Below are positions 1 through 64,000 of a stretch of DNA of 64,000 nucleotides, one piece after another. The notes beneath the pieces were generated by a model. That model saw nothing but the letters and a program-made list of their open reading frames with translations. It was not told the origin of the DNA and did no database searches. The position numbers were made by a program, and so were the translations under genes. Source of the stretch: Clostridium sp. 26_22. Lineage in GTDB: Bacteria > Bacillota > Clostridia > TANB77 > CAG-508. Position 1 is the stretch's first letter. Every line of letters starts with the position of its first letter. The stretch is taken from NCBI GenBank assembly GCA_001916005.1, contig MNRP01000037.1:1631-65630 (forward strand). Reading direction: 5' to 3'.

Positions 1-356
1 GAGAAATTGCAGAAATGTACCCAGATTTAAAAGATGAACTGGAAAGAATAAATTGTAATATGATAGATTTCCTAGAACCGTTTAAACAAAGAAAATATTA
101 TACTAAAGAAATGCAAGGTTCGGCTTCAATTAAGTATGTATTGCCAGCACTGTACCAAAAGGATTCAGAACTTGATTATCATAATCTACCAGTAGTACAT
201 AATGGTGAAGAAGCATCCGAAGCGTTCTTAAGTCTAAAAGGAAAATCAAAAGAAAAGCAAAAAGAAATAAGAAATGGATTGTTAGTATATTGCCAATTGG
301 ACACATATGCAATGGTAAAAATATGGATGAAATTTAAACAGATATTAAGTAAATAA
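1..356 (+). CDS. DUF2779-like protein, C-terminal part (gene starts left of window)
   Basis: The frame is open to position 1. The tail GSASIKYVLPALY...LLVYCQLDTYAMVKIW resembles DUF2779 family C-termini. Confidence 0.5.
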   Translation, partial: EIAEMYPDLKDELERINCNMIDFLEPFKQRKYYTKEMQGSASIKYVLPALYQKDSELDYHNLPVVHNGEEASEAFLSLKGKSKEKQKEIRNGLLVYCQLDTYAMVKIWMKFKQILSK

Positions 357-426
357 TGCTTGGAAATGTCAATATAAAGAAAGTAAAAAAAGGCTAGAAA
401 TACTTGTTAAAAAAGGAGTAAATTTA

Positions 427-861
427 ATGAAGATAGATAAAGAAAAATTTATAAAAGATATAGAAAAAGATTTGGGCATAAAAAAATATGAAGAACAAGT
501 AAATACTAATGATGATTTCAAGAAAAAAATTAACGATTTGAATTTTGAAGATTTAGGAGATTTTTTTAAAGAGATTTTTGAAAAAAATCAGGGATATCAA
601 TCTAATGTTTTAGATATAGAAGGAACTTGTAAAATTAGTAAAGAAGAAGCAAAAAAAGGTTGTGAAAGAGAAATTAAGATTAAAAGAAATTTTTTTGATA
701 AAAAAGAAAATAAGTTGAAAAATAAAAAAGTAAAAATAAGAGTTAAAATACCAAAAGAAATAAAACAAGGTCAATCAATATTAATATATGGGGAAGGAAA
801 TGAGGATAAAAAATTAAATAAAGGAAATTTACTTGTTAAGATAGTTATAAAAAATAATTAA
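427..861 (+). CDS. hypothetical protein with DnaJ/CbpA C-terminal-domain-like tail
   Basis: An AAAGGAG RBS lies upstream. The tail IRVKIPKEIKQGQSILIYGEGNE...GNLLVKIVIK resembles the DnaJ CTD. There is no J domain. Confidence 0.4.
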   Translation: MKIDKEKFIKDIEKDLGIKKYEEQVNTNDDFKKKINDLNFEDLGDFFKEIFEKNQGYQSNVLDIEGTCKISKEEAKKGCEREIKIKRNFFDKKENKLKNKKVKIRVKIPKEIKQGQSILIYGEGNEDKKLNKGNLLVKIVIKNN

Positions 862-879
862 AATAGGAGATAAAAGATT

Positions 880-1875
880 ATGGATTTATATGAGAAAAAT
901 GGAAATATATTATACATATTAAATGTATTAAAAAAATATAGTGATTTTGACCATAAGTTATCAGCAGTAGAAATTCAAAGAAAAGTAGCAGAAATATATA
1001 ATGTAGAAATAGACCCGAGAACAATTAGGAGAAACATAAATCTTTTAAAATATAAATTGAATTATGATATTAGTACAAGAGACGAAAACGGAAAAGGGTA
1101 TTATATAAATCGTGATCCAGCTACTGAGTTTGAGCCAGGAGAAATAAGAGCAATAATTGATAATTTTAGTTATGCAAATTATATAGTTCCAAGTGTAGCA
1201 AAAGAAATAATAAAAAAATGTAAAAATATGCAAACGGTATATGAAAATGCAAAACTAAAAGATTATCAGATTTATTCTGTTAATAATAAAACAGAAAACG
1301 CAGAAGTAATAAAAAATATTGAAGATATTTCAGATAGTATTTATTATAATAATAAAATTAAATTTGAATATTGGAAGTATGTAATAACAAACAAATTAGA
1401 GAAAACAATAGTAAGTACACCTATAGTTTCTCCATATGCGATTGTCTATAATAAACAAGAATTTTATTTGATTGCAATAAAAGAAGGTCAACAGAAATTT
1501 TATAATTATAGGCTAGATAGAATAAGAAATATACAAATTTTAGATGAAAAAATTAAAATTAAGAAAAGTAAAAGTGATATTAAAGAATTTGCAGAATCAT
1601 CCACAGAAATGTTTGGAGGAGAAAAAGAGGAAATTGAAGCAATATGTCATATATGGCTTTTAGATACTATATTTGAGACTTTTGGAAGAAATGTTACAAT
1701 AAAAAAAATACCAAAAGATGATGATCATTTTAAACTAATTGTTGATACAAATTCTATGGGATTTAGAATGTGGGCAATGAGAAATGTAGATTTAGTGGAA
1801 GTAAAAAAACCATTACACTTAAGAGAAGAAATGAAGAAAATTGTGAAAAATGCATTTGAAAAATATAATACATAA
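880..1875 (+). CDS. WYL-domain transcriptional regulator
   Basis: There is an N-terminal wHTH-like segment (LSAVEIQRKVAEIYNVEIDPRTIRRNINLL), a central WYL-like block (FYLIAIKEGQQKFYNYRLDRIRNIQIL) and a C-terminal extension. Confidence 0.65.
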   Translation: MDLYEKNGNILYILNVLKKYSDFDHKLSAVEIQRKVAEIYNVEIDPRTIRRNINLLKYKLNYDISTRDENGKGYYINRDPATEFEPGEIRAIIDNFSYANYIVPSVAKEIIKKCKNMQTVYENAKLKDYQIYSVNNKTENAEVIKNIEDISDSIYYNNKIKFEYWKYVITNKLEKTIVSTPIVSPYAIVYNKQEFYLIAIKEGQQKFYNYRLDRIRNIQILDEKIKIKKSKSDIKEFAESSTEMFGGEKEEIEAICHIWLLDTIFETFGRNVTIKKIPKDDDHFKLIVDTNSMGFRMWAMRNVDLVEVKKPLHLREEMKKIVKNAFEKYNT

Positions 1876-2189
1876 AGAAATTTATATAACGAAATGTCAA
1901 AAAAATAAAAGCTTTGGGTTCAGTATAGATTCCAAGACTTTTATTTTTTATGATAATGTACATTATATGACCAAGCATATTGATAAAATTTTATTACCGT
2001 AATACAATTTTTAAAAAATTGAATATATTAGCAAGAGAATTAATTCAAGATGCTTTTCTATGTTGTTGAACAAAATGATATTAAAAGTATGACAGAATAT
2101 AGATGCTAATAAATATACACTTTCAGAAATAAAAGAAATTTTAAATATACTAAATGATTATTTAAAAGAAATAAAAATATATTACTAAA

Positions 2190-2795
2190 ATGGAGTGTGA
2201 AAAAATGATGTTAAATATGGATAATCAATTATCAAAAGAGAATGATTGTATAGAAAATATAATCAAAGAAGAAAAATTAATAGAAGGTACTATTTTTATA
2301 AATAAAGCTAATATTTATAATTGTTTTAATAAATTGATACTAAAAAATTACAATAGCAAAAATGATTTGGAGAAAGAAGAGATAATAATAGATAAAATAA
2401 ATAAGCGAATTATAAAAGAAGATATTTTAAATAAAAGTAAAAGATTTAAAAATGGAAATAATAAACAAGACATTGTTGCTCTTGATATTTTAGAGTGTAA
2501 AATAAAAAATAAAAAGTATTTTTCAGAAAGTAGAAGGTTATGGTTTGAAGAAATTATTGATAGAGGAGATTTGTATACGAATGTAATTTATGTATTCCTA
2601 ATTGTCAAAGAATTAAATGCAGTTAAACAAGAACAGTACAAATTTTTAGGGTTATATAAGTTAATAGATTATGATAAAAAAAACAATCTCAGATTATGGG
2701 AAAAACAAAATTTTCAAAATAATATAGTACCATTAAATGATGATGAAATAATAAAAGTAATTAAAAATATCGAGAATGGAAGGATTATTAAATGA
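2190..2795 (+). CDS. hypothetical protein, translationally coupled to the DnaA-like ATPase
   Basis: The more likely start is ATG 2205, with GGAG 9 nt upstream. The stop overlaps the next start (ATGA at 2792-2795). No motif was recognised. Confidence 0.5.
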   Translation: MECEKMMLNMDNQLSKENDCIENIIKEEKLIEGTIFINKANIYNCFNKLILKNYNSKNDLEKEEIIIDKINKRIIKEDILNKSKRFKNGNNKQDIVALDILECKIKNKKYFSESRRLWFEEIIDRGDLYTNVIYVFLIVKELNAVKQEQYKFLGLYKLIDYDKKNNLRLWEKQNFQNNIVPLNDDEIIKVIKNIENGRIIK

Positions 2796-3529
2796 CAATA
2801 GACTTAGAAGGTACAATAATGTCAAAATATACTTTTGAAAATTTTGTAGTAGGAAAGAATAATGAATTTGCTTATAAGATTGCAAAAAGTGTAGCCGAAA
2901 AGAAGATGAGCTATAATCTATTTTTTATATATGGAGATGTTGGTGTTGGAAAGACACATTTAATGTATGCGATTGTAAACCAAATAACAAGAGATTTTCC
3001 TAATGAAAATGTTGTATATTTAACAGCAGAAGAATTTACAAATCAATTAATTAATTCAATAAAAAAGAAAAAATATGAACAATTTAGAAGATGGTATAGA
3101 AATATTGATTTTTTATTAATAGACGATATTCAATTTATTGTGGGAAAAGAAAGAATTGAAGAAGTAGTACTTAATGTATGTGATTTTTTATATCATAATC
3201 AAAAGAAACTTGTTATAGCAAGTAGTTGTAAAATTAACAATTTTATTGTGTCATCACAAAGATTAAAAACAAGATTTGCAAATGGAGTATTGGCTAATAT
3301 TTCTATGCAAGAATATAAAACAAGACAAGCTATTTTAGTCAATAAAATAAAAGATGAAAATATAGAAATAAATAAAGAAATACTAACATATATAGTTAAA
3401 AAATCTAATTTAAGTATTAGAGCAATGATGGGATTAGTTAATACGATAAAAGCACATAAAGATTTAATTAGAAACTCAATTCCTGAAGAAAAAATAAAAA
3501 TGTTAATAGATGATATGTTATATAAATAA
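2792..3529 (+). CDS. DnaA domain-III-like AAA+ ATPase lacking the DNA-binding domain IV
   Basis: It has Walker A GDVGVGKTH, Walker B LLIDDIQF, box-VII-like RLKTRFANG and sensor-2-like LSIRAMMG, collinear with DnaA domain III (YTFENFVVGKNNEFA...). The protein ends about 25 aa after sensor 2. Confidence 0.75.
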   Translation: MTIDLEGTIMSKYTFENFVVGKNNEFAYKIAKSVAEKKMSYNLFFIYGDVGVGKTHLMYAIVNQITRDFPNENVVYLTAEEFTNQLINSIKKKKYEQFRRWYRNIDFLLIDDIQFIVGKERIEEVVLNVCDFLYHNQKKLVIASSCKINNFIVSSQRLKTRFANGVLANISMQEYKTRQAILVNKIKDENIEINKEILTYIVKKSNLSIRAMMGLVNTIKAHKDLIRNSIPEEKIKMLIDDMLYK

Positions 3530-3648
3530 TTATTGTCAAAAGAAGTAGAAATAATTTGGTAAAAATACCAGCAATGGTCAAAAATAAAAGTAAATGAATG
3601 TTGAAATCTTTGTTTTTGCATGTGCAGTTATAAGTGCGAAAAGTCAAT

Positions 3649-3686
3649 AAACCGCAAGAAATAATTTGAGTTATTTCTTGCGGTTT
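3649..3686 (-). terminator. hairpin terminator downstream of the Rieske/FAD gene
   Basis: AAACCGCAAGAAATAA / TTATTTCTTGCGGTTT form a 16-bp stem with a 6-nt loop. The flank is T-rich on the minus strand. Confidence 0.6.
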
Positions 3687-3716
3687 ATGTCTTATTATTG
3701 AGTCAATAGAATTATA

Positions 3717-5399
3717 TTAACTCAAATCTATCACATCTAAATCTCTAATCGCAGGATTATACAATTGATGTCCTTTGTAATCAAATCTAGACCCATGGCA
3801 AGGGCAATCCCAAGTCTTATCAAGATTATTCCAACTAAGGAGACAACCTAAATGTGTACAAATAGGATTAACAGCAAAAATTTTTCCATCATTATCTTTA
3901 TAAATTCCAATTGTTTGCCCATTATATTTAAGTACATGTCCTGAGTCATTTTTTATTTCTTCAAAATTACCAGCTTTTTTACTTCCTGACATGACAGAAT
4001 TATCTTCAATTACATCCAAATCAGCATCAGGTACCTTAAATTTATTAATCACAAAAGAATTAGTAGTTTCTTTTATCATATTACCAAGTTCCACATTATT
4101 CTTAATAGGGTGTAATCTGGTAGCTTTAAATACATTCTCATATTCATTTTCGCGACCTAAAATTTTATCAACAATAATATTACCAGCAACATTCGAAGAA
4201 GTCATTCCCCATTTATTAAAGCCAGTACCAATATACATATTAGGCATAAAGTGGGAAAATTCACCAATATAAGGAATCTTATCAAGCGTAATACAATCTT
4301 CCGTATTCCATTTATACAAAACTTTACAATCTGGATAATATTTTCTTACTTCATATTCTAAAATACTATAAGCATTTGATAAATCTATTTTGCTTCCAGT
4401 CTTATGATCTGCACCACCTACTAACAAAAGTCTTTTTCCACAAGAACCACTAAAATTTGCAAATCTATATGAAAAAGTAGGTTGCTTGGAATTTATATAC
4501 ATTCCGTCAAAAGTTTTATCTCCAATATCTACAGCAATTACATAAGATGTTGATTGATACATCTTCAAAAAATAATATCCTAAACGGTCAATAAAAGGAT
4601 AATGAGAGGCTAGTATTACATATTTTGACCTAACGACATAATCTTTACATGATGTTATAAACTCATCATTTTCCTTTTTAATATTTTGAACAAGCGTATC
4701 TGTATAAATTTCACCTGTACCTTTTGCAAGATTTAAACTAGCACCACCTGGACTATTTTCAACGATGCCATCTCCAACAGAAACTGAACCAACCGAACCA
4801 GCATTAACTAAGCCATCAATCGCACTAGAACCATTAGAAGTAATACATTTTGCCAATCCATACGCATATTTTATAGGATTAAACTCAGCTTGATTTGGAA
4901 ACCTTAAAGCACCTAACACATTAAAGGGAAGAGGAGGAGATGTAACAAATTCGCTTTTAAACCCAAGAGAATTTACAGCTTTATTTTCTAATTTAATTTT
5001 TTCTAATTCATCCAAATTATTAGTATAAACATAACTATCTTGTCTTACAAAATCACAGTCAATATTTTCATCATTTATAATCTGATAAATATTTTCTATG
5101 GCATCTTGATTTGCGTACAAATATTTCTTAGCCATAGATTCACCTAAAGAGTCAATTAAATATTTATATATAAGATTATGCTGACTTGTTATTTTTGCAG
5201 TAGTATGCCCAGTTGTTTTACTGGCAATATCTTTCTCTTTCTCCAAAAGAACAACATTATATCCTTGTTTTGTTAAATAATAACCGCAAGTAAGTCCAAA
5301 AATACCAGCACCTACTATACAAACATCAGTAGATATGTCCTTTTCTAATTTATTAAACTTATTTTTATTTTCTATAGAATCAAGCCAAAAAGAATTCAT
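3717..5399 (-). CDS. FAD-dependent oxidoreductase with C-terminal Rieske [2Fe-2S] domain
   Basis: The N-terminus has the dinucleotide fold VCIVGAGIFGLTCGYYL. The C-terminus has the Rieske motifs CTHLGC...CPCHGS. Confidence 0.8.
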   Translation of the reverse strand: MNSFWLDSIENKNKFNKLEKDISTDVCIVGAGIFGLTCGYYLTKQGYNVVLLEKEKDIASKTTGHTTAKITSQHNLIYKYLIDSLGESMAKKYLYANQDAIENIYQIINDENIDCDFVRQDSYVYTNNLDELEKIKLENKAVNSLGFKSEFVTSPPLPFNVLGALRFPNQAEFNPIKYAYGLAKCITSNGSSAIDGLVNAGSVGSVSVGDGIVENSPGGASLNLAKGTGEIYTDTLVQNIKKENDEFITSCKDYVVRSKYVILASHYPFIDRLGYYFLKMYQSTSYVIAVDIGDKTFDGMYINSKQPTFSYRFANFSGSCGKRLLLVGGADHKTGSKIDLSNAYSILEYEVRKYYPDCKVLYKWNTEDCITLDKIPYIGEFSHFMPNMYIGTGFNKWGMTSSNVAGNIIVDKILGRENEYENVFKATRLHPIKNNVELGNMIKETTNSFVINKFKVPDADLDVIEDNSVMSGSKKAGNFEEIKNDSGHVLKYNGQTIGIYKDNDGKIFAVNPICTHLGCLLSWNNLDKTWDCPCHGSRFDYKGHQLYNPAIRDLDVIDLS

Positions 5400-6244
5400 A
5401 AGATACCTCCATTAGATCTAATTATGCTCATAGTTGCCAAAGCATTACTATATTAACTAAATATAGTTTGAATTAAAGTCAGTCCGTATAACACAAAAAA
5501 GAGATAATTAGCTAAAGATGAAACTGTTCTTTTTTATGTGAGTTTAGCTAATAAAGTTATACGACATTCACTGAATATGTATACTAATTAAATTCTATAT
5601 TAAGATTATGTACAAGCACATATAAAATTATTCGACAAATATGCTAACTAGATAAATATCTTTGATTAAATATGTAGTACCAGTTATAACAATAAAATTA
5701 GTGAAACAACTAATTAAGTAAATAATTTTAACTAATTATTGGATAATTTAATAAGAAATGAAAATAAACACACATTGAAACATCTAGTATTTTAAATAAT
5801 AATTTTAGTTGAGCGAGCTTTTAAATAAAAATGTTTAGTGACACGAAATTTATATATAATAGGAATTAAAGAAATAAAAACAATAAAGCGAAAGTATCAA
5901 TGCAGAAGAAAATAAAGCATTGATACTTTCTTGAAATAAATCTTTTATCAGCAAAGGAAGAAAAAAATAGGGATGTCCTTTACTTTACATAATTGTAACA
6001 CAATAAAAATGCAAAGTTTGTAGAAAACTGTCGAAAAGCTTAAAAAACTTGAAAAAACACAAAAAAATTGAGATATAATAAGCTTTCTTGGAGCGAAAAG
6101 CAAAATAACATTGTGAAAATCGCAAAAACTAAAGAATTTACCTTGTAAATTAAGATATTCTAAAATAAAATATAAAAAATTTAATATTTTGTAGAAAATA
6201 GTCGAACTATATGTTATATTATTTATAGTAGGATTGGTGAAAGA

Positions 6245-6616
6245 ATGAACAAAAAAAGCATAAAGATAATACTAATAGAACTTTTTATATTAATACTAGC
6301 AATTATTGGGGTAAATAGTAATCTAATGCAATATACACCAAGTTGTTTGTTTTACGAAGCTACAAATCTTCAGTGTCCTTCTTGTGGGGGAACAAGATGT
6401 GTAGAAAATATATTAAAAGGTAATTTTAAAGAAGCTTTTTTGTTTCATCCAATATTTTTTATAACCATTTTTTATTTATTACTTTGTAATATAGTATATT
6501 TAATTAACTTAAATAAGAAAAATAAAATTTTAACATGGATATATCCAAAATATTGGTATACTATAATTTTTGCTGTAATCCTAGTAATATATGGAATACT
6601 ACGTAACCTAGTCTAG
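6245..6616 (+). CDS. DUF2752-like membrane protein
   Basis: A CPSCGGTRC motif follows the first TM segment. Several hydrophobic helices are present. Confidence 0.55.
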   Translation: MNKKSIKIILIELFILILAIIGVNSNLMQYTPSCLFYEATNLQCPSCGGTRCVENILKGNFKEAFLFHPIFFITIFYLLLCNIVYLINLNKKNKILTWIYPKYWYTIIFAVILVIYGILRNLV

Positions 6617-6763
6617 TAAAAAAACAGCCAAGGTTTAACAAAAAGTAAATAAATTAATAGACATTAAGTAATACATATATAGTGTGATTTTAAATAATAA
6701 AATCAGGTTTGCCCAAAAGAAAAATTTCCTAAGAGAGTTTATTAAAATAAAGGAGGATTTTTT

Positions 6764-7264
6764 ATGGACGAAAATAACAAAGATGATGTTATAAAAAATG
6801 ATAACAATAATATCGAAGCAAATGATCAAACTATAGAAAAAACTGAAACAAATGTAGTAAAAGAAGAGCAACCAGTCCAAAAGCAAGAAAATGTGAATAA
6901 CAACAATACAACAGCAAACCAGCAACAAAAAGATAAGAAAGGATTTAGTATAGCAGCTTTAGTTCTTGGTATTGTAGCAATTGTACTTTGCTGTGTATGG
7001 TATATATCAATACCATGTGGAATTTTGGCTATTGTTTTTGGTACTATAGGACTAAGATCAAGCAAAAGAGGAATGTCAATATCAGGAATTGTTACAGGTA
7101 TTATTGGTATAATCATTTCTATATTTATAATATTTATGATAATTATTTCGGGATTTACACAAGGATTAATTGAAGGTATTACAAATGGAATTGAACAAAA
7201 TAATTATTCAGACTTTGATGATGATCACTACAATTATAAGTATGATAGTTTTTATAACTTTTAA
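6764..7264 (+). CDS. DUF4190-like membrane protein (paralog 1 of 3)
   Basis: Core GFSIAALVLGIVAIVLCCVWYISIPCGILAIVFGTIGLRSSKRGMSISGIVTGIIG. The N-terminus is N/Q-rich. Confidence 0.6.
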   Translation: MDENNKDDVIKNDNNNIEANDQTIEKTETNVVKEEQPVQKQENVNNNNTTANQQQKDKKGFSIAALVLGIVAIVLCCVWYISIPCGILAIVFGTIGLRSSKRGMSISGIVTGIIGIIISIFIIFMIIISGFTQGLIEGITNGIEQNNYSDFDDDHYNYKYDSFYNF

Positions 7265-7387
7265 CGCTTAATATTATTATAAAGCAAATGAATTAAGTAC
7301 AATAGCAAATAATATTAAGAAATTAATTACGGTATTTATAAAATTAAATACATATATACAAAAAGAAAAAAATAGGAGGGAGTTTTT

Positions 7388-7765
7388 ATGAACGAAAACA
7401 AAGAAAATGAAGTAAACAATGTTGAAAGCGAGGTAAATCAATCAACTAATACTACACCAACAAATGACAAAAAAGGATTCTCAATTGCTGCATTAGTATT
7501 AGGAATAATTGCACTTGTACTTTGTTGTATATGGTATGTATCTATACCTTGTGGCATTATCGCATTAATACTTGGAATTATAGGTTTGAAATCAAGCAAA
7601 AGAGGAATGTCAATTGCAGGAATTATTACAGGTGTTATTGGTATGATACTAAGTATTGTATTAGTAATAGCAATTGTTATGTTAGGTGTAAGTATTTTTA
7701 ATAGTGCTAAAGATGCAATCGAAGATAGCGATTATCCATCAAGCTATTACTACTACAATGACTAG
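7388..7765 (+). CDS. DUF4190-like membrane protein (paralog 2 of 3)
   Basis: It has nearly the same TM core as 6764-7264 (GFSIAALVLGIIALVLCCIWYVSIPCG...). An AGGAGGG RBS is present. Confidence 0.6.
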   Translation: MNENKENEVNNVESEVNQSTNTTPTNDKKGFSIAALVLGIIALVLCCIWYVSIPCGIIALILGIIGLKSSKRGMSIAGIITGVIGMILSIVLVIAIVMLGVSIFNSAKDAIEDSDYPSSYYYYND

Positions 7766-7778
7766 GAATTAGTAAACT

Positions 7779-8120
7779 ATGAAGAATGGAGAAAAAGTTG
7801 CTCTTCCTTACCAAAGTGTTAAAGAAGAGCATTATAAAAAATATAGTATAGCATCTATTGTATTAGGAATTTTATCAATACTTTTATCATCCTTTTTTCA
7901 TATATCGATCTTATGTGGCATTATAGCAATTGGATTTGGAGTTTCGAGTGTGAAAAGTGGAAAGAAAGTTCTTTCGATAATCGGAATTATTTCAGGAGCT
8001 ATTGGTATTGTCCTTACAGCTGTAATTGCTATAAATTTATTATCATTTATAACAAGTAGTTCTTTTAGGTTTATTACAGCATTATTTGAAGAATTAAAAA
8101 AAATAACAAGCTTATATTAA
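7779..8120 (+). CDS. DUF4190-like membrane protein (paralog 3 of 3, more divergent)
   Basis: The same two-helix core pattern is present (YSIASIVLGILSILL...ILCGIIAIGFGVSSVKSGKK). Confidence 0.5.
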   Translation: MKNGEKVALPYQSVKEEHYKKYSIASIVLGILSILLSSFFHISILCGIIAIGFGVSSVKSGKKVLSIIGIISGAIGIVLTAVIAINLLSFITSSSFRFITALFEELKKITSLY

Positions 8121-8140
8121 TATTTAAGCTTGTTTTTTTA
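8105..8140 (+). terminator. rho-independent terminator
   Basis: AACAAGCTTA / TAAGCTTGTT form a 10-bp stem followed by a T7 run. Confidence 0.65.
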
Positions 8141-8182
8141 TATTTAACAAGTTATTTTATCGACAAAAATTGCAGTATTTTA

Positions 8183-8211
8183 TTGTACAAATAAATTTCT
8201 TTTGATATAAT
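8183..8211 (+). promoter_or_regulatory. sigma-A-type promoter of the hydrogenase operon
   Basis: TTGTAC, a 17-nt spacer, then the extended -10 TGaTATAAT. Confidence 0.5.
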
Positions 8212-8313
8212 GAGCCATAGTATCATATACTGTATAAGTATATATATTCGAATGTCATAGCTACACATTAAAAACAATACAGAAAGAATAATTATGACAG
8301 AATGGAGGCAAAT

Positions 8314-8805
8314 ATGTGCGAAAAAAATTGTATGGACGAAAAGTTATCTAACGAAATGAAAGAATTACTTAAAAATTATTCACAAGACAAATCAAATTTA
8401 ATTCAAATTTTGAATGAAGTTCAAGAAAAGTATGGTTATATTCCAAAACAATCACAAATTGAAATTTCTAATTATTTATCAATTCCAATGGCAGAAATTT
8501 ATGGTGTCATAACATTTTATTCTCGTTTTACTCTAGAACCAAAAGGAAAATATAATATATCAGTATGTCTAGGTACAGCTTGCTTTGTTAAAGGATCACA
8601 AGCTTTATTAGATAGATTAAAAGAAAGACTTAAAATAGATGAAGGCGGGACTACTCCAGATGGTAAGTTTTCTATTGATGCAACAAGATGTGTTGGAGCA
8701 TGTGGTTTAGCACCTGTATTTACTATAAATAATGAAGTATATGGTAAAGCTACAGTAAAGAAACTAGATGAAGTATTAGATGAATATATGAAAAAGGAAG
8801 ACTAA
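8314..8805 (+). CDS. hydC: [FeFe]-hydrogenase NuoE-like [2Fe-2S] subunit
   Basis: It shows the thioredoxin-like 2Fe-2S pattern CLGTAC...C..AC, as in NuoE/HndA. The ATG at 8314 is preceded by GGAGG. The ORF-track start at 8302 lies inside that RBS. Confidence 0.85.
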   Translation: MCEKNCMDEKLSNEMKELLKNYSQDKSNLIQILNEVQEKYGYIPKQSQIEISNYLSIPMAEIYGVITFYSRFTLEPKGKYNISVCLGTACFVKGSQALLDRLKERLKIDEGGTTPDGKFSIDATRCVGACGLAPVFTINNEVYGKATVKKLDEVLDEYMKKED

Positions 8806-8857
8806 TACTAACTATTTTGTAGCGACAACATAGTTAATCTTCAAAAGGAGGAACATT

Positions 8858-9265
8858 TTGAAAAAAGATTTATTAAAAACAAACTGTTTTGATGTAGAAG
8901 AAAAAATGATAATAATTGGAAGTTGTTTGGAATATATGTTTCCTAAAATATATAATGAATTAAATGAAATTTCAGAAAATATTTATGATGTATGTCTAGA
9001 AGATACACATTTAAATATGGTTATTACAAAAATTGCAGGGATGGTAGCAAGAAAAAAATGTAAAGAACTAACATTTGTAACAGTAGATAAATCACCACAT
9101 TGTGTACAATTACATTATGTAGTAAAAGAATTAGAAAATATAATGGATTTAAAAGATATAAAGATAAAAAATTATGTAGCTACAAGTGATGGATTAATTG
9201 AAATACCAATAGAAGTTATAGGATTATCTAAAAACCTGGCAAAATTAAAAGAAAAGCTAAATTAA
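8858..9265 (+). CDS. hypothetical Cys-containing protein inside the hyd operon (TTG start)
   Basis: AAGGAGG lies 7 nt upstream of the TTG. The protein has five Cys. No family was recognised. Confidence 0.45.
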   Translation: MKKDLLKTNCFDVEEKMIIIGSCLEYMFPKIYNELNEISENIYDVCLEDTHLNMVITKIAGMVARKKCKELTFVTVDKSPHCVQLHYVVKELENIMDLKDIKIKNYVATSDGLIEIPIEVIGLSKNLAKLKEKLN

Positions 9266-9332
9266 ACAATCACTAAACTGAAGCTTCACACAAAAAACTA
9301 AAGATGGATTAATATATCGAAAGGAGAAAAGT

Positions 9333-11192
9333 ATGAAAACTTTAGAAGAAATTCACCAAATAAGAGAACAAAAAAGAAAAGAATTGGACTTAAGAGTAAA
9401 TATCAAAGCAGATACAAGAGAAAAACATATTTTAGTATGTAGAGGAACGGGTTGTACGTCTTCAAAATCACCAGAGATTATAGAGAATTTTAGAAAGATT
9501 ATAGATGAAAAAGGTATCCAAAATGTAAGAGTTATTCAAACAGGATGCTTTGGTTTATGCGCCAAAGGACCTATTGTTATAATTCGTCCAGAGGATACCT
9601 TTTATGCTATGGTAACTCCAGAGGATTGCAGAGAAATTATAGAAAAACATATAGAAAAAGGTGAAATTGTAGAAAGACTACTTTGCAAAGATGTTGATAA
9701 TACAATGGTTAATCGTTTAGATGAGCTTAATTTCTATAAAAAGCAAAAGCGTATTGCTTTAAAGAATTGTGGTATTATCGATCCAGAACAAATTGATGAG
9801 TACATAGCTTTTGATGGATATAAAGCGCTAGAACAAGTTTTAACATCAATGTCTCCAGATGAAGTAATTAATGAGGTTACTGAATCTGGTTTAAGAGGTC
9901 GTGGAGGAGCTGGTTTCCCAACTGGTAAGAAATGGTTATTTACTAAGCAAGCTGAAGGCGATCAAAAATACGTTGTATGTAATGCTGATGAGGGAGACCC
10001 AGGTGCTTTTATGGATCGTAGTATTTTGGAGGGTGATCCACATAGTGTACTAGAAGCTATGGAGATTGCAGGTTACAGTGTTGGTGCAGATAAAGGATAC
10101 ATTTATGTAAGAGCAGAATATCCTATTGCTGTTCAAAGGCTTAGAGTTGCAATAGATCAAGCAAGAGAATATGGATTACTTGGAAAAAATATTTTTGGTA
10201 CAGATTTTTCTTTTGATATAGAAATTAGATTAGGTGCAGGTGCATTTGTTTGTGGTGAGGAAACAGCACTTCTAGAATCTATAGAAGGAAGAAGAGGTCA
10301 ACCACGTGTTAAACCTCCATATCCTGCAAATTCTGGTTTATGGGGTAAACCAACATTAATTAACAATGTTGAAACATATGCAAATATTACTAGAATTATC
10401 TTAAATGGTGCTAAATGGTATGCAAGTATTGGTACAGAAAAATCTAAAGGAACTAAAGTTTTTGCTTTAGGTGGAAATGTAAATAATATTGGACTTGTAG
10501 AGGTACCAATGGGAACTACTTTAAGAGAAATAGTTTTTGATATAGGTGGAGGAATTCCAAATGGTAGAGAGTTTAAAGCTGCTCAAACTGGTGGTCCTTC
10601 TGGTGGATGTATTCCAAAAGAGCATTTGGATACTCCAATAGATTATGAATCTCTTTCAAATATTGGTTCTATGATGGGTTCTGGTGGACTAATTGTTATG
10701 GATGATTCTAAATGTATGGTTAATATTGCTAAATTCTATTTAGACTTTACAGTTAGTGAGAGCTGTGGTAAATGTACTCCATGTAGAATTGGTACTAAGA
10801 GAATGTTAGAAATATTAGATAGAATGTGTGAAGGTAAAGCTGATGAGGATGATTTATATAAATTAGAGAAATTAGCACTAAATATTAAGAAATCTGCTAT
10901 CTGTGGACTTGGTCAAACAGCTCCAAACCCAGTTTTAAGTACTCTAAAATATTTTAGAGATGAGTATATGGAGCATATTAAATATAAAAAGTGTAGAGCT
11001 GGTCAATGTAAAGCATTAGCAAATATAGAAATTGATCCAGAAAAATGTAAAGGTTGTGGTATTTGTAAAAGAAATTGTCCTGTTAATGCAATTACAGGTG
11101 AGCCAAGACAGCCACATAAAATAGATCCAGATGTTTGTATTAAATGTGGTACTTGTGTTGATAAATGCCCATTTAAAGCTATTATGAACTAG
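9333..11192 (+). CDS. hydB: [FeFe]-hydrogenase NuoF-like NADH/FMN subunit with N-terminal 2Fe-2S and C-terminal 2x[4Fe-4S] domains
   Basis: It has GLRGRGGAGFPTGKKW (FMN/NADH site), ESCGKCTPCR (N3 cluster) and the C-terminal CKGCGICKRNCP / CIKCGTCVDKCP. Confidence 0.9.
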   Translation: MKTLEEIHQIREQKRKELDLRVNIKADTREKHILVCRGTGCTSSKSPEIIENFRKIIDEKGIQNVRVIQTGCFGLCAKGPIVIIRPEDTFYAMVTPEDCREIIEKHIEKGEIVERLLCKDVDNTMVNRLDELNFYKKQKRIALKNCGIIDPEQIDEYIAFDGYKALEQVLTSMSPDEVINEVTESGLRGRGGAGFPTGKKWLFTKQAEGDQKYVVCNADEGDPGAFMDRSILEGDPHSVLEAMEIAGYSVGADKGYIYVRAEYPIAVQRLRVAIDQAREYGLLGKNIFGTDFSFDIEIRLGAGAFVCGEETALLESIEGRRGQPRVKPPYPANSGLWGKPTLINNVETYANITRIILNGAKWYASIGTEKSKGTKVFALGGNVNNIGLVEVPMGTTLREIVFDIGGGIPNGREFKAAQTGGPSGGCIPKEHLDTPIDYESLSNIGSMMGSGGLIVMDDSKCMVNIAKFYLDFTVSESCGKCTPCRIGTKRMLEILDRMCEGKADEDDLYKLEKLALNIKKSAICGLGQTAPNPVLSTLKYFRDEYMEHIKYKKCRAGQCKALANIEIDPEKCKGCGICKRNCPVNAITGEPRQPHKIDPDVCIKCGTCVDKCPFKAIMN

Positions 11193-11252
11193 TAAGACGA
11201 AAAGGCTGTTATAAGAACGAATTTACTAAGTCCAAGTGAAGGGAGAATTAAG

Positions 11253-13004
11253 ATGGAAGAGAATTTAGTAACATTAAAAATTGATGATAAAGAAGTTAAA
11301 GTAAAACAAGGTACAACTATTTTGCAAGCTGCTAAACAAGCTAATATAGATATTCCTACATTATGTTTTTTAAAAGATATTAACGAAGTTGGAGATTGCA
11401 GAATGTGTATTGTAGAAGTTGATGGAAGAAAAGGATTTGCAACTTCTTGTATTCAGAAAGTTGAAGAAGGAATGGTTGTGCATACACATTCACCAGCAGT
11501 TATGGAAGCTAGAAGAGTTATACTAGATTTAATACTTTCTAATCACCATCGTGATTGTTTAACTTGTAGTCGTAATGGTAATTGTGAGTTACAAGCATTA
11601 GCAATGAAATTTAATGTCCAACATGTTGAATTTGAAGGTGAAATGACAGAACATAAAGTAGATGATAAATCACCTGCAATAATGAGAGATTTTAACAAAT
11701 GTATTTTATGTAGAAGATGTGTTGCAGCATGTAAAAATGTACAAGAAATTGGAGCTATAGATTGTATTAATAGAGGTTTTGAATCTTCTATTTCTACAGT
11801 TGGTGACCATAGTTTAAATGATGTTAACTGTACTTTTTGTGGTCAATGTATAGAGGCTTGTCCGACAGGGGCTTTGAAGGAGAAAGAATATATTAAAGAT
11901 GTTTGGAGAAATTTAAAAGATCCAGATATTTATACTGTTGTTCAAACAGCTCCTGCTGTTAGAGTTGCTTTGGGCGAGGAGTTTGATATGCCTATTGGAA
12001 CAAATGCAACAGGGAAAATGGTTTCTGCATTAAAGAGTTTAGGATTTGATAGAGTTTTTGATACAAATACAGGTGCAGATTTAACTATTATGGAAGAGGC
12101 GAATGAATTTATAGATCGTTTTTCTAAACAAGAATGTTTACCAATGATTACATCTTGTAGTCCAGGCTGGGTAAGGTTTGCAGAAAAGAATTATCCAGAT
12201 TTATTAGGACATTTATCAAGCTGTAAATCTCCACATCAAATGTTTGGAGCAATGGTTAAATCATATTATGCCAAAAAATATAATGTGGATCCAAAGAAAA
12301 TATGTATGGTTTCTGTTATGCCTTGTATTGCTAAAAAATATGAGTGTCAAAGAGAAGAGATGGAAGTTGATGGTCTTCGTGATGTTGATTATGTAATTAC
12401 AACAAGAGAATTGTCTAGAATGATAAAACAAGCAAATATTGAGTTTACTCAATTGCAAGATGATGTGTTTGATGAGCCAATGGGAGAAGCTACAGGTGCT
12501 GGCGCTATTTTTGGAACTACAGGTGGTGTTATGGAAGCAGCATTAAGAACTGCAGCAGATACTTTGGAAGGTAAAGACTTACCTCAATTTGAATATGAAG
12601 CTGTAAGAGGTGGTAAAGGTAGAAAAGAAGCAACTGTAGAAATTGCTGGTAAGAAAATTAAAGCAGTTGTAGTAAGTGGTTTAAGTAATGCAAGAAAAAT
12701 AATGGATGAGATAAGAGAAGGAAAAGCAGATTATCAATTTGTAGAAATAATGGCTTGCCCAGGTGGATGTGTAATGGGTGGAGGCCAACCAATAAAGAGT
12801 TCTAAGATAAGAAGTGAAGTTGATGTTAGAAAATTAAGAGCAGACGCTTTATATACAATAGATGAAAAGAGTGTAATAAGAAAATCACACGAAAGTCCAG
12901 TAATGAAGCAAATGTATGAAGAATTTTTACAAAAACCAGGAAGCGAAGTAGCTCATAAATATTTACATACACATTATACAGCTAAAAATATGTATGATAT
13001 CTAG
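11253..13004 (+). CDS. hydA: [FeFe] hydrogenase catalytic subunit (multimeric, bifurcating-type architecture)
   Basis: It has an N-terminal 2Fe-2S domain plus ferredoxin clusters. The H-cluster motifs TSCSPGW, MPCIAKKYE and EIMACPGGCVMGGGQP are present. Confidence 0.92.
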   Translation: MEENLVTLKIDDKEVKVKQGTTILQAAKQANIDIPTLCFLKDINEVGDCRMCIVEVDGRKGFATSCIQKVEEGMVVHTHSPAVMEARRVILDLILSNHHRDCLTCSRNGNCELQALAMKFNVQHVEFEGEMTEHKVDDKSPAIMRDFNKCILCRRCVAACKNVQEIGAIDCINRGFESSISTVGDHSLNDVNCTFCGQCIEACPTGALKEKEYIKDVWRNLKDPDIYTVVQTAPAVRVALGEEFDMPIGTNATGKMVSALKSLGFDRVFDTNTGADLTIMEEANEFIDRFSKQECLPMITSCSPGWVRFAEKNYPDLLGHLSSCKSPHQMFGAMVKSYYAKKYNVDPKKICMVSVMPCIAKKYECQREEMEVDGLRDVDYVITTRELSRMIKQANIEFTQLQDDVFDEPMGEATGAGAIFGTTGGVMEAALRTAADTLEGKDLPQFEYEAVRGGKGRKEATVEIAGKKIKAVVVSGLSNARKIMDEIREGKADYQFVEIMACPGGCVMGGGQPIKSSKIRSEVDVRKLRADALYTIDEKSVIRKSHESPVMKQMYEEFLQKPGSEVAHKYLHTHYTAKNMYDI

Positions 13005-13062
13005 GATTAGCAGGGATTTAGGGGGATTTGGGGACGGTCCTAAAATCCCTGTTTTTCCCTGT
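13005..13062 (+). repeat. GGGATTT-GGGGACG-type dispersed element, copy A (doubles as hydA terminator)
   Basis: AGGGATTTAGGGGGATTTGGGGACGGTCCTAAAATCCCTGTTTTTCCC. The hairpin is GGGATTT/AAATCCC followed by a T run. Related copies lie at 14345-14375 (inverted, partial) and 51201-51236. Confidence 0.6.
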
Positions 13063-13137
13063 TCTATAATAATGAAAAGTGAAAAAAGCTTATTAGTCAA
13101 TAATGTGTTAGCTAAATAGGAATATAAGGAGTAAGAT

Positions 13138-13671
13138 ATGAATACTGAATATGAAATTAGAGTACTAGAAATTGATAAAGAAAAATTAATAAAAAAGCTA
13201 GAAGAATTAGGTGCAGAATTTAAAGGCGATAATGAACAAAAAAGATATGTTTATGACATAATTCCAAAGGAAGATGGTAAATGGATTAGATTAAGAACAA
13301 ATGGAAGAAAAACAACACTTACATATAAAAATGTAGTAAAGACAACAATAGATGGTACAAAAGAATTAGAAGTAGAAGTTTCTGATTTTGAAAAGACAAA
13401 TGAACTATTAGAAAATATGGGAATTAAGAGTAGAGGATATCAAGAAAATAAAAGGACTCAGTATATTTTGAATGGTGTAGAAATAGACATAGATTCATGG
13501 CCAATGATTCCTACTTATGTCGAAATTGAAGGGAAAAATGAAGAAGAGGTAATGAATACGTTAGAAATATTAGAATTGCCAAAAGATAAAGTTACAACTT
13601 TAGATGTTGATAGTGTTTATAAGAAGTATGGAATTGATTTGAAAGATATTAAAGTACTAAAATTTAATTAG
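13138..13671 (+). CDS. CYTH-domain protein (class IV adenylate cyclase / triphosphatase-like)
   Basis: The N-terminal YEIRVLEID strand and the overall about 177-aa beta-barrel pattern are typical of CyaB/CYTH proteins. Confidence 0.65.
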   Translation: MNTEYEIRVLEIDKEKLIKKLEELGAEFKGDNEQKRYVYDIIPKEDGKWIRLRTNGRKTTLTYKNVVKTTIDGTKELEVEVSDFEKTNELLENMGIKSRGYQENKRTQYILNGVEIDIDSWPMIPTYVEIEGKNEEEVMNTLEILELPKDKVTTLDVDSVYKKYGIDLKDIKVLKFN

Positions 13672-13723
13672 AAAATCAAAGAAAAAAATCAATGGAAAGC
13701 TGAAATAAAAGTATTTCAACTTT

Positions 13724-14035
13724 CTATTGATTTAGTTTTTGGCTTATTTCTTGCAATAAATCTATTTTTTTTACTTCTATTGTTAAAGCTATCCAAATTA
13801 TAATAGATGAGGCAATGCTAATTATAGCTATATAAATATATCCAAAGCATAGCATTATAATAGTAGCGATTACCAAGATTCCTATAAGGATTCTTTTAAC
13901 TATTGTTATTGATGTAGAAGATTTATTATTTTCATCTATTATTTTTTCGGTTTCGTAATCATTCAAATCAACACCACATGCTGGGCATTTTTCATCAAAG
14001 TCTGATATCTTTGCTATACAATTAGGACAAATCAT
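13724..14035 (-). CDS. zinc-ribbon membrane protein
   Basis: CPNC...CPACG at the N-terminus, followed by two hydrophobic helices. Confidence 0.5.
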   Translation of the reverse strand: MICPNCIAKISDFDEKCPACGVDLNDYETEKIIDENNKSSTSITIVKRILIGILVIATIIMLCFGYIYIAIISIASSIIIWIALTIEVKKIDLLQEISQKLNQ

Positions 14036-14344
14036 AAGAATATTCCTCCTTTTTTGTATATTTTAATTTATAAAATATCAAATGTAAATAATCTCGAATA
14101 TAAAAAACAATTATTTCATAATTATCTTATTCAACTGACTACTCATCCTAATAGAAAAAAATAAAAAAAATATATATAATAACCAAAACGAAAAATGAAT
14201 AAATAAAAACTTGTCAAAATACAATAAATGAAATAAAATTGTATTGTCAGAAATGATTATAAAATGAGCTATAAAGTTCAAAATCAACATAAAAAATGAA
14301 CTTTAAGCTCTGTACCTGAAGTTCAAAATTCATAAACAAATATA

Positions 14345-14375
14345 GGGAAAAAAGGAACGTCCCCAAATCCCTAAC
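14345..14375 (-). repeat. GGGATTT-GGGGACG-type element, partial inverted copy B
   Basis: The reverse complement reads TTAGGGATTTGGGGACGTTCCTTTTTTCCC. It lacks the AAAATCCC arm. It lies 32 nt upstream of accD. Confidence 0.5.
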
Positions 14376-14406
14376 CTATATTCCTAAAGGAGGAACAAAA
14401 AAGAGC

Positions 14407-15258
14407 ATGGTAATAGACAAAATTAAAAAAGTTAATAACTCGCAAGACGAAAAGCCACATAAAAATACCAAAGCTGCAGATATGTTAGTTGGTAAATGGG
14501 TAAAATGCGATGCATGTAAAGAGATACTATATAAAGATGATGTTCACAAAAATTTTAGTGTATGTCCAAATTGTGGTAAACACTTCAGAATATCAGCAAG
14601 AAGAAGAATAAAGCAAATAATAGATGAAGGAACATTTGTAGAAACATACGAAAATATGCCAGAAACAGACCCTATACATTTTGATGGCTATATAAAGAAG
14701 ATAGAAACATTAAAAGAAAAAACTAAAATACAAGAGGCTGTTACAACTGGATTCGGAGAAATACATGGTAATAAAGTAGTAATAGCTGTAATGGATGGAA
14801 ATTTCTTAATGGGAAGTATGGGAAGTGTTGTAGGAGAAAAAATAACACTTGCTATAGAAGATGCAATAAAAGAGAAATTACCATTTATAATTTTTTGCGT
14901 GTCTGGTGGAGCTAGAATGCAAGAAGGAATGATATCTCTAATGCAAATGGCTAAAACCTCAGCAGCGGTTGCAAAATTAGATGATGCAGGACTATTAAAT
15001 ATTACTGTTTTAACAGACCCAACAACTGGAGGAGTTACAGCGAGTTTTGCAAGTTTAGGAGATATAATTTTAGCAGAGCCTAATGCATTAATTGGTTTTG
15101 CAGGACCAAGAGTTATAGAACAAACAATAAAACAAAAATTACCTGAAGGTTTCCAAAGATCAGAATTTTTATTAGAACATGGTTTTATAGATAAAATAGT
15201 AGAAAGAAAAGACATGAAGAAAACTTTAGCACAAATATTAGAGTTACATAAAAACTAA
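14407..15258 (+). CDS. accD: acetyl-CoA carboxylase carboxyltransferase beta subunit
   Basis: It has the N-terminal Zn ribbon [10 protein letters not shown]...CPNCGKH and the conserved carboxyltransferase core GGARMQEG. Confidence 0.92.
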
Positions 15259-15266
15259 GAAAGGAG

Positions 15267-16076
15267 ATGAAATTAATGAGTAAAAAAACAGCATGGGATA
15301 TAGTTATGCTTGCAAGAGATGCACAAAGACCAAAAGCAAAGGACTACATAGAAAGTATCGTAGATGATTTCATCGAATTTCATGGTGATAGAGCCTTTGG
15401 AGATGATAAATCTATAATTGGTGGAATTGGTAGAATAAATGGTACAGTAGTTACAGTTATAGGTCAAGAAAAAGGAAGTACTACAAAGGAAAAAATGGAG
15501 AGAAATTTTGGAATGACAAATCCAGAAGGATATAGAAAAGCATTAAGACTTATGAAACAAGCAGAAAAATTTCATAGACCAATAATTACATTTGTAGATA
15601 CTCCAGGAGCATATCCGGGACTAGGAGCAGAAGAAAGAGGTCAAGGAGAAGCAATTGCAAGAAACTTGATGGAAATGTCTAGATTAAAGACACCAATAAT
15701 TTCTATAGTAATTGGTGAAGGATCTAGTGGCGGAGCTTTAGCAATTTGTGTTGGAGATAAAATAGCAATGCTAGAAAATAGTGTATATTCAGTTTTATCA
15801 CCAGAAGGATTTGCAAGTATTTTATATAAAGATGCAAGTAAAAACAAAGAAGCAGCAGAAAAAATGAGAATAACTGCTAAAGATTTAAAAGAATTAGGTA
15901 TAATAGATGATATTATAAAAGAAAAAGATAAACAAGAAGAAAATTTAGAGTTTGTATCATCAGAACTAAAAGAATATATTACAAAGACTCTAAAAAAATT
16001 AACTAAGTTAAAAACTGAGGATTTATTAAATCTTAGGTATGAAAAATATAGAAAAATAGGAAAGATGGAGGAGTAA
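15267..16076 (+). CDS. accA: acetyl-CoA carboxylase carboxyltransferase alpha subunit
   Basis: It has [33 protein letters not shown] and [10 protein letters not shown]. The start may be ATG 15276, after AAAGGAG. Confidence 0.9.
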
Positions 16077-16080
16077 GATT

Positions 16081-16851
16081 ATGTTATTAGAAAACAAAAA
16101 ACTAGTATTAATGGGAGTAAGAAACAAATGGAGTATTGCATGGGGAGCAGCTAAATCAGCTCATGACAATGGTGCACAATTAATTTGTACATATAACCCA
16201 GAAGAAGGTTCAGAAAAATTAGCTAAATTATTAGAAGAATTTCCTGGAACAAAATTATATCCATGTGATGCAAGTTCAGATGAAAGTATAAGAGATTGTT
16301 TCGCAGCTATAAAAGCAGATTTTGGAAAAGTAGATGGAATATTACATAGTATAGCACACGCTTTTACAGATGATTTAAGAAATGATTTTATTAATACATC
16401 AAGAGAAGGATATGCTCATGCATGTGATGTAAGTGCATATTCATTAGTAAAAATAGTAAACGAAGCAGTTGCACAAGATGCATTAAATGAAGGAGCAAGC
16501 ATTGTTACATATACATATTATGGATCAGAAAAAGCTGTTGTTGGATATAATGTTATGGGTGTTGCAAAAGCAGCTCTAGAAGCTAGTATTCGTTACTTAG
16601 CACAAGATTTAGGTAAAAAAGGTATGAGAATTAATGGAATTTCTTCAGGACCAATCAAAACATTATCTGCAAAAGGAATTAAAGATTTTGGCTCAATCTT
16701 AGATGTTATAGAAGAAAAAGCTCCAATGCACAAAAATGTTACAATAGAACAAGTTGGAGATACTACAACATTCTTATTTAGTAATATGTCATCTGGAATT
16801 ACAGGTGAAATAATTCATTGTGATAATGGATTCACAACGGTAGGTGTATAA
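16081..16851 (+). CDS. fabI: enoyl-[acyl-carrier-protein] reductase (NADH), FabI type
   Basis: It has the SDR fold with the FabI signatures SIAWGAAKS, ...Y..MGVAKAALE and SSGPIKTLSAKGI. Confidence 0.88.
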   Translation: MLLENKKLVLMGVRNKWSIAWGAAKSAHDNGAQLICTYNPEEGSEKLAKLLEEFPGTKLYPCDASSDESIRDCFAAIKADFGKVDGILHSIAHAFTDDLRNDFINTSREGYAHACDVSAYSLVKIVNEAVAQDALNEGASIVTYTYYGSEKAVVGYNVMGVAKAALEASIRYLAQDLGKKGMRINGISSGPIKTLSAKGIKDFGSILDVIEEKAPMHKNVTIEQVGDTTTFLFSNMSSGITGEIIHCDNGFTTVGV

Positions 16852-16903
16852 TATAAAAAACTACAAGTTCATTCACATAGTACGTGCTTTTCTTATATAT
16901 AAC

Positions 16904-16937
16904 AAAATCCCTTAGACAATAAGTCTGAGGGATTTTT
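16904..16937 (+). terminator. rho-independent terminator after fabI
   Basis: AAAATCCCTTAGAC / GTCTGAGGGATTTT form a 14-bp stem (one GU) followed by a T run. Confidence 0.65.
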
Positions 16938-17017
16938 CTGTAAATATTTTTAAAATTAATATACACTTTAAATCTACATATGATATAATTCTTTAAAATA
17001 TAATTTGGAGAGAAATT

Positions 17018-17350
17018 ATGGTTAATATATTTTTTAAAGTAAATAACGAGTTTTTAATACATAAGTGTGAAAATGATCAAGCAGATAAATATGGAGATTT
17101 TTTAAATTATCCAAAAAGTCACATGGAAATTTGGGATGAATTTTATTATGGTAAATATAATGTCGATTTTGATTTCTTTCCAAGAGGCAGAGTAGTATAC
17201 AATGTAAAAGAAAATTGCTATTATATTTATCATGATAAATGTATTACTGATTTAACAGAAATCTTGAAAAACTATGAAAATGAAGAATATAAAGTTTGTA
17301 CAGATTATCATTATCAATGTCATAAATGTAATTTAAATTATGTAATATAA
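17018..17350 (+). CDS. hypothetical protein
   Basis: A GGAGAG RBS is present. There are Cys/His near the C-terminus (HYQCHKC). No family was recognised. Confidence 0.4.
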   Translation: MVNIFFKVNNEFLIHKCENDQADKYGDFLNYPKSHMEIWDEFYYGKYNVDFDFFPRGRVVYNVKENCYYIYHDKCITDLTEILKNYENEEYKVCTDYHYQCHKCNLNYVI

Positions 17351-17366
17351 GGAGGAATACAAATGA

Positions 17367-17567
17367 ATGAAGAGGGAAAAAGTACTTGATCTAAACTATG
17401 TAAGTGTTTCGATTATACAAAGAAAACTAAGAATAGGATATACAAGAGCTACTAGAATTATAGAAGCAATGGAAGAAAAAGGAATTATTTCTAAGATGCA
17501 AGGAACCAAACCTCGTAAAGTATTAATTTCCAAAGAATATTGGGATATGATAAAAGATAATAAATAG
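17367..17567 (+). CDS. stand-alone FtsK-gamma-like winged-helix protein
   Basis: VSIIQRKLRIGYTRATRIIEAMEEKGIIS matches the FtsK/SpoIIIE gamma (KOPS-binding) domain consensus (QR.FRIGYNRAARIIE.ME..GIV). Confidence 0.65.
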   Translation: MKREKVLDLNYVSVSIIQRKLRIGYTRATRIIEAMEEKGIISKMQGTKPRKVLISKEYWDMIKDNK

Positions 17568-17578
17568 GGGGAATTAAA

Positions 17579-18487
17579 ATGAATATAAAATTAACAAAAA
17601 ACATAGAAGAAGCAAATTGTATAACACATAATGGAACATTCCATTGTGATGAAGTTTTTTCTACAATTATGTTTTCAAAATTATTACCAGAAGTTATTGT
17701 GTGCAGAACTTCAGATTTAGAAAAGGCCAATAGCGATCAATATATATATGATGTTGGTGGAGGAGAATTAGATCATCATCAATTTGGTGGTAATGGAGAA
17801 AGAGATAATGGAGTAAAGTATTCATCTTGCGGTTTGGTTTGGAAAAAATTTGGTAAAGAAATAATAAAAAAATATACAGAAAAAGACATAGATGAAATTT
17901 GGAAAATGATAGACAAAAACTTAATTCAATGTATAGATGCAGGTGATAATGGTCAAATACCAGATATAAATGTAGATTATAGACTTGTACAAGTAGCAAG
18001 TATTATCTCTGAATTTAATCCAAATTGGGATGAAGATATAGACCCAGATGTTAAGTTTGAAGAAGCAGTAAAATTAGCAGAAACAGTATTTGATAATTCA
18101 ATGAAATCTTCAATTTCGAAGATGAGAGCTAAATCAAAAGTAGATATGGCAATTAATGATTCAAAAGATGGAATTATGACCTTGGAAAAATTTTTGCCAT
18201 GGAAAGAGTTTTTATTAGAATCAGATAGTTCTAAAGCTAAATTAATAAATTTTGTTATTTTTCCTTCAAATAGAGGTGGATATAATATTTATACAGTGCC
18301 AGAGAAATTAGGTTCTTTTACAAGTAGGAAATTGTTCCCTAAAGAATGGGCCGGCTTAAAAGATAAGGAATTGCAAAAAGTAACAACAGTAGAAACTGCA
18401 AGATTTTGTCATAATAAATGTTTTATATGTGCTGTAGATACTAAAGATGATGCTTTAAAACTAGCTAAAATAGCAAATAATTTATAA
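17579..18487 (+). CDS. MYG1/UPF0160 family metal-dependent hydrolase
   Basis: It has the N-terminal THNGTFHCDEVF and later the DVGGGELDHHQF motifs. Confidence 0.75.
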   Translation: MNIKLTKNIEEANCITHNGTFHCDEVFSTIMFSKLLPEVIVCRTSDLEKANSDQYIYDVGGGELDHHQFGGNGERDNGVKYSSCGLVWKKFGKEIIKKYTEKDIDEIWKMIDKNLIQCIDAGDNGQIPDINVDYRLVQVASIISEFNPNWDEDIDPDVKFEEAVKLAETVFDNSMKSSISKMRAKSKVDMAINDSKDGIMTLEKFLPWKEFLLESDSSKAKLINFVIFPSNRGGYNIYTVPEKLGSFTSRKLFPKEWAGLKDKELQKVTTVETARFCHNKCFICAVDTKDDALKLAKIANNL

Positions 18488-18650
18488 AAAAGATAAAATA
18501 ATTTATAAAAAAGATAAAATAATATTGCATAATAATAAATAGTATGCTATTAATAATTTGTGTAAAAAATAAATCAAAAGATAAGGCCTAAATTGATATT
18601 TATATTTTTTGCATATAAATATATTTTGTGAATTTAGGGGAGGTGAAAAA

Positions 18651-19775
18651 ATGAAGAGTATAGTAAGAATGGCTTTAATATGTGCTATATTAGTTACATG
18701 TTTATTAATTCCAAATGTTAGCAAAGCTACAACACCAATCAATAGCGAAGAAACATTAAGACAAGCTATTTCTTCTGCTAATTCAGGTGAAACAATTATA
18801 TTATCAGATAATATAACTGTAACAGGACCTATAGTTATAGACAAAGATCTTACTATAGATGGAGCAGGTTATACTGTTACTGGAGCTGATGAATGGACAT
18901 CTATTTCAGGAAATCAAACTATGTTTGCAGCTCAATTAAGTGGTGCAAAACTTACATTAAAGAATATAAACTTAAAAAATGGACCAAAATATGGAGTACA
19001 ATCATATAATGGAGCATCTGTAGTATTAAATAATGTTTCTATAACAGGATTTAATTATGCAGGAATTCTTGTTAATGGTGGAACTCTTGAAATAATTGAT
19101 GTTAATTTAGAAAATAATGGAACAACAAGCAACAAAGGTATAGAATTAGATAGAGGTCAAGATGTTGCTGTAAGTCCATCTTTAGTAATGAATGGTTCAT
19201 TATCTTCAACATCTAAAGACAACATTATTTATGTAGCTGAAAATGCTGGAAATATTAACATAGAGAACAAAACAAGTACATCTAATAAAATTGTTGCAGC
19301 AGGAAATCAAATAGTTTTAACAGATGCAAATAATAACGTATTATCTGTATCTGCATTACCAGAAAATACAACAGTTGCAAGCGGCGAACAAAAAGTTATA
19401 TTAACAATAAATTATGGTGAAAAGACTAAAGATATTTTATTAAATGTAGGACAAGTAGTTTCAGAAGATTCTATTAAAGCACAATTAAATGTAGCTGAAG
19501 GATATGTAATAGATGGTTTCTATACAGATAATCAATATACAGCAAAATTTAATTTTAATAATAAAATTGATGTAAATACTACTTTGTATGCTAAAGTTTC
19601 TGCTGAAGAAAAACAAGAAGAAGTTTCAAATTCAGAAAATACAGTTGAAGAAGAAAATAAAGGAGAGAAAGATGAAACTCCAAAAACAGGTGTAGCAAAT
19701 TACGCAGGAATTGCAGTTTTAGTAATTGCTATATCAGCAGCAACATTATTTGTAATAATAAAAAATAGAATATAA
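18651..19775 (+). CDS. cell-wall-anchored surface protein (beta-helix-like) with sortase-B-type sorting signal
   Basis: GGGGAGGTG RBS, then ATG 18651. It has a signal peptide and repetitive N/G/T-rich beta-helix-like repeats. The C-terminus is TPKTG followed by a hydrophobic helix and KNRI. Confidence 0.65.
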   Translation: MKSIVRMALICAILVTCLLIPNVSKATTPINSEETLRQAISSANSGETIILSDNITVTGPIVIDKDLTIDGAGYTVTGADEWTSISGNQTMFAAQLSGAKLTLKNINLKNGPKYGVQSYNGASVVLNNVSITGFNYAGILVNGGTLEIIDVNLENNGTTSNKGIELDRGQDVAVSPSLVMNGSLSSTSKDNIIYVAENAGNINIENKTSTSNKIVAAGNQIVLTDANNNVLSVSALPENTTVASGEQKVILTINYGEKTKDILLNVGQVVSEDSIKAQLNVAEGYVIDGFYTDNQYTAKFNFNNKIDVNTTLYAKVSAEEKQEEVSNSENTVEEENKGEKDETPKTGVANYAGIAVLVIAISAATLFVIIKNRI

Positions 19776-19838
19776 AATATTAATGGGATAGACTAGACGC
19801 ATTCTGTCTATCCTATATTATATATTTGGAGATGGATT

Positions 19839-20606
19839 ATGGCAAAACATTTTAAACAAACAGCAAGAAAAACAAGAAGATTAATATATATAGTATTAAT
19901 TGCATTAATTATTATTGCTACAATATATATTATATTTGAGCTTAAAAGTAAAAATGATACTATACAGGAAAGTTCTGCTTTAAATAATGTTCAAATAGAT
20001 GAAGCAAAAGTGGATGAAGAAACTACAGAAAGAATGTTGCAAGTACAAGAATTACAAAAAGAAAATCCAGATGTAGTAGGGTGGATAGAAATTGAAGGAA
20101 CAAATATTAATTATCCGGTATTACAAGGAGCTGATAATAGCTATTACATGACTCATAATTATAAAAAAGAAGAAGCCAAGGATGGTTCTATATTTTTGGA
20201 TAAGGACTATGATTGGACTATTCCTAGCAGTAACTTATTAATGTATGGGCATAATATGGGAGATGGAGCAATGTTCCAAGATCTATTAAAATATGAGGAA
20301 GAAGACTTCTATAATCAACATCCAATTATTAGGTTTACAACTGCAAATGAAGATGCAGAATATGAGATTATTTCAGCATTTAAATCTAGAGTATATTACA
20401 AGTCAGAGAAAAATGTATTTAGATATTATTATTTTATAAATGCAGATAATGAAGAAGAATATAATGAATTTGTAGATAATGCAAAAGAAGCATCCTTTTA
20501 TGATACAGGTAAGACAGCAGAATATGGGGATCAACTAATGACTTTGTCTACATGTTCTTATTATACAGAAGATGGAAGATTTGCTGTTGTTGCAAGAAAA
20601 AAATAA
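19839..20606 (+). CDS. srtB: class B sortase
   Basis: It has an N-terminal TM anchor, YGHNM (His) and TLSTC (catalytic Cys), with SrtB-like length. Confidence 0.8.
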   Translation: MAKHFKQTARKTRRLIYIVLIALIIIATIYIIFELKSKNDTIQESSALNNVQIDEAKVDEETTERMLQVQELQKENPDVVGWIEIEGTNINYPVLQGADNSYYMTHNYKKEEAKDGSIFLDKDYDWTIPSSNLLMYGHNMGDGAMFQDLLKYEEEDFYNQHPIIRFTTANEDAEYEIISAFKSRVYYKSEKNVFRYYYFINADNEEEYNEFVDNAKEASFYDTGKTAEYGDQLMTLSTCSYYTEDGRFAVVARKK

Positions 20607-20691
20607 AGTAGATTATTTTTGTATAAAATAAATAAAAAATACTTGACAAAGAAAGTTTTAATATGCTATTATAAGTAATGTTAAAGCTTAT

Positions 20692-20775
20692 GCGGGCGTG
20701 GCGGAATTGGCAGACGCGCTGGTCTTAGGAACCAGTGCCAATGGCGTGGAGGTTCAAGTCCTCTCGCCCGCACCA
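20692..20775 (+). tRNA. tRNA-Leu (anticodon UAG)
   Basis: The acceptor stem is GCGGGCG/CGCCCGC. The anticodon loop is CTTAGGA. It has a long variable arm and an encoded CCA. Confidence 0.9.
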
Positions 20776-20795
20776 CTAATTGTTTAGTAAAAAAG

Positions 20796-20830
20796 AACTC
20801 AATTCCTATTAAGAAATTGAGTTTTTTTTT
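20796..20830 (+). terminator. rho-independent terminator after tRNA-Leu
   Basis: AACTCAATT / AATTGAGTT stem followed by a T9 run. Confidence 0.65.
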
Positions 20831-20984
20831 ATATAGGAAAATCGTTAGATTCTACGTATATAACAAGTTTAGGATACTTATGTATGCTAGAGAAAAGCTA
20901 GTGGTATGTATTTCGTGATGACTTCAAAGAGAAACACTTGGAGAAATGCCTTTCTTATATTATAATTTTAATGGAAGTGAGAAA

Positions 20985-21470
20985 ATGAAATTTTGGTTAT
21001 TAAATCATGAAGCGACAATAGAAGATTTAAATAAATTTAAATTTTCTAATAAAAAAATAGGAGTAATTGCACATATAGAAAATAATAATGGAGAAATATT
21101 GTTACAACAAAGAGGTATTAAATCTAGAGATGAAAATGGACTTTATGAATATATAGGAGGAAAAGTTGACCCAGAAGATTCTAGTTTTAAAGATGCAATT
21201 ATTCGAGAAATAAAGGAAGAGGCTGGAAGTGATTTAAAACTTGAAGTTAGTGATTCTAAAGGAATTTATCATTGCTGCAAAAATAATGTTAATTGGATAT
21301 TTGTAATCTATATTGTAAAATATATTGAGGGCGAAATAAAAATAATGGAACCAGATAAATGTCAAGGTTATAAGTTTTGCAAAATAGATGATGCTTTAAA
21401 TTCTGAATTGGTAACTGAAAGTTGTAAATTTTTAATAGAAAGTATTAGGGATAATATTTTATGTATGTAG
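20985..21470 (+). CDS. Nudix hydrolase
   Basis: It has the Nudix-box core GGKVDPED...REIKEEAG. The ATG at 20985 is preceded by GGAAGTGAG. Confidence 0.7.
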   Translation: MKFWLLNHEATIEDLNKFKFSNKKIGVIAHIENNNGEILLQQRGIKSRDENGLYEYIGGKVDPEDSSFKDAIIREIKEEAGSDLKLEVSDSKGIYHCCKNNVNWIFVIYIVKYIEGEIKIMEPDKCQGYKFCKIDDALNSELVTESCKFLIESIRDNILCM

Positions 21471-21637
21471 ATTTTTTGTAAAAGTTATATTATAATCTTA
21501 TAAACTGAGCTAGTAAGAATATCTTTATAGCAAAGTATTATAATTTCTTCTAATACCGAAATGTAATTAGAAAATTCATCTTATAATTTAGTGAATTGGA
21601 TTAGTTAATTAAGGTAGAAGCAAATATAGGAGGATTT

Positions 21638-21883
21638 ATGGATACAAGAGTAGCAATAATAGGAATTATATTAGAAAAAAAAGATGAAGTGGAAAAATTA
21701 AATTCCATTTTACATGAATATTCTAATAGAATAATAGGAAGAATGGGGATGCCATATAGTAAAAAGTCAATCAACATTATCACTATTGTTATTGATGCTC
21801 CACAGGATGAAATAAATACTTTATCTGGAAAAATTGGAAAGCTTTCTGGAATAACAAGTAAAGTTATTTATTCTAATAAGTAA
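21638..21883 (+). CDS. TM1266-family putative iron-only hydrogenase system regulator (ACT-like)
   Basis: An 81-aa protein collinear with my recollection of Thermotoga TM1266 (...IIGIILE...V..LN.ILH.YS..I.GRMG.P......I.IV.D...D.I..LSGK.G.LSG...K). Confidence 0.7.
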   Translation: MDTRVAIIGIILEKKDEVEKLNSILHEYSNRIIGRMGMPYSKKSINIITIVIDAPQDEINTLSGKIGKLSGITSKVIYSNK

Positions 21884-21929
21884 AGATATATTTTAAAGCT
21901 CTGTCTAATAAAGAAAGAGAGGGTTTAAA

Positions 21930-22526
21930 ATGGAGAATGAAGGAATAATTAACAAAAGGGTAAAGGATTTTTCTAAAGGTATTGATATTATGCAAACGAT
22001 ATTAATATTTTTAATTGCTTTACTAGTACCAACTTTTTTGGGTGGAATTTTAAGTAAAATTTTTGGTAGCACAAGTGTTATTTCTACTAATTCACAATTG
22101 ATAGTAGGAACTATTGTAAATGCAGCATTAGTGGTATCAGCGATAAATTTAAAAGGTTGGGCGAAAATATTAGGAGTAGTTACAATGCCAAGTATATCTA
22201 CAATACTAAGTGGATATGTTTTTGGAACAGCTTCTGTATATATGGTATATATGATACCTGCGATATGGATAGGAAATTTTGCATTGATTTATTCATATAA
22301 ATTTTTGATGTTAGGAAAAAACAAACATTATTTTCTTGCTGGAATTGTGGGAATAATAGTAAAAGTAGCTATAATATTTGCTTTATTTAATTTGATTAAT
22401 TTATTTGGAGTATTTCCTGAAAAATTAGTTGAAAATTTAAGAAATGCAATGGGAATGACACAACTTATAACAGCAACATTAGGAATAATTGTGGCTTTTG
22501 TGATATATAAATTAGAGAAGAAATAA
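21930..22526 (+). CDS. polytopic membrane protein of unknown function
   Basis: It has 5-6 hydrophobic helices and a GAGAGGG RBS. Confidence 0.5.
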   Translation: MENEGIINKRVKDFSKGIDIMQTILIFLIALLVPTFLGGILSKIFGSTSVISTNSQLIVGTIVNAALVVSAINLKGWAKILGVVTMPSISTILSGYVFGTASVYMVYMIPAIWIGNFALIYSYKFLMLGKNKHYFLAGIVGIIVKVAIIFALFNLINLFGVFPEKLVENLRNAMGMTQLITATLGIIVAFVIYKLEKK

Positions 22527-22567
22527 ATCATTTATTTTGTTTTAAATAAGTATTAAAAAGAAAAAGT

Positions 22568-22611
22568 GCAGTGGAGCAGATGATGTTTAGCACATACATC
22601 TGCTCCACTGC
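22568..22611 (-). terminator. G+C-rich hairpin terminator between convergent genes
   Basis: GCAGTGGAGCAGATG / CATCTGCTCCACTGC form a 15-bp stem. A T run follows on the minus strand. Confidence 0.65.
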
Positions 22612-22619
22612 TTAGTGCA

Positions 22620-23069
22620 TTAATAATACAATTCGTTCCATTCAATGGAGGTGTCTGCCTCATCAAATGGTGTAATTGCCGGTTCGCCTTCAGGATAGGC
22701 TTCCTCACCTTCGGCTGTAGTGATGACAAATTTTCCTTTATCATTTTCGATTACAACCGCTGAAAGATCATCTGCCAGTGCTACCGGAGTTCCTGTGATT
22801 TCCTCTGTGTGGACATTGGCATATGTTTCGTAGTTAGCCCAGTCTGAGTCACCAATCAAGAGCAGAGTCTTGTTAGGCCTCATTGAGTATACGCATAGAT
22901 CAGGGTTGTCTTCGACAAGATACATTTCGTATTCGTCTACTGATGTGCCGGATGCTGAAGTGGCTGAAACATTTTCAGAGGATCCAGAACCAGCTCCAGC
23001 TGCAACGACAACGCCTCCAGCAACAGTTAATGTCAATACCATAGCAATTACAAAGATTTTTTTCCGCAT
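22620..23069 (-). CDS. secreted/anchored protein of unknown function in a G+C-richer islet
   Basis: AAAGGAG RBS, then ATG 23069 (MRKKIFVIAMVLTLTVAGG...), giving a signal-peptide-like N-terminus. The composition is clearly richer in G+C than the neighbouring genes. Confidence 0.55.
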   Translation of the reverse strand: MRKKIFVIAMVLTLTVAGGVVVAAGAGSGSSENVSATSASGTSVDEYEMYLVEDNPDLCVYSMRPNKTLLLIGDSDWANYETYANVHTEEITGTPVALADDLSAVVIENDKGKFVITTAEGEEAYPEGEPAITPFDEADTSIEWNELYY

Positions 23070-23234
23070 AATAATGCTCCTTTCTAGATTTGAAAAATTT
23101 TTATACTGCATATTTGTATTATAACATAGATTACATAAAAAAGAAAATTATGTAAAATGATTTTTTGAAAAATCATTTATAAATCAATATTTTTCGTGGA
23201 AAATAAAAAATATTCTAAAAAATTAATAAAATGG

Positions 23235-23264
23235 TTGACAAAAGGATATAAAATAGTTTAAAAT
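23235..23264 (+). promoter_or_regulatory. sigma-A-type promoter for tRNA-His/tRNA-Gln
   Basis: TTGACA, an 18-nt spacer, then TAAAAT, about 20 nt upstream of tRNA-His. Confidence 0.45.
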
Positions 23265-23284
23265 AATAAATGTCCGCAAGAGAT

Positions 23285-23362
23285 GGTGAGTATAGCGTAG
23301 TTGGTTAACGCGCCAGTTTGTGGCACTGGAGACCCTGGGTTCGAATCCCAGTACTCACCCCA
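23285..23362 (+). tRNA. tRNA-His (anticodon GUG) with encoded G-1
   Basis: G-1 pairs with C73. The acceptor stem is GTGAGTA/TACTCAC and the anticodon loop is TTGTGGC. CCA is encoded. Confidence 0.9.
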
Positions 23363-23422
23363 GATTTTATATTGGGGTAATACTGAGAAAATCACCTAAC
23401 AAAATGGACAAGTAAATTATAT

Positions 23423-23497
23423 TGGGCTGTAGCCAAGCGGTAAGGCACCAGACTTTGACTCTGGCATGCGCAAGTTCGAATCTTGCCAGCCCAGCCA
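23423..23497 (+). tRNA. tRNA-Gln (anticodon UUG); integration target of the tandem elements
   Basis: The acceptor stem is TGGGCTG/CAGCCCA and the anticodon loop is CTTTGAC. CCA is encoded. The 3' end overlaps the 13-bp att core. Confidence 0.9.
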
Positions 23498-23499
23498 AC
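23487..23499 (+). repeat. att core copy 1 (attL of IME-1)
   Basis: CAGCCCAGCCAAC, identical to the copies at 33447-33459 and 42225-42237. Confidence 0.85.
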
Positions 23500-23513
23500 A
23501 AAATAATCGATGT

Positions 23514-23545
23514 AAATAGCTTGTATCAACAGATACAGGCTATTT
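23514..23545 (+). terminator. element-borne hairpin immediately after att core (substitute tRNA terminator)
   Basis: AAATAGCTTGTATC / GATACAGGCTATTT form a 14-bp stem (one GU). An identical structure is at 33474-33505. Confidence 0.55.
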
Positions 23546-23821
23546 ACTTATTTAAAACTAATTATAATTTTAAAAAATTTACAATATTTAATTTTCACTA
23601 GAGTTACATAGCTTTTCACGATTTTTAATTTATTTTAATTTTTAGTATTTCAAACAGATAACTCAACAATTTTAATTTTCAATACTCAACAATTTAATAT
23701 TGTTGAGTTAATATTAGCAATATAAAAGTAAAACATAAATTAGTAAAACGATATAATCAGTTTGTATCAATCATTATAAAAGAAAAATTTGTTGTGTTAT
23801 AAAACATACGTTTATATAAAT

Positions 23822-25027
23822 TTATCTTTCAAACTCTTCGATATTATTAACGTCATATAAAAGATTATTTCCTATTAAATTTTCATTAAGATAATACTGA
23901 TTGACCTTATCAAATTCTCTTTCTTTAAATTGTTCTAAAACAGAAGTATAAGTATTTAGAGTAACTGTAATATTTTTATGCCCCATTAATCTTTGAACTA
24001 CAACAGGAGCCATACCACTTTCAATGCAACGTGTTCCGAAAGTATGTCTTAAAGAGTGGCTAGAAATATCAGTAGTATTAAATTCTTGTTTGAATATTCG
24101 CTTTAGCTCATTATTTATTGTAGAACGTCTACAATATTTACTATTATTAGGCTTAAAAAGTAATTTTTCATCATTATTAATTTGCTTATTTGCTATTTTT
24201 ATTTGTTCTTTAATATAAGGATAAAGAAAGTAGGGGATAGGGATAGTTCTTTTGCCACTATATGTTTTTGTTTTATTACCCATAATAATATTTCCTTTTT
24301 CATCAGTTGTTAATGTACGAGATATATTTAATCTTTTATTTTTTAAGTCTATATCGTGTGTTGTAAGAGCTAAAGCTTCTCCGACTCTTAAGCCTGTATA
24401 CATTTGTAACAAATATACATTTCTATATTTAAATTCATCTATAGGCTTATCAACAAGCCAATTAGTAAAAGCTTCTTGTTCTTCAACCGTTAATGCACGT
24501 ACAACTTTATTTTCCCTATTGCTTTTTGGTCTAATAACATCAATCATTGGATTTTGAAGTATATATCCTTTATTCATAGCAATAGTAAAAGCTTGATTTA
24601 ATTGTTGATGAGCTTTTTCTATCATTGAATTACTTAAATTTTTTAGAGAATTTAAATAAGCTTGTAATTCATCTGTTTTTATTGTATCAATTTTTTTATT
24701 AGCAATAGGGTATTTTTCTAATCGTTTTATTGAATTTAATAATCTACCATATTGTGCAGGTCCAATTTTATTAGTACTATATTTAAGCTCCAAATTAGCT
24801 TTTAATATTTCAATTAAAGGTATTCCATTATGCTCAATATATATAGGATTTTCTTTTTGATACATAATGGTATTTAAAAAATTTTGTGCTTCTTGCTCTG
24901 TTTTAAAAGATTTTGTTTTTCTTAATCGTTTATTTTTTAATGCATCATATTCATAATATTGGGCTAGCCAATTTTTTCTTTGTTTATTGTAGTATATGGA
25001 ACCTTCACCTTTTTCTCTTGTTGCCAT
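23822..25027 (-). CDS. int: tyrosine recombinase/integrase of IME-1
   Basis: It has GLRVGEALAL (Arg), HSLRHTFGTRC (H-x-x-R) and LMGHKNITVTLNTYTSV (His...Tyr). Confidence 0.9.
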   Translation of the reverse strand: MATREKGEGSIYYNKQRKNWLAQYYEYDALKNKRLRKTKSFKTEQEAQNFLNTIMYQKENPIYIEHNGIPLIEILKANLELKYSTNKIGPAQYGRLLNSIKRLEKYPIANKKIDTIKTDELQAYLNSLKNLSNSMIEKAHQQLNQAFTIAMNKGYILQNPMIDVIRPKSNRENKVVRALTVEEQEAFTNWLVDKPIDEFKYRNVYLLQMYTGLRVGEALALTTHDIDLKNKRLNISRTLTTDEKGNIIMGNKTKTYSGKRTIPIPYFLYPYIKEQIKIANKQINNDEKLLFKPNNSKYCRRSTINNELKRIFKQEFNTTDISSHSLRHTFGTRCIESGMAPVVVQRLMGHKNITVTLNTYTSVLEQFKEREFDKVNQYYLNENLIGNNLLYDVNNIEEFER

Positions 25028-25030
25028 AAA

Positions 25031-25288
25031 TTACACCTCGCTTTCTTTTTTATGCATTTTCCATAATAAGTATGAAGCTAAAGTAACAGTTTTCCTTTTA
25101 CCAATCTGAAGAGAAGGGAAGTCTTTTTGTTTAAATAATTCATATGCTTGATTTATACCAATGCTTAAATCTTTTGAAACATCTGATACTGAAAGTGTAA
25201 TAAAGGGGTTCTTAATTTTGCTTAAATAATTTATTACTATTTGTTCTTTAGTATTATTTGTGCTAATATTTTCTTCATTAATATTCAG
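25031..25288 (-). CDS. xis: excisionase-like HTH protein of IME-1 lacking a canonical start codon
   Basis: An 85-codon frame homologous to 34980-35240 (...SVSDVSKDLSIGINQAYELFKQKDFPSLQIGKRKTVT...). At the position of the IME-2 ATG it has CTG, 9 nt after GGAGG. There is no in-frame ATG/GTG/TTG near the N-terminus. Confidence 0.5.
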   Translation of the reverse strand: MNINEENISTNNTKEQIVINYLSKIKNPFITLSVSDVSKDLSIGINQAYELFKQKDFPSLQIGKRKTVTLASYLLWKMHKKESEV

Positions 25289-25306
25289 TTTTTATACACC
25301 TCCATT

Positions 25307-25576
25307 TTATCTTTCATATTCATCATTATTAAATTTTGTATTTTTTCCTAGACATAGTCCATCTAAAAATATGCCTGCTTCATTCCATGTTTTAAAGCAA
25401 TTTTTTGAGTCTATAGAATACCAGTTTTTATCCTTTATATCTTTATCAATTAAAGCTATGGCTTTGTTATATGTATAAACATTAGAAATATTTAGTAATA
25501 TTAATTGTTTGTCAGTATCAGAAAGCATATATTTATTAAGTCCCTGTATTCTTTTTTGTAGTTCCTTTTTTGTCAT
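25307..25576 (-). CDS. hypothetical protein (IME core, homolog of 35255-35524)
   Basis: MTKKELQKRIQGLNKYMLSDTDK... The start was chosen by alignment with the IME-2 copy and the GGAG RBS. Confidence 0.6.
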   Translation of the reverse strand: MTKKELQKRIQGLNKYMLSDTDKQLILLNISNVYTYNKAIALIDKDIKDKNWYSIDSKNCFKTWNEAGIFLDGLCLGKNTKFNNDEYER

Positions 25577-26114
25577 TATTATCATCTCCATTATTTTTTA
25601 AAACTGTTGCTAAAGCTAATTGGATATTAATTAGCATGTTCATTAGTAATTTATCAAAAGGAGGGGAGTCACTATATTTGTTATTTCCGACACCTCTTTC
25701 ATATATAAATGGAAAATTTGATTTTCTTTGTTGAGGAGTTATTTTTACACTTTTAGCTGATTTACTAGTTAAATCTTTTGAAAACCATATAATATCTTCT
25801 TGTGAAATACTTTGAAATTCACGAGATTTTTTATCAATGTTAACTACGACTAAATCTCCTATAATTCGACGAAGGGGAAGAAATATATTAGGTCGCATAG
25901 GAGCTTTAGACTTATTATTATGACAAATAATAAATAGTTTCTCATATGGAACAATATCAAGATTTTTTTGTATAATTGCTTTTTTTAATTTATAGATGTT
26001 TTTAATAATTTTGACTTCTGGAGTTTGTCCAACTTTTTTGTATAAAACTCTGAGTGAATTTGTATTTTTAGTTTCTGGAATAATGTTCTTCTTTTTCAAA
26101 ATTAAACACCTCAT
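25536..26114 (-). CDS. hypothetical protein, DUF3846-like (IME core, homolog of 35521-36075)
   Basis: The pattern RVLYKKVGQ.PEVKII......LK.AI...LDI.PY...FIICH...K......N is reminiscent of DUF3846 proteins of conjugative elements. Confidence 0.5.
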   Translation of the reverse strand: MRCLILKKKNIIPETKNTNSLRVLYKKVGQTPEVKIIKNIYKLKKAIIQKNLDIVPYEKLFIICHNNKSKAPMRPNIFLPLRRIIGDLVVVNIDKKSREFQSISQEDIIWFSKDLTSKSAKSVKITPQQRKSNFPFIYERGVGNNKYSDSPPFDKLLMNMLINIQLALATVLKNNGDDNNDKKGTTKKNTGT

Positions 26115-26437
26115 TATCTTTCTTCATCGTCAATATGATTTTTTCCCTTATTTGATAGGGAACGTTTATAATCTTCTTTAGTATATTCTAAGCCGAATGC
26201 ATCATAATAAGCTCTAATAATTTCGTATGAAAGCCCATGTCTTTTGTTATTTTTTCTAGGATATACCTTCGGCCTAGCAGCATTATATCTCATACAATCT
26301 AACATATCTTTTAAATCCTCTAATAATTTAGCCTCACAGTAATATTTGGTTGTTACTTTATAAAACAAATCATAGATATGGCCAACTGTTTTTTTTGATA
26401 CTTCATTAGAAACAGAAAAATCAATTTCTTTGTCCAT
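26114..26437 (-). CDS. hypothetical protein (IME-1 only)
   Basis: It is tightly packed in the leftward operon and has no counterpart in IME-2. Confidence 0.5.
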   Translation of the reverse strand: MDKEIDFSVSNEVSKKTVGHIYDLFYKVTTKYYCEAKLLEDLKDMLDCMRYNAARPKVYPRKNNKRHGLSYEIIRAYYDAFGLEYTKEDYKRSLSNKGKNHIDDEER

Positions 26438-26454
26438 AATTTTAGCTCCTTTCT

Positions 26455-26811
26455 TTATTTTTTTAAGTTATTAGCTTTGTACAACGTCTGTAAGTTATAT
26501 TTAAAATGTCTTATTCCTTTTTCTCTTAAAGAGATAACTTTTTTCTTTTGTATTTTTAATCTTCTACAAATATCAATTAATTTACAATTTTCGACATATG
26601 TGAGATATAATACCTTTCGTTCCAGCAAAGGTACAATTTTCATTGCTAGATAATATAATTCGTTAGAAAATATATTTTCTAAATGATTTATATTAACATC
26701 TGAATTATCTATATCTTGAATTGATTTTTTATAATAGTTTTCTGAAATTATCTTTTGAATGTACTCATTAGGGAAGAGTATATATTTATTTGATTTTCTT
26801 TTATCTTTCAT
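26455..26811 (-). CDS. small sigma-70 region-4-like HTH protein
   Basis: LLERKVLYLTYVENCKLIDICRRLKIQKKKVISLREKGIRHFK resembles sigma region 4.2. The homolog is at 36059-36472. Confidence 0.55.
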   Translation of the reverse strand: MKDKRKSNKYILFPNEYIQKIISENYYKKSIQDIDNSDVNINHLENIFSNELYYLAMKIVPLLERKVLYLTYVENCKLIDICRRLKIQKKKVISLREKGIRHFKYNLQTLYKANNLKK

Positions 26812-27040
26812 AGTGAAACTCCTTAAATATATTAGACTTTCGAAAGTCTTTTAGTTCGAACTGAAATAATAATAGACTATAAAATATAACAATTGATATA
26901 AAATCGTGATAAAATCAGGTAAATTGAGATTAATTGATATAAAACGAAATAAACCGTTTTAAAAGATATATCATGATCTTTAAAACGGTTTATTTTTCTA
27001 TGTTTTAAATGCATATTAAAAAAATCTACGATAAATGGTA

Positions 27041-27757
27041 TTAGTATTCAAAATCTTCTTTATTTTCCATTTCAATATACCAAATATTTATATTTTCCAT
27101 CTTGCTAAATTCTTTATCTTGAATTTTTAAATATGCTAGCATTTCATCTGTAAAATCTAAATTATTCTTTGAAACTAAACATTTCCTAGCACTAGTATTA
27201 TATTTTGTATCTGTACAATAAAAAGCGCCTTTCATCAAATTATCAATACCATTAGAAATGTTTAAATTTATTTGAGAACATTCTAAACGCATACTTGTTG
27301 GCTTATAATTGTTAAATCTAAAAAATGCCATGAAATTGTCGGATTGCAAATAACCTTCTAAATAAATTTTTTTTGTTCTGCAATCAGCTAGTTCGATTTT
27401 ACAGTAATCAGATTTTTCTATAAGATTTATTACAAACTTACATTTATCATATTTATTTAATGTAGGGTAATAACCAATATAATAAACATATAAGGTATTA
27501 GTATTAAAAGGATTGATACTTTCTTTTTTACTAACAACTTTATCAAATTTGTTAAATAATTGATATTCTTCAATGTCTAATTCATTACATAGTAAATATA
27601 TTTCTTCTGCATTAGGTAGAAGAGTACCTTTTTCAAATCTACCAATAGTTGTTGCGCTTTTTTTAATAACTCTTCCTAGATTTTCTTGGCTTCTCCCAAT
27701 TTGTTTTCTAAATGCTTGTAATCTTCTGCCAAATTCTTTTCTATCAAACTCCGGCAT
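27041..27757 (-). CDS. XRE-family (Cro/CI-type HTH) regulator with about 170-aa C-terminal domain, first gene of leftward IME operon
   Basis: FGRRLQAFRKQIGRSQENLGRVIKKSATTIGRFEKGTLLPNAEEIYLLCNEL is a classic HTH_XRE. No S24 peptidase motif is present. Confidence 0.8.
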   Translation of the reverse strand: MPEFDRKEFGRRLQAFRKQIGRSQENLGRVIKKSATTIGRFEKGTLLPNAEEIYLLCNELDIEEYQLFNKFDKVVSKKESINPFNTNTLYVYYIGYYPTLNKYDKCKFVINLIEKSDYCKIELADCRTKKIYLEGYLQSDNFMAFFRFNNYKPTSMRLECSQINLNISNGIDNLMKGAFYCTDTKYNTSARKCLVSKNNLDFTDEMLAYLKIQDKEFSKMENINIWYIEMENKEDFEY

Positions 27758-27789
27758 AAAATCACTCCTTAAAAAATATCTACAACATT

Positions 27790-27818
27790 ATTATACCAGT
27801 TTTTTACAATCACATCAA
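27790..27818 (-). promoter_or_regulatory. leftward promoter of IME-1 (XRE operon)
   Basis: On the minus strand: TTGATG, a 17-nt spacer, then the extended -10 TGgTATAAT. Confidence 0.55.
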
Positions 27819-27839
27819 GTTATGTTAACTAAAAAAGAA

Positions 27840-27868
27840 TTGAACTTTACATAAAAGTATGATATAAT
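27840..27868 (+). promoter_or_regulatory. rightward promoter P1 of IME-1
   Basis: TTGAAC, a 17-nt spacer, then the extended -10 TGaTATAAT. It lies back-to-back with the leftward promoter, with 21 bp between the two -35 boxes. Confidence 0.6.
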
Positions 27869-27874
27869 TGTTAC

Positions 27875-28170
27875 AACTTTATAGTAAAAAGAATGGCTTA
27901 AAATCTTAATTAATCCATTCCGCAAGCGTAATGCTTGATGTTTAACTTAAAACATTCAGGCATTGCAGTTGCTTGGATTTTTTATACATACGAGATTTTA
28001 AACATTATGTGTTTTTCCGTTTGTATGAGGTTGAATTTTTACTTGAAGAATTTATTACAAAGGAGAGCACACATATGGAAGAGATGTTTGTAGGCGGACG
28101 GAAGTCCAGGTGGTTAGCCTTTCATAGGATGCCATTCAAAGACAGAGAGGGAGGGAAAATCCCTCCTTTA
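27875..28170 (+). ncRNA. candidate structured RNA-1 of the IME-1 switch region (P1 transcript, 5' domain)
   Basis: There is no ORF conserved with IME-2. The hairpin CAGGC[ATTGCAGTT]GCTTG spans 27957-27975. A loop GGAGAGCACACATA lies at 28062-28075. The GGAGGG/CCCTCC hairpin spans 28147-28169. The conserved 11-mer GGAAGTCCAGG is present. Confidence 0.5.
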
Positions 28171-28172
28171 TA

Positions 28173-28201
28173 TTGTAATTTATAAGTAATTAAGGTATAA
28201 T
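28173..28201 (+). promoter_or_regulatory. internal promoter-like site P2 of IME-1
   Basis: TTGTAA, a 17-nt spacer, then TATAAT. The same boxes and spacing are present in IME-2 although the spacer sequence differs. Confidence 0.5.
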
Positions 28202-28207
28202 AAAAAT

Positions 28208-28300
28208 AACTATTTAAACTAACTGCAATAGTTTGAATAGGGGCTATATAGCTAACAAAACACGGGAAGTCTATGTGTGTTCTCCTCCGTGTTTTGTTTT
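28208..28300 (+). ncRNA. candidate about 90-nt two-hairpin sRNA (RNA-2) or 3' domain of the P1 transcript
   Basis: SL1 (28210-28240) has an 11-bp stem with the loop AACTGCAAT. SL2 is AACAAAACACGG/CCGTGTTTTGTT followed by a U tract, and its loop contains TATGTGTGTTCTCC. Both loops are complementary to sites in RNA-1. Confidence 0.5.
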
Positions 28301-28387
28301 TTGCGTACAGTGCATTATTTTGTGAAGTTACTTAAAATTTATGAATAATATGGATAAAATTTAGTCTAAAAATAAAGAAATATACTT

Positions 28388-28433
28388 AAAATCTGCATAC
28401 TATGCAATTTTTAATGCGTAGCATGCAGATTTT
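28388..28433 (+). terminator. long hairpin plus T tract upstream of the Spo0A_C-like gene (attenuator/terminator)
   Basis: AAAATCTGCATACTATGC / GCGTAGCATGCAGATTTT give 17 pairs with one mismatch. The counterpart in IME-2 is at 38067-38112. Confidence 0.55.
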
Positions 28434-28511
28434 TATATTTTGACCAATTTACATAATCATAGTATAGTTTTAATAAATAATATAGTTTTTAACAGAAAGA
28501 GGGGAAAGAGA

Positions 28512-28865
28512 TTGCAAGATTTTGATAATAGACAATTAAATATTATAATTCGCAATAATCTTCGTTTATTAGGTATAAAATCTTGCAACAAAAGTACAAA
28601 GATGCTTGCGAAAACTATATTTTATATTAAAAGTAATAATATAATACTTGAAGATTATAAAGCTAATGAGATTTATTGTAGTATTGCAAAATTATATAAC
28701 AATACTACACCTAAGAATATAAAAGATAATATTGATTATGCTTTATCACATAGAGATGTATTAAAATCAAAGCAAAATTTTAAAAGAGTATTTAATTTTG
28801 AATATTCAGAAGATGTATTTACAAATAAGAATTTTATTGAAGAGTTTTCAAATATAATTAATTGA
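28512..28865 (+). CDS. Spo0A C-terminal (DNA-binding) domain-only protein, TTG start
   Basis: LRLLGIKSCNKSTKMLAKTI...IYCSIAKLYNTTPKNIKDNIDYALSH...FTNKNFIEEF is collinear with the Spo0A effector domain. The TTG at 28512 follows AGAGGGGAAAGAG. The ORF-track start at 28440 lies in the terminator T tract. Confidence 0.6.
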   Translation: MQDFDNRQLNIIIRNNLRLLGIKSCNKSTKMLAKTIFYIKSNNIILEDYKANEIYCSIAKLYNNTTPKNIKDNIDYALSHRDVLKSKQNFKRVFNFEYSEDVFTNKNFIEEFSNIIN

Positions 28866-29216
28866 TTGTAAATTCAACTTTATTAACTGAAATAGAAAAG
28901 CATATATAGAGGAATAAAAGTACCTAATTTTATTGTCAAAATTCTATAGAAATATGATACTCATCTTAGTAGATAAAACAAAGATAAAGAGAAATACAAC
29001 TTATTAATAAAAGAAATTTATAATATTATAGAAATTTAAATATAGCCAATATTAGAAAAAATATTTATTTTTACTTTTTTTTACCTTTTTATTCAAAAAG
29101 ACTAAATATATGATATTAATATTGTATAAAATTAGTACTTAATATTGAAACATAAATATCTTAATATGAAAGGAGGATAGAAAAATATAAATTTTTTATA
29201 AAGGGGGAATTATAGA

Positions 29217-30428
29217 ATGAAAGTATGGAAAATTTTTAGAAATATTATTAGTAGTATAATTGCTTTTATATTAATAAATAGTATGATTGTATTTTCTTAT
29301 GCAAGTGAACAAAATAAAGTAGATAAAAAGTTAGAACCTAATATAGAAGCAAAACAAGATGAAGAAATAAGAATAGAGAATAATAAAACTAGGATATTAG
29401 AACAGGAACTAGATTATTTAGTAAATATGAGAGTATATATTAAAAATGCATATACAGGAAAATATTTAGATGTAGCTGGTGGTAATATAGAAAATGGAAC
29501 TAATGTGCAACAATATGAATTTAATGGAACTAATGCACAAAAATGGGGATTATATTCTTATGGAGATGGAAATTATACAATAGTATCTGAGCTTAATAGT
29601 GATGGTACACATTATAATAGGGTTTTAGATGTAAGTAACGGATTAAATGGAGAAAATATAAATGTTCACTTATGGGAAAATAATGGTAGTGATGCACAGA
29701 AATTTTCTATTTGTAAAACAAATTATAGTACTTATGTAATATTTTCAAAAGTCTCAAATTATGAAAAATGTGTACAATTAGATGGATTCCCTTGTAATAA
29801 TAGTGCAAATGTAGATCAATATTCATGGGTAGCAACTGCTAATCAATGTTGGATTCTTGAACCTGTATATGAAACTCCTAGCTTTGGAGTTAGATATGCT
29901 AAAGATACTTATAATTTAGGAGTTCATGCGTATCCAGATATGAGAGACTGGGGGGCAGATTGTACTAATTTTGTATCTCAATGCTTATTAGCTTCTGGCA
30001 AACATTATCAAGATAATTGGAAAGTTTATCGCAAAAACGATGCTTATAGTAAACCTACTAGTGTACAACAATTGGATGAGTCATGGGAACTTTGCCAACC
30101 TAAAACCAGTCCATGGACTAGTGCCCAAGAGTTTTATAACTACTGGAAAAATCGTTCTTCATATCGTTATATAAAAGGATCAGATATTGTTGCAAATAGT
30201 TCTAATGCAGTTTTGCAAACAAACTTAAATGAGGGAGATGTAATTCAATATGCAGAGTTTAATATATTTGGTCAACCGTCACAAGTTAACCACACAATGT
30301 ATGTAACAGGAAGAAATAGTAATAACTATTATTTAACGTATCATTCGGAATCAAGACTAGATAAAAGCTTAGTTGAGATATGTAATGATTTACCAAATAA
30401 GTATTTTATATTTTACAGAATAATGTAA
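29217..30428 (+). CDS. secreted ricin-B-lectin plus amidase-like (Cys) domain protein
   Basis: It has a signal peptide, Q-x-W-type trefoil repeats (NAQKWGL, DAQKFSI, NQCWIL), and a C-terminal GADCTNFVSQCLLASG as in putative amidase (Amidase_6-like) domains. Confidence 0.6.
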   Translation: MKVWKIFRNIISSIIAFILINSMIVFSYASEQNKVDKKLEPNIEAKQDEEIRIENNKTRILEQELDYLVNMRVYIKNAYTGKYLDVAGGNIENGTNVQQYEFNGTNAQKWGLYSYGDGNYTIVSELNSDGTHYNRVLDVSNGLNGENINVHLWENNGSDAQKFSICKTNYSTYVIFSKVSNYEKCVQLDGFPCNNSANVDQYSWVATANQCWILEPVYETPSFGVRYAKDTYNLGVHAYPDMRDWGADCTNFVSQCLLASGKHYQDNWKVYRKNDAYSKPTSVQQLDESWELCQPKTSPWTSAQEFYNYWKNRSSYRYIKGSDIVANSSNAVLQTNLNEGDVIQYAEFNIFGQPSQVNHTMYVTGRNSNNYYLTYHSESRLDKSLVEICNDLPNKYFIFYRIM

Positions 30429-30470
30429 AATATGATAAAATATTATAATAAAGAAAAGGGGGATGAAATT

Positions 30471-30989
30471 ATGAGAAAAAAAATATTAATTGGAATAATA
30501 ATAATGATAGCTATTCTTATTCCTGTAGTAGTATTTGCACTTAAAGAGAATAGTTTGTATTTACCTCCAGCTGGACCAGAGAAAATAACAAAAAATTATA
30601 GTGAAATTAGTTCTAATAGTATTACTACATCTGAAACATCTGAATTGACAGAGAATGAAAGTAAAATGATACAACAAATGCAACAAGAATCAGAAGAATA
30701 TCAGAAAAAAAATGAAGAGGCAAGAGAGATATTAAGAAAGTATAATCCTAATACATTTGATGAATTATATGAAACGAACATAGAAAATTATGAGAAAAAG
30801 GGATTTCACGATTCTGAACTTACAAATGAAGAAAAACAATTATATAAAATGATTATTGATACATATGAAAATGATAATTTGGATGAAAATGAAAGAAATA
30901 TTTTAAAACAACAAATAGAAGAAAATTATGATTATATAAGGAGTATTCCGGGTCTACAAGAAAGAGCAGATAAGATTTTAAATAAATAA
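30471..30989 (+). CDS. membrane-anchored acidic protein (possible partner of the amidase-like protein)
   Basis: GGGGGA RBS, then ATG 30471. It has a single N-terminal TM helix and an E/N/K-rich ectodomain. Confidence 0.5.
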   Translation: MRKKILIGIIIMIAILIPVVVFALKENSLYLPPAGPEKITKNYSEISSNSITTSETSELTENESKMIQQMQQESEEYQKKNEEAREILRKYNPNTFDELYETNIENYEKKGFHDSELTNEEKQLYKMIIDTYENDNLDENERNILKQQIEENYDYIRSIPGLQERADKILNK

Positions 30990-31070
30990 TATAATGGCTA
31001 ATTATTAAGGAGGAATACTCTAATAGGAGTTTTCTCCTTAATTTGAATTTGAAAATGTAAAGGGGAAAAA

Positions 31071-31787
31071 ATGATTAATATTTTAGTGGTAGAAGATGAT
31101 ATTATTCAATTAAAACAAATCATTAATTATATATCACAAAAAAATGAAGATATTAAATTATATGGACTAACATATTCAGGAGAAGAAGCATTAAAATTAT
31201 TAATGACAGGAAAAATTGATATTATTATTTTAGATTTAAAATTAGATGGTATGAGTGGTGTTGACGTTATAAAGTATATTGAAAGTAAGAAAATAGAAAA
31301 ATATAAGAAGTCAATTATAATTGTTTCAGGCGAATATAATATGATTAAAGACATATATACTAGTATATATGTCTATGAAATTTTTTTAAAACCATTTAAT
31401 CTATACTCTTTAAATAAATCTATTGAAGATATAATATATGAGAAGAAATATGCTAATGAAATAAAAGAAAAAATACGTAGGGAATTAGACTTACTTAATT
31501 TTAATTTTACTCATGAAGGAAGTAAATATTTATTGGAATGCATTTATCAAGTATATACTTTAGAGTATATAGATGATATGAATTTATCAAAAATTATTTA
31601 TCCTATTTTAGCTAAGAAATATAAAAAAACAGTTAACACAATATATGGAAACATAAAACAAGCGATAAATTCAATGTTTGATAATTGTCCCAAGAAGGTT
31701 TTAAAAAACTATTTTAATTTTAATTGTTTAATAAAACCTAGACCTAAAGAAGTAATTTATACTATTTTAAATAAAATTAATAATTAA
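31071..31787 (+). CDS. Spo0A-like response regulator (receiver + Spo0A_C DNA-binding domain) carried by IME-1
   Basis: The REC residues are VVEDD, IIILDLKLDGMSG, IIVSG and FLKPF. The C-terminus IYPILAKKYKKTVNTIYGNIKQAI...KPRPKEVIYTILNKI is collinear with Spo0A LYPxIAKKYxTTxSRVERAIRHAI...KPTNSEFIAMIADKL. Confidence 0.7.
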   Translation: MINILVVEDDIIQLKQIINYISQKNEDIKLYGLTYSGEEALKLLMTGKIDIIILDLKLDGMSGVDVIKYIESKKIEKYKKSIIIVSGEYNMIKDIYTSIYVYEIFLKPFNLYSLNKSIEDIIYEKKYANEIKEKIRRELDLLNFNFTHEGSKYLLECIYQVYTLEYIDDMNLSKIIYPILAKKYKKTVNTIYGNIKQAINSMFDNCPKKVLKNYFNFNCLIKPRPKEVIYTILNKINN

Positions 31788-31968
31788 AAAATAACTTTAA
31801 ACGATTAATGGATTAGTGCTAAGACTATTTAAAGATAAAAGAAAATTACATAAATATACACTATATATAAAATGTAAAAAATGTTAAAAATGCTTATTCT
31901 AAAATAAAACTTGAATAGGCATTTAAGATTTGAGAATAGATAATAAGATGTTATAATTTTATATTTTT

Positions 31969-32922
31969 TTATTTTTCAAAATATTGAACAAAATTATTTA
32001 CTATACGTTTAAATCTATCAATAGGAAAACTAAATAGATTTTTTACAACTTCAAAAGTTTTTTCAATATAATTTTTTAATCTATAATTTTCTTTCTTTAA
32101 TTCTTCATTTTCATATTTTAAATTAGTATTTTCTTGTTGTAATTCTTCTAGCTTATTAATAGCTGTATATGATTTACTTAATTGAACTTTTAATTTGTTT
32201 GTATATTTAATTAATTCCTTGTTTTGTTGAATTATTAAAGAGGTATCTTTAGTATATATAGGTTGTATTTGTTCTTGTGTTAATTCATATTTTATATTAT
32301 CATAATTTGTTATTTGCTTTAATTTTTCCGTACTTAAATGCTCAACGTTTCTTGTTTTTCCTCTTTCTAAATTGAATCCATTATTTTTTATATATAGATA
32401 GAAACTATCTTGTAATTGTTGATAACTATTTTTTCCTTTCCAATATTCGCTACAGGCAATTTTATTCACTTGTTTTCTAGTTTTTTTATCTATTTTAGAA
32501 ACAACAGGAACAAAAACTAAATGCAAGTGGGGAGTGCTTTCGTCCATATGAACTTTAGCAGATAATATGTATTTTTCTCCTAAATTCTTATAATTAGCAA
32601 CAAAGTCATAAGCAGTTTGAAAGTATCTTTTTGTTTCATTTTCTCCGATTGAGTCAAAAAATTCTTTATCAGATGTAATAATAAATTCACATACAAGATT
32701 AGTATAACTTGTAATTCTACACTTTAAATCATTTTCATCTATTAATTGTTTAATAGCTCTTGAATAGGTAGTATTACATTGTTTGATTGAATAATTATTA
32801 ATAGAATTGTTTTTATTAATATCTTTGTTAGAGTAATTAGTATTTTTCCTTTCTGTGTGTTTATATAGCCCAGGTAAATTATCTCTTTTATAATTTGCAT
32901 TTCTAATTATTGCATAACTCAT
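31969..32922 (-). CDS. mob: MobV-family relaxase (Mob/Pre)
   Basis: The N-terminus is MSYAIIRNANYKR...YKHTER and the motif is HMDESTPHLHLVFVPV (HxDExxPHxH). The start is taken at the internal Met because the upstream ORF extension covers the oriT repeats. Confidence 0.85.
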   Translation of the reverse strand: MSYAIIRNANYKRDNLPGLYKHTERKNTNYSNKDINKNNSINNYSIKQCNTTYSRAIKQLIDENDLKCRITSYTNLVCEFIITSDKEFFDSIGENETKRYFQTAYDFVANYKNLGEKYILSAKVHMDESTPHLHLVFVPVVSKIDKKTRKQVNKIACSEYWKGKNSYQQLQDSFYLYIKNNGFNLERGKTRNVEHLSTEKLKQITNYDNIKYELTQEQIQPIYTKDTSLIIQQNKELIKYTNKLKVQLSKSYTAINKLEELQQENTNLKYENEELKKENYRLKNYIEKTFEVVKNLFSFPIDRFKRIVNNFVQYFEK

Positions 32923-33008
32923 TTTTATAATTCCTTTTTTAAAAGATAGCCTTCGAAGGCTTACAAAAATAAATACCTCCTTTGAATTTCTTAATAGAAA
33001 ACTTTTAT

Positions 33009-33074
33009 GAAGTTCTAACACACTAGAACTTCACGGAAGTTCTGTGTGATTAAGGACAACTTTGTTTTCCTTAA
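33009..33074. other. oriT-like overlapping inverted repeats of IME-1
   Basis: The arms GAAGTTCTA (33009), TAGAACTTC (33024) and GAAGTTCT (33036) allow alternative hairpins. They are followed by GTGTG and the TTAAGGA/TCCTTAA IR. The block lies immediately upstream of the relaxase gene. Confidence 0.55.
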
Positions 33075-33086
33075 TAATCCTTTTTT

Positions 33087-33308
33087 GCACGATTGAATAT
33101 TATATTTATTAAAATTAATTTAATAAATACCATAAAATAATTATTAATTATTTTGTTTAATATTCTAATCGTGTTATAAGAACCTGACCCACTTATGCAA
33201 TCAAAGATTGCTAGTGGGTACCCCAGAACCTTTTTGCTTGCGCAATAAAAATATTCGCTTTATTGCTCATATTTTTATAAATAGATTTTGCTAAATGCAA
33301 AATCTATT
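33087..33308. other. highly structured non-coding block (single-strand-origin-like?) near the right end of IME-1
   Basis: The GCACGATTGAATATT / AATATTCTAATCGTG IR flanks an AT-rich core. There is an ACCCACT/AGTGGGT hairpin and a 12-bp perfect hairpin AATAGATTTTGC/GCAAAATCTATT. The block is conserved at 41144-41361. Confidence 0.3.
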
Positions 33309-33446
33309 ATCTAGCATTGGCTAAAGTAGTATTTTATTTCTATTCATTTTTATTATTTTTTAGTAATTTATTTTCATTTCTAATTTTCAAACAACTAACT
33401 CAACAAGTATAGCTCAAAGTCTTGATAGTAGTGAATGTAGTCAGGA

Positions 33447-33459
33447 CAGCCCAGCCAAC
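33447..33459 (+). repeat. att core copy 2 (junction IME-1/IME-2)
   Basis: CAGCCCAGCCAAC. Confidence 0.85.
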
Positions 33460-33473
33460 TAAATAATTGATGT

Positions 33474-33505
33474 AAATAGCTTGTATCAACAGATACAGGC
33501 TATTT
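33474..33505 (+). terminator. element-borne hairpin after att core (IME-2 copy)
   Basis: The same AAATAGCTTGTATC / GATACAGGCTATTT hairpin as at 23514-23545. Confidence 0.5.
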
Positions 33506-33773
33506 ACTTGCTTAAAACTAAATATAATTTTAAAAAATTTTCAACATTTAATTTTCATTAGAGATATATAGCTTTTCACGATTTTTAATTTATTTTAATT
33601 TTAGGTATTTCAAACAACTAACTAAACAAATCTATTTGTAATAATTAAAAAATATGTATTTGTTTAGTTAGTATAAGACATTTGTGTCAAACATAAAAAT
33701 TAATAAATTTGATAACCCACTAATATCAATACTTACATGTTTTTTTGTGTTTAGTTAGTGTAAAATAACATAG

Positions 33774-34976
33774 TTATATTTCTTTTTCATTATCATTTTT
33801 TTCAGAAATTAAATTAGTTCCTATTAAATTTTCATTCAGATAATATTGATTAACTTTGTCAAGCTCTCTTTCTTTAAATTGCTCTAAAACAGAAGTATAT
33901 GTATTTAATGTGACTGTAATATCTTTATGTCCCATTAATCTTTGAACTACAACGGGAGCCATACCACTTTCAATGCAACGTGTTCCAAAAGTATGTCTTA
34001 AAGAGTGGCTAGAAATATCAGTAATATTAAGTTCTTGTTTTAATATTCTCTTTAGCTCATTATTTATTGTAGAACGCCTGCAATATTTACTATTATTAGG
34101 TTTAAAAAGTAGTTTTTCATCATTATTAATTTGTTTGTCAGTTATTTGCATTTGTTCTACAACAAAAGGATAAAGAAAGTCGGGGATAGGGATAGTCCTT
34201 TTACCACTATATGTTTTTGTTTTATTTCCCATAATAATATTTCCTTTTTCGTCAGTTGTTAAAGTTCGATGTATATTTAATCTTTTATTTTTTAAGTCTA
34301 TATCGTGTATTGTAAGGGCTAAAGCTTCTCCAACTCTTAAACCGGTATACATTTGCAATAGATATACATTTCTATATTTAAATTCATCTATAGGCTTATC
34401 AAGAAGCCAATTAGTAAAAGATTGTTGTTCTTCAACAGTTAATGCACGTACAACTTTATCCTCTTTGTTACTTTTAGGTCTAACTACATCAATCATTGGA
34501 TTTTGAACTATATATCCTTTGTTCATAGCAATAGTAAAAGCTTGATTTAATTGTTGATGAGCTTTTTCTATCATCGAATTACTTAAATTTTTTAGAGAAT
34601 TTAAATAAGTTTGTAATTCTTCTGTTTTTATTGTATCAATTTTTTTATTAGCAAGAGGGTATTTTTCTAATCGTTTAATTGAATTTAAAGTTCTACCATA
34701 TTGTGCAAGTCCAATTTGATTAGTACTATATTTTAGTTCTAAATTAGCTTTTAATACTTCGACTAAGGGTATACCATTATGTTCTATATAAATAGGATTT
34801 TCTTTTTGATACATAATTGTATTTAAGTATTTTTTAGCTTCATTTTCTGTTTTAAAACTTTTTGTTTTATATTTCATTTTACCTGTTTCAGTATCATATT
34901 CTTTATATTGAGCGTTCCACTTTTTTCTTTGTTTATTATAATATATCGAACCTTCGCCATTTCCTTTTGATGACAT
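33774..34976 (-). CDS. int: tyrosine recombinase/integrase of IME-2
   Basis: It is collinear with 23822-25027 and most residues are identical by eye. The catalytic R, H-x-x-R and H...Y are present. Confidence 0.9.
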   Translation of the reverse strand: MSSKGNGEGSIYYNKQRKKWNAQYKEYDTETGKMKYKTKSFKTENEAKKYLNTIMYQKENPIYIEHNGIPLVEVLKANLELKYSTNQIGLAQYGRTLNSIKRLEKYPLANKKIDTIKTEELQTYLNSLKNLSNSMIEKAHQQLNQAFTIAMNKGYIVQNPMIDVVRPKSNKEDKVVRALTVEEQQSFTNWLLDKPIDEFKYRNVYLLQMYTGLRVGEALALTIHDIDLKNKRLNIHRTLTTDEKGNIIMGNKTKTYSGKRTIPIPDFLYPFVVEQMQITDKQINNDEKLLFKPNNSKYCRRSTINNELKRILKQELNITDISSHSLRHTFGTRCIESGMAPVVVQRLMGHKDITVTLNTYTSVLEQFKERELDKVNQYYLNENLIGTNLISEKNDNEKEI

Positions 34977-34979
34977 AAA

Positions 34980-35240
34980 TTACACCTCGCTTTCTTTTTT
35001 ATTCATTTTCCATAATAAGTATGAAGCCAAAGTAACAGCTTTTCTTTTTCCAATTTGAATTGAAGGAAAGTCTTTTTGTTTGAATAGGTCATAAGCTTGA
35101 TTTATTCCAATATGTAAATCTTTTGATACATATGATACAGATAATGTTGAAAAAGGATTTTGTACTTTGTTTAAATAATTTATTATTATTTGTTTTCTTA
35201 AATCTTCTTTCGCATTAGTTATATTTAATTGATTATTCAT
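34980..35240 (-). CDS. xis: excisionase-like HTH protein of IME-2
   Basis: An ATG follows GGAGGTG. The sequence is ...SVSYVSKDLHIGINQAYDLFKQKDFPSIQIGKRKAVT... It ends 3 nt before the int start. Confidence 0.65.
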   Translation of the reverse strand: MNNQLNITNAKEDLRKQIIINYLNKVQNPFSTLSVSYVSKDLHIGINQAYDLFKQKDFPSIQIGKRKAVTLASYLLWKMNKKESEV

Positions 35241-35254
35241 TAAAACACCTCCAA

Positions 35255-35524
35255 TTACCTTTCATAATTTTTATCATTAAAATTTGTATTTCTTGCTAGA
35301 CAAATAACATCTAAAAAAGCTTCTGCTTCGTCCCAAGTTTTAAAACAATTCTCATTATCTATTCCGTACCAATTAGTTTCAGTGTTATTTCTATTAATTA
35401 ATGCAATAGCTTTATTATAGGTATAATCACTTGAAATATTTAACATTAATAATTTTTTATCAGTATCAGATAACATATATTCATTAAGTCCTTGTATTCT
35501 TTTTTGTAATTCTTGTTTTTTCAT
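35255..35524 (-). CDS. hypothetical protein (IME core)
   Basis: Homolog of 25307-25576. Confidence 0.6.
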   Translation of the reverse strand: MKKQELQKRIQGLNEYMLSDTDKKLLMLNISSDYTYNKAIALINRNNTETNWYGIDNENCFKTWDEAEAFLDVICLARNTNFNDKNYER

Positions 35525-36075
35525 TTTTTATCATCTCCATTATTCTTTAAAATCTTAGCTAAAACTAGGTTTAAATGAATTAATATCTCAAATAAAATTT
35601 GTTCAAAATTCTTAGACGTAAAATATCCATTATTTTTAAAAGCTTTTTCATAAACATCTGTAATAGGTATTACTTTTTTTATATTAGATGATTTAATATC
35701 AACTTTTTTAGGAGATTTATTGTTAATATCTTTTGAATACCATATAATATCTTCTTGAGAAAGACTTTTAAATTCTCGTTCTTTTTTGTCTATATTTACA
35801 ACAATAAGATCTCCTAGTATTCTTTTAAGTGGTAAAAATATATTAGGAAACATATTTGAATTTGATTTTTTGCTATGACATATAATAAAAATTTTTTCGT
35901 AAGGAATAATATCTAAACTTCTTTCAATAATTGCTTTCTTCAATTTGTAAACATCACTAATAATTTTAACCTCTGAAGGCTGACCTACTTTTTTATATAA
36001 AACTCTAATAGGATTTTTACTTACATCATTAGTTTTAGAAGATAACAGATGTTTATTTTTAATTCTTTTTATCAT
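35521..36075 (-). CDS. hypothetical protein, DUF3846-like (IME core)
   Basis: Homolog of 25536-26114. Its stop overlaps the next start (ATGA). Confidence 0.5.
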   Translation of the reverse strand: MIKRIKNKHLLSSKTNDVSKNPIRVLYKKVGQPSEVKIISDVYKLKKAIIERSLDIIPYEKIFIICHSKKSNSNMFPNIFLPLKRILGDLIVVNIDKKEREFKSLSQEDIIWYSKDINNKSPKKVDIKSSNIKKVIPITDVYEKAFKNNGYFTSKNFEQILFEILIHLNLVLAKILKNNGDDKK

Positions 36076-36472
36076 TTTTTGAACCTTTCTTTAATTTTTC
36101 AGATTTATATAAAATTTCTAGGTTATGCTTAAAATGATTTATTGCTTTACTTCTTAATGAGATTACTTCATTTTTTCCTAATTTTAATTTTTTACAAATA
36201 TCATTTAATCTGCAATTTTCAATATAAGATAGGTATAGTACTTTTCTTTCAAGTAATGGAACTATTTTCATTGCTAGATAATAAGTTTCATTAGTAAAAA
36301 TATTTTCTAAATGATTAATGTTTACATCTGCATTATCTATATCTTGCATAGACTTTTGATAATAATTATTTTCAATTATTTTAATAACTTTCTCATTATC
36401 AATTATTGTTTCAATAATTGATTGAAAAGTTTTTTTGTTTTTTGATAGATTTAATATTTTTTCATTTTTCAT
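36059..36472 (-). CDS. small sigma-70 region-4-like HTH protein
   Basis: LLERKVLYLSYIENCRLNDICKKLKLGKNEVISLRSKAINHFK. Homolog of 26455-26811. Confidence 0.55.
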   Translation of the reverse strand: MKNEKILNLSKNKKTFQSIIETIIDNEKVIKIIENNYYQKSMQDIDNADVNINHLENIFTNETYYLAMKIVPLLERKVLYLSYIENCRLNDICKKLKLGKNEVISLRSKAINHFKHNLEILYKSEKLKKGSKNDKKN

Positions 36473-36744
36473 TTTTTTAAACCTCTTTTCAAAAAAGATT
36501 AGATTTCTAGAAATCGTGTAATTGTTCGAACTGGTTATATAATATAGTGGGAATGAGATAAATTGTATTTTTGTAAAGAAATTAAATAAAAAGTATAAAG
36601 ATGTAATAGTTTGTAAGAAAATTATAAAAAGAAAAAGCTATATAAATAGCTCTAATAGTGACGTTAAAAGATTTGTTCACAGAATTTACGTGAATAAAAA
36701 ATAACACTTAAAATAGATTATACTTTAAGTGTTATTTTTTATTT

Positions 36745-37473
36745 TTATTCATTTTCAAAAGCATATGTATCTGTTATATCAAGATATAAAATATTATGCT
36801 TATTTAGAGTTTCTTTTTCAACATCTGAAACTTTTAGTTTTTCTAATAATTCGTCTGTAAAGTCTACATCATCTTTAGAGAGAATACATTTTCTAATACT
36901 AGGAATATATTCACCATTGGTGCAATGAAAAGTTCCTAACATTAGCTTATTTGTTCCTCTAGCTATATTTACTATGATATGTGAAAGCTCAAAACGTAAA
37001 TTGTTTTCCTTATAATTTTCAAAGACAAATACTGAAATGTGTTGGTCAGCTTGTAAATATCCCGATAGGTAAATATAATCTTCTTTATAGTCCATAAAAT
37101 CCACTTTGCATAAATCTGGCTTTTGAATGATTTTTAATCGAAATTTACCTTTTCCATATTTTTTTGATTTTGGATAATATGCAATGTAATATAAATAAAG
37201 TATATCTGCATTAAAAGGGTTTCTTTCAGTTTCAATATTATTTATCTTTTTAGCACTATTAAATAGTTCATATTCATAAATACCTAATTCATTGCAAATT
37301 AAATATATTTGTTCTGCATTAGGTATAATTTCGCCAGTTTCATATCTAGCAATAGTTGCAGGTGTTTTATTTAGTAACATTGCTAGATTTTCTTGACTTA
37401 AACCTTTAGCTTTTCTAAACTTCCTTATATTGTTTCCAAACTCTTTTTTATTAAAGTTAGACATATTATTCAC
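36745..37473 (-). CDS. XRE-family regulator with C-terminal domain (IME-2)
   Basis: The HTH is FGNNIRKFRKAKGLSQENLAMLLNKTPATIARYETGEIIPNAEQIYLICNEL. It is clearly more diverged from its IME-1 counterpart than int or mob are. Confidence 0.8.
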   Translation of the reverse strand: MNNMSNFNKKEFGNNIRKFRKAKGLSQENLAMLLNKTPATIARYETGEIIPNAEQIYLICNELGIYEYELFNSAKKINNIETERNPFNADILYLYYIAYYPKSKKYGKGKFRLKIIQKPDLCKVDFMDYKEDYIYLSGYLQADQHISVFVFENYKENNLRFELSHIIVNIARGTNKLMLGTFHCTNGEYIPSIRKCILSKDDVDFTDELLEKLKVSDVEKETLNKHNILYLDITDTYAFENE

Positions 37474-37489
37474 CTACTTTACATAACAA

Positions 37490-37518
37490 AATTATAACAT
37501 ATTATTACTATATAATCA
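37490..37518 (-). promoter_or_regulatory. leftward promoter of IME-2
   Basis: On the minus strand: TTGATT, a 17-nt spacer, then TATAAT. It sits at the same position relative to the XRE start as in IME-1. Confidence 0.55.
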
Positions 37519-37545
37519 ATATAACTGTTGTAGACACCAGTAAAA

Positions 37546-37574
37546 TTGCCATTTTTAACAAAATATAGTATAAT
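37546..37574 (+). promoter_or_regulatory. rightward promoter P1 of IME-2
   Basis: TTGCCA, a 17-nt spacer, then TATAAT. Confidence 0.55.
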
Positions 37575-37580
37575 AAAAAT

Positions 37581-37845
37581 ACTATATAGTAGAAAAGATG
37601 GCTTTGAGCTATTTATCAAGTTGTAATACTTGATTCGATTATGATAATTGTTTCAAGTATTGCAACTACTTGGACTTTAGGATACAACATTTGTTATCCT
37701 CTTTTATCATAATCGTTTTTAACTTATAGAATATCTATTGGGGAAGGAGAACAACAAATGGGAAGTCAAGAATTTTGTATTGACGGTGGAAGTCCAGGAG
37801 CCTCGAACCGTCTATCTGAAAGAGGAGGGTAAGATTTTCCCTCCT
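37581..37845 (+). ncRNA. candidate structured RNA-1 of the IME-2 switch region
   Basis: The hairpin CAAGT[ATTGCAACT]ACTTG spans 37654-37672. GGAGAACAACAAATGG lies at 37746-37761. The GACGGT/ACCGTC helix encloses GGAAGTCCAGG. The GGAGGG/CCCTCC hairpin spans 37824-37844. Confidence 0.5.
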
Positions 37846-37858
37846 AACATCTTATATA

Positions 37859-37887
37859 TTGCAAATACTATAAATATTTAGTATAAT
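37859..37887 (+). promoter_or_regulatory. internal promoter-like site P2 of IME-2
   Basis: TTGCAA, a 17-nt spacer, then TATAAT. Confidence 0.5.
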
Positions 37888-37893
37888 TAAGTT

Positions 37894-37978
37894 AGTTAAT
37901 CTAAATTAGTTGCAATAGTTTTGGATTAATTATATAACGCAGGGGGCTTTTCCATTTGTTGTTCTCCTGTGTTTTTTA
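37894..37978 (+). ncRNA. candidate about 85-nt two-hairpin sRNA (RNA-2) or 3' domain of the P1 transcript (IME-2)
   Basis: SL1 carries the loop AGTTGCAAT (37908-37916). SL2 is AACGCAGG/CCTGTGTT followed by a T6 run, and its loop carries CCATTTGTTGTTCTCC (37952-37967). Confidence 0.5.
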
Positions 37979-38066
37979 ATTTCGTTAAACGTAATATTTG
38001 GTGATTTTACTTTACAAATAGTTATAACTTATAGCTACTTATAAAAAAAGTATCTAAAAAAGGTAC

Positions 38067-38112
38067 AAAACTTGCATAATATGCAAATTTCATTGCTTAT
38101 TATGTAAGTTTT
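38067..38112 (+). terminator. long hairpin plus T tract upstream of the Spo0A_C-like gene (IME-2)
   Basis: AAAACTTGCATAATATGCAA / TTGCTTATTATGTAAGTTTT span 20 positions with one mismatch and one GU. ATTTTTTT follows. Confidence 0.6.
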
Positions 38113-38190
38113 ATTTTTTTGAATTTTTTACATAAAGTTGCTATATTTTTATTATAAAATAATATTTCATAATGGTTGGGGGACGTTTAA

Positions 38191-38601
38191 TTGTTAAATG
38201 ATTATTTAAAAACAAATAATTTAATAAATTCTAAAAACTTAATTCTAATTTATAATATATTAAGAGATTTAGGTTTAAATACAACACTTAAAGGAACAAA
38301 GCTTTTAAATAAATCAATTCAAATTGTTATAAATAGTGAGGTTGAATTTATAGTTTTAGAAAATGTTTATAATAAACTCGCATTAAAATGTGTAGGCTTT
38401 AATTCAGCTCAAATTAGAAATTCGATTAAATATGCAATAGATACTCGAAATGAAGAAAAATCTAAAGTAAATTTTGAAAATATATTTGGATATCAATATG
38501 ATAGTTATTATTTTACTAATAAAACGCTTATAGAAGAAATTACAAGAGTTGTAAAATATAAAAATAGCATAATTATGCACTATTCAAAAATTTGTAGGTA
38601 A
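38191..38601 (+). CDS. Spo0A C-terminal domain-only protein, TTG start (IME-2)
   Basis: ILRDLGLNTTLKGTKLLNKSIQIV...VYNKLALKCVGFNSAQIRNSIKYAIDTRN...FTNKTLIEEITRVV is collinear with the Spo0A effector domain. Confidence 0.6.
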   Translation: MLNDYLKTNNLINSKNLILIYNILRDLGLNTTLKGTKLLNKSIQIVINSEVEFIVLENVYNKLALKCVGFNSAQIRNSIKYAIDTRNEEKSKVNFENIFGYQYDSYYFTNKTLIEEITRVVKYKNSIIMHYSKICR

Positions 38602-38826
38602 AAACGAGAAAACTAATAAAAATTCATATGTAAATATATTAGTGAGATAAAATTGTCAGTAAAAATTCATAAGTTAGTTTTTATTAAAATATTGACATTA
38701 TCTGTAAAAATATGTAAAATATTAGTATACTTCTCTATAGAAGTAGTTTTTCTATATTATGGAGGACACTCTCTATAATAACGATGAGGAATTGGCATTT
38801 GTAAACTGGCAGAAAGGATGTAATTT

Positions 38827-39249
38827 ATGAGTAGAAATATTATTAGGCGGGCATTGGCTTGTTTTTTAGCAGTAATTATGATTGCTGGAACTACAATGAC
38901 AACTTTTGCTTCAGAAAAAGTAGAAACTGTTACACCAAAACAGACAACTGAAATGACTGCAAGAGGATATGGAAGTGCGGAATTTCCTTCCCAAAAGTCT
39001 GTACTCATTTCTGGTTCTGTTACTAAAGTTGCATATACAGCTGTATGTACAGGAAAAACTGGTGTCGTGATTTTACGTTTTAGAAATAGGACCACAGGAG
39101 AAAAACGAGACCATACATTCATTTGTAACAATGTATACCATAACAGTTCGAGTTTAGGTATCAACCCTTTTTCAGAAGGCTGGTGGGATATCGAGTATGT
39201 TATGAGTACTTGTGACAATTTTGTAACAATTTTTATGAATTTTAGCTAA
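38827..39249 (+). CDS. small secreted protein of unknown function (G+C-richer cargo of IME-2)
   Basis: The signal peptide is MSRNIIRRALACFLAVIMIAGTTMTTFASE and the mature part is about 110 aa with 3 Cys. A promoter-like TTGACA-17-TAAAAT lies at 38692-38720. Confidence 0.55.
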   Translation: MSRNIIRRALACFLAVIMIAGTTMTTFASEKVETVTPKQTTEMTARGYGSAEFPSQKSVLISGSVTKVAYTAVCTGKTGVVILRFRNRTTGEKRDHTFICNNVYHNSSSLGINPFSEGWWDIEYVMSTCDNFVTIFMNFS

Positions 39250-39376
39250 TAAAATCGTTTTAACAAATTTGTAACTTTTTAATGTAATGTCATAGCTAAT
39301 TGCAAATGTCAATTCTATCTAAAGTGGAGGTATTACGTCCACTTTAGCATCTATATATAAAAGGAGGATTGATACT

Positions 39377-39994
39377 ATGAAAAAGAAAATTTATATCATA
39401 GTCGCAGCTATAATAGTTATTATTTCAATTTTACTAATTGGTATGATATTTAATGTTATTAGAAACAATTCTATTATGCAAAAAACTTACGAAAGTAGTA
39501 AAAAACTTAATAATTCTATAAAAAATTATTATTATGAAAAAAAATCTGAATTATCTGAAGGAGAAACTAGAACAACTGAATATAAAATATATAATTATGA
39601 AAATAAATATTTAATAAAAGAGTATTATAATGAAGATGGTATTATTACAACAGAATGGGTGGATAAAAATATACCTGAATATCTATCTATTAACGAGAAA
39701 ACAAAAGAAGAAGCTCAAGAAATAAAAATGAAAGAATTTGACAAAGAATATGAAGAAGCTTTATTTTTTAAAACTTTAGATACTATAGGATATGGAAAGA
39801 TACTAGCAAACAATATATTAAAGCCTATAAAAATAGAAAACAATTGTTATGTTATTGATTATGAAGATACAACATTTTATGTTAATACTAATACAGGAAT
39901 TATATCAAAAGTTTTCTATGCAAATAATAATGTGTTATGTACATATAAATTAAAAAATAATTCTGTTATTGAAGATGAAGTTATAAAGCCATAA
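39377..39994 (+). CDS. membrane-anchored protein of unknown function
   Basis: AAGGAGG RBS. It has a single N-terminal TM helix and a K/E/N/Y-rich ectodomain. Confidence 0.5.
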   Translation: MKKKIYIIVAAIIVIISILLIGMIFNVIRNNSIMQKTYESSKKLNNSIKNYYYEKKSELSEGETRTTEYKIYNYENKYLIKEYYNEDGIITTEWVDKNIPEYLSINEKTKEEAQEIKMKEFDKEYEEALFFKTLDTIGYGKILANNILKPIKIENNCYVIDYEDTTFYVNTNTGIISKVFYANNNVLCTYKLKNNSVIEDEVIKP

Positions 39995-40024
39995 TAAAAG
40001 AACGAGCATTTTAAGCTCGTTTCT

Positions 40025-40978
40025 TTACTTTTCAAAATATTCAACAAAATTATTTACTAAACGTTTAAATCTACCAATGGGAAAGTTAAATAGATTTTTA
40101 ACAACTTCAAAAGTTCTTTCAATATAATTTTTTAACTTTAAATTTTCTCTTTTTAATTCTTCATTTTCATTTTTTAAGTAAGTATTTTCATTTCGTAAGT
40201 TTTCAATATTTTCAATAGCAGTATAAGACTTTGCTAATTGTATTTTTAATTTATTTGCATAGCTAATTAATTCATTATTTTGTTGAATTAATAAAGAGGT
40301 ATTTTTAGTTTCTATAGGTTGTATTTGTTCTTGCTCTAATTCATATTTTATATTATCATAGTTTGTTAGTTGCTTTAATTTTTCAGTACTTAAATGTTCA
40401 ATGTTTCTTGTTTTTCCTCTTTCTAAATTGAATTCATTATTTTTTATATATTGATAGAAACTATCTTGTAATTCTTGATAACTATTTTTTCCTTTCCAAT
40501 ATTCGCTACAGGCAATTTTATTTAGTTTATTTCCACTTTTCTTATCTAATTTTTGGACAACAGGTACAAATACTAAATGTAAGTGAGGAGTGCTTTCGTC
40601 CATATGAACTTTAGCAGATAATATGTATTTTTCTCCTAAATTCTTATAATTTGCAACAAAGTTATAAGCAGTTTGAAAGTATCTTTTTGTTTCATGTTCT
40701 CCGATTGAGTCAAAAAATTCTTTATCAGATGTAATAATAAATTCACATACAAGATTAGTATAACTTGTAATTCTACATTTTAAATCATTTTCAGCTATTA
40801 ATTGTTTAATAGCTTTTGAATAGGTAGTATTACATTGTTTAATTGAATAATTATTAATAGAATTGTTTTTATTAATATCTTTGTTAGAGTAATTAGTATT
40901 TTTTCTTTCGTTATGTTTATATAATCCAGGTAAATTTTCTCTTTTATAATTGGCATTTCTAATTATTGCATAACTCAT
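40025..40978 (-). CDS. mob: MobV-family relaxase (IME-2)
   Basis: It has the same motifs as 31969-32922 (MSYAIIRNANYKR, HMDESTPHLHLVFVPV). Confidence 0.85.
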   Translation of the reverse strand: MSYAIIRNANYKRENLPGLYKHNERKNTNYSNKDINKNNSINNYSIKQCNTTYSKAIKQLIAENDLKCRITSYTNLVCEFIITSDKEFFDSIGEHETKRYFQTAYNFVANYKNLGEKYILSAKVHMDESTPHLHLVFVPVVQKLDKKSGNKLNKIACSEYWKGKNSYQELQDSFYQYIKNNEFNLERGKTRNIEHLSTEKLKQLTNYDNIKYELEQEQIQPIETKNTSLLIQQNNELISYANKLKIQLAKSYTAIENIENLRNENTYLKNENEELKRENLKLKNYIERTFEVVKNLFNFPIGRFKRLVNNFVEYFEK

Positions 40979-41064
40979 TTTTATATATCCTTTTTTACTA
41001 GATAGCCTTCGAAGGCTTACAAAAATAAATACCTCCTTTGAATTTCTTAATAGAAAACTTTTAC

Positions 41065-41130
41065 GAAGTTCTAACACACTAGAACTTCACGGAAGTTCTG
41101 TGTGATTAAGGACAACATAGTTTTCCTTAA
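41065..41130. other. oriT-like overlapping inverted repeats of IME-2
   Basis: GAAGTTCTA (41065), TAGAACTTC (41080), GAAGTTCT (41092), GTGTG and TTAAGGA...TCCTTAA. It is nearly identical to the IME-1 copy. Confidence 0.55.
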
Positions 41131-41143
41131 TAAACCTTTTATT

Positions 41144-41361
41144 GCACGATTGAATATTATATTTATTAAAATAATTTAATAAATACCATAAAATAATAAT
41201 TAATTATTTTATTTAATATTCTAATCGTGTTATAAAAACCTGACCCACTTTAGCATCAAAGATTACTAGTGGGTACCCCATAACCTTTTTGCTTGCACAA
41301 AAAAATATTCGCTGTATGCTCATATTTTTATAAATAGATTTTGCATATAGCAAAATCTATT
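41144..41361. other. structured non-coding block (IME-2 copy of 33087-33308)
   Basis: It has the same flanking IR, the ACCCACT/AGTGGGT hairpin, and AATAGATTTTGC/GCAAAATCTATT with a different loop (ATATA versus TAAAT). Confidence 0.3.
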
Positions 41362-41528
41362 ATCTAGCATTGGTTAAAGTAGTATTTTATTTCTATTCAT
41401 TTGTAGTAAGTTATATAATTTTATTTTATAAATTCAACTGGCAAAAATAAATATTATTAAAACAATAGATTTTAATAAACAAGAATGGTATAATAATATT
41501 GTATAAATATTTTATGGAGGTAATTAAT

Positions 41529-41771
41529 ATGTCTATAGAAAAGCAAAAATTATTTAATGAAATCGAAACATTACCAGATGAACTTACAAATCAAGTTATT
41601 GATTTTATTGAGTATTTAAAATTATCTTATGTAGATGCAGAAGCTCCAGAAAATGTAACAATAAAAAGCAAAAAAGATTTAAAAGAAAAGTTACAAAAAG
41701 GATTAGATGATGTAAGAGAGAACAAAGTATTTTCACTAGATGAAGCCTTTGCAAAAATAGATAATATGTAA
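41529..41771 (+). CDS. putative type II antitoxin
   Basis: GGAGG RBS, then ATG 41529. It is a small acidic protein (IETLPDELTNQVIDFIEYL...GLDDVRENKVFSLDEAF) directly upstream of a ParE/RelE-like gene. Confidence 0.55.
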   Translation: MSIEKQKLFNEIETLPDELTNQVIDFIEYLKLSYVDAEAPENVTIKSKKDLKEKLQKGLDDVRENKVFSLDEAFAKIDNM

Positions 41772-41790
41772 GAAAGCTAGGAGTGAATTT

Positions 41791-42114
41791 ATGAAAAGAT
41801 ATATAGTAGAAATTTCTAAAACTGCAGAGCAAGATTTAGAAGATATTATTTTATATTTACGACATAGCTTAGCAGGAGAAATTATTGCTGACAAGTATAA
41901 AATATTATTTAAACAAAAATTAAAAGAGTTAGAGAATATAGCAGGAAGTATGCCTATTTTAAGCGAGGAATTGACAGGTCATAAAGACATTAGAAAAATT
42001 AATGTTAGAAATTATATTGTATTCTATATAATCGATAAAATTAATTCCAAAGCTTTAGTTCTTAGAATAGGTCACGCTTTTATGGACTGGGAAAAATATT
42101 TAAGAGATGAATAA
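41791..42114 (+). CDS. ParE/RelE-family type II toxin
   Basis: YIVEISKTAEQDLEDIILYL...IRKINVRNYIVFYIID...LVLRIGHAFMD is the typical ParE/RelE pattern. Confidence 0.7.
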   Translation: MKRYIVEISKTAEQDLEDIILYLRHSLAGEIIADKYKILFKQKLKELENIAGSMPILSEELTGHKDIRKINVRNYIVFYIIDKINSKALVLRIGHAFMDWEKYLRDE

Positions 42115-42224
42115 TTTTATATAATTATTTTAAATTTTTAGTAATTTATTTTCATTTCTAATTTTCAAACAACTAACTCAACAGATATAAGCAAAAATCT
42201 TGGTAAAGGCTGAAGTAGTCTGCT

Positions 42225-42237
42225 CAGCCCAGCCAAC
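42225..42237 (+). repeat. att core copy 3 (attR of IME-2)
   Basis: CAGCCCAGCCAAC. Confidence 0.85.
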
Positions 42238-42241
42238 TCTT

Positions 42242-42278
42242 AGAGTATCAACGAATTATAACAGTTGATACTCTTTTT
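42242..42278 (+). terminator. probable native terminator of the tRNA-His/Gln unit, displaced 18.7 kb by the insertions
   Basis: AGAGTATCAAC / GTTGATACTCT form an 11-bp stem followed by TTTT, starting 5 nt after att core copy 3. Confidence 0.6.
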
Positions 42279-42343
42279 GCATAATAATAAGGCATCAGAT
42301 TTAATGAAGGAATAGTCTAATCTGGTAACATTAGAGGTGTGGA

Positions 42344-43000
42344 ATGAGTATAGAAGAAAATATATTTAAAAGAAGAAAAATTAATTCCGTTTGGATTTAC
42401 TAAGGAAGGCAATATATATAAATACTCTAAAAATTTTATAAATGATAGTTTTAAAGGTGAGATAGAAATATTGAATCTAAAATTAGATGAACAAGTAGAA
42501 AAGTATATAATCAAAAAAGAAATCTATCCATCATACCATTTAAGTAAAAAGAATTGGATAAGTATTATACTAGATAATACATTAACAGATAAAGAAATAA
42601 TCAAATTAGTAGAAATAAGTTATGAAAATTCAAATTTAAAAGGCAAATGGATAATTCCTGCAAATCCAAAATATTATGATATTATGAATGCTTTTAATAA
42701 TACTAATATAATTACATGGAAACAATCTAATACAATTATGAAAGGTGATATAATCTACTTGTATATTGCTGAACCATATTAATCAATAATGTTCAAATGT
42801 GAAGTTATAGAAACAGATATACCATATGAATATAATAATAAAAATTTATCTATAAAAAAATTATGAAAATAAAGTTAATAAAAAGATATAATCAAAATGT
42901 GTGGACATTTAAAAAACTTAAAGAATATGGTATTAAAGCGATAAGAAGCCCAAGAAGTATAACAAATAAATTAAGCGAAGCATTAAACAAAGAGGAGTAA
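42344..43000 (+). pseudogene. decayed MmcQ/YjbR-like plus EVE/PUA-like fusion gene (two homopolymer frameshifts plus one in-frame TAA)
   Basis: The ATG at 42344 follows AGAGGTG. The frame shifts in the A run near 42368. The frame-0 part contains SYHLSKKNWISIILD. There is an in-frame TAA at 42780-42782. A second shift occurs in the A7 run at 42854-42860. The last fragment ends at 43000. Confidence 0.55.
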
Positions 43001-43001
43001 T

Positions 43002-43694
43002 ATGTATAAAGAAATAAAAATAAAAAATAAAATTATAGATATTTATTATAACGAAAAACATAAAGAAAATATACCAGTTGTTATTTTAAATACATATGGA
43101 AATGAAGGAAAAGAAATTTTTGAAAGATGCAACAAGATACAAACAAAGGAATTTATACTAATAGCTATTTCAAATTTAGATTGGAATAATGATATGACAC
43201 CGTGGTTTGCTCCAAAGTTAAATAATAATGACAAAGACAGTTTAGGCAAAGCAGATGATTACTTAAAAACTTTAATAGAAAAAATTATTCCAGAAACTAA
43301 AAAATATATAGAGGATGAATTAAATGTAAAGATAAGTTACTATGCAATAGCAGGTTATTCTCTTGGAGGGCTATTTGCAATTTATTCTGTATATAAGACG
43401 AACTTATTTAGTCGAGTGGCATCTGCTTCTGGATCTTTTTGGTATCCTAATTTTATAGAATTTGCAAGCAAAAATACAATTTCCGAAAATATCGATAAAA
43501 TATATTTTTCACTTGGTAATAAAGAAAGTAAAGTTAGAAATGAAGTATTAGCTACAGTGGAACAAAATACTAAAAAACTTGAGCAAATATATAATTTACA
43601 AGGAATAAAAACAATTTACGAAGAAAATGATGGAAACCATTTTAAAGATGCAGTATTAAGAATGGCAAAGGGAATTAAATGGATTTTACAATAA
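43002..43694 (+). CDS. alpha/beta hydrolase (putative esterase family)
   Basis: It has the nucleophile elbow GYSLGG and a late GNHF His. Confidence 0.65.
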   Translation: MYKEIKIKNKIIDIYYNEKHKENIPVVILNTYGNEGKEIFERCNKIQTKEFILIAISNLDWNNDMTPWFAPKLNNNDKDSLGKADDYLKTLIEKIIPETKKYIEDELNVKISYYAIAGYSLGGLFAIYSVYKTNLFSRVASASGSFWYPNFIEFASKNTISENIDKIYFSLGNKESKVRNEVLATVEQNTKKLEQIYNLQGIKTIYEENDGNHFKDAVLRMAKGIKWILQ

Positions 43695-43709
43695 TATAGG
43701 AGAGAAATA

Positions 43710-44264
43710 ATGGATAAATATAACAGATTATATAAAGGACATAGTTTAATAAAAAATTTGAATGATTATACAGTATTAGATATAGAAACAACAAGTTTAG
43801 ATTCTTTTACTGGAGAAATAGTAGAAATAAGTGCAATAAAGGTTAGAGATAAAAAAGAAGTAGATACTTTTTCAGAATTGATAAAAACTCAAAACAGATT
43901 AGGAGCATTTACTACAAGGCTAACTGGAATTACAAATGAGATGGTTCAAAAGGAAGGAAAAGATTTAATTAATGTATTGCAACAGTTCAAAGATTTTTTA
44001 GATAGAGACATTATAGTAGGACATAATGTTAATTTCGATATTAACTTTATTTATGACAGCATGTATAAAAATATGAATGAATATTTAACAAATGATTTTG
44101 TAGATACATTAAGAATTTCAAGAAAAGTATTGCCTAATCTTAGACATCACAAATTAGATAATTTAATAGATTATTTTAATTTAGTAAAAAGAGATGAACA
44201 TAGAGCTTTAAATGATTGTGTATTAACAAATCAAGTATATATAAATTTGACTAAGATGTTATAA
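43710..44264 (+). CDS. DEDDh 3'-5' exonuclease (DnaQ/PolC-exo-like)
   Basis: VLDIETTSL (Exo I), HNVNFDINFI (Exo II) and HRALNDC (Exo III). Confidence 0.75.
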   Translation: MDKYNRLYKGHSLIKNLNDYTVLDIETTSLDSFTGEIVEISAIKVRDKKEVDTFSELIKTQNRLGAFTTRLTGITNEMVQKEGKDLINVLQQFKDFLDRDIIVGHNVNFDINFIYDSMYKNMNEYLTNDFVDTLRISRKVLPNLRHHKLDNLIDYFNLVKRDEHRALNDCVLTNQVYINLTKML

Positions 44265-44277
44265 AAGGAGACGTAAA

Positions 44278-45135
44278 ATGAAAACAATAGGTTTAGCGTG
44301 TACCGGTGGTGGAACAAAAGCACTTAGTAATTTAGGAGTAATAAAAGCTTTAGAAGAATTAAACATAAAAATATCTGCGATTTCTGGAACAAGTATTGGA
44401 AGCTGTATAGCAGTTTTATATGCAATGGGTTATACAACGAAGGAGATAGAAGAAAAGTTAAAAATATATACAATAGAATATCCTAAATTTACAGTTAAGG
44501 ATAAAATATTAGCTCCATTTAAACTTTTAGCACAAGGTGGAGGAAAAAATCCATCCATAATTACTAAAACTATAAGGGAGGCTACAGAGGCTAAAGGGAA
44601 AAGACTAATGAGTGATTTAGATATGCCAGTATTCATTCCAACTATGGATATTACAGAGAAAAAGACTGTATATTATACTTCAAGAAAGATAAAAAATGAA
44701 GAATGCTATATGGATAGACCAATCGAAGAGGCTGTAAAAAATACGTGTTCACTGCCATTATTATATATACCTAATAATGTTTATATAGATGGAAAACTCC
44801 ATCAATTTTTAGATGGAGGAATGACACATAATATTCCGACACATCGTATGAATCAATTTGTAGATTACGTTATAGGAGTAGAGAATGTATATTATAAAGA
44901 AACGAATCAAAAGAAAGTAAATATAATTACAGGAATACGAAATACTTTTCAAAGTATGAGGAGGACTGCAATAGTTTGGCAAAGAGGAGTAGCAGATTTA
45001 ATTATAAGGGTTGATTGCAAGGATGTTGATATAATTGGAAATGAAGAAGAGGTAGAACAATGTGTTAAGGCTGGGTATGATGCTGCTATGGAGATTTTTA
45101 AAAGTGAAAAGTTTAAAGATGAAATAATTATATAA
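44278..45135 (+). CDS. patatin-like phospholipase
   Basis: It has the GGGTKA oxyanion motif, GTSIGS (GxSxG) and the DGG dyad Asp. Confidence 0.75.
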   Translation: MKTIGLACTGGGTKALSNLGVIKALEELNIKISAISGTSIGSCIAVLYAMGYTTKEIEEKLKIYTIEYPKFTVKDKILAPFKLLAQGGGKNPSIITKTIREATEAKGKRLMSDLDMPVFIPTMDITEKKTVYYTSRKIKNEECYMDRPIEEAVKNTCSLPLLYIPNNVYIDGKLHQFLDGGMTHNIPTHRMNQFVDYVIGVENVYYKETNQKKVNIITGIRNTFQSMRRTAIVWQRGVADLIIRVDCKDVDIIGNEEEVEQCVKAGYDAAMEIFKSEKFKDEIII

Positions 45136-45142
45136 ATTATGC

Positions 45143-45180
45143 AAAACAGCTGAGTCACTTTATTGTGACCCAGCTGTTTT
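45143..45180. terminator. bidirectional hairpin terminator
   Basis: AAAACAGCTGAGTCAC / GTGACCCAGCTGTTTT. The A/T runs on both sides fit convergent genes. Confidence 0.6.
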
Positions 45181-45609
45181 ATCTGAATTTTCAACAATGG
45201 AGCTATAATAATATGCTTCGACCATTGTTATAAATTGGGTATTAGAAGGAGCACGATCCGAGTTTTCATATATGTAAAAAACTCTTCTGTATAGTGGGGT
45301 TTTGAGCTCAAATGAAAATTCTTTTGCTGATCGAAGCTCACGCTCAGAAAAACCATTTTCTACCAGAGCAGAATAAAGTTGCTTTCCTGGTTTGATTTTG
45401 TGATCATGGCAATATTTTACAGCAAATTCTGTACATTCTAATCCATGGCCCCATTTTGTGCTACCAACTCCGAGTCGGATTAAAAAATCTTTTAATGTTA
45501 GTTTTTTCGGATTCATAAATTGTAATTCGAATTCTGCCATTCGTTCATTTACAGCTTCTTCAACCCGCTTATCAATGTACTTTTGAAGTTCCTCAAATAC
45601 GTTATCCAT
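45160..45609 (-). CDS. hypothetical protein in G+C-richer islet
   Basis: AGGAGG RBS, then ATG 45609 (MDNVFEELQKY...). No family was recognised. Confidence 0.5.
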   Translation of the reverse strand: MDNVFEELQKYIDKRVEEAVNERMAEFELQFMNPKKLTLKDFLIRLGVGSTKWGHGLECTEFAVKYCHDHKIKPGKQLYSALVENGFSERELRSAKEFSFELKTPLYRRVFYIYENSDRAPSNTQFITMVEAYYYSSIVENSDKTAGSQ

Positions 45610-45807
45610 AGAGCCTCCTATTCCAATCCTTCCAACAGTTACACCAAGTATATTATACAACAAATTTACATAAAGTACAACTTAATGATTAATATTTCTA
45701 TTTAAAATAAAAAAATATATTAATTAAAAATTTACAAAAAATTTACACTAAATAATAATATTTGTGGTAGAATAATGATGTTATTAAATAATTCCAGGAG
45801 GAAGAAA

Positions 45808-46665
45808 ATGATAAAAGCAGCATTAGTATTAGAAGGTGGTGCACTAAGAGGTATGTATACTTCTGGTGTATTAGATACATTTTTAAAAAATAATATGGAA
45901 TTTGAATGTGTAGCAGGTGTCTCTGCAGGTGCATTAAATGCAATGAGCTACATATCAAAACAACCAGGAAGATCAGCAAAGATTAATTTAGAATATTGTG
46001 ATGATCCAAGATATATAGGAAGAAAAGCTTTTATAAAAAATAAAGGAATAATAGGATATGACTATTTATTTGGAGATATATCAGAAAATAAAGTTCCGTT
46101 TGATTATAAAGCTTTTGAAAATACAAACCAGAGATTTGTAATAGTAACAACTAATTGTGAAAAAGCAGAGACAGAATATTTAGAACGAGGCAATTGTAAT
46201 GACCTATTTAAAGCTGCACAAGCATCGTCAAGTATGCCTCTTGCATCTGCAATAGTAGAAATAAATAATAATCATTATTTAGATGGAGCAGTTACAACAA
46301 GTATTCCTATAAAATGGGCTATAGAACAGGGCTATGAAAAAGTAGTTGTTGTTTTAACAAGGGATAGAACCTATAGAAAACCAATGCTATCAAATAAAAT
46401 GAAAAAATTATATAAACTTGCATATCACAAATATCCAAAATTAATAGAAAAATTAAATACAATGCCAGAAAGATATAATAAATTACAAGAAGAAATAATA
46501 GACTTAGAAAAAGAAGGTAAAATATTTATAATAAGACCAGAAAAAGAAGTAACAGTTTCTAGGCTAGAAAAAGATAAAGAAAAATTAGAAAACTTATATA
46601 AAGAAGGAATTGCTGAAGCAGAAAAGAATTTAGATGCTTTAAAAGAATATTTAGAGATTAGTTAG
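45808..46665 (+). CDS. patatin-like phospholipase (second copy)
   Basis: AGGAGG RBS, then ATG 45808. It has LEGGALRG, GVSAGA and DGA. Confidence 0.75.
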   Translation: MIKAALVLEGGALRGMYTSGVLDTFLKNNMEFECVAGVSAGALNAMSYISKQPGRSAKINLEYCDDPRYIGRKAFIKNKGIIGYDYLFGDISENKVPFDYKAFENTNQRFVIVTTNCEKAETEYLERGNCNDLFKAAQASSSMPLASAIVEINNNHYLDGAVTTSIPIKWAIEQGYEKVVVVLTRDRTYRKPMLSNKMKKLYKLAYHKYPKLIEKLNTMPERYNKLQEEIIDLEKEGKIFIIRPEKEVTVSRLEKDKEKLENLYKEGIAEAEKNLDALKEYLEIS

Positions 46666-46672
46666 GAGAATT

Positions 46673-47347
46673 ATGAAGAGAACAAAATTAAGAGATAGAA
46701 TACTTCCTAAGTATACAAAGGGAGAAGAAATTTTTAATATGACTTCACATATTGTAGGTGGAGCGCTAGGAATTGTTGCATTGGTATTATGTGTGGTATT
46801 TGCAGCAGTTCATGGAAATGGCTATGGAGTTGTAAGTGGTGCAATATATGGGGTTACTATGATAATTTTATATACAATGTCTAGTATATATCATGGGTTA
46901 AATCCTAAAAGAAAAGCTAAAAAAGTATTTCAGGTATTAGACCATTGTTCTATATATTTACTAATAGCAGGATCATATACTCCATTTGCATTATGCACTT
47001 TACGAGAGTATAATACAGCATTAGGTTGGACAATATTTGGAGTTATTTGGTTTGTAGCAATATTAGGAATAATATTAAATTCTATTGATATAAAGAAATT
47101 TAGAGTATTCTCTATGATTTGTTACTTAGTAATGGGATGGTGTATTGTATTCAGAATAAACCTATTACCAGAATTATTAGGAACAGCAGGTTTTGTATTA
47201 TTACTACTAGGAGGTTTATCTTATACGATAGGAGCTATACTTTATGGACTAGGAAAGAAACATAAGTATATGCATTCAGTATTTCATCTATTTATTTTAT
47301 TAGGAAGTTTATTACAATTTTTTACAATATTATTATATGTTATGTAG
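46673..47347 (+). CDS. hemolysin III / PAQR family membrane protein
   Basis: It has seven TM helices and the SSIYHG and HSVFHLF motifs. Confidence 0.75.
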   Translation: MKRTKLRDRILPKYTKGEEIFNMTSHIVGGALGIVALVLCVVFAAVHGNGYGVVSGAIYGVTMIILYTMSSIYHGLNPKRKAKKVFQVLDHCSIYLLIAGSYTPFALCTLREYNTALGWTIFGVIWFVAILGIILNSIDIKKFRVFSMICYLVMGWCIVFRINLLPELLGTAGFVLLLLGGLSYTIGAILYGLGKKHKYMHSVFHLFILLGSLLQFFTILLYVM

Positions 47348-47356
47348 GAGGACAAA

Positions 47357-47818
47357 ATGAACGAATATATGAAAATGGCAAAAGATCAAGCAGAAAAAGG
47401 AATGAAAAATAATGAAGGGGGTCCATTTGGAGCTGTTATAACAGATAAAGAGGGAAATATTATTACAGTTGCTAATAATCAAGTGCTAAAAAATAATGAC
47501 CCAACAGCACATGCAGAAGTACAAGCAATACGAGAGGCTTGTAAAAAGCTTAATACACATGATTTATCTGGATATATTTTATATACATCTTGTGAACCAT
47601 GTCCAATGTGTTTATCTGCAATTATTTGGTCAAATATTAAAGAAGTATATTATGCTTGTACTAGAAAAGATGCAGGAGAAATTGGTTTTAGAGATGATGC
47701 AATATATGAATTTTTAGAGACAAACAATAAGAGTTTACTAGATGAAAAACAAATAGATAGAGAAGATTGTATACATTTATTTAATGAATATAAAAAATTA
47801 AATGGAGAGATTTATTAA
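47357..47818 (+). CDS. guaD: guanine deaminase (CDA-fold, GuaD-like)
   Basis: GGPFGAVI, DPTAHAEVQAIREAC and YTSCEPCPMCLSAI are collinear with Bacillus GuaD as I recall it. Confidence 0.75.
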   Translation: MNEYMKMAKDQAEKGMKNNEGGPFGAVITDKEGNIITVANNQVLKNNDPTAHAEVQAIREACKKLNTHDLSGYILYTSCEPCPMCLSAIIWSNIKEVYYACTRKDAGEIGFRDDAIYEFLETNNKSLLDEKQIDREDCIHLFNEYKKLNGEIY

Positions 47819-48270
47819 TGTTTGCAGTATATATTACTAAAATAGGAAAACTAAAAATTGAATATGATAATGATGCAATAACTGGAATTACTTATGCAGA
47901 AAATGAAAAAGAGCAGGGAATAAAAAATGAGTTAACTGATAAAACAGTTTTGCAGTTAGAAGAATATTTTGATGGCAAAAGAAAAGAGTTTGACATACCT
48001 ATTAAATTGCTTGGTACAGAATTTCAAAAGAAAGTGTGGAATGAACTTTTAAAAATACCATATGGAAAAACAGTTTCTTATAAAGATATATCCATAAAAA
48101 TTGGTAATCCAAATGCATGTAGAGCTGTTGGCATGGCAAATCATAATAATCCAATATTAATAATTGTACCATGCCACAGAGTGATAAATGAAAATAAAAA
48201 ATTAGGCGGTTATGCATTAGGGCTTGATTTAAAAAGAAGACTGCTTGAACTGGAAAAAGAAAATTCATAA
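47818..48270 (+). CDS. ogt: methylated-DNA--protein-cysteine methyltransferase
   Basis: It has the active site IIVPCHRV and YGKTVSYKDIS. Its start overlaps the guaD stop. Confidence 0.85.
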   Translation: MFAVYITKIGKLKIEYDNDAITGITYAENEKEQGIKNELTDKTVLQLEEYFDGKRKEFDIPIKLLGTEFQKKVWNELLKIPYGKTVSYKDISIKIGNPNACRAVGMANHNNPILIIVPCHRVINENKKLGGYALGLDLKRRLLELEKENS

Positions 48271-48416
48271 TAATGATAAAAGAGCTTACAAAAGTGTAAG
48301 CTTTTTTTATATTAAATCGATGTTTCAATTTACGAAAAATTAATATAATTTTAATAAATTATAAAAATTATATTAATGATTATATGCTAATTTATAGTAA
48401 ATTGAGGTGATAATAT

Positions 48417-49064
48417 ATGAAAAGGAAAGATGTTTTTAAATTTGTACTAATTATATTTTGGGTTTTTTTTATAGGAAGTATGATAGGATATGGAGTAGAA
48501 ACAGCAGTAGCTATTATACAAAATGGACATTTTGCATCTAGACAAGGTTTATTATATGGTCCGTTAATTCCTGTATATGGTATTGGATTGGTTGTGTATT
48601 ATTTAGTTATTTCAAAAATAAAAAATAAGGGTAATTTAAAGATATTTATTATTACTATGGTTTTAGGTGGAATTGTAGAATATTTATTTTCTTTCTTTCA
48701 AGAAAAGTTTTTTGGAACGGTTTCATGGGATTATAGTAATTTATGGTTTAATTTAAATGGTAGAACAAGTTTATTACATTGTTTATATTGGGGGACAGGA
48801 GGAGTATTATTTGTTAAATATGTATATCCTTTTATAGAAAAATTGATTAATAAAATTGATATATTAGCGTTAAAACAAATAACAGTAATTTTATTAGTAT
48901 TACTAGCATTTGATGTTGGGATTTCGTGTATAGCAGCAAATAGGCAAAGAGAAAGAATAGAAGGTGTTGTTGCAAATAGCAGTTTAGATAGATTCTGTGA
49001 CGAATATTATCCAGATAGTGTTATGGATTACATATATTCTAATAAGATAAATAAAATTGAATAA
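48417..49064 (+). CDS. polytopic membrane protein of unknown function
   Basis: It has about five hydrophobic helices. A weak recollection of the 'putative ABC-transporter type IV' family is not verified. Confidence 0.45.
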   Translation: MKRKDVFKFVLIIFWVFFIGSMIGYGVETAVAIIQNGHFASRQGLLYGPLIPVYGIGLVVYYLVISKIKNKGNLKIFIITMVLGGIVEYLFSFFQEKFFGTVSWDYSNLWFNLNGRTSLLHCLYWGTGGVLFVKYVYPFIEKLINKIDILALKQITVILLVLLAFDVGISCIAANRQRERIEGVVANSSLDRFCDEYYPDSVMDYIYSNKINKIE

Positions 49065-49187
49065 TACTTGAAAATTATGTAAATCGGTTATATAATATTA
49101 GCATGGCAAAGTAAAAAAATGAGCAAAATTAATATTTTTCATTGCCTAGTAACTAAATAACTTTTTTTCATTAAAAGGAGGACTTTT

Positions 49188-49655
49188 ATGAGTGAGATCA
49201 AAGAAGTAAATGAAGCTTATTTCCAGATACCACTTCTAGCAAAAACTTCACAAGTTGAAGAAATTTTAAGACAATATCCGATGGTGGAGGCAAAATTAAA
49301 CGAATTCTTCAACTCAGAAAATTTTTTTATCTGCTTCGAAGATATGATGCGGTTTGTAGATGAAAATAAGTCGCAGTTTGATCTTTCTGATGCAGATATT
49401 GAAAGTCTAAGAAGTGACTTTTTAGTGTCACTAAAAGTAAATACAAAAGTAAATATTTTATCAAATGCACTGAAAAACATTTTTACAGTGTCTGGAAAGA
49501 CACTTAATGATGTGGAAGAAGAGCTTTTGTATCTTACAGAAAAAGAATTTCTTAGTACGTTTACAATGACGTATGTGGAAATCTTAAAAGCGCAAGCTGA
49601 AAGTATGGCTAACAGTTCATTTGCGGATTATACAAATCCAAGATACACATCATGA
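49188..49655 (+). CDS. hypothetical protein (G+C-richer islet, upstream of S18 paralog)
   Basis: AAAGGAGG RBS. No family was recognised. Confidence 0.5.
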   Translation: MSEIKEVNEAYFQIPLLAKTSQVEEILRQYPMVEAKLNEFFNSENFFICFEDMMRFVDENKSQFDLSDADIESLRSDFLVSLKVNTKVNILSNALKNIFTVSGKTLNDVEEELLYLTEKEFLSTFTMTYVEILKAQAESMANSSFADYTNPRYTS

Positions 49656-49668
49656 AAGGAGTTTCGAT

Positions 49669-49854
49669 ATGAGTAAAAAATGTTATTACTGCGAGCAACA
49701 TAAAAACCCGGATTACAAACGGGTTAATGAACTGAAAAAGTTTGTTTTCGAGGGAACTCGGATGAAGCCGGCGAGGACGACAGGTCTTTGTGGCAAACAT
49801 CAAAGAGCTTTAAAAAGAGCAATTGCGAATGCTCATCATTTAGCTCTGATGTAA
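49669..49854 (+). CDS. rpsR: divergent ribosomal protein S18 paralog
   Basis: AAAGGAG RBS, then ATG 49669. KKCYYCEQHKNPDYKRVNELKKFVFEGTRMKPARTTGLCGKHQRALKRAIANAHHLAL aligns with the S18 core (KVCYF...IDYKDV.LLKKF.SERGKI.PRR.TG...K.QR.L..AIKRAR..ALL). Confidence 0.7.
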   Translation: MSKKCYYCEQHKNPDYKRVNELKKFVFEGTRMKPARTTGLCGKHQRALKRAIANAHHLALM

Positions 49855-49985
49855 AATTTGTTCAAGCGAAGGGGCTTTGGTTCGATGAATCAAGGCTCCG
49901 TTTCTTCGCTAGGGATTTATATAGATGAGGATAAGCAGAAAAATCTATTAAAACAAAAAAAGTTTTAATAGATTAAAAAATAATA

Positions 49986-50016
49986 TTGACTTGGAGTTAA
50001 CTTTAAGTACTATTAT
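49986..50016 (+). promoter_or_regulatory. MerR-type promoter (19-bp spacer) with 20-bp dyad
   Basis: TTGACT, a 19-nt spacer, then TATTAT. The dyad ACTTGGAGT-TA-ACTTTAAGT spans 49989-50008. Confidence 0.55.
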
Positions 50017-50044
50017 AAAAAAAGTTTAAAGGGAGGAATGAATT

Positions 50045-50788
50045 ATGAAAAAACAAACTGCTGGGAGAGAACAATTAGGTGAATTTGCACCAAAATTTGC
50101 AGAATTAAATGATGATGTATTATTTGGAGAAGTATGGTCAAGAGAAGACAAACTATCATTAAGAGATAGATCTTTAGTAACAATATGTGTATTTATGGGG
50201 AAGGGATTAGTAGATAGTTCTTTAAAATATCATATTATGAATGCAAAAAATAACGGAATAACAAAAGAAGAAATGGCAGAGATTATTACACATGCTGCTT
50301 TTTATGCTGGTTGGCCAAATGCATGGGCAGTATTTAATATGGCAAAAGAAGTATATGCAGATGACGAACCTGCTAAAGAAGAACATGGTGGATGGTTTGG
50401 ACTAGGTGAGCCAAATTCAAACTATGCACAATATTTTATAGGAAATTCATATTTAAATCCACTAACAAAACCAGGTGAATTTAGTATTTTTATAGCAAAT
50501 GTAACATTCGAGCCAGGTTGTAGAAACAATTGGCATATTCATCATGCTACAAAAGATGGTGGTCAAATTCTTATATGTGTTGATGGAGAAGGATGGTATC
50601 AAGAAGAAGGAAAAGAAGCTAGAAGGCTAAAACCAGGAGATATAGTTGTAATTCCTGCAAATGTTAAACATTGGCATGGAGCTAAAAAAGATAGTTGGTT
50701 TAGCCATTTAGCTATAGAAGTACCGGGAGAAAATACAAACAATGAATGGTGTGAACCAGTAACAGATGAGCAATATAATAATTTATAA
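50045..50788 (+). CDS. carboxymuconolactone decarboxylase-family plus cupin fusion protein
   Basis: The CMD part is ...LSLRDRSLVTI...HAAFYAGWPNAW. The cupin part is NWHIHH...GDIVVIPANVKHWHGA. Confidence 0.7.
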   Translation: MKKQTAGREQLGEFAPKFAELNDDVLFGEVWSREDKLSLRDRSLVTICVFMGKGLVDSSLKYHIMNAKNNGITKEEMAEIITHAAFYAGWPNAWAVFNMAKEVYADDEPAKEEHGGWFGLGEPNSNYAQYFIGNSYLNPLTKPGEFSIFIANVTFEPGCRNNWHIHHATKDGGQILICVDGEGWYQEEGKEARRLKPGDIVVIPANVKHWHGAKKDSWFSHLAIEVPGENTNNEWCEPVTDEQYNNL

Positions 50789-50806
50789 AATTTTGGAGGA
50801 TGTAAA

Positions 50807-51190
50807 ATGACAATATCTGAGGTAAGTAGAAAATATAATATAACAGCAGATACAATTAGGTATTATGAAAAAGAAGGACTAATTCCGGCAGTACCAAGGG
50901 ATAAAAATGGTATAAGAGATTTTGATGAAAATTCTTGTGGCTGGATAGAATTTATAAAATGTATGAGAAGTGCAGGATTAGAAATTGAAACTTTAAAAAG
51001 GTATGTAAGTTTATTTAGGCAAGGAACCGCAACTGTAAGGGAAAGAAAAATATTACTTATAGAACAACGAGAAAAATTATTAAAGAAGCAGGAAAATATA
51101 AAAGCTACATTAGATAGATTAAATTATAAAATAGAAAAGTATGAAGAAATAGAAAAAGGTAAATTAAAAGATTTTACAGAAAAACCATAA
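50807..51190 (+). CDS. MerR-family transcriptional regulator
   Basis: The N-terminal HTH is MTISEVSRKYNITADTIRYYEKEGLIP, followed by a coiled-coil dimerisation helix. Confidence 0.85.
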   Translation: MTISEVSRKYNITADTIRYYEKEGLIPAVPRDKNGIRDFDENSCGWIEFIKCMRSAGLEIETLKRYVSLFRQGTATVRERKILLIEQREKLLKKQENIKATLDRLNYKIEKYEEIEKGKLKDFTEKP

Positions 51191-51200
51191 GGAGTACTGG

Positions 51201-51236
51201 CAGGGATTTTGGGGACGTTCCTAAAATCCCTTTTTC
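51201..51236 (+). repeat. GGGATTT-GGGGACG-type element, copy C (doubles as terminator)
   Basis: CAGGGATTTTGGGGACGTTCCTAAAATCCCTTTTTC. The hairpin is AGGGATTTT/AAAATCCCT followed by a T5 run. Confidence 0.6.
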
Positions 51237-51426
51237 TATTCCAACGAAAAATTTTAAGTCGCGATTTAATCGTGGCTTATTTTTTTCTAATAAATTGTAT
51301 ATAAAATTTTGCAAACTAGATTTACTGAAATTTCAACTAAAAACAACAATTCTACTAAAAGTAGATTGCTAAAAATACATAAGAGTGATAACATTTTTAT
51401 ATCAAAAACTTTTAAGGAGACTAAAA

Positions 51427-53313
51427 ATGGATAATCAGAAATTCGGAAGATTTATAAGAGACTTAAGAAAAAAGGCAAATATGACTCAAAAGGAATTAGG
51501 AGAGAAATTAAATGTAACAGATAAAGCTGTTTCAAAATGGGAAAGAGGCTTAGGCTTCCCTGATATTACAATTATTAATTTATTAGCAGAAACTTTTGGG
51601 ATTACAGCATCAGAAGTATTAAATGCAGAAATAGGAAAAAAGGAGACTGTTGATGTAGAAAAAGCAGTACAAGAAGCTGTAGAGAAAGTAACGAAAGAAA
51701 AAGAAAGGAAAGAAAACAGAAAAAGAAAATTAATTAAATTTGTAAAAATAATATCTATTATAATATTTGTATTAATGCTTTTATTACAATTAGGATATCT
51801 ATGCATAATGAAGCCAAATGGATATGAATATATAAATGATTTAATATTTTATATTATTAATGAATTTATAATTATTACTGGAGTAGTGTTTCTTATTTTA
51901 CAGATAAAAAAGTTAAAGAGTGTAAAGATAGTAGCTATAATTATTGCAGTTATTTTGAGTATTATTAATCTAGCTTTTATGATTAATAATGCAATTAATA
52001 TAAGAACTATATTTAGTTTTTCTAATGACTTTTCAAATGAATTAGTAATAAAACAGAATAAAGAAAATGGAAAAACTAGGCTGTATAAATATGCCAAATT
52101 AATTTTATTTGCAAAACCATATGAACGATTTGAATATTCAGTAAGTGAAAATATAAAACATCAGTGGCTTACAAATGACATTTGCAATATAACTTATACG
52201 GATAAAGATGATAATTTAAGAAATTATGTAGCGACATATGGAAGTAGAAAAGGAACAGATTCATATTATTCTGTATTTAATGCATTATTAGGAAGATGGC
52301 AAATACAAGTAGATTCAATAGGAGATACAAAATTAACTGTAGATAAAAAAGGGATAAAAGTAACACGAAATGATACAGCTGAACAATTTGAATTTAGTGA
52401 TTGCAAACAATATGGTGTTACAGCATTAGTTCTTTACAAAGAGGATATTCCTAAATATGTAATTGCATTAAACGATGATTGCGAAATTGATGATGATACT
52501 AAATATATAAAGAATGGTGGAACAATTACATTTTGTGATATTTCGATGAAAAAGACAATAAAAGAAACATTATATTGTACAGTATATAAGGATGAGAATT
52601 TAAATAATTATAATGGTATAACAGTAGAAGCAAATAATTTTAAAATAGATAATGGAATTTTATATTTTAGTTATGATGGCGAAAACATAATAGAAGTTCC
52701 AGGAGATTTTACAGATGATAAATCAGCGTATAATGAGTATAATTATATAATTTCTGAAGAAAAAACGGTATTTTTCTATACTAAAGATGAGACAAAATAT
52801 TTAGTGTATTCAGATGATATGGGAAATACATGGAATACAGCTAAATTACCAAGTAATGGAACGATTCAGAATATACAATTTTTAAATAAAGATGTAGGGT
52901 TTATATTACAATTTGAAGACTATGCCTTAGGAGGAGTTACTTTTGGGCATATTGCTAAAACTACAGATGGTGGGCAAACATGGACGATTATAAATAATGG
53001 AATTGGAAGTTCTAATGAAGGTACATTTAGAAGTGGAAGTCAATTGTTATTTGTAAATGAAAATATTGCTTTTATTACAATGCCATATGCCAGCGGAGAT
53101 GACTCTGACATATATTATTCTGAAGACGGAGGTATAAATTTTACAAAAGTTACTCTAAGTGATGAGCAAATTTATGATTATTATTATTTGCCAACTATAA
53201 AAAATGGAAAACTTTATTTAGAAGTTGACCAAGGAAATGATGGAGATTATAATGGTGGAGATTCTAAAAAATATTGTTCAGAAGATAATGGAAAGACATG
53301 GACTGAAATGTAA
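51427..53313 (+). CDS. membrane-bound XRE-HTH protein with extracytoplasmic BNR/Asp-box beta-propeller-like domain
   Basis: AAGGAG RBS, then ATG 51427. The HTH is LRKKANMTQKELGEKLNVTDKAVSKWERG. TM helices are present. There are four SxDxGxTW-type boxes (SDDMGNTW, TTDGGQTW, SEDGGINF, SEDNGKTW). Confidence 0.7.
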   Translation: MDNQKFGRFIRDLRKKANMTQKELGEKLNVTDKAVSKWERGLGFPDITIINLLAETFGITASEVLNAEIGKKETVDVEKAVQEAVEKVTKEKERKENRKRKLIKFVKIISIIIFVLMLLLQLGYLCIMKPNGYEYINDLIFYIINEFIIITGVVFLILQIKKLKSVKIVAIIIAVILSIINLAFMINNAINIRTIFSFSNDFSNELVIKQNKENGKTRLYKYAKLILFAKPYERFEYSVSENIKHQWLTNDICNITYTDKDDNLRNYVATYGSRKGTDSYYSVFNALLGRWQIQVDSIGDTKLTVDKKGIKVTRNDTAEQFEFSDCKQYGVTALVLYKEDIPKYVIALNDDCEIDDDTKYIKNGGTITFCDISMKKTIKETLYCTVYKDENLNNYNGITVEANNFKIDNGILYFSYDGENIIEVPGDFTDDKSAYNEYNYIISEEKTVFFYTKDETKYLVYSDDMGNTWNTAKLPSNGTIQNIQFLNKDVGFILQFEDYALGGVTFGHIAKTTDGGQTWTIINNGIGSSNEGTFRSGSQLLFVNENIAFITMPYASGDDSDIYYSEDGGINFTKVTLSDEQIYDYYYLPTIKNGKLYLEVDQGNDGDYNGGDSKKYCSEDNGKTWTEM

Positions 53314-53404
53314 GCAAATGACAAAATTGTAAGGTTAATGTAAGGTAAATAAATGGCAATTATTTTAACAAACATTATAATTATAATAGAGGAGGATGAT
53401 TATA

Positions 53405-53752
53405 ATGGATGGTATAAAAGGTAAGATTGCTGTAGCAATAGGAATAATAGTTTTCATTTTATTTTTATACGGGATATATTATTTGTTGGTTATTCAAAAT
53501 AGCGAATATTATACACAAATAGATAATAGCAAGGTAGAAAGTCTTTCCACGACAGATAATATGAAATATCAGTATACACTAACTGCATATGATGAAAAAG
53601 GCAAAAAGAAAGAAGTAACGTTTAAAACAAATAGAGAATTAAGAGAAGATGCATATTTAAAATTAGAAGTAATGTTAACTAGAGGAGTCACAAATTGGGA
53701 AGAAGTTCAGTTTGATGAGATGCCAAAAGAAGTTCAAGAGAAATATAAGTAA
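53405..53752 (+). CDS. YxeA-family (DUF1093) small exported protein
   Basis: It has a TM/signal segment followed by YYTQIDN...YQYTLTAYDEKGKKKEVTF...YLKL. Confidence 0.6.
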   Translation: MDGIKGKIAVAIGIIVFILFLYGIYYLLVIQNSEYYTQIDNSKVESLSTTDNMKYQYTLTAYDEKGKKKEVTFKTNRELREDAYLKLEVMLTRGVTNWEEVQFDEMPKEVQEKYK

Positions 53753-53820
53753 TGTAAATACCTAGCTTAGAAAGGCTGGGTATTTTTTATTGAATAAAGA
53801 TAAAAATATATGTTAAAGTA

Positions 53821-53851
53821 TTGACTTAGAGTAAACTCTAAATGATATATC
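53821..53851 (+). promoter_or_regulatory. second MerR-type promoter with related dyad, upstream of larC
   Basis: TTGACT, a 19-nt spacer, then TATATC. The dyad ACTTAGAGT-AA-ACTCTAAAT (53824-53843) is in the same register as at 49989-50008. Confidence 0.45.
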
Positions 53852-53900
53852 ATATTTGTGTTATAACAGGTAAAAATTATGTAGAAGGGAAGATAAATTT

Positions 53901-55106
53901 ATGAAAACACTATATTTTGATTGTTCAAGTGGAATTAGTGGAAATATGACACTAGGAGCGTTATTAGAAATCGTTGGGGACGAAAATTATTTATTAGGAG
54001 AATTGAAAAAATTAAATGTTGATGGATATAAAATAGAAATTTCTAAAAAAGTAAAAAACGGTATTACAGGAACATATGTTGATGTTATATTAGAAAATGA
54101 ACACCATCATCATGATCACGACCATGGTCATGCCCATGACCATGAACATCATCATCACCATGAGCATAGAAATTTATATGATGTTAACACTATTATAGAT
54201 AATAGTTCATTAGATGAAAATACTAAAGATTTAGCAAAAAGAATATTTTTAAGAGTTGCAAAAGCCGAATCAAAAGTTCACAATAAATCACTAGATGAAG
54301 TGCATTTTCACGAAGTTGGAGCTATTGACTCAATTGTTGATATAGTTGGAACAGCAATCTTAATAAATAAAATAAATCCAGATAGAATTATATCAAGTGT
54401 AGTTAATGATGGATATGGTTTTATAGAATGTGCACATGGAACTATGGCTGTACCAGTTCCAGCTACAAGTGAGATTTTTGCAGCATCTAATGTAAAGTTT
54501 AGACAGATAGATATAGATACAGAACTTGTAACTCCAACAGGAGCAGCAATTATAGCAGAGCTTGCAGAAGATTTTTCAACATTACCTGCAATGGTAACAG
54601 AAAAAATTGGTTGGGGAACTGGATCAAAAGAATTAAAGATACCAAATGTCTTAAAAGTTTACTATGGCGAAATGCAAGAAGAAAATCAAAATTTTGTAGT
54701 AATGGAAACAAACATAGATGATTGTTCAGGAGAAATATTAGGATATACTTCAGAAAAATTATTTGCAAATGGAGCTTTAGACGTATTTTATACGCCAATA
54801 TTTATGAAGAAAAATAGACCAGCATATAGATTATCTGTTGCTTGTAGAAAAGAAGATATGTTTAAACTTCAAAATATTATTTTTAAGGAAACAACTACAA
54901 TAGGAATAAGGTATCGTTTTGAAAGTAGAACAGAATTAGGTAGAGAATTTGTAGAAATAGATACAAAATACGGAAAAATAAGAGCAAAAAAAGTAATAAA
55001 TAACGGTGAAACATATGTATATCCTGAATATGAAAGCATGAAAAAAATAGCAGAAGAAAATAATATTCCTTTGAAGGAATTATATAAATTAGAAGAACTA
55101 AAATAA
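53901..55106 (+). CDS. larC: nickel-pincer cofactor biosynthesis protein LarC (nickel insertion, DUF111)
   Basis: It has the N-terminal YFDCSSGISGNMTLGALLE and a His-rich stretch HHHHDHDHGHAHDHEHHHHHEH. The LarC1 and LarC2 parts are fused. Confidence 0.8.
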   Translation: MKTLYFDCSSGISGNMTLGALLEIVGDENYLLGELKKLNVDGYKIEISKKVKNGITGTYVDVILENEHHHHDHDHGHAHDHEHHHHHEHRNLYDVNTIIDNSSLDENTKDLAKRIFLRVAKAESKVHNKSLDEVHFHEVGAIDSIVDIVGTAILINKINPDRIISSVVNDGYGFIECAHGTMAVPVPATSEIFAASNVKFRQIDIDTELVTPTGAAIIAELAEDFSTLPAMVTEKIGWGTGSKELKIPNVLKVYYGEMQEENQNFVVMETNIDDCSGEILGYTSEKLFANGALDVFYTPIFMKKNRPAYRLSVACRKEDMFKLQNIIFKETTTIGIRYRFESRTELGREFVEIDTKYGKIRAKKVINNGETYVYPEYESMKKIAEENNIPLKELYKLEELK

Positions 55107-55227
55107 TTAAATTATAATGATGTAGTAAAAGCTTATTTTATAAAAAAATATAAAATAAGCTTTTAAAATTGAATAAAAATTATTTAAATGATAGAATAAT
55201 AATAAAATTATACGTAGGAGAAAATTT

Positions 55228-55884
55228 ATGATAAGAGCGAAAGCAAGAAATTTATTAGAATTATTAAGGACTGGGAAGGGAATTAGCGGAAAATTTTCTA
55301 ATTATTATGATAAAGAGACAGGAAAGATAATAGATGTTATTGTAAATGAATGTAAATCTTTAGTAAAAAATTCAGAAGGAGAATTAAGGCAATACGAAAG
55401 TACAACTTCAATAGGTCATATAAGAGAAATTGTTAATCAATTATTAAGTGATAGAAATACAATAGGTCCAGTACAAGCTGGAGTAATAATGAGAGATAAT
55501 GGAATTTTAGGTTTGTCAAAAGAACTTAAAGTAATTAAAATAGTTGATAAATACGGTAAGTTAAAGTTAGATATAGAAAAACCTTTTCCAGATAATTTCA
55601 GAGACATAATAATGGGTATATACAATGAAAGAGAATTAACAGAAAAAATAATAAAGCCATATGTAGCTGGTCTTTGTGAGGAAAGCGAAGAACTATCCAA
55701 AAGACACATTTGGAGTAAAAGGTTAAATCCATTTAGACCAAGAAAATTATCTACTGATGAATTACAAAAAAGATATTCTAAATATTTAGAAAAAAATACT
55801 GATTTAGACGAAGAAAAAAGAGAAAATATGTCTAGATATTTTGTGGTGAATATTTTAGGTAGTGATAAAATTAAAAGGAAATAA
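55228..55884 (+). CDS. hypothetical protein
   Basis: It has an RBS and good coding texture. No family was recognised. Confidence 0.5.
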   Translation: MIRAKARNLLELLRTGKGISGKFSNYYDKETGKIIDVIVNECKSLVKNSEGELRQYESTTSIGHIREIVNQLLSDRNTIGPVQAGVIMRDNGILGLSKELKVIKIVDKYGKLKLDIEKPFPDNFRDIIMGIYNERELTEKIIKPYVAGLCEESEELSKRHIWSKRLNPFRPRKLSTDELQKRYSKYLEKNTDLDEEKRENMSRYFVVNILGSDKIKRK

Positions 55885-55952
55885 TAACTGACGAAATAAA
55901 TGGAACAGGTTTAACAGTAAAAGGAGAAAAGAAACGTAATAGCTATACAAGT

Positions 55953-56693
55953 ATGTTACAAAATATGGCTGCTAATGTGTTAGACATAATGGGGGCAATA
56001 GAAAATCCAAATGATAGGCTAGCAGAAATCGAAAACATTTACGCTAATATAGAAGAACAATTAGAAGCACTAAGTACAGAGCTAGTACCAGATTCAAATC
56101 AAATTGAAGAAACAATTATAAATTTTAATAGAGCTGTAAATAACAAAGATAAAGAATATACAGGTGAAGATGGATATAGAAGTGCAAATGTTACATTTGG
56201 AAGAAATAATACTAAAAGTGTAGGACTATTAGAACATGAATTTGTTCCACAGGCAATGAAATTATATTCAAAAGATATGGCGGATTTTTTAGAACATTCT
56301 AGCAAAATGTCTGATGAAGAGTATATAAAACAAGTAGCGAAATTTCATTTTAGATTTGTTAGAATACATCCATTTATAGATGGAAACGGAAGAACTGCAA
56401 GAGCAATAACAAATTCGTTATTATCTAATAGAGATTTATGTGCTACATTCGAAAAATATACAAAATCAGAATATATTAAGGATATGAATTCAATTATAAC
56501 AGATTATGATACATATAACAAAGGTTTATATACAGACCAATCAATTTGTAGTAAAATGGAAGATGAAAACATTCAAAAACTAGCAGACTATATAACTAAA
56601 AAATGTCAAATAGATAAAAACGAAATAGAGCAAGAAGGAAGTGCTGTAACTACAGATTTATCAAAAAAACAATCTACAGAAGAATATAGATAG
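55953..56693 (+). CDS. Fic-domain protein (AMPylase-type motif)
   Basis: It has the canonical HPFIDGNGRTAR motif. Confidence 0.8.
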   Translation: MLQNMAANVLDIMGAIENPNDRLAEIENIYANIEEQLEALSTELVPDSNQIEETIINFNRAVNNKDKEYTGEDGYRSANVTFGRNNTKSVGLLEHEFVPQAMKLYSKDMADFLEHSSKMSDEEYIKQVAKFHFRFVRIHPFIDGNGRTARAITNSLLSNRDLCATFEKYTKSEYIKDMNSIITDYDTYNKGLYTDQSICSKMEDENIQKLADYITKKCQIDKNEIEQEGSAVTTDLSKKQSTEEYR

Positions 56694-56856
56694 AATTATA
56701 AATTGATTTAGGGTAAACTCTAGAAAATAAAATTGAAAAATAAAAAGATTTATAAAAGGAAGTGATTATATTGATAATTACTTCCTTTAGTGTTATTATC
56801 AACCTAACAAAACAAGTGATAAAACTTGTCTAAATTATAGAAAGGTAGGGGGGTAT

Positions 56857-57708
56857 ATGAAAAGGGGATTAAAAATTTTAATAATTATTTTAGTGATTTT
56901 AGCTGTTGTAGCAGTAACTATTTTACTTGTTAACCACTTTACAACGAAAAAAGTAAGTAATGAGCTTACAGGAAATAGCATATCTTATGATAATACAGAC
57001 GCAATAGCTACAATGGATGTAGTAATAGTAAGAGTATATGATACATATCTTGGAGTTGTAGAAAAAGATGATACAACAGGTTTGATGCGAGTAAGTATTC
57101 CGACTGGTGATACTAATGAATACAAGCAAAACCAAGAAATTAGAGTTTATTTTGATGGAATAATAAACGAATCATATCCAGGTAGTTTTGGAAAGATTTT
57201 TAATATAGAGATTCTAAAAGAAAATAGTGATATTACAATACCAGAAAAAGCATTAAAGTATTTTTATAGTTCACGCAATAATGTATCAGTTTCAAATATT
57301 AATGTAACACAAACAGGTATATCTTTTGAAATAAAAGATACAAATGAATATAAATATGAATATAAAAATACATATACTTTATTCAAAAAGAATCCAGAAG
57401 CTGAACAAGTAGAAGCTCCAGATATGCCAATAGTAACAGGCAATACAACATCATCATATGAAGGAAGTGGTATTCCGCTTTGGGAAGAAGCATCAAAATT
57501 TTCAACTGTTAATAGTGAAGAAACAGTGATTTCTGAAGATATAACAGAAGATACTGTAAGAAAGACTTGTGATTGGACAAACATATATGGAAAATTAGCA
57601 AGTGGAGAATATGACTTTTCATTGAATGCAGAAGAATTTTTTATAAGAATTAAATTTACTGTAAATGAAAATGGAGAAATTTCAAATGTTGCTTCTGATT
57701 TTATGTAA
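56857..57708 (+). CDS. membrane-anchored extracytoplasmic protein of unknown function
   Basis: GGTAGGGGGG RBS. It has a single N-terminal TM helix. Confidence 0.5.
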   Translation: MKRGLKILIIILVILAVVAVTILLVNHFTTKKVSNELTGNSISYDNTDAIATMDVVIVRVYDTYLGVVEKDDTTGLMRVSIPTGDTNEYKQNQEIRVYFDGIINESYPGSFGKIFNIEILKENSDITIPEKALKYFYSSRNNVSVSNINVTQTGISFEIKDTNEYKYEYKNTYTLFKKNPEAEQVEAPDMPIVTGNTTSSYEGSGIPLWEEASKFSTVNSEETVISEDITEDTVRKTCDWTNIYGKLASGEYDFSLNAEEFFIRIKFTVNENGEISNVASDFM

Positions 57709-57789
57709 TATGGATAGCTCCAAACTTAGGAAGATTTTCAAAAATATATAATATTTAACATTGACATTTTAAATAAAAGGAAGAGAAAT

Positions 57790-58359
57790 ATGGGGATTTT
57801 TGAATTATTATTAATAGCAATAGGGTTAGCTATGGATGCTTTTGCAGTTTCAATATGCAAAGGTTTGGCAATGAAAAAAATGAATTGGAAAAAAGCTATT
57901 ATAGTTGGGCTTTATTTTGGCATATTCCAAGCACTTATGCCAGTTATAGGATACTTCTTAGGAACAACATTCGAAAGTTTAGTAACTAAAGTAGACCATT
58001 GGATAGCATTTATTCTTTTGGCATTTATAGGTGGAAAAATGCTTAAAGAAGCATTTGATAATAATTCTGAAGGGTATAATGATAGCGTAAATTTTAAAAC
58101 AATGGTAGTTTTAGCAATAGCAACAAGTATTGATGCTTTAGCAGTTGGTATAACTTTTGCGTTTTTACAAACTAATATAGTATTAGCAGTTATCTTAATA
58201 GGAGTAGTAACTTTTATATTATCTGTAATAGGTGTAAAAATCGGTAATCAATTTGGTATTAAATACGAGAAGAGGGCAGAGATTATAGGAGGAATAATTT
58301 TAATTCTTATAGGAATTAAGATTTTATTAGAACATTTAGGAATAATTAGTTTAGGGTAG
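57790..58359 (+). CDS. mntP: manganese efflux pump MntP
   Basis: The duplicated MDAFAVS / IDALAVG motifs and six TM helices are present. Confidence 0.8.
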
Positions 58360-58365
58360 TGATTT

Positions 58366-58404
58366 AAAACTAGCAGATAGAATAAATCTGCTAGTTTTGT
58401 TTTT
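58366..58404 (+). terminator. rho-independent terminator after mntP (overlaps 3' end of HxlR pseudogene)
   Basis: AAAACTAGCAGAT / ATCTGCTAGTTTT stem followed by GTTTTT. Confidence 0.65.
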
Positions 58405-58711
58405 CTCTATAACTATTTCCCCAGACAACCATAGAATCTAAAATAGGTTTTAAGCTCCAACCTGTTTCTGTTAAAGAATATTCAACTCTAGGTGGAACTT
58501 CTGCATATACTTTCCTATTAACAAGACCAGAAGCTTCCATTTGTCTTAAGTTATTTGTTAAAACTTTTTGGGTAATACCATTTAAAGATTTTTTTAACTC
58601 TCCAAATCTTTTAGTTCCAGTTAGTAAATCTCTAATAATTAAAACTTTCCATTTATCTCAAATTAACCCCATTGTAATTTCTACCGGACAAGCTGGTAAT
58701 TCTTTTTTCAT
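58391..58711 (-). pseudogene. HxlR-family regulator interrupted by an in-frame TGA at codon 18
   Basis: The minus-strand translation reads MKKELPACPVEITMGLI*DKWKVLIIRDLLTGTKRFGELKKSLNGITQKVLTNNLRQMEASGLVNRKVY...PPRVEYSLTE. A GGAG RBS is present. The stop codon (58658-58660) replaces the usual Gly of G-KWK. Confidence 0.7.
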
Positions 58712-58957
58712 AATATCAACTCCGTACTTTTAATCTTAATTAAATTATATCAAACAATTTAAAAATTACAACAGAGAAGCTATAAAAATATGCAATAGTT
58801 TCCGAAAGGATATAAGAGTTAAAATAAAACTAAAAAATTTAGTTGATTAAATTAAGAAAAATAGGCAAGAGTATCTTTAAGGAAACTATATTACAAAAAA
58901 GTGCCTACTTTACAAGTAAAAACAATAAATTTAGGTTGTATTTTTTTGAACAATATA

Positions 58958-59011
58958 TTGACACAATGTCAGAATAGTGATATATAATAATCAGCCTGAC
59001 ATGATGTCAGG
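58958..59011 (+). promoter_or_regulatory. promoter with two TGACA/TGTCA palindromes (likely TetR operators)
   Basis: TTGACA, a 17-nt spacer, then TGaTATATA. The palindromes are TGACAcaaTGTCA (58959-58971) and CCTGACATgATGTCAGG (58995-59011). Confidence 0.5.
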
Positions 59012-59035
59012 GAAATAAAGAAATGGAGATGTAAA

Positions 59036-59647
59036 ATGGAAAAGAAACCAGTAGATGTAAGAAGAGAAGAAATAATTAATGCATGTGAAGAACTATATAA
59101 AAAAGAGAATTTTAAAGATATAACACTAAAACAAATTGGAGAAAAAACAACATTTTCCCGTACATCAATATATAACTATTTTCAAACAAAAGAAGAGATA
59201 TTTTTAGCACTTTTTCAAAGAGAATATGAAAAATGGATAGAAGATTTAAATAAAATATATGAAAAAAATGAAAGATTAATGATCGAAGAGTTAGCAAATA
59301 AATTAGCCCATACAATAGAAAAAAGACCAACATTATTAAAACTATTAGCCATGAATTTATATGATATGGAAGATAATAGCAAAATGGAAGCATTAGTAGA
59401 ATTTAAACAAGCGTATGGTAATTCAATAAAAGCAGTAAAAAGATGTCTTGATAAATTTGTTACTAACATGAACGAAGAAGAAAAAACAAACTTTATACTT
59501 TCATTTTTTCCATTTATGTATGGAATATATCCATATGCAGTTGTAACAGCTAAGCAAAAAGAAGCAATGGAAAAAGCTGATGTGCCATTTAAAAAATTAA
59601 CAATATATGAAATTGCATACATGGGAACTTTAAAATTGTTAAAATAA
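59036..59647 (+). CDS. TetR-family transcriptional regulator
   Basis: The N-terminal HTH is ITLKQIGEKTTFSRTSIYNYFQTKEEIF. Confidence 0.8.
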   Translation: MEKKPVDVRREEIINACEELYKKENFKDITLKQIGEKTTFSRTSIYNYFQTKEEIFLALFQREYEKWIEDLNKIYEKNERLMIEELANKLAHTIEKRPTLLKLLAMNLYDMEDNSKMEALVEFKQAYGNSIKAVKRCLDKFVTNMNEEEKTNFILSFFPFMYGIYPYAVVTAKQKEAMEKADVPFKKLTIYEIAYMGTLKLLK

Positions 59648-59663
59648 AAAAGGAGTGAAGGGT

Positions 59664-60140
59664 ATGAGTAAAAAATTAGTAGCATTTTTTTCGTGCACAG
59701 GAACAACTAAAAAGGTAGCAGAGAATTTGTCAAAGGCTATAGGAGGCGATTTGTATGAGATAGTACCAACAAAATTATATACAAACGCAGATTTAAATTG
59801 GACTGATAAAACAAGTAGATCTTCTTTAGAAATGAATGATAAAAATTCTAGACCAGAAATAGCTACAAAAGTAAGTAATATGGAAGATTATGACACTATT
59901 TTTATTGGATTTCCAATTTGGTGGTATGTTGCTCCAAGAATAATAAATACATTTTTAGAAAGTTATGATTTTTCAGGAAAGAAAATAATAGTTTTTTGTA
60001 CATCAGGTGGAAGTGGTCTTGGAAATACTGTGGCAGACTTAAAACAAAGCATATCAAGTGAAACAGAAATAATGGAAGGAAAACGTTTTGGAGTAAATAC
60101 AAGCATAGAAGAACTAAAAGAATGGGCAAATAAATTTTAA
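59664..60140 (+). CDS. flavodoxin
   Basis: AAAGGAG RBS, then ATG 59664. It has VAFFSCTGTTKKVAE and GFPIWWYVAP. Confidence 0.75.
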   Translation: MSKKLVAFFSCTGTTKKVAENLSKAIGGDLYEIVPTKLYTNADLNWTDKTSRSSLEMNDKNSRPEIATKVSNMEDYDTIFIGFPIWWYVAPRIINTFLESYDFSGKKIIVFCTSGGSGLGNTVADLKQSISSETEIMEGKRFGVNTSIEELKEWANKF

Positions 60141-60144
60141 GTAA

Positions 60145-60690
60145 ATGAGAGAAAATATGAAAATAGTAGTTTTAACAGGAAGTTATAATTTACATGGGAC
60201 ATCAAACACATTAGTAGATGAATTTATAAAAGGAGCTAGAGAAAACGGAAATGAAATTGTTAGATTTGACACTGCACATTTATATATACATCCATGTATA
60301 GGTTGCAATCATTGTGGAATGGATGGAGATTGTGTATTTAAAGATGATATGGTTAATATTTTAGAGAATATTGAAGATGCAGATATGTTAGTTTTTGCGA
60401 CACCAGTATATTATTTTGCAATGACAGCACCATTAAAAGCCACAATAGATAGATTTTATTCAAGAACAGGAAGAATAAGTCGTAAAAGATTAAGAACAGC
60501 ATATATTATGACATGTTGGAATACAGACGATTCTACTGTAGAACCATTAATAGTACATTATAAAAAGTTAGTAAGTTATATGAATTATAAAGATGAAGGA
60601 ATGATTATAGGAAAAGGATGTGGAACAGTAGGAATGATACCAAGCCATTTTTATAAAGATGCGTACGAATTAGGAAAAAGGATTAAATAA
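60145..60690 (+). CDS. iron-sulfur flavoprotein / NADPH-dependent FMN reductase-like
   Basis: It has KIVVLTGS...GTS and a CIGCNHCGMDGDC cluster motif. The start may be ATG 60157. Confidence 0.65.
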   Translation: MRENMKIVVLTGSYNLHGTSNTLVDEFIKGARENGNEIVRFDTAHLYIHPCIGCNHCGMDGDCVFKDDMVNILENIEDADMLVFATPVYYFAMTAPLKATIDRFYSRTGRISRKRLRTAYIMTCWNTDDSTVEPLIVHYKKLVSYMNYKDEGMIIGKGCGTVGMIPSHFYKDAYELGKRIK

Positions 60691-60745
60691 AATGGAGGTT
60701 TTGAAGTTAGTATCGAAAGAGTAAATTAAATAAGGAGGATTTTTT

Positions 60746-61039
60746 ATGAGTTTAACTATTAATATTTATTATACAGGAAAAGATGGTTCTGCAAGAAAAT
60801 TTGCAGAGGAAATGGTATCAGCTGGAGTGGTAGAAAGAGTTCGTGGAGAAAAAGGTAATTTAAAATATGAATACTTTTTTCCAATGGATGATCCAGAAAC
60901 AGTATTATTAATAGACAGATGGGAAAGCGAAGGAGCGCTAGATGAACATCATAAATCTCCAATGATGAAAGAAATTGCAGAACTTAGAGATAAATATAAA
61001 CTTCATATGAGAGTTGAACAATTTGTAGAAAAGAATTAG
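60746..61039 (+). CDS. antibiotic-biosynthesis-monooxygenase (ABM) domain protein
   Basis: A 97-aa ferredoxin-like dimeric alpha-beta barrel pattern (LLIDRWESEGALDEHHKSPMM). Confidence 0.65.
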   Translation: MSLTINIYYTGKDGSARKFAEEMVSAGVVERVRGEKGNLKYEYFFPMDDPETVLLIDRWESEGALDEHHKSPMMKEIAELRDKYKLHMRVEQFVEKN

Positions 61040-61132
61040 ATGGTTAAAGAAATTATTTTATATTTTAATATATAGAATAGTTTCTTTTTTTATGGTAAGA
61101 TGGGACCAAATAGTAATTTATAGGGAGCATTT

Positions 61133-61501
61133 ATGAAAAGAAAAAGAGTTATCATAACAATTATAATATGTATTATTATTTTATTTGGTGCTACAATATT
61201 TTCAATATCTAAATTCAATGTTTGGAATCCATTTTCATCTTGTTTAGGGATGTTAGAAATTTTATTTACAAATAGAGAATATACAATAGTACAAAATTAT
61301 CCTAGTAGAGTAGTGTTTTGTAAAACGTCAGCTTCATCAAATAAAACCAGTATACAATATTTAGATGAATATATGAAAAATAGAGATTTCATACTTGAAG
61401 AGCAAGTAGGTGGAATTTTAAAATATAGTAATGGAAGTGAAAAAGAATATATTTCATTTTCTGAAAACAAATATTTTTCAAAGTGGGAATGGGAAAAATA
61501 A
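61133..61501 (+). CDS. membrane-anchored hypothetical protein
   Basis: It has an N-terminal TM helix. No family was recognised. Confidence 0.45.
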   Translation: MKRKRVIITIIICIIILFGATIFSISKFNVWNPFSSCLGMLEILFTNREYTIVQNYPSRVVFCKTSASSNKTSIQYLDEYMKNRDFILEEQVGGILKYSNGSEKEYISFSENKYFSKWEWEK

Positions 61502-61579
61502 AGAAGTAAGTACGAAACAGATATTCAAATTAATAGATAATAGTTACAAAATATCTTTAATAAAATAAAGGAGATAAAT

Positions 61580-62092
61580 ATGGTAATTTTAATAGCAGGC
61601 TCATCACATACAGGAAAAACATTATTAGCACAAAAATTATTAGAAAAATATAAATATCCATATCTTTCAATAGATCATTTAAAAATGGGACTTATTAGAA
61701 GCAAAAATACAAATTTAACAGTAGAAGATGATCAAGAACTAACTAAATATTTATGGAATATTTTAAAAGAAGTAATAAAAACAAATATAGAGAACAAACA
61801 AAATATTATAATAGAAGGTTGTTATATACCTTTTAAATGGAAAAAAGATTTTAATGAGGAATATCTAAAAGAAATAAAATATGTTTGTTTAATAATGACA
61901 GAAGAATATATCGAGAATAATTATGATGATATTATAAAATACGAAAATATTATAGAGCAAAGAAAAAAGCAAGAAGATATAAATATAAAAGAGCTAATAG
62001 AAGAAAATAAATATAACTTAAGAATGTGCGAAGAATATAAAAATAACTATATTTTAATTGATGGTAATTATGATATTAGTATAGATATTTAG
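61580..62092 (+). CDS. P-loop kinase-like ATPase
   Basis: Walker A GSSHTGKT lies at the extreme N-terminus. It is small-kinase-like (170 aa). Confidence 0.55.
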   Translation: MVILIAGSSHTGKTLLAQKLLEKYKYPYLSIDHLKMGLIRSKNTNLTVEDDQELTKYLWNILKEVIKTNIENKQNIIIEGCYIPFKWKKDFNEEYLKEIKYVCLIMTEEYIENNYDDIIKYENIIEQRKKQEDINIKELIEENKYNLRMCEEYKNNYILIDGNYDISIDI

Positions 62093-62326
62093 TAAATGTG
62101 AAAGCGTTGAAACAATTGAAGAGAGATGAAATAGTAAAGAAGAAAATTAAATAACAAGAAACGTGGTAATTGTAGCAGAAGCAATTAGCACGAGTATTCT
62201 TTAATCAATTCAAAACCACCTATAATAATTATAGGTGGCTAAATTTTATAAAATCTTAATAAAAATTAAGAAATTTTTAATTGTTTATTAGTATAGGAAA
62301 TATATAATTTAGATGAGGGGATAAAA

Positions 62327-63250
62327 ATGAAGAAAAAAGTTATAATATTTCTTATAATAATACTAGGTATATTTTTAGCAAGTTGGGTAATAAAGCCAGA
62401 AAATTTAAGAGAAATAAAAGAAAAGGTTAGAAATATATTTTTTGAAAATCAAACTACAAGTTCATATAATGCAAAATCACTTATTTTAGTAGATCTTTCA
62501 AATGATGAAAGCTTTATATCGAAAAATGCAGATGAGAAGCAAGTACCTGCTAGTTTAGCTAAATTATTTGTTATTGAATATGCAACTACATTTACAAATT
62601 TAAATGATATAGTTACAGCTAAAAGTGAAGCAATAGCTTTAACAAAAGAAGGTTCATCTGTGGCAAATATTAAAGCAAAAAAATATTATCTTAAAGATTT
62701 GTTTGCAGCTATGCTAGTACCATCAGGAAATGATGCGGCTTATGTTGTTGCATATTATTGTGGTGGGATTCTTTCACCAACGAGTAGCAGTAGTAAGGAG
62801 CGAATAAATATTTTTATGGAAAATTTAAATATATATATAAAAGACGAAGGATATACAGGAACTATCTTACATGATCCAAGTGGCTTTGATACAGAAGCAA
62901 CTACTACTGTGGCAGACCTTAAAAAAGTTACGAAAAAATTATTAGGTCACAAATGGTTTAGAAACATTGTTGCTAAATCGACATATACAGCCAATTTACC
63001 AGATGGCAGTAAACAAACATGGAAGAGTACAAATACTTTTCTTGACTCCTCATCAGAATATTATAATAAAAATGTAATTGGTGTAAAAACAGGTTCTTTA
63101 GCTGATGATTATAATTTGGTAGTTTTGTATAAAGCACATGGTAAAGAATTTTTAATTTGTAGTTTAGGTTCAGAGTCTGATACTTCAAGATATGACGATG
63201 TTAGTTATATTATAAAAACAATAGATGAATCAGATTATTTGAAAAAATAA
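62327..63250 (+). CDS. D-alanyl-D-alanine carboxypeptidase (S11 family)
   Basis: It has SLAK (SxxK), SGND (SxN) and KTGS (KTG), plus an N-terminal anchor. Confidence 0.8.
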   Translation: MKKKVIIFLIIILGIFLASWVIKPENLREIKEKVRNIFFENQTTSSYNAKSLILVDLSNDESFISKNADEKQVPASLAKLFVIEYATTFTNLNDIVTAKSEAIALTKEGSSVANIKAKKYYLKDLFAAMLVPSGNDAAYVVAYYCGGILSPTSSSSKERINIFMENLNIYIKDEGYTGTILHDPSGFDTEATTTVADLKKVTKKLLGHKWFRNIVAKSTYTANLPDGSKQTWKSTNTFLDSSSEYYNKNVIGVKTGSLADDYNLVVLYKAHGKEFLICSLGSESDTSRYDDVSYIIKTIDESDYLKK

Positions 63251-63304
63251 TGTTATTTACGAATTGAATGTGATATAATTAATCGGAGAAAAAAATATCA
63301 ATTC

Positions 63305-63793
63305 ATGAGAAAAGAGGAGAAAGCTTTTATGCGAAAGTTGACAAGAAGATTTATCATTGGTTCATTAGGCAATTTGAATTTAAGTAGACCTATCAGATAT
63401 GAAAGATATTACATTAATAATAATTTAAGAATACAAAGAAAGAATAATGAATACCAAAAGGAAATATTAGATGATAGTAATAATATTATAGAAAAATACA
63501 ATATATCAGAAAATGAATTTTTAAGGTTAAAAGAACAGGCACGTTCAGAAATAATTAGAGATAGTTACTTATATTTAGATGATAGTAGAATTTCTATAAA
63601 GGAATATCTAGGAAAATATAAAGGCTTATTTAGAGTAGAAGTTACTTTCAACTCAACAGAAGAAGAAAAGGCGTACATAAAAGAAAAGTGGATGGGAGAA
63701 GAGATAACTACTTCGCCATTAGCATTTGATATATATTTAAGTAAATTGTCTGATAATGAATTTAAAAAAGAATTAAATAAATATTTAAATTAA
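63305..63793 (+). CDS. hypothetical protein, possibly degenerate CYTH-like
   Basis: KLTRRFIIG...YERYYINNNLRIQRK resembles the CYTH N-terminal strands but lacks the ExExK acidic residues. Confidence 0.35.
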   Translation: MRKEEKAFMRKLTRRFIIGSLGNLNLSRPIRYERYYINNNLRIQRKNNEYQKEILDDSNNIIEKYNISENEFLRLKEQARSEIIRDSYLYLDDSRISIKEYLGKYKGLFRVEVTFNSTEEEKAYIKEKWMGEEITTSPLAFDIYLSKLSDNEFKKELNKYLN

Positions 63794-63915
63794 AAAGAAC
63801 AGTAAGTCAAAATATAGTGTTTGAAGAAGCTATGTTTGACTTATTTTTTATATACTTTTAGCAATCAAGATGTTATAATTATTTTGAAATTAAATTAATG
63901 TTTAAGGAGATAACT

Positions 63916-64000
63916 ATGAATTTTTTTAATTTAGTAAAGCGAAGATATTCATGTAGAGATTTTTTAGAAAAAAAGATTGAAAAAGAAAAAATTGAGAAAA
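63916..64000 (+). CDS. nitroreductase-family protein, N-terminal fragment (continues right of window)
   Basis: AAGGAG RBS. The N-terminus is MNFFNLVKRRYSCRDFLEKKIEKEKIEK (R-R-x-S-x-R-x-F). Confidence 0.5.
   Translation, partial: MNFFNLVKRRYSCRDFLEKKIEKEKIEK

Follow-up and report, generated by a model that had tools for sequence, protein, structure and literature searches.

In CopA/CopT of R1, with its tap leader peptide, and in ColE1 RNA I/II, pairing between two RNAs starts from kissing loops, a short leader ORF is blocked, and specificity classes evolve by changes in the loops. Some type I toxin-antitoxin loci are divergent and use trans-type pairing. The repressor RNAs c4 (immI of P1 and P7) and P4 CI lie close to their target, within one small region, and are read from the same strand as it, an arrangement that recurs at the locus described here. 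Citron and Schuster are said to have found, in 1990, that matched changes in RNA and target set related elements of this sort apart and render them heteroimmune. To our knowledge, the regulation of IMEs is largely unknown, and an RNA lock at the repressor junction would add a new layer of control to these elements.

The locus appears to hold two RNA genes that form a self-contained unit within the regulatory region of a tRNA-Gln-integrating family of IMEs, which sits in abundant human-gut Clostridia. It is flanked by a divergent XRE repressor gene and by a rightward Spo0A_C-like gene that has its own promoter. Two such elements are co-resident in the 64-kb stretch of DNA that was analysed (the window), each with one copy of the module: IME-1 (27840-28299, plus strand) and IME-2, whose copy is described below and serves as the reference. 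The two elements are otherwise 86-87% identical, while their regulatory segments are divergent (XRE, 46%; Spo0A_C-like, 34%), which fits the pattern of an immunity region. The exact XRE protein of IME-2 is found in 1,679 blocks of the public assembly collection. Homologues were gathered through the flanking XRE protein, not through the RNA, yielding 70 loci and 46 unique regions; counts of pairing and covariation refer to 42 aligned homologues. On the minus strand, a scan places a promoter-like site of the XRE gene, TTGATT-17-TATAAT with TG, at 37491-37519, and its extended -10 is kept in homologues. The site stands back-to-back with P1, the first predicted promoter of the module, and the 26 bp between both -35 boxes contain an element-specific palindrome-like sequence that may act as an operator. 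The parts of the module itself lie on the plus strand.

The first RNA, RNA-1 (37581-37850), is the target and carries a micro-ORF. Its 5' end is placed from P1 (TTGCCA-17-TATAAT, 37546-37574; 27840-68 in IME-1), which was located by scan and is backed by the homologues: the -10 box is TATAAT in 45 of 46, the spacer is 17 nt in 45 of 46, and 43 of 46 have the extended TG. The 3' end may lie either at T1, a conserved G+C-rich hairpin 3' of the ORF (37823-37845; predicted stability across homologues, -8 to -17 kcal/mol), or, after read-through, at the terminator T2 at 37977. RNA-1 has a fold z-score of -5.5, and its helices are backed by covariation. From the 5' end, they begin with SL-0 (37596-37614), whose 5' arm (37596-37601) can pair locally with 37609-14 or at a distance with 37807-13, and SL-A (37617-37632), whose stem is 99.5% paired. 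SL-B (37652-37674) presents the recognition loop AUUGCAACU (37659-37667; AUUGCAGUU, 27962-70, in IME-1) on a stem that is 96.6% paired, with four of seven pairs covarying. Next comes an upstream cis anti-SD (37688-37704), a 17-nt repeat at 82% that could pair imperfectly with the region of the Shine-Dalgarno sequence (SD) and AUG. That region (37745-37764, AUG at 37758-60; 28061-77 in IME-1, where the ORF starts at 28075) comprises the SD, the AUG, and the first codons and is the target of the anti-SD of the second RNA. Its ATG and GGAG are near-invariant although adjoining positions covary, which marks them as selected translation signals.

The second RNA, RNA-2, is a predicted sRNA of about 85 nt (37893-37977; 28207-99 in IME-1) in a family that ranges from about 85 to 115 nt. 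Its promoter, P2 (TTGCAA-17-TATAAT, 37859-37887; 28173-201 in IME-1), likewise rests on scan and homologues, with a TATAAT -10 box in 40 of 42, a TTGNNN -35 box in 42 of 42, and a spacer of 17 in 41 of 42. Column entropy is 0.05 in the -10 box, 0.46 in the -35 box, and 1.00 in the spacer; in P1 and P2 alike, the hexamers and the 17-nt spacing are conserved and the spacer sequences are variable. The first hairpin, SL1 (37893-37932), begins 5 nt past the -10 box in 41 of 42 sequences and displays the loop AGUUGCAAU (37908-16; 28221-29 in IME-1). It is followed by the intrinsic terminator T2 (37936-37973, then a U-run), whose loop and 3' arm contain the anti-SD/anti-AUG segment (37949-37968; 28272-86 in IME-1). 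In the predicted fold of the sRNA alone, GUUCUCC is drawn into an extended stem and the loop that is left is UUUUCCAUUUGUU. The fold z-score is -4.4, and the RNAalifold consensus agrees. A covariance model of RNA-2 (R1) has a single hit in each element, scoring 71.1 and 56.0 bits; an additional match at 3645-3751 was set aside as an ordinary bidirectional terminator. A prior, sequence-only reading of this DNA had already marked out much of this anatomy, and its coordinates for the IME-2 features were all borne out, including the loop ATTGCAACT at 37659-67 with its closing stem CAAGT/ACTTG and the loop AGTTGCAAT at 37908-16 on a bulged stem (16 pairs). It had placed the anti-SD in the loop of the terminator, but the last two bases (37966-67) belong to the 3' arm of T2.

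How do the two RNAs recognize each other? They are linked by two long-range pairings. In the first, the 9-nt loops of SL-B and RNA-2 are complementary (98.9% paired), with six of nine pairs changed on both sides. In the second, the SD/AUG region forms a duplex with the anti-SD (96.1% paired), with seven of 10 pairs changed on both sides. As had been claimed, GGAGAACAACAAATGG (37746-61) is fully complementary to 37952-67; over 20 nt (37745-64 and 37949-68), the repeat still matches at 95%, and the duplex ranges from 13 to 20 bp in the family. Its covariation score is 0.527 versus 0.183, which 0 of 500 shuffles reach, and for both pairings in the 42 homologues, 0 of 500 shuffles attain the observed values, although these shuffles ignore sequence relatedness. 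Controls with slid partners, which account for relatedness, are only about 31-44% paired versus 96.7%. In the 64-kb window, neither anti-SD has a complement at three or fewer mismatches besides its own SD, and the loop 9-mers occur elsewhere at chance frequency only. Over all helices, G·U pairs are far more numerous than A·C (188 versus 29), which speaks for RNA from the plus strand and against both a DNA palindrome and RNA from the minus strand. The pairings and their covariation, like the conserved promoters and the coding signal discussed below, can be read directly from the sequences, and the idea that compensatory changes support both pairings stands: they are real and selected at the level of the plus-strand RNA, with compensatory change kept across the 42 homologues. 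A smaller point needs amending, in that the long duplexes of the two window copies had been credited with five two-sided changes. We count four plus one G·U, a tally that depends on where a 1-nt indel is placed.

What would such a pair of RNAs do? The module probably encodes, in tandem, an sRNA that blocks translation of the micro-ORF in an element-specific manner, like P1 c4 or type I toxin-antitoxin control. P1 would make RNA-1, with its strongly conserved SD and AUG followed by an ORF of 13-24 codons, and P2, directly downstream on the same strand, would make RNA-2, ending at T2. Binding is envisaged in two steps. (i) The 7-9-nt loop of the first hairpin of RNA-2 would kiss the loop of SL-B. 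(ii) The loop and 3' arm of the T2 hairpin would then form the 13- to 20-bp duplex over the SD, AUG, and first codons, so that ribosome binding is blocked. Specificity would lie in about five variable loop positions and about eight variable duplex positions; since these change only in matched pairs, related elements appear to hold different lock-and-key versions. RNA-1 could also lock itself, by placing SL-A on the SL-B loop, the upstream anti-SD on the SD, and its 5' end on the segment before T1. It would thereby alternate between an open form, which is translatable and accessible to the sRNA, and a closed, inert one. In most members, translation would also depend on a +1 shift at CGG, a codon that is almost never used. 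We infer from this layout that both promoters are active, that RNA-2 acts in trans, and that it represses translation. Three features come before the next gene, namely T2, a third terminator-like hairpin, and the separate promoter P3, and nothing downstream is obviously coupled to the ORF.

The proposed closed form of RNA-1 leaves its own trace in the homologues. The local helix of SL-0 is 100% paired, with four of six pairs covarying, and the long-range alternative of its 5' arm (with 37807-13) is 97.8% paired, with six of seven pairs covarying. The loop and 3' arm of SL-A mimic the sRNA loop within RNA-1 itself and are able to pair with SL-B at its 5' arm and loop; this alternative helix is 95.6% paired, covaries to a degree that 0 of 500 shuffles reach (relatedness ignored), and is part of the minimum-energy fold of both copies. 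The cis anti-SD has a mean energy of -17.3 kcal/mol with cognate and -12.3 kcal/mol with non-cognate partners, and 0 of 5,000 permutations reach the cognate mean, a contrast that sequence relatedness inflates. These alternative intramolecular helices, which constitute the minimum-energy fold, have comparative support, and a hok-like closed/open design, with alternative partners for the loop, the SD, and the 5' end, is supported by the alignment. Not every predicted helix survives such scrutiny. One between the 3' arm of SL-B and the conserved GGAAGUCCAGG belongs to the minimum-energy fold, but its 85% pairing equals that of shuffles and its pairs do not covary; a local GNRA-type hairpin within GGAAGUCCAGG has a middle pair that does not covary (AC 12, AT 9, TT 7, etc.). 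The motif is explained instead as codons of the +1 frame.

Do related elements in fact carry different keys? The sequence-only reading had asked whether the loops fall into discrete, co-varying classes, and they do: there are 11 in alignment A4, all of them complementary, plus one in L048. Natural variety amounts to about a dozen loop classes and 19 versions of the duplex. At least one mismatch is present in 82 of 90 non-cognate loop combinations, the mean energy of the SD duplex is -29.1 kcal/mol for cognate versus -17.1 kcal/mol for non-cognate pairs, and the cognate target is the best partner for most sRNAs. Judging by the sequences, specificity changes between close relatives in concerted steps. 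Outside the sites, L021 and L022 share 95% identity, but they differ at eight of 21 duplex columns, with all differences compensated, while L038 and L066 are 92% identical, yet four of 12 loop positions differ. The sites do not qualify as hypervariable, as the mean divergence of close pairs (0.056 in loops, 0.022 in the duplex, and 0.038 outside) shows no uniform excess; as far as the alignment tells, changes at the recognition sites are episodic and concerted.

Is this variety enough to keep IME-1 and IME-2 apart? The sequence-only reading had proposed that the two co-resident elements may be insulated from each other, which by prediction holds in one direction only. The sRNA of IME-1 should be a poor fit to the IME-2 target, with two loop mismatches and a duplex energy of -19.9 kcal/mol. 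In the reverse direction, a good fit is predicted: the IME-2 sRNA can form seven Watson-Crick and two G·U pairs with the IME-1 loop, and on the IME-1 SD region it reaches -27.1 kcal/mol, better than the -24.9 kcal/mol of IME-1's own pair. By these energy estimates, then, insulation is predicted to be asymmetric and one-directional. Nor do the loop classes track the alleles of the XRE regulator, a point that the earlier reading had raised as a question. Among pairs whose XRE proteins are at least 75% identical, 74 of 140 differ in the loop, and a single loop class is also found with XREs that are only 43% identical.

What does the micro-ORF encode? In IME-2, it has 24 codons plus a stop (37758-37832) and reads MGSQEFCIDGGSPGASNRLSERGG in a single frame, with the core GSPG at 37788-37799. 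Comparison among homologues identifies the product as a conserved, Gly/Pro-rich micropeptide of 13-24 amino acids with the core GG(S/C)PG. In IME-1 and in 36 of 42 aligned relatives, however, this micropeptide can be made only by a +1 shift at CGG. The candidate site of IME-1 (28096-28117), GGA CGG A with CGG at 28099-101, is followed in the +1 frame by GGA AGT CCA GGT GGT TAG, for a predicted product of MEEMFVGG|GSPGG. The form GGN_CGG_W occurs in 37 of 42 sequences, and in L048 the site is CCA_CGG_A, at another position. Of the 13,482 codons in the window ORFs, a single one is CGG, compared with 418 uses of GGA and 261 of GGT, the +1 codons; a slow codon in frame 0 overlaps a well-decoded one in the +1 frame, as at hungry-codon sites. 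The share of differences that are synonymous is 0.25, 0.01, and 0.07 in frames 0, +1, and +2 upstream of the site and 0.02, 0.50, and 0.04 downstream of it, so purifying selection passes to the +1 frame past the CGG. Once shifted, the products agree with those that IME-2 and L041 encode in a single frame, and predicted products such as MEEMFVGGGSPGG and MGSQEFCIDGGSPGASNRLSERGG are Gly/Pro-rich, without a hydrophobic stretch. The CGG site is therefore a candidate for a bacterial programmed +1 frameshift, as read from sequence comparison. This alters how the 11-mer GGAAGTCCAGG, which is indeed shared between 28100-10 and 37788-98, should be understood. Conservation had been put at the RNA/DNA level, but it is not confined to it: the 11-mer encodes G-S-P-G in both elements, in IME-1 after the +1 shift; the two ORFs lack peptide similarity, as stated, if both are read in frame 0, but not once IME-1 is shifted.

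Could the micropeptide be a toxin? The main alternative, though an unlikely one, is type I toxin-antitoxin-like addiction, with RNA-1 as a long-lived toxin mRNA that inhibits itself and RNA-2 as a short-lived antitoxin sRNA. Once the IME was lost, RNA-1 would be translated to harmful effect, either through the peptide or because ribosomes stall and peptidyl-tRNA drops off at the hungry CGG; diversification would stop neutralization by related elements. The design of RNA-1 and RNA-2 also resembles hok/sok. The 5'-3' pairing and the metastable 5' hairpins are backed by covariation, several layers block translation, and the module stands alone on a mobile element as a cassette of two genes. The match to pAD1 par is close, in that binding there starts by kissing, a second complementary region covers the initiation site, and the SD and 5' end are sequestered intramolecularly (PMC7472228). 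Hungry codons near the start can be toxic in the manner of minigenes (PMC2490762). Nevertheless, the peptide is rich in Gly and Pro and lacks the hydrophobic segment of type I toxins such as Fst and Hok, and the genes lie in tandem on one strand, neither overlapping nor convergent. The cassette is placed at the junction of repressor and early promoter, not at the periphery of the element, and IME-2 already has a ParE-type toxin gene pair at its right end. Finally, two loci (L012 and L051) have lost P2 and RNA-2 through IS insertions and retain RNA-1 with its ORF, so the sRNA may not be indispensable, unless it is the cis locks that keep such cells viable.

Could the pairing instead take place within one molecule? 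Here, a single transcript from P1 to T2 would mask its SD with its own 3' domain, with no separate sRNA, as in 3'-UTR/5'-UTR pairing. T1 gives some reason to think so. It was considered as the terminator of RNA-1 and rejected, since most members, IME-2 included, have no U-tract after it; RNA-1 may thus extend to the sRNA terminator and pair with the RNA-2 sequence in cis. The centroid fold of the 398-nt IME-2 transcript holds a 23-bp SD/anti-SD helix, and covariation by itself cannot separate cis from trans pairing. As the whole explanation, however, this is improbable: P2 is as conserved as any element of the region, and SL1 keeps its start at a fixed distance from the -10 box, as given above. 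Moreover, the loop-loop contact and the SD helix would cross, giving a pseudoknot, and the minimum-energy and centroid folds of the long IME-1 transcript retain the upstream anti-SD instead. The cis and trans modes are not mutually exclusive.

Much less likely still is antisense-controlled termination or antitermination of the rightward operon, which would resemble pT181/pIP501 attenuation or P4 CI RNA. In read-through RNA, SD/anti-SD pairing would strip two G-C pairs from T2 and constrain its loop, and RNA-2 in trans would restore termination. The 3' end of the anti-SD (CUCC) does lie within the 3' arm of T2, and the module is situated between the repressor gene and the rightward genes. However, a long hairpin with a U-run (38067-38112) and the conserved P3 come between T2 and the next gene, so the rightward operon has no need of read-through, and the strong conservation of SD, AUG, and peptide would be left unexplained. 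Other palindromes, TGCATAnTATGCA, occur further downstream in the region. Though these and the setting in a regulatory intergenic region beside an HTH repressor gene would suit it, it is scarcely credible that the repeats act as DNA, whether as looped operators, paired protein sites, or recombination sites, because the G·U excess makes sense only for plus-strand RNA, the complementary segments fall exactly in the loops of covarying hairpins, and one segment is an SD plus AUG whose partner lies inside a terminator.

If a tandem sRNA blocks the micro-ORF, what purpose might it serve? Our guess, put forward tentatively and by analogy, is that it acts after transcription, as a lock specific to each element, on some potent small product of the switch region that XRE controls, a form of secondary immunity like that of c4 RNA in phage P1. 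A bolder version, which we rate as rather doubtful, is a three-input switch on one mini-gene. An orthogonal tandem sRNA key would report element identity, a hok-like self-lock would set timing, and an obligatory +1 shift at a barely decoded codon would read tRNA supply or translational state, possibly as altered by a helper conjugative element or starvation. The GG(S/C)PG micropeptide, or a stalled ribosome, would then flip the XRE-controlled IME to excision and mobilization or kill cells that lose the element. Whatever the role, the loop classes and duplex versions are a ready-made set of cognate and non-cognate pairs for looking at the evolution of RNA-RNA specificity and at cross-talk between co-resident relatives, and riboregulators that are orthogonal to one another could be built from the same set. 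A +1 shift at a near-unassigned codon in a gene of 13-21 codons would, if true, be of an uncommon kind for a bacterium.

Has the module been described before? Searched with Rfam at gathering scores, the whole window returns tRNAs only, and 37450-38200 at E <=10 gives two chance-level matches; the C4 family (RF01695) matches neither in the window at gathering scores nor in 37450-38200 at E <=10. Neither phage nor plasmid collections searched by BLASTN with the module gave a match, nor did IMG/VR when scanned by way of XRE, and a literature search of limited extent, covering IMEs, sRNA, kissing, and antisense, turned up no account of the module. The comparative evidence makes this a well-supported RNA control module and a structured-RNA family absent from Rfam.

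How, then, does it compare with known systems? The hungry-codon +1 sites of Ty1 (CUU_AGG_C) and Ty3 (GCG_AGU_U) are the counterparts of the putative frameshift (PMC5009743). As in the Ty sites, the 0-frame A-site codon is a very rare one, here for Arg, and the overlapping +1 codon is a common one, here for Gly; as in Ty3, the P-site tRNA is unable to re-pair in the new frame. Unlike those of Ty, the site has a bacterial setting, lies inside a 13-21-codon ORF under putative sRNA control, and is argued for by comparative evidence. CopA, RNA I, and the pT181/pIP501 countertranscripts are opposite-strand cis-antisense RNAs that control a replication gene, whereas the module has no overlapping transcription, and no rep gene lies downstream of it.

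The pAD1 par (Fst) and hok/sok loci come nearer. Like the module, they are found on mobile elements and use two-step binding, in which kissing is followed by sequestration of the initiation site. As in type I systems, the sRNA is complementary to the translation-initiation region of its target mRNA, and as in par, the target mRNA can hide its own SD and 5' end intramolecularly (PMC7472228). Unlike par, the module is tandem and on the same strand, without a shared bidirectional terminator or opposite-strand direct repeats (DRa/DRb). To judge from its predicted sequence, the peptide is no hydrophobic membrane toxin of the type I kind, and the sRNA has been lost in two natural variants.

The differences from c4 are mainly 3-fold. 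(i) RNA-2 lies downstream of its target and has its own conserved promoter, while c4 is cut from an operon transcript. (ii) The target ORF has no coupled antirepressor gene behind it; terminators follow instead. (iii) The module belongs to an IME in a Gram-positive anaerobe, whereas c4 belongs to phages. In other respects, the two are alike. Both RNAs act, or would act, through short complementary segments, one of which covers the ribosome-binding site of a small ORF; specificity changes by matched substitutions in RNA and target; and the RNA stands alongside a protein repressor, C1 in P1 and XRE in the module.

The RNA module of IME-2, one of two integrative mobilizable elements (IMEs) in the window, combines two conserved promoters, a two-site small RNA (sRNA), a conserved micro-ORF with a masked ribosome-binding site, and self-locking alternative structures. 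Its features lie exactly where the sequence-only reading had placed them. P1 (37546-74) precedes RNA-1, the target RNA containing the micro-ORF, and P2 (37859-87) precedes RNA-2, the sRNA encoded downstream on the same strand. The RNA-1 recognition loop ATTGCAACT (37659-67), within a CAAGT/ACTTG hairpin (SL-B), has its complement AGTTGCAAT at 37908-16 within a long bulged hairpin, and the Shine-Dalgarno (SD)/AUG segment (37746-61) is perfectly complementary to 37952-67, a match that reaches 20 nt if one mismatch is allowed. This anti-SD segment had been assigned to the loop of the RNA-2 terminator, T2; most of it does occupy the loop of that U-tailed hairpin, but its last 2 nt fall within the 3' arm. 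RNA-2 folds into two hairpins (z-scores of -4.4 in IME-2 and -4.0 in IME-1) that RNAalifold also predicts independently, and its covariance model finds exactly one copy per IME. Another match to the model, at 3585-3751 (36.7 bits), has nothing to do with the module: convergent genes meet there at a bidirectional terminator of the ordinary kind.

How well is this arrangement maintained among relatives? Homologous loci were gathered via the XRE protein rather than the RNA, which keeps the sample free of bias toward RNA conservation. The 18 loci from a genome collection and 52 from metagenomes, all gut Clostridia assemblies, were reduced to 46 unique upstream regions, 42 of which were aligned from the P1 start to T2 (alignment A4). 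Across all local helices and the loop-loop contact, 96.7% of positions are paired and 31 of 59 pairs have changed on both sides; none of 500 shuffles reached the observed value, and pairing falls to 31-44% when the 3' partners are slid by 1-3 columns. Compensatory changes uphold both long-range pairings, as had been proposed: the loop-loop contact is 98.9% paired (6/9 pairs changed on both sides), and the first ten pairs of the SD duplex are 96.1% paired (7/10), with a covariation score for the duplex of 0.527 versus 0.183 in shuffles despite four rows misregistered by 2 nt. The loops of related IMEs fall into discrete, co-varying classes, with 11 versions in A4, each accompanied by its exact complement, and a twelfth, likewise complementary, in the divergent locus L048 (AUAGCGAGU/ACUCGCUAU). 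Across helices, G·U pairs far outnumber A·C (188 versus 29); the structures therefore belong to the plus-strand RNA and not to DNA or the other strand.

Both promoters are well kept. P2 has TATAAT in 40/42 sequences, TTG in 42/42, and a 17-nt spacer of variable sequence in 41/42, while P1 matches this conservation and also carries an extended TG. The conservation of P2 argues for a separate sRNA. The short sequence between the back-to-back -35 boxes of P1 and the XRE promoter (37520-37545 and its equivalents in homologs) varies from one XRE clade to another and forms a palindrome in several, e.g., CTTAGAG-C-CTCTAAG in locus L004; it is likely an XRE operator overlapping P1.

Where does RNA-1 end? 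T1, the hairpin after the ORF, is conserved, and T2 has a U-tract. Because T1 mostly does not, RNA-1 may end at T1 by another route or run on to T2. An RNA-1 reaching T2 would contain the RNA-2 sequence and may pair with it in cis, as it does in the centroid structure of the 398-nt IME-2 transcript. Action in cis does not exclude action in trans, and RNA-2 would repress micro-ORF translation in trans and possibly also in cis. Between the micro-ORF and the next gene stand T2, another U-tailed hairpin (38067-38112), and a separate promoter, P3, which is conserved; the module therefore looks self-contained. Palindromes of the TGCATAnTATGCA type are conserved at 38067-38112 and 28388-28433, where a pair of neighboring copies makes up a long hairpin with a U-run after it. 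This hairpin stands just 5' of P3, the extended -10 promoter (-35 at 38119) of the Spo0A_C-like gene. Another small palindrome, the third, comes after T2 (37985-37997 in IME-2, 28304-28316 in IME-1). These downstream palindromes may act as operators, as a third terminator, or in both roles.

Three parts of RNA-1 (the 5' arm, the SL-B loop, and the SD) each have two mutually exclusive partners, both backed by covariation counts for the first two and, for the SD cis partner, by an energy comparison only. The 5' arm GAAUGGC either forms the local hairpin SL-0 (100% paired) or joins GCCAUUC directly before T1 (97.8% paired, 6/7 pairs covarying). SL-A, the hairpin before SL-B, mimics the RNA-2 loop, and its loop and 3' arm offer the SL-B loop and 5' arm an alternative partner (95.6% paired; 0/500 shuffles reach this value). 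The SD can pair with an imperfect upstream anti-SD (mean of -17.3 kcal/mol for cognate versus -12.3 for non-cognate combinations). In both module copies, the minimum-energy fold is this closed set of pairings, and constraining RNA-1 to the open set, in which SL-A, SL-B, and the enclosing helix form and the loop is free, raises the energy by 14.5 kcal/mol for IME-2 and by 11.4 for IME-1.

Do the circuits recognize one another? SD-duplex energies average -29.1 kcal/mol for cognate versus -17.1 for non-cognate combinations, and for most sRNAs the best partner is the cognate target. Of 90 non-cognate loop combinations, 82 contain one mismatch or more; the remaining eight can pair, but only by way of G·U and in a single direction. 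Among close relatives, loop and duplex change independently of each other, in concerted steps. The loop classes do not follow XRE regulator alleles, a possibility that had been raised. The proposed insulation of the two co-resident elements would stand in one direction: the IME-1 sRNA meets two loop mismatches on the IME-2 target and a weak SD duplex (-19.9 kcal/mol), whereas the IME-2 sRNA on the IME-1 target forms seven Watson-Crick and two G·U loop pairs and an SD duplex of -27.1 kcal/mol, against -24.9 for the cognate IME-1 pair. Insulation is thus predicted to be one-sided.

The sequence-only reading took the micro-ORF as non-conserved, and its frame-0 products (13-55 aa) do have unrelated tails. 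A +1 reading at CGG, however, would give a conserved peptide. In the block GGN CGG WWG YCC WGG, frame-0 codon position 1 varies while positions 2 and 3 are fixed; shifted by one base, the block reads GGW WGY CCW GGN, Gly-(Ser/Cys)-Pro-Gly, and its variation falls on synonymous sites. In the 37 sequences with an extra C, the synonymous share of differences 3' of that base is 0.50 in frame +1 versus 0.02 in frame 0 and 0.04 in +2; 5' of it, frame 0 is highest (0.25, versus 0.01 and 0.07). The candidate site of a programmed +1 frameshift, GGA_CGG_A in the 13-codon IME-1 micro-ORF (28075-28117; compare 37758-37832 in IME-2), occurs in 37/42 relatives, and the products predicted to follow the shift form a uniform set (13-21 aa; e.g., MEEMFVGG/GSPGG and MKKSIFLDG/GCPGGNPYIL). 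The other five, including IME-2 (MGSQEFCIDGGSPGA...) and L041 (MNKMFYDGGCPGGIPVMY), encode the GG(S/C)PG peptide in a single frame, and their products match the predicted shifted ones. Judged by sequence comparison, from this shared +1 signal and the matching products, the 11-mer common to both IMEs would encode the same peptide in each, with IME-1 requiring the shift. In L048, Ser is encoded by TCT, not AGT, and CGG is displaced by one codon in the 3' direction (CCA CGG A), where the +1 frame once more has a Gly codon. Among the 13,482 codons counted in the 26.7% G+C window, CGG appears a single time, and the +1-frame codons are the commonest. The candidate resembles hungry-codon +1 sites such as that of Ty1, CUU_AGG_C, where a sparse tRNA-Arg is combined with an abundant tRNA-Gly for the +1 codon (PMC5009743).

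The two IMEs lie in tandem at the tRNA-Gln 3' end, bounded by three copies of the 13-bp att core CAGCCCAGCCAAC (23487-23499, 33447-33459, and 42225-42237). In each, an XRE-type HTH gene heads a leftward operon and a Spo0A_C-like gene points rightward, and both elements also encode a tyrosine integrase and a MobV (Mob_Pre) relaxase. Between the two, integrase and relaxase share 86-87% identity, versus 46% for XRE and 34% for the Spo0A_C-like protein; the regulatory middle with the RNA module is therefore the diverged part. The same pair occurs in reversed order in another sample (L080), which implies independent integrations, and IME-2 occurs without IME-1 in many genomes. Its exact XRE protein is found in 1,679 blocks of a public assembly collection (contigs up to 1.85 Mb), usually in an IME that stands alone at the same tRNA site, while the exact IME-1 XRE is rare there (6 contigs). 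The carrier organism is evidently common in the gut and has a small, low-G+C genome. Both IMEs encode Spo0A C-terminal-domain proteins without a receiver domain (28440-31787 and 38191-38601), and IME-1 adds two more products, a complete response regulator carrying a Spo0A_C domain and an amidase bearing ricin-type lectin repeats; these proteins suggest possible interference with host sporulation control or the cell wall. Two small genes at the IME-2 right end (41499-42114) match in position and length an 80-aa/107-aa pair in loci L071-L078, where the 107-aa product matches Pfam ParE_toxin; they are a predicted type II toxin-antitoxin pair.

The module matched nothing in Rfam or in phage, plasmid, and IMG/VR collections, and a limited literature search found neither a description of it nor its tandem same-strand encoding, internal sRNA mimic, dozen natural specificity classes, and frameshift-dependent micropeptide described together. 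Its mechanism class, antisense-type RNA control with kissing-loop recognition, is already known. The predicted closed/open logic of RNA-1 is also that of hok-type mRNAs. Par-type mRNAs share it too (PMC7472228). This hok/par-like design would favor an addiction cassette, but the micropeptide is not hydrophobic, IME-2 already has a ParE-type toxin gene, and two IS-disrupted variants keep RNA-1 and its ORF intact although transposase genes (split DDE-like in L012, 1095-2475; rve-type in L051, 36-992) have replaced the P2/RNA-2 segment and the part following it. That the module sits at the repressor junction, in a segment of mosaic divergence, favors, by analogy, an immunity-like lock such as c4 of phage P1 (PMC8198154).
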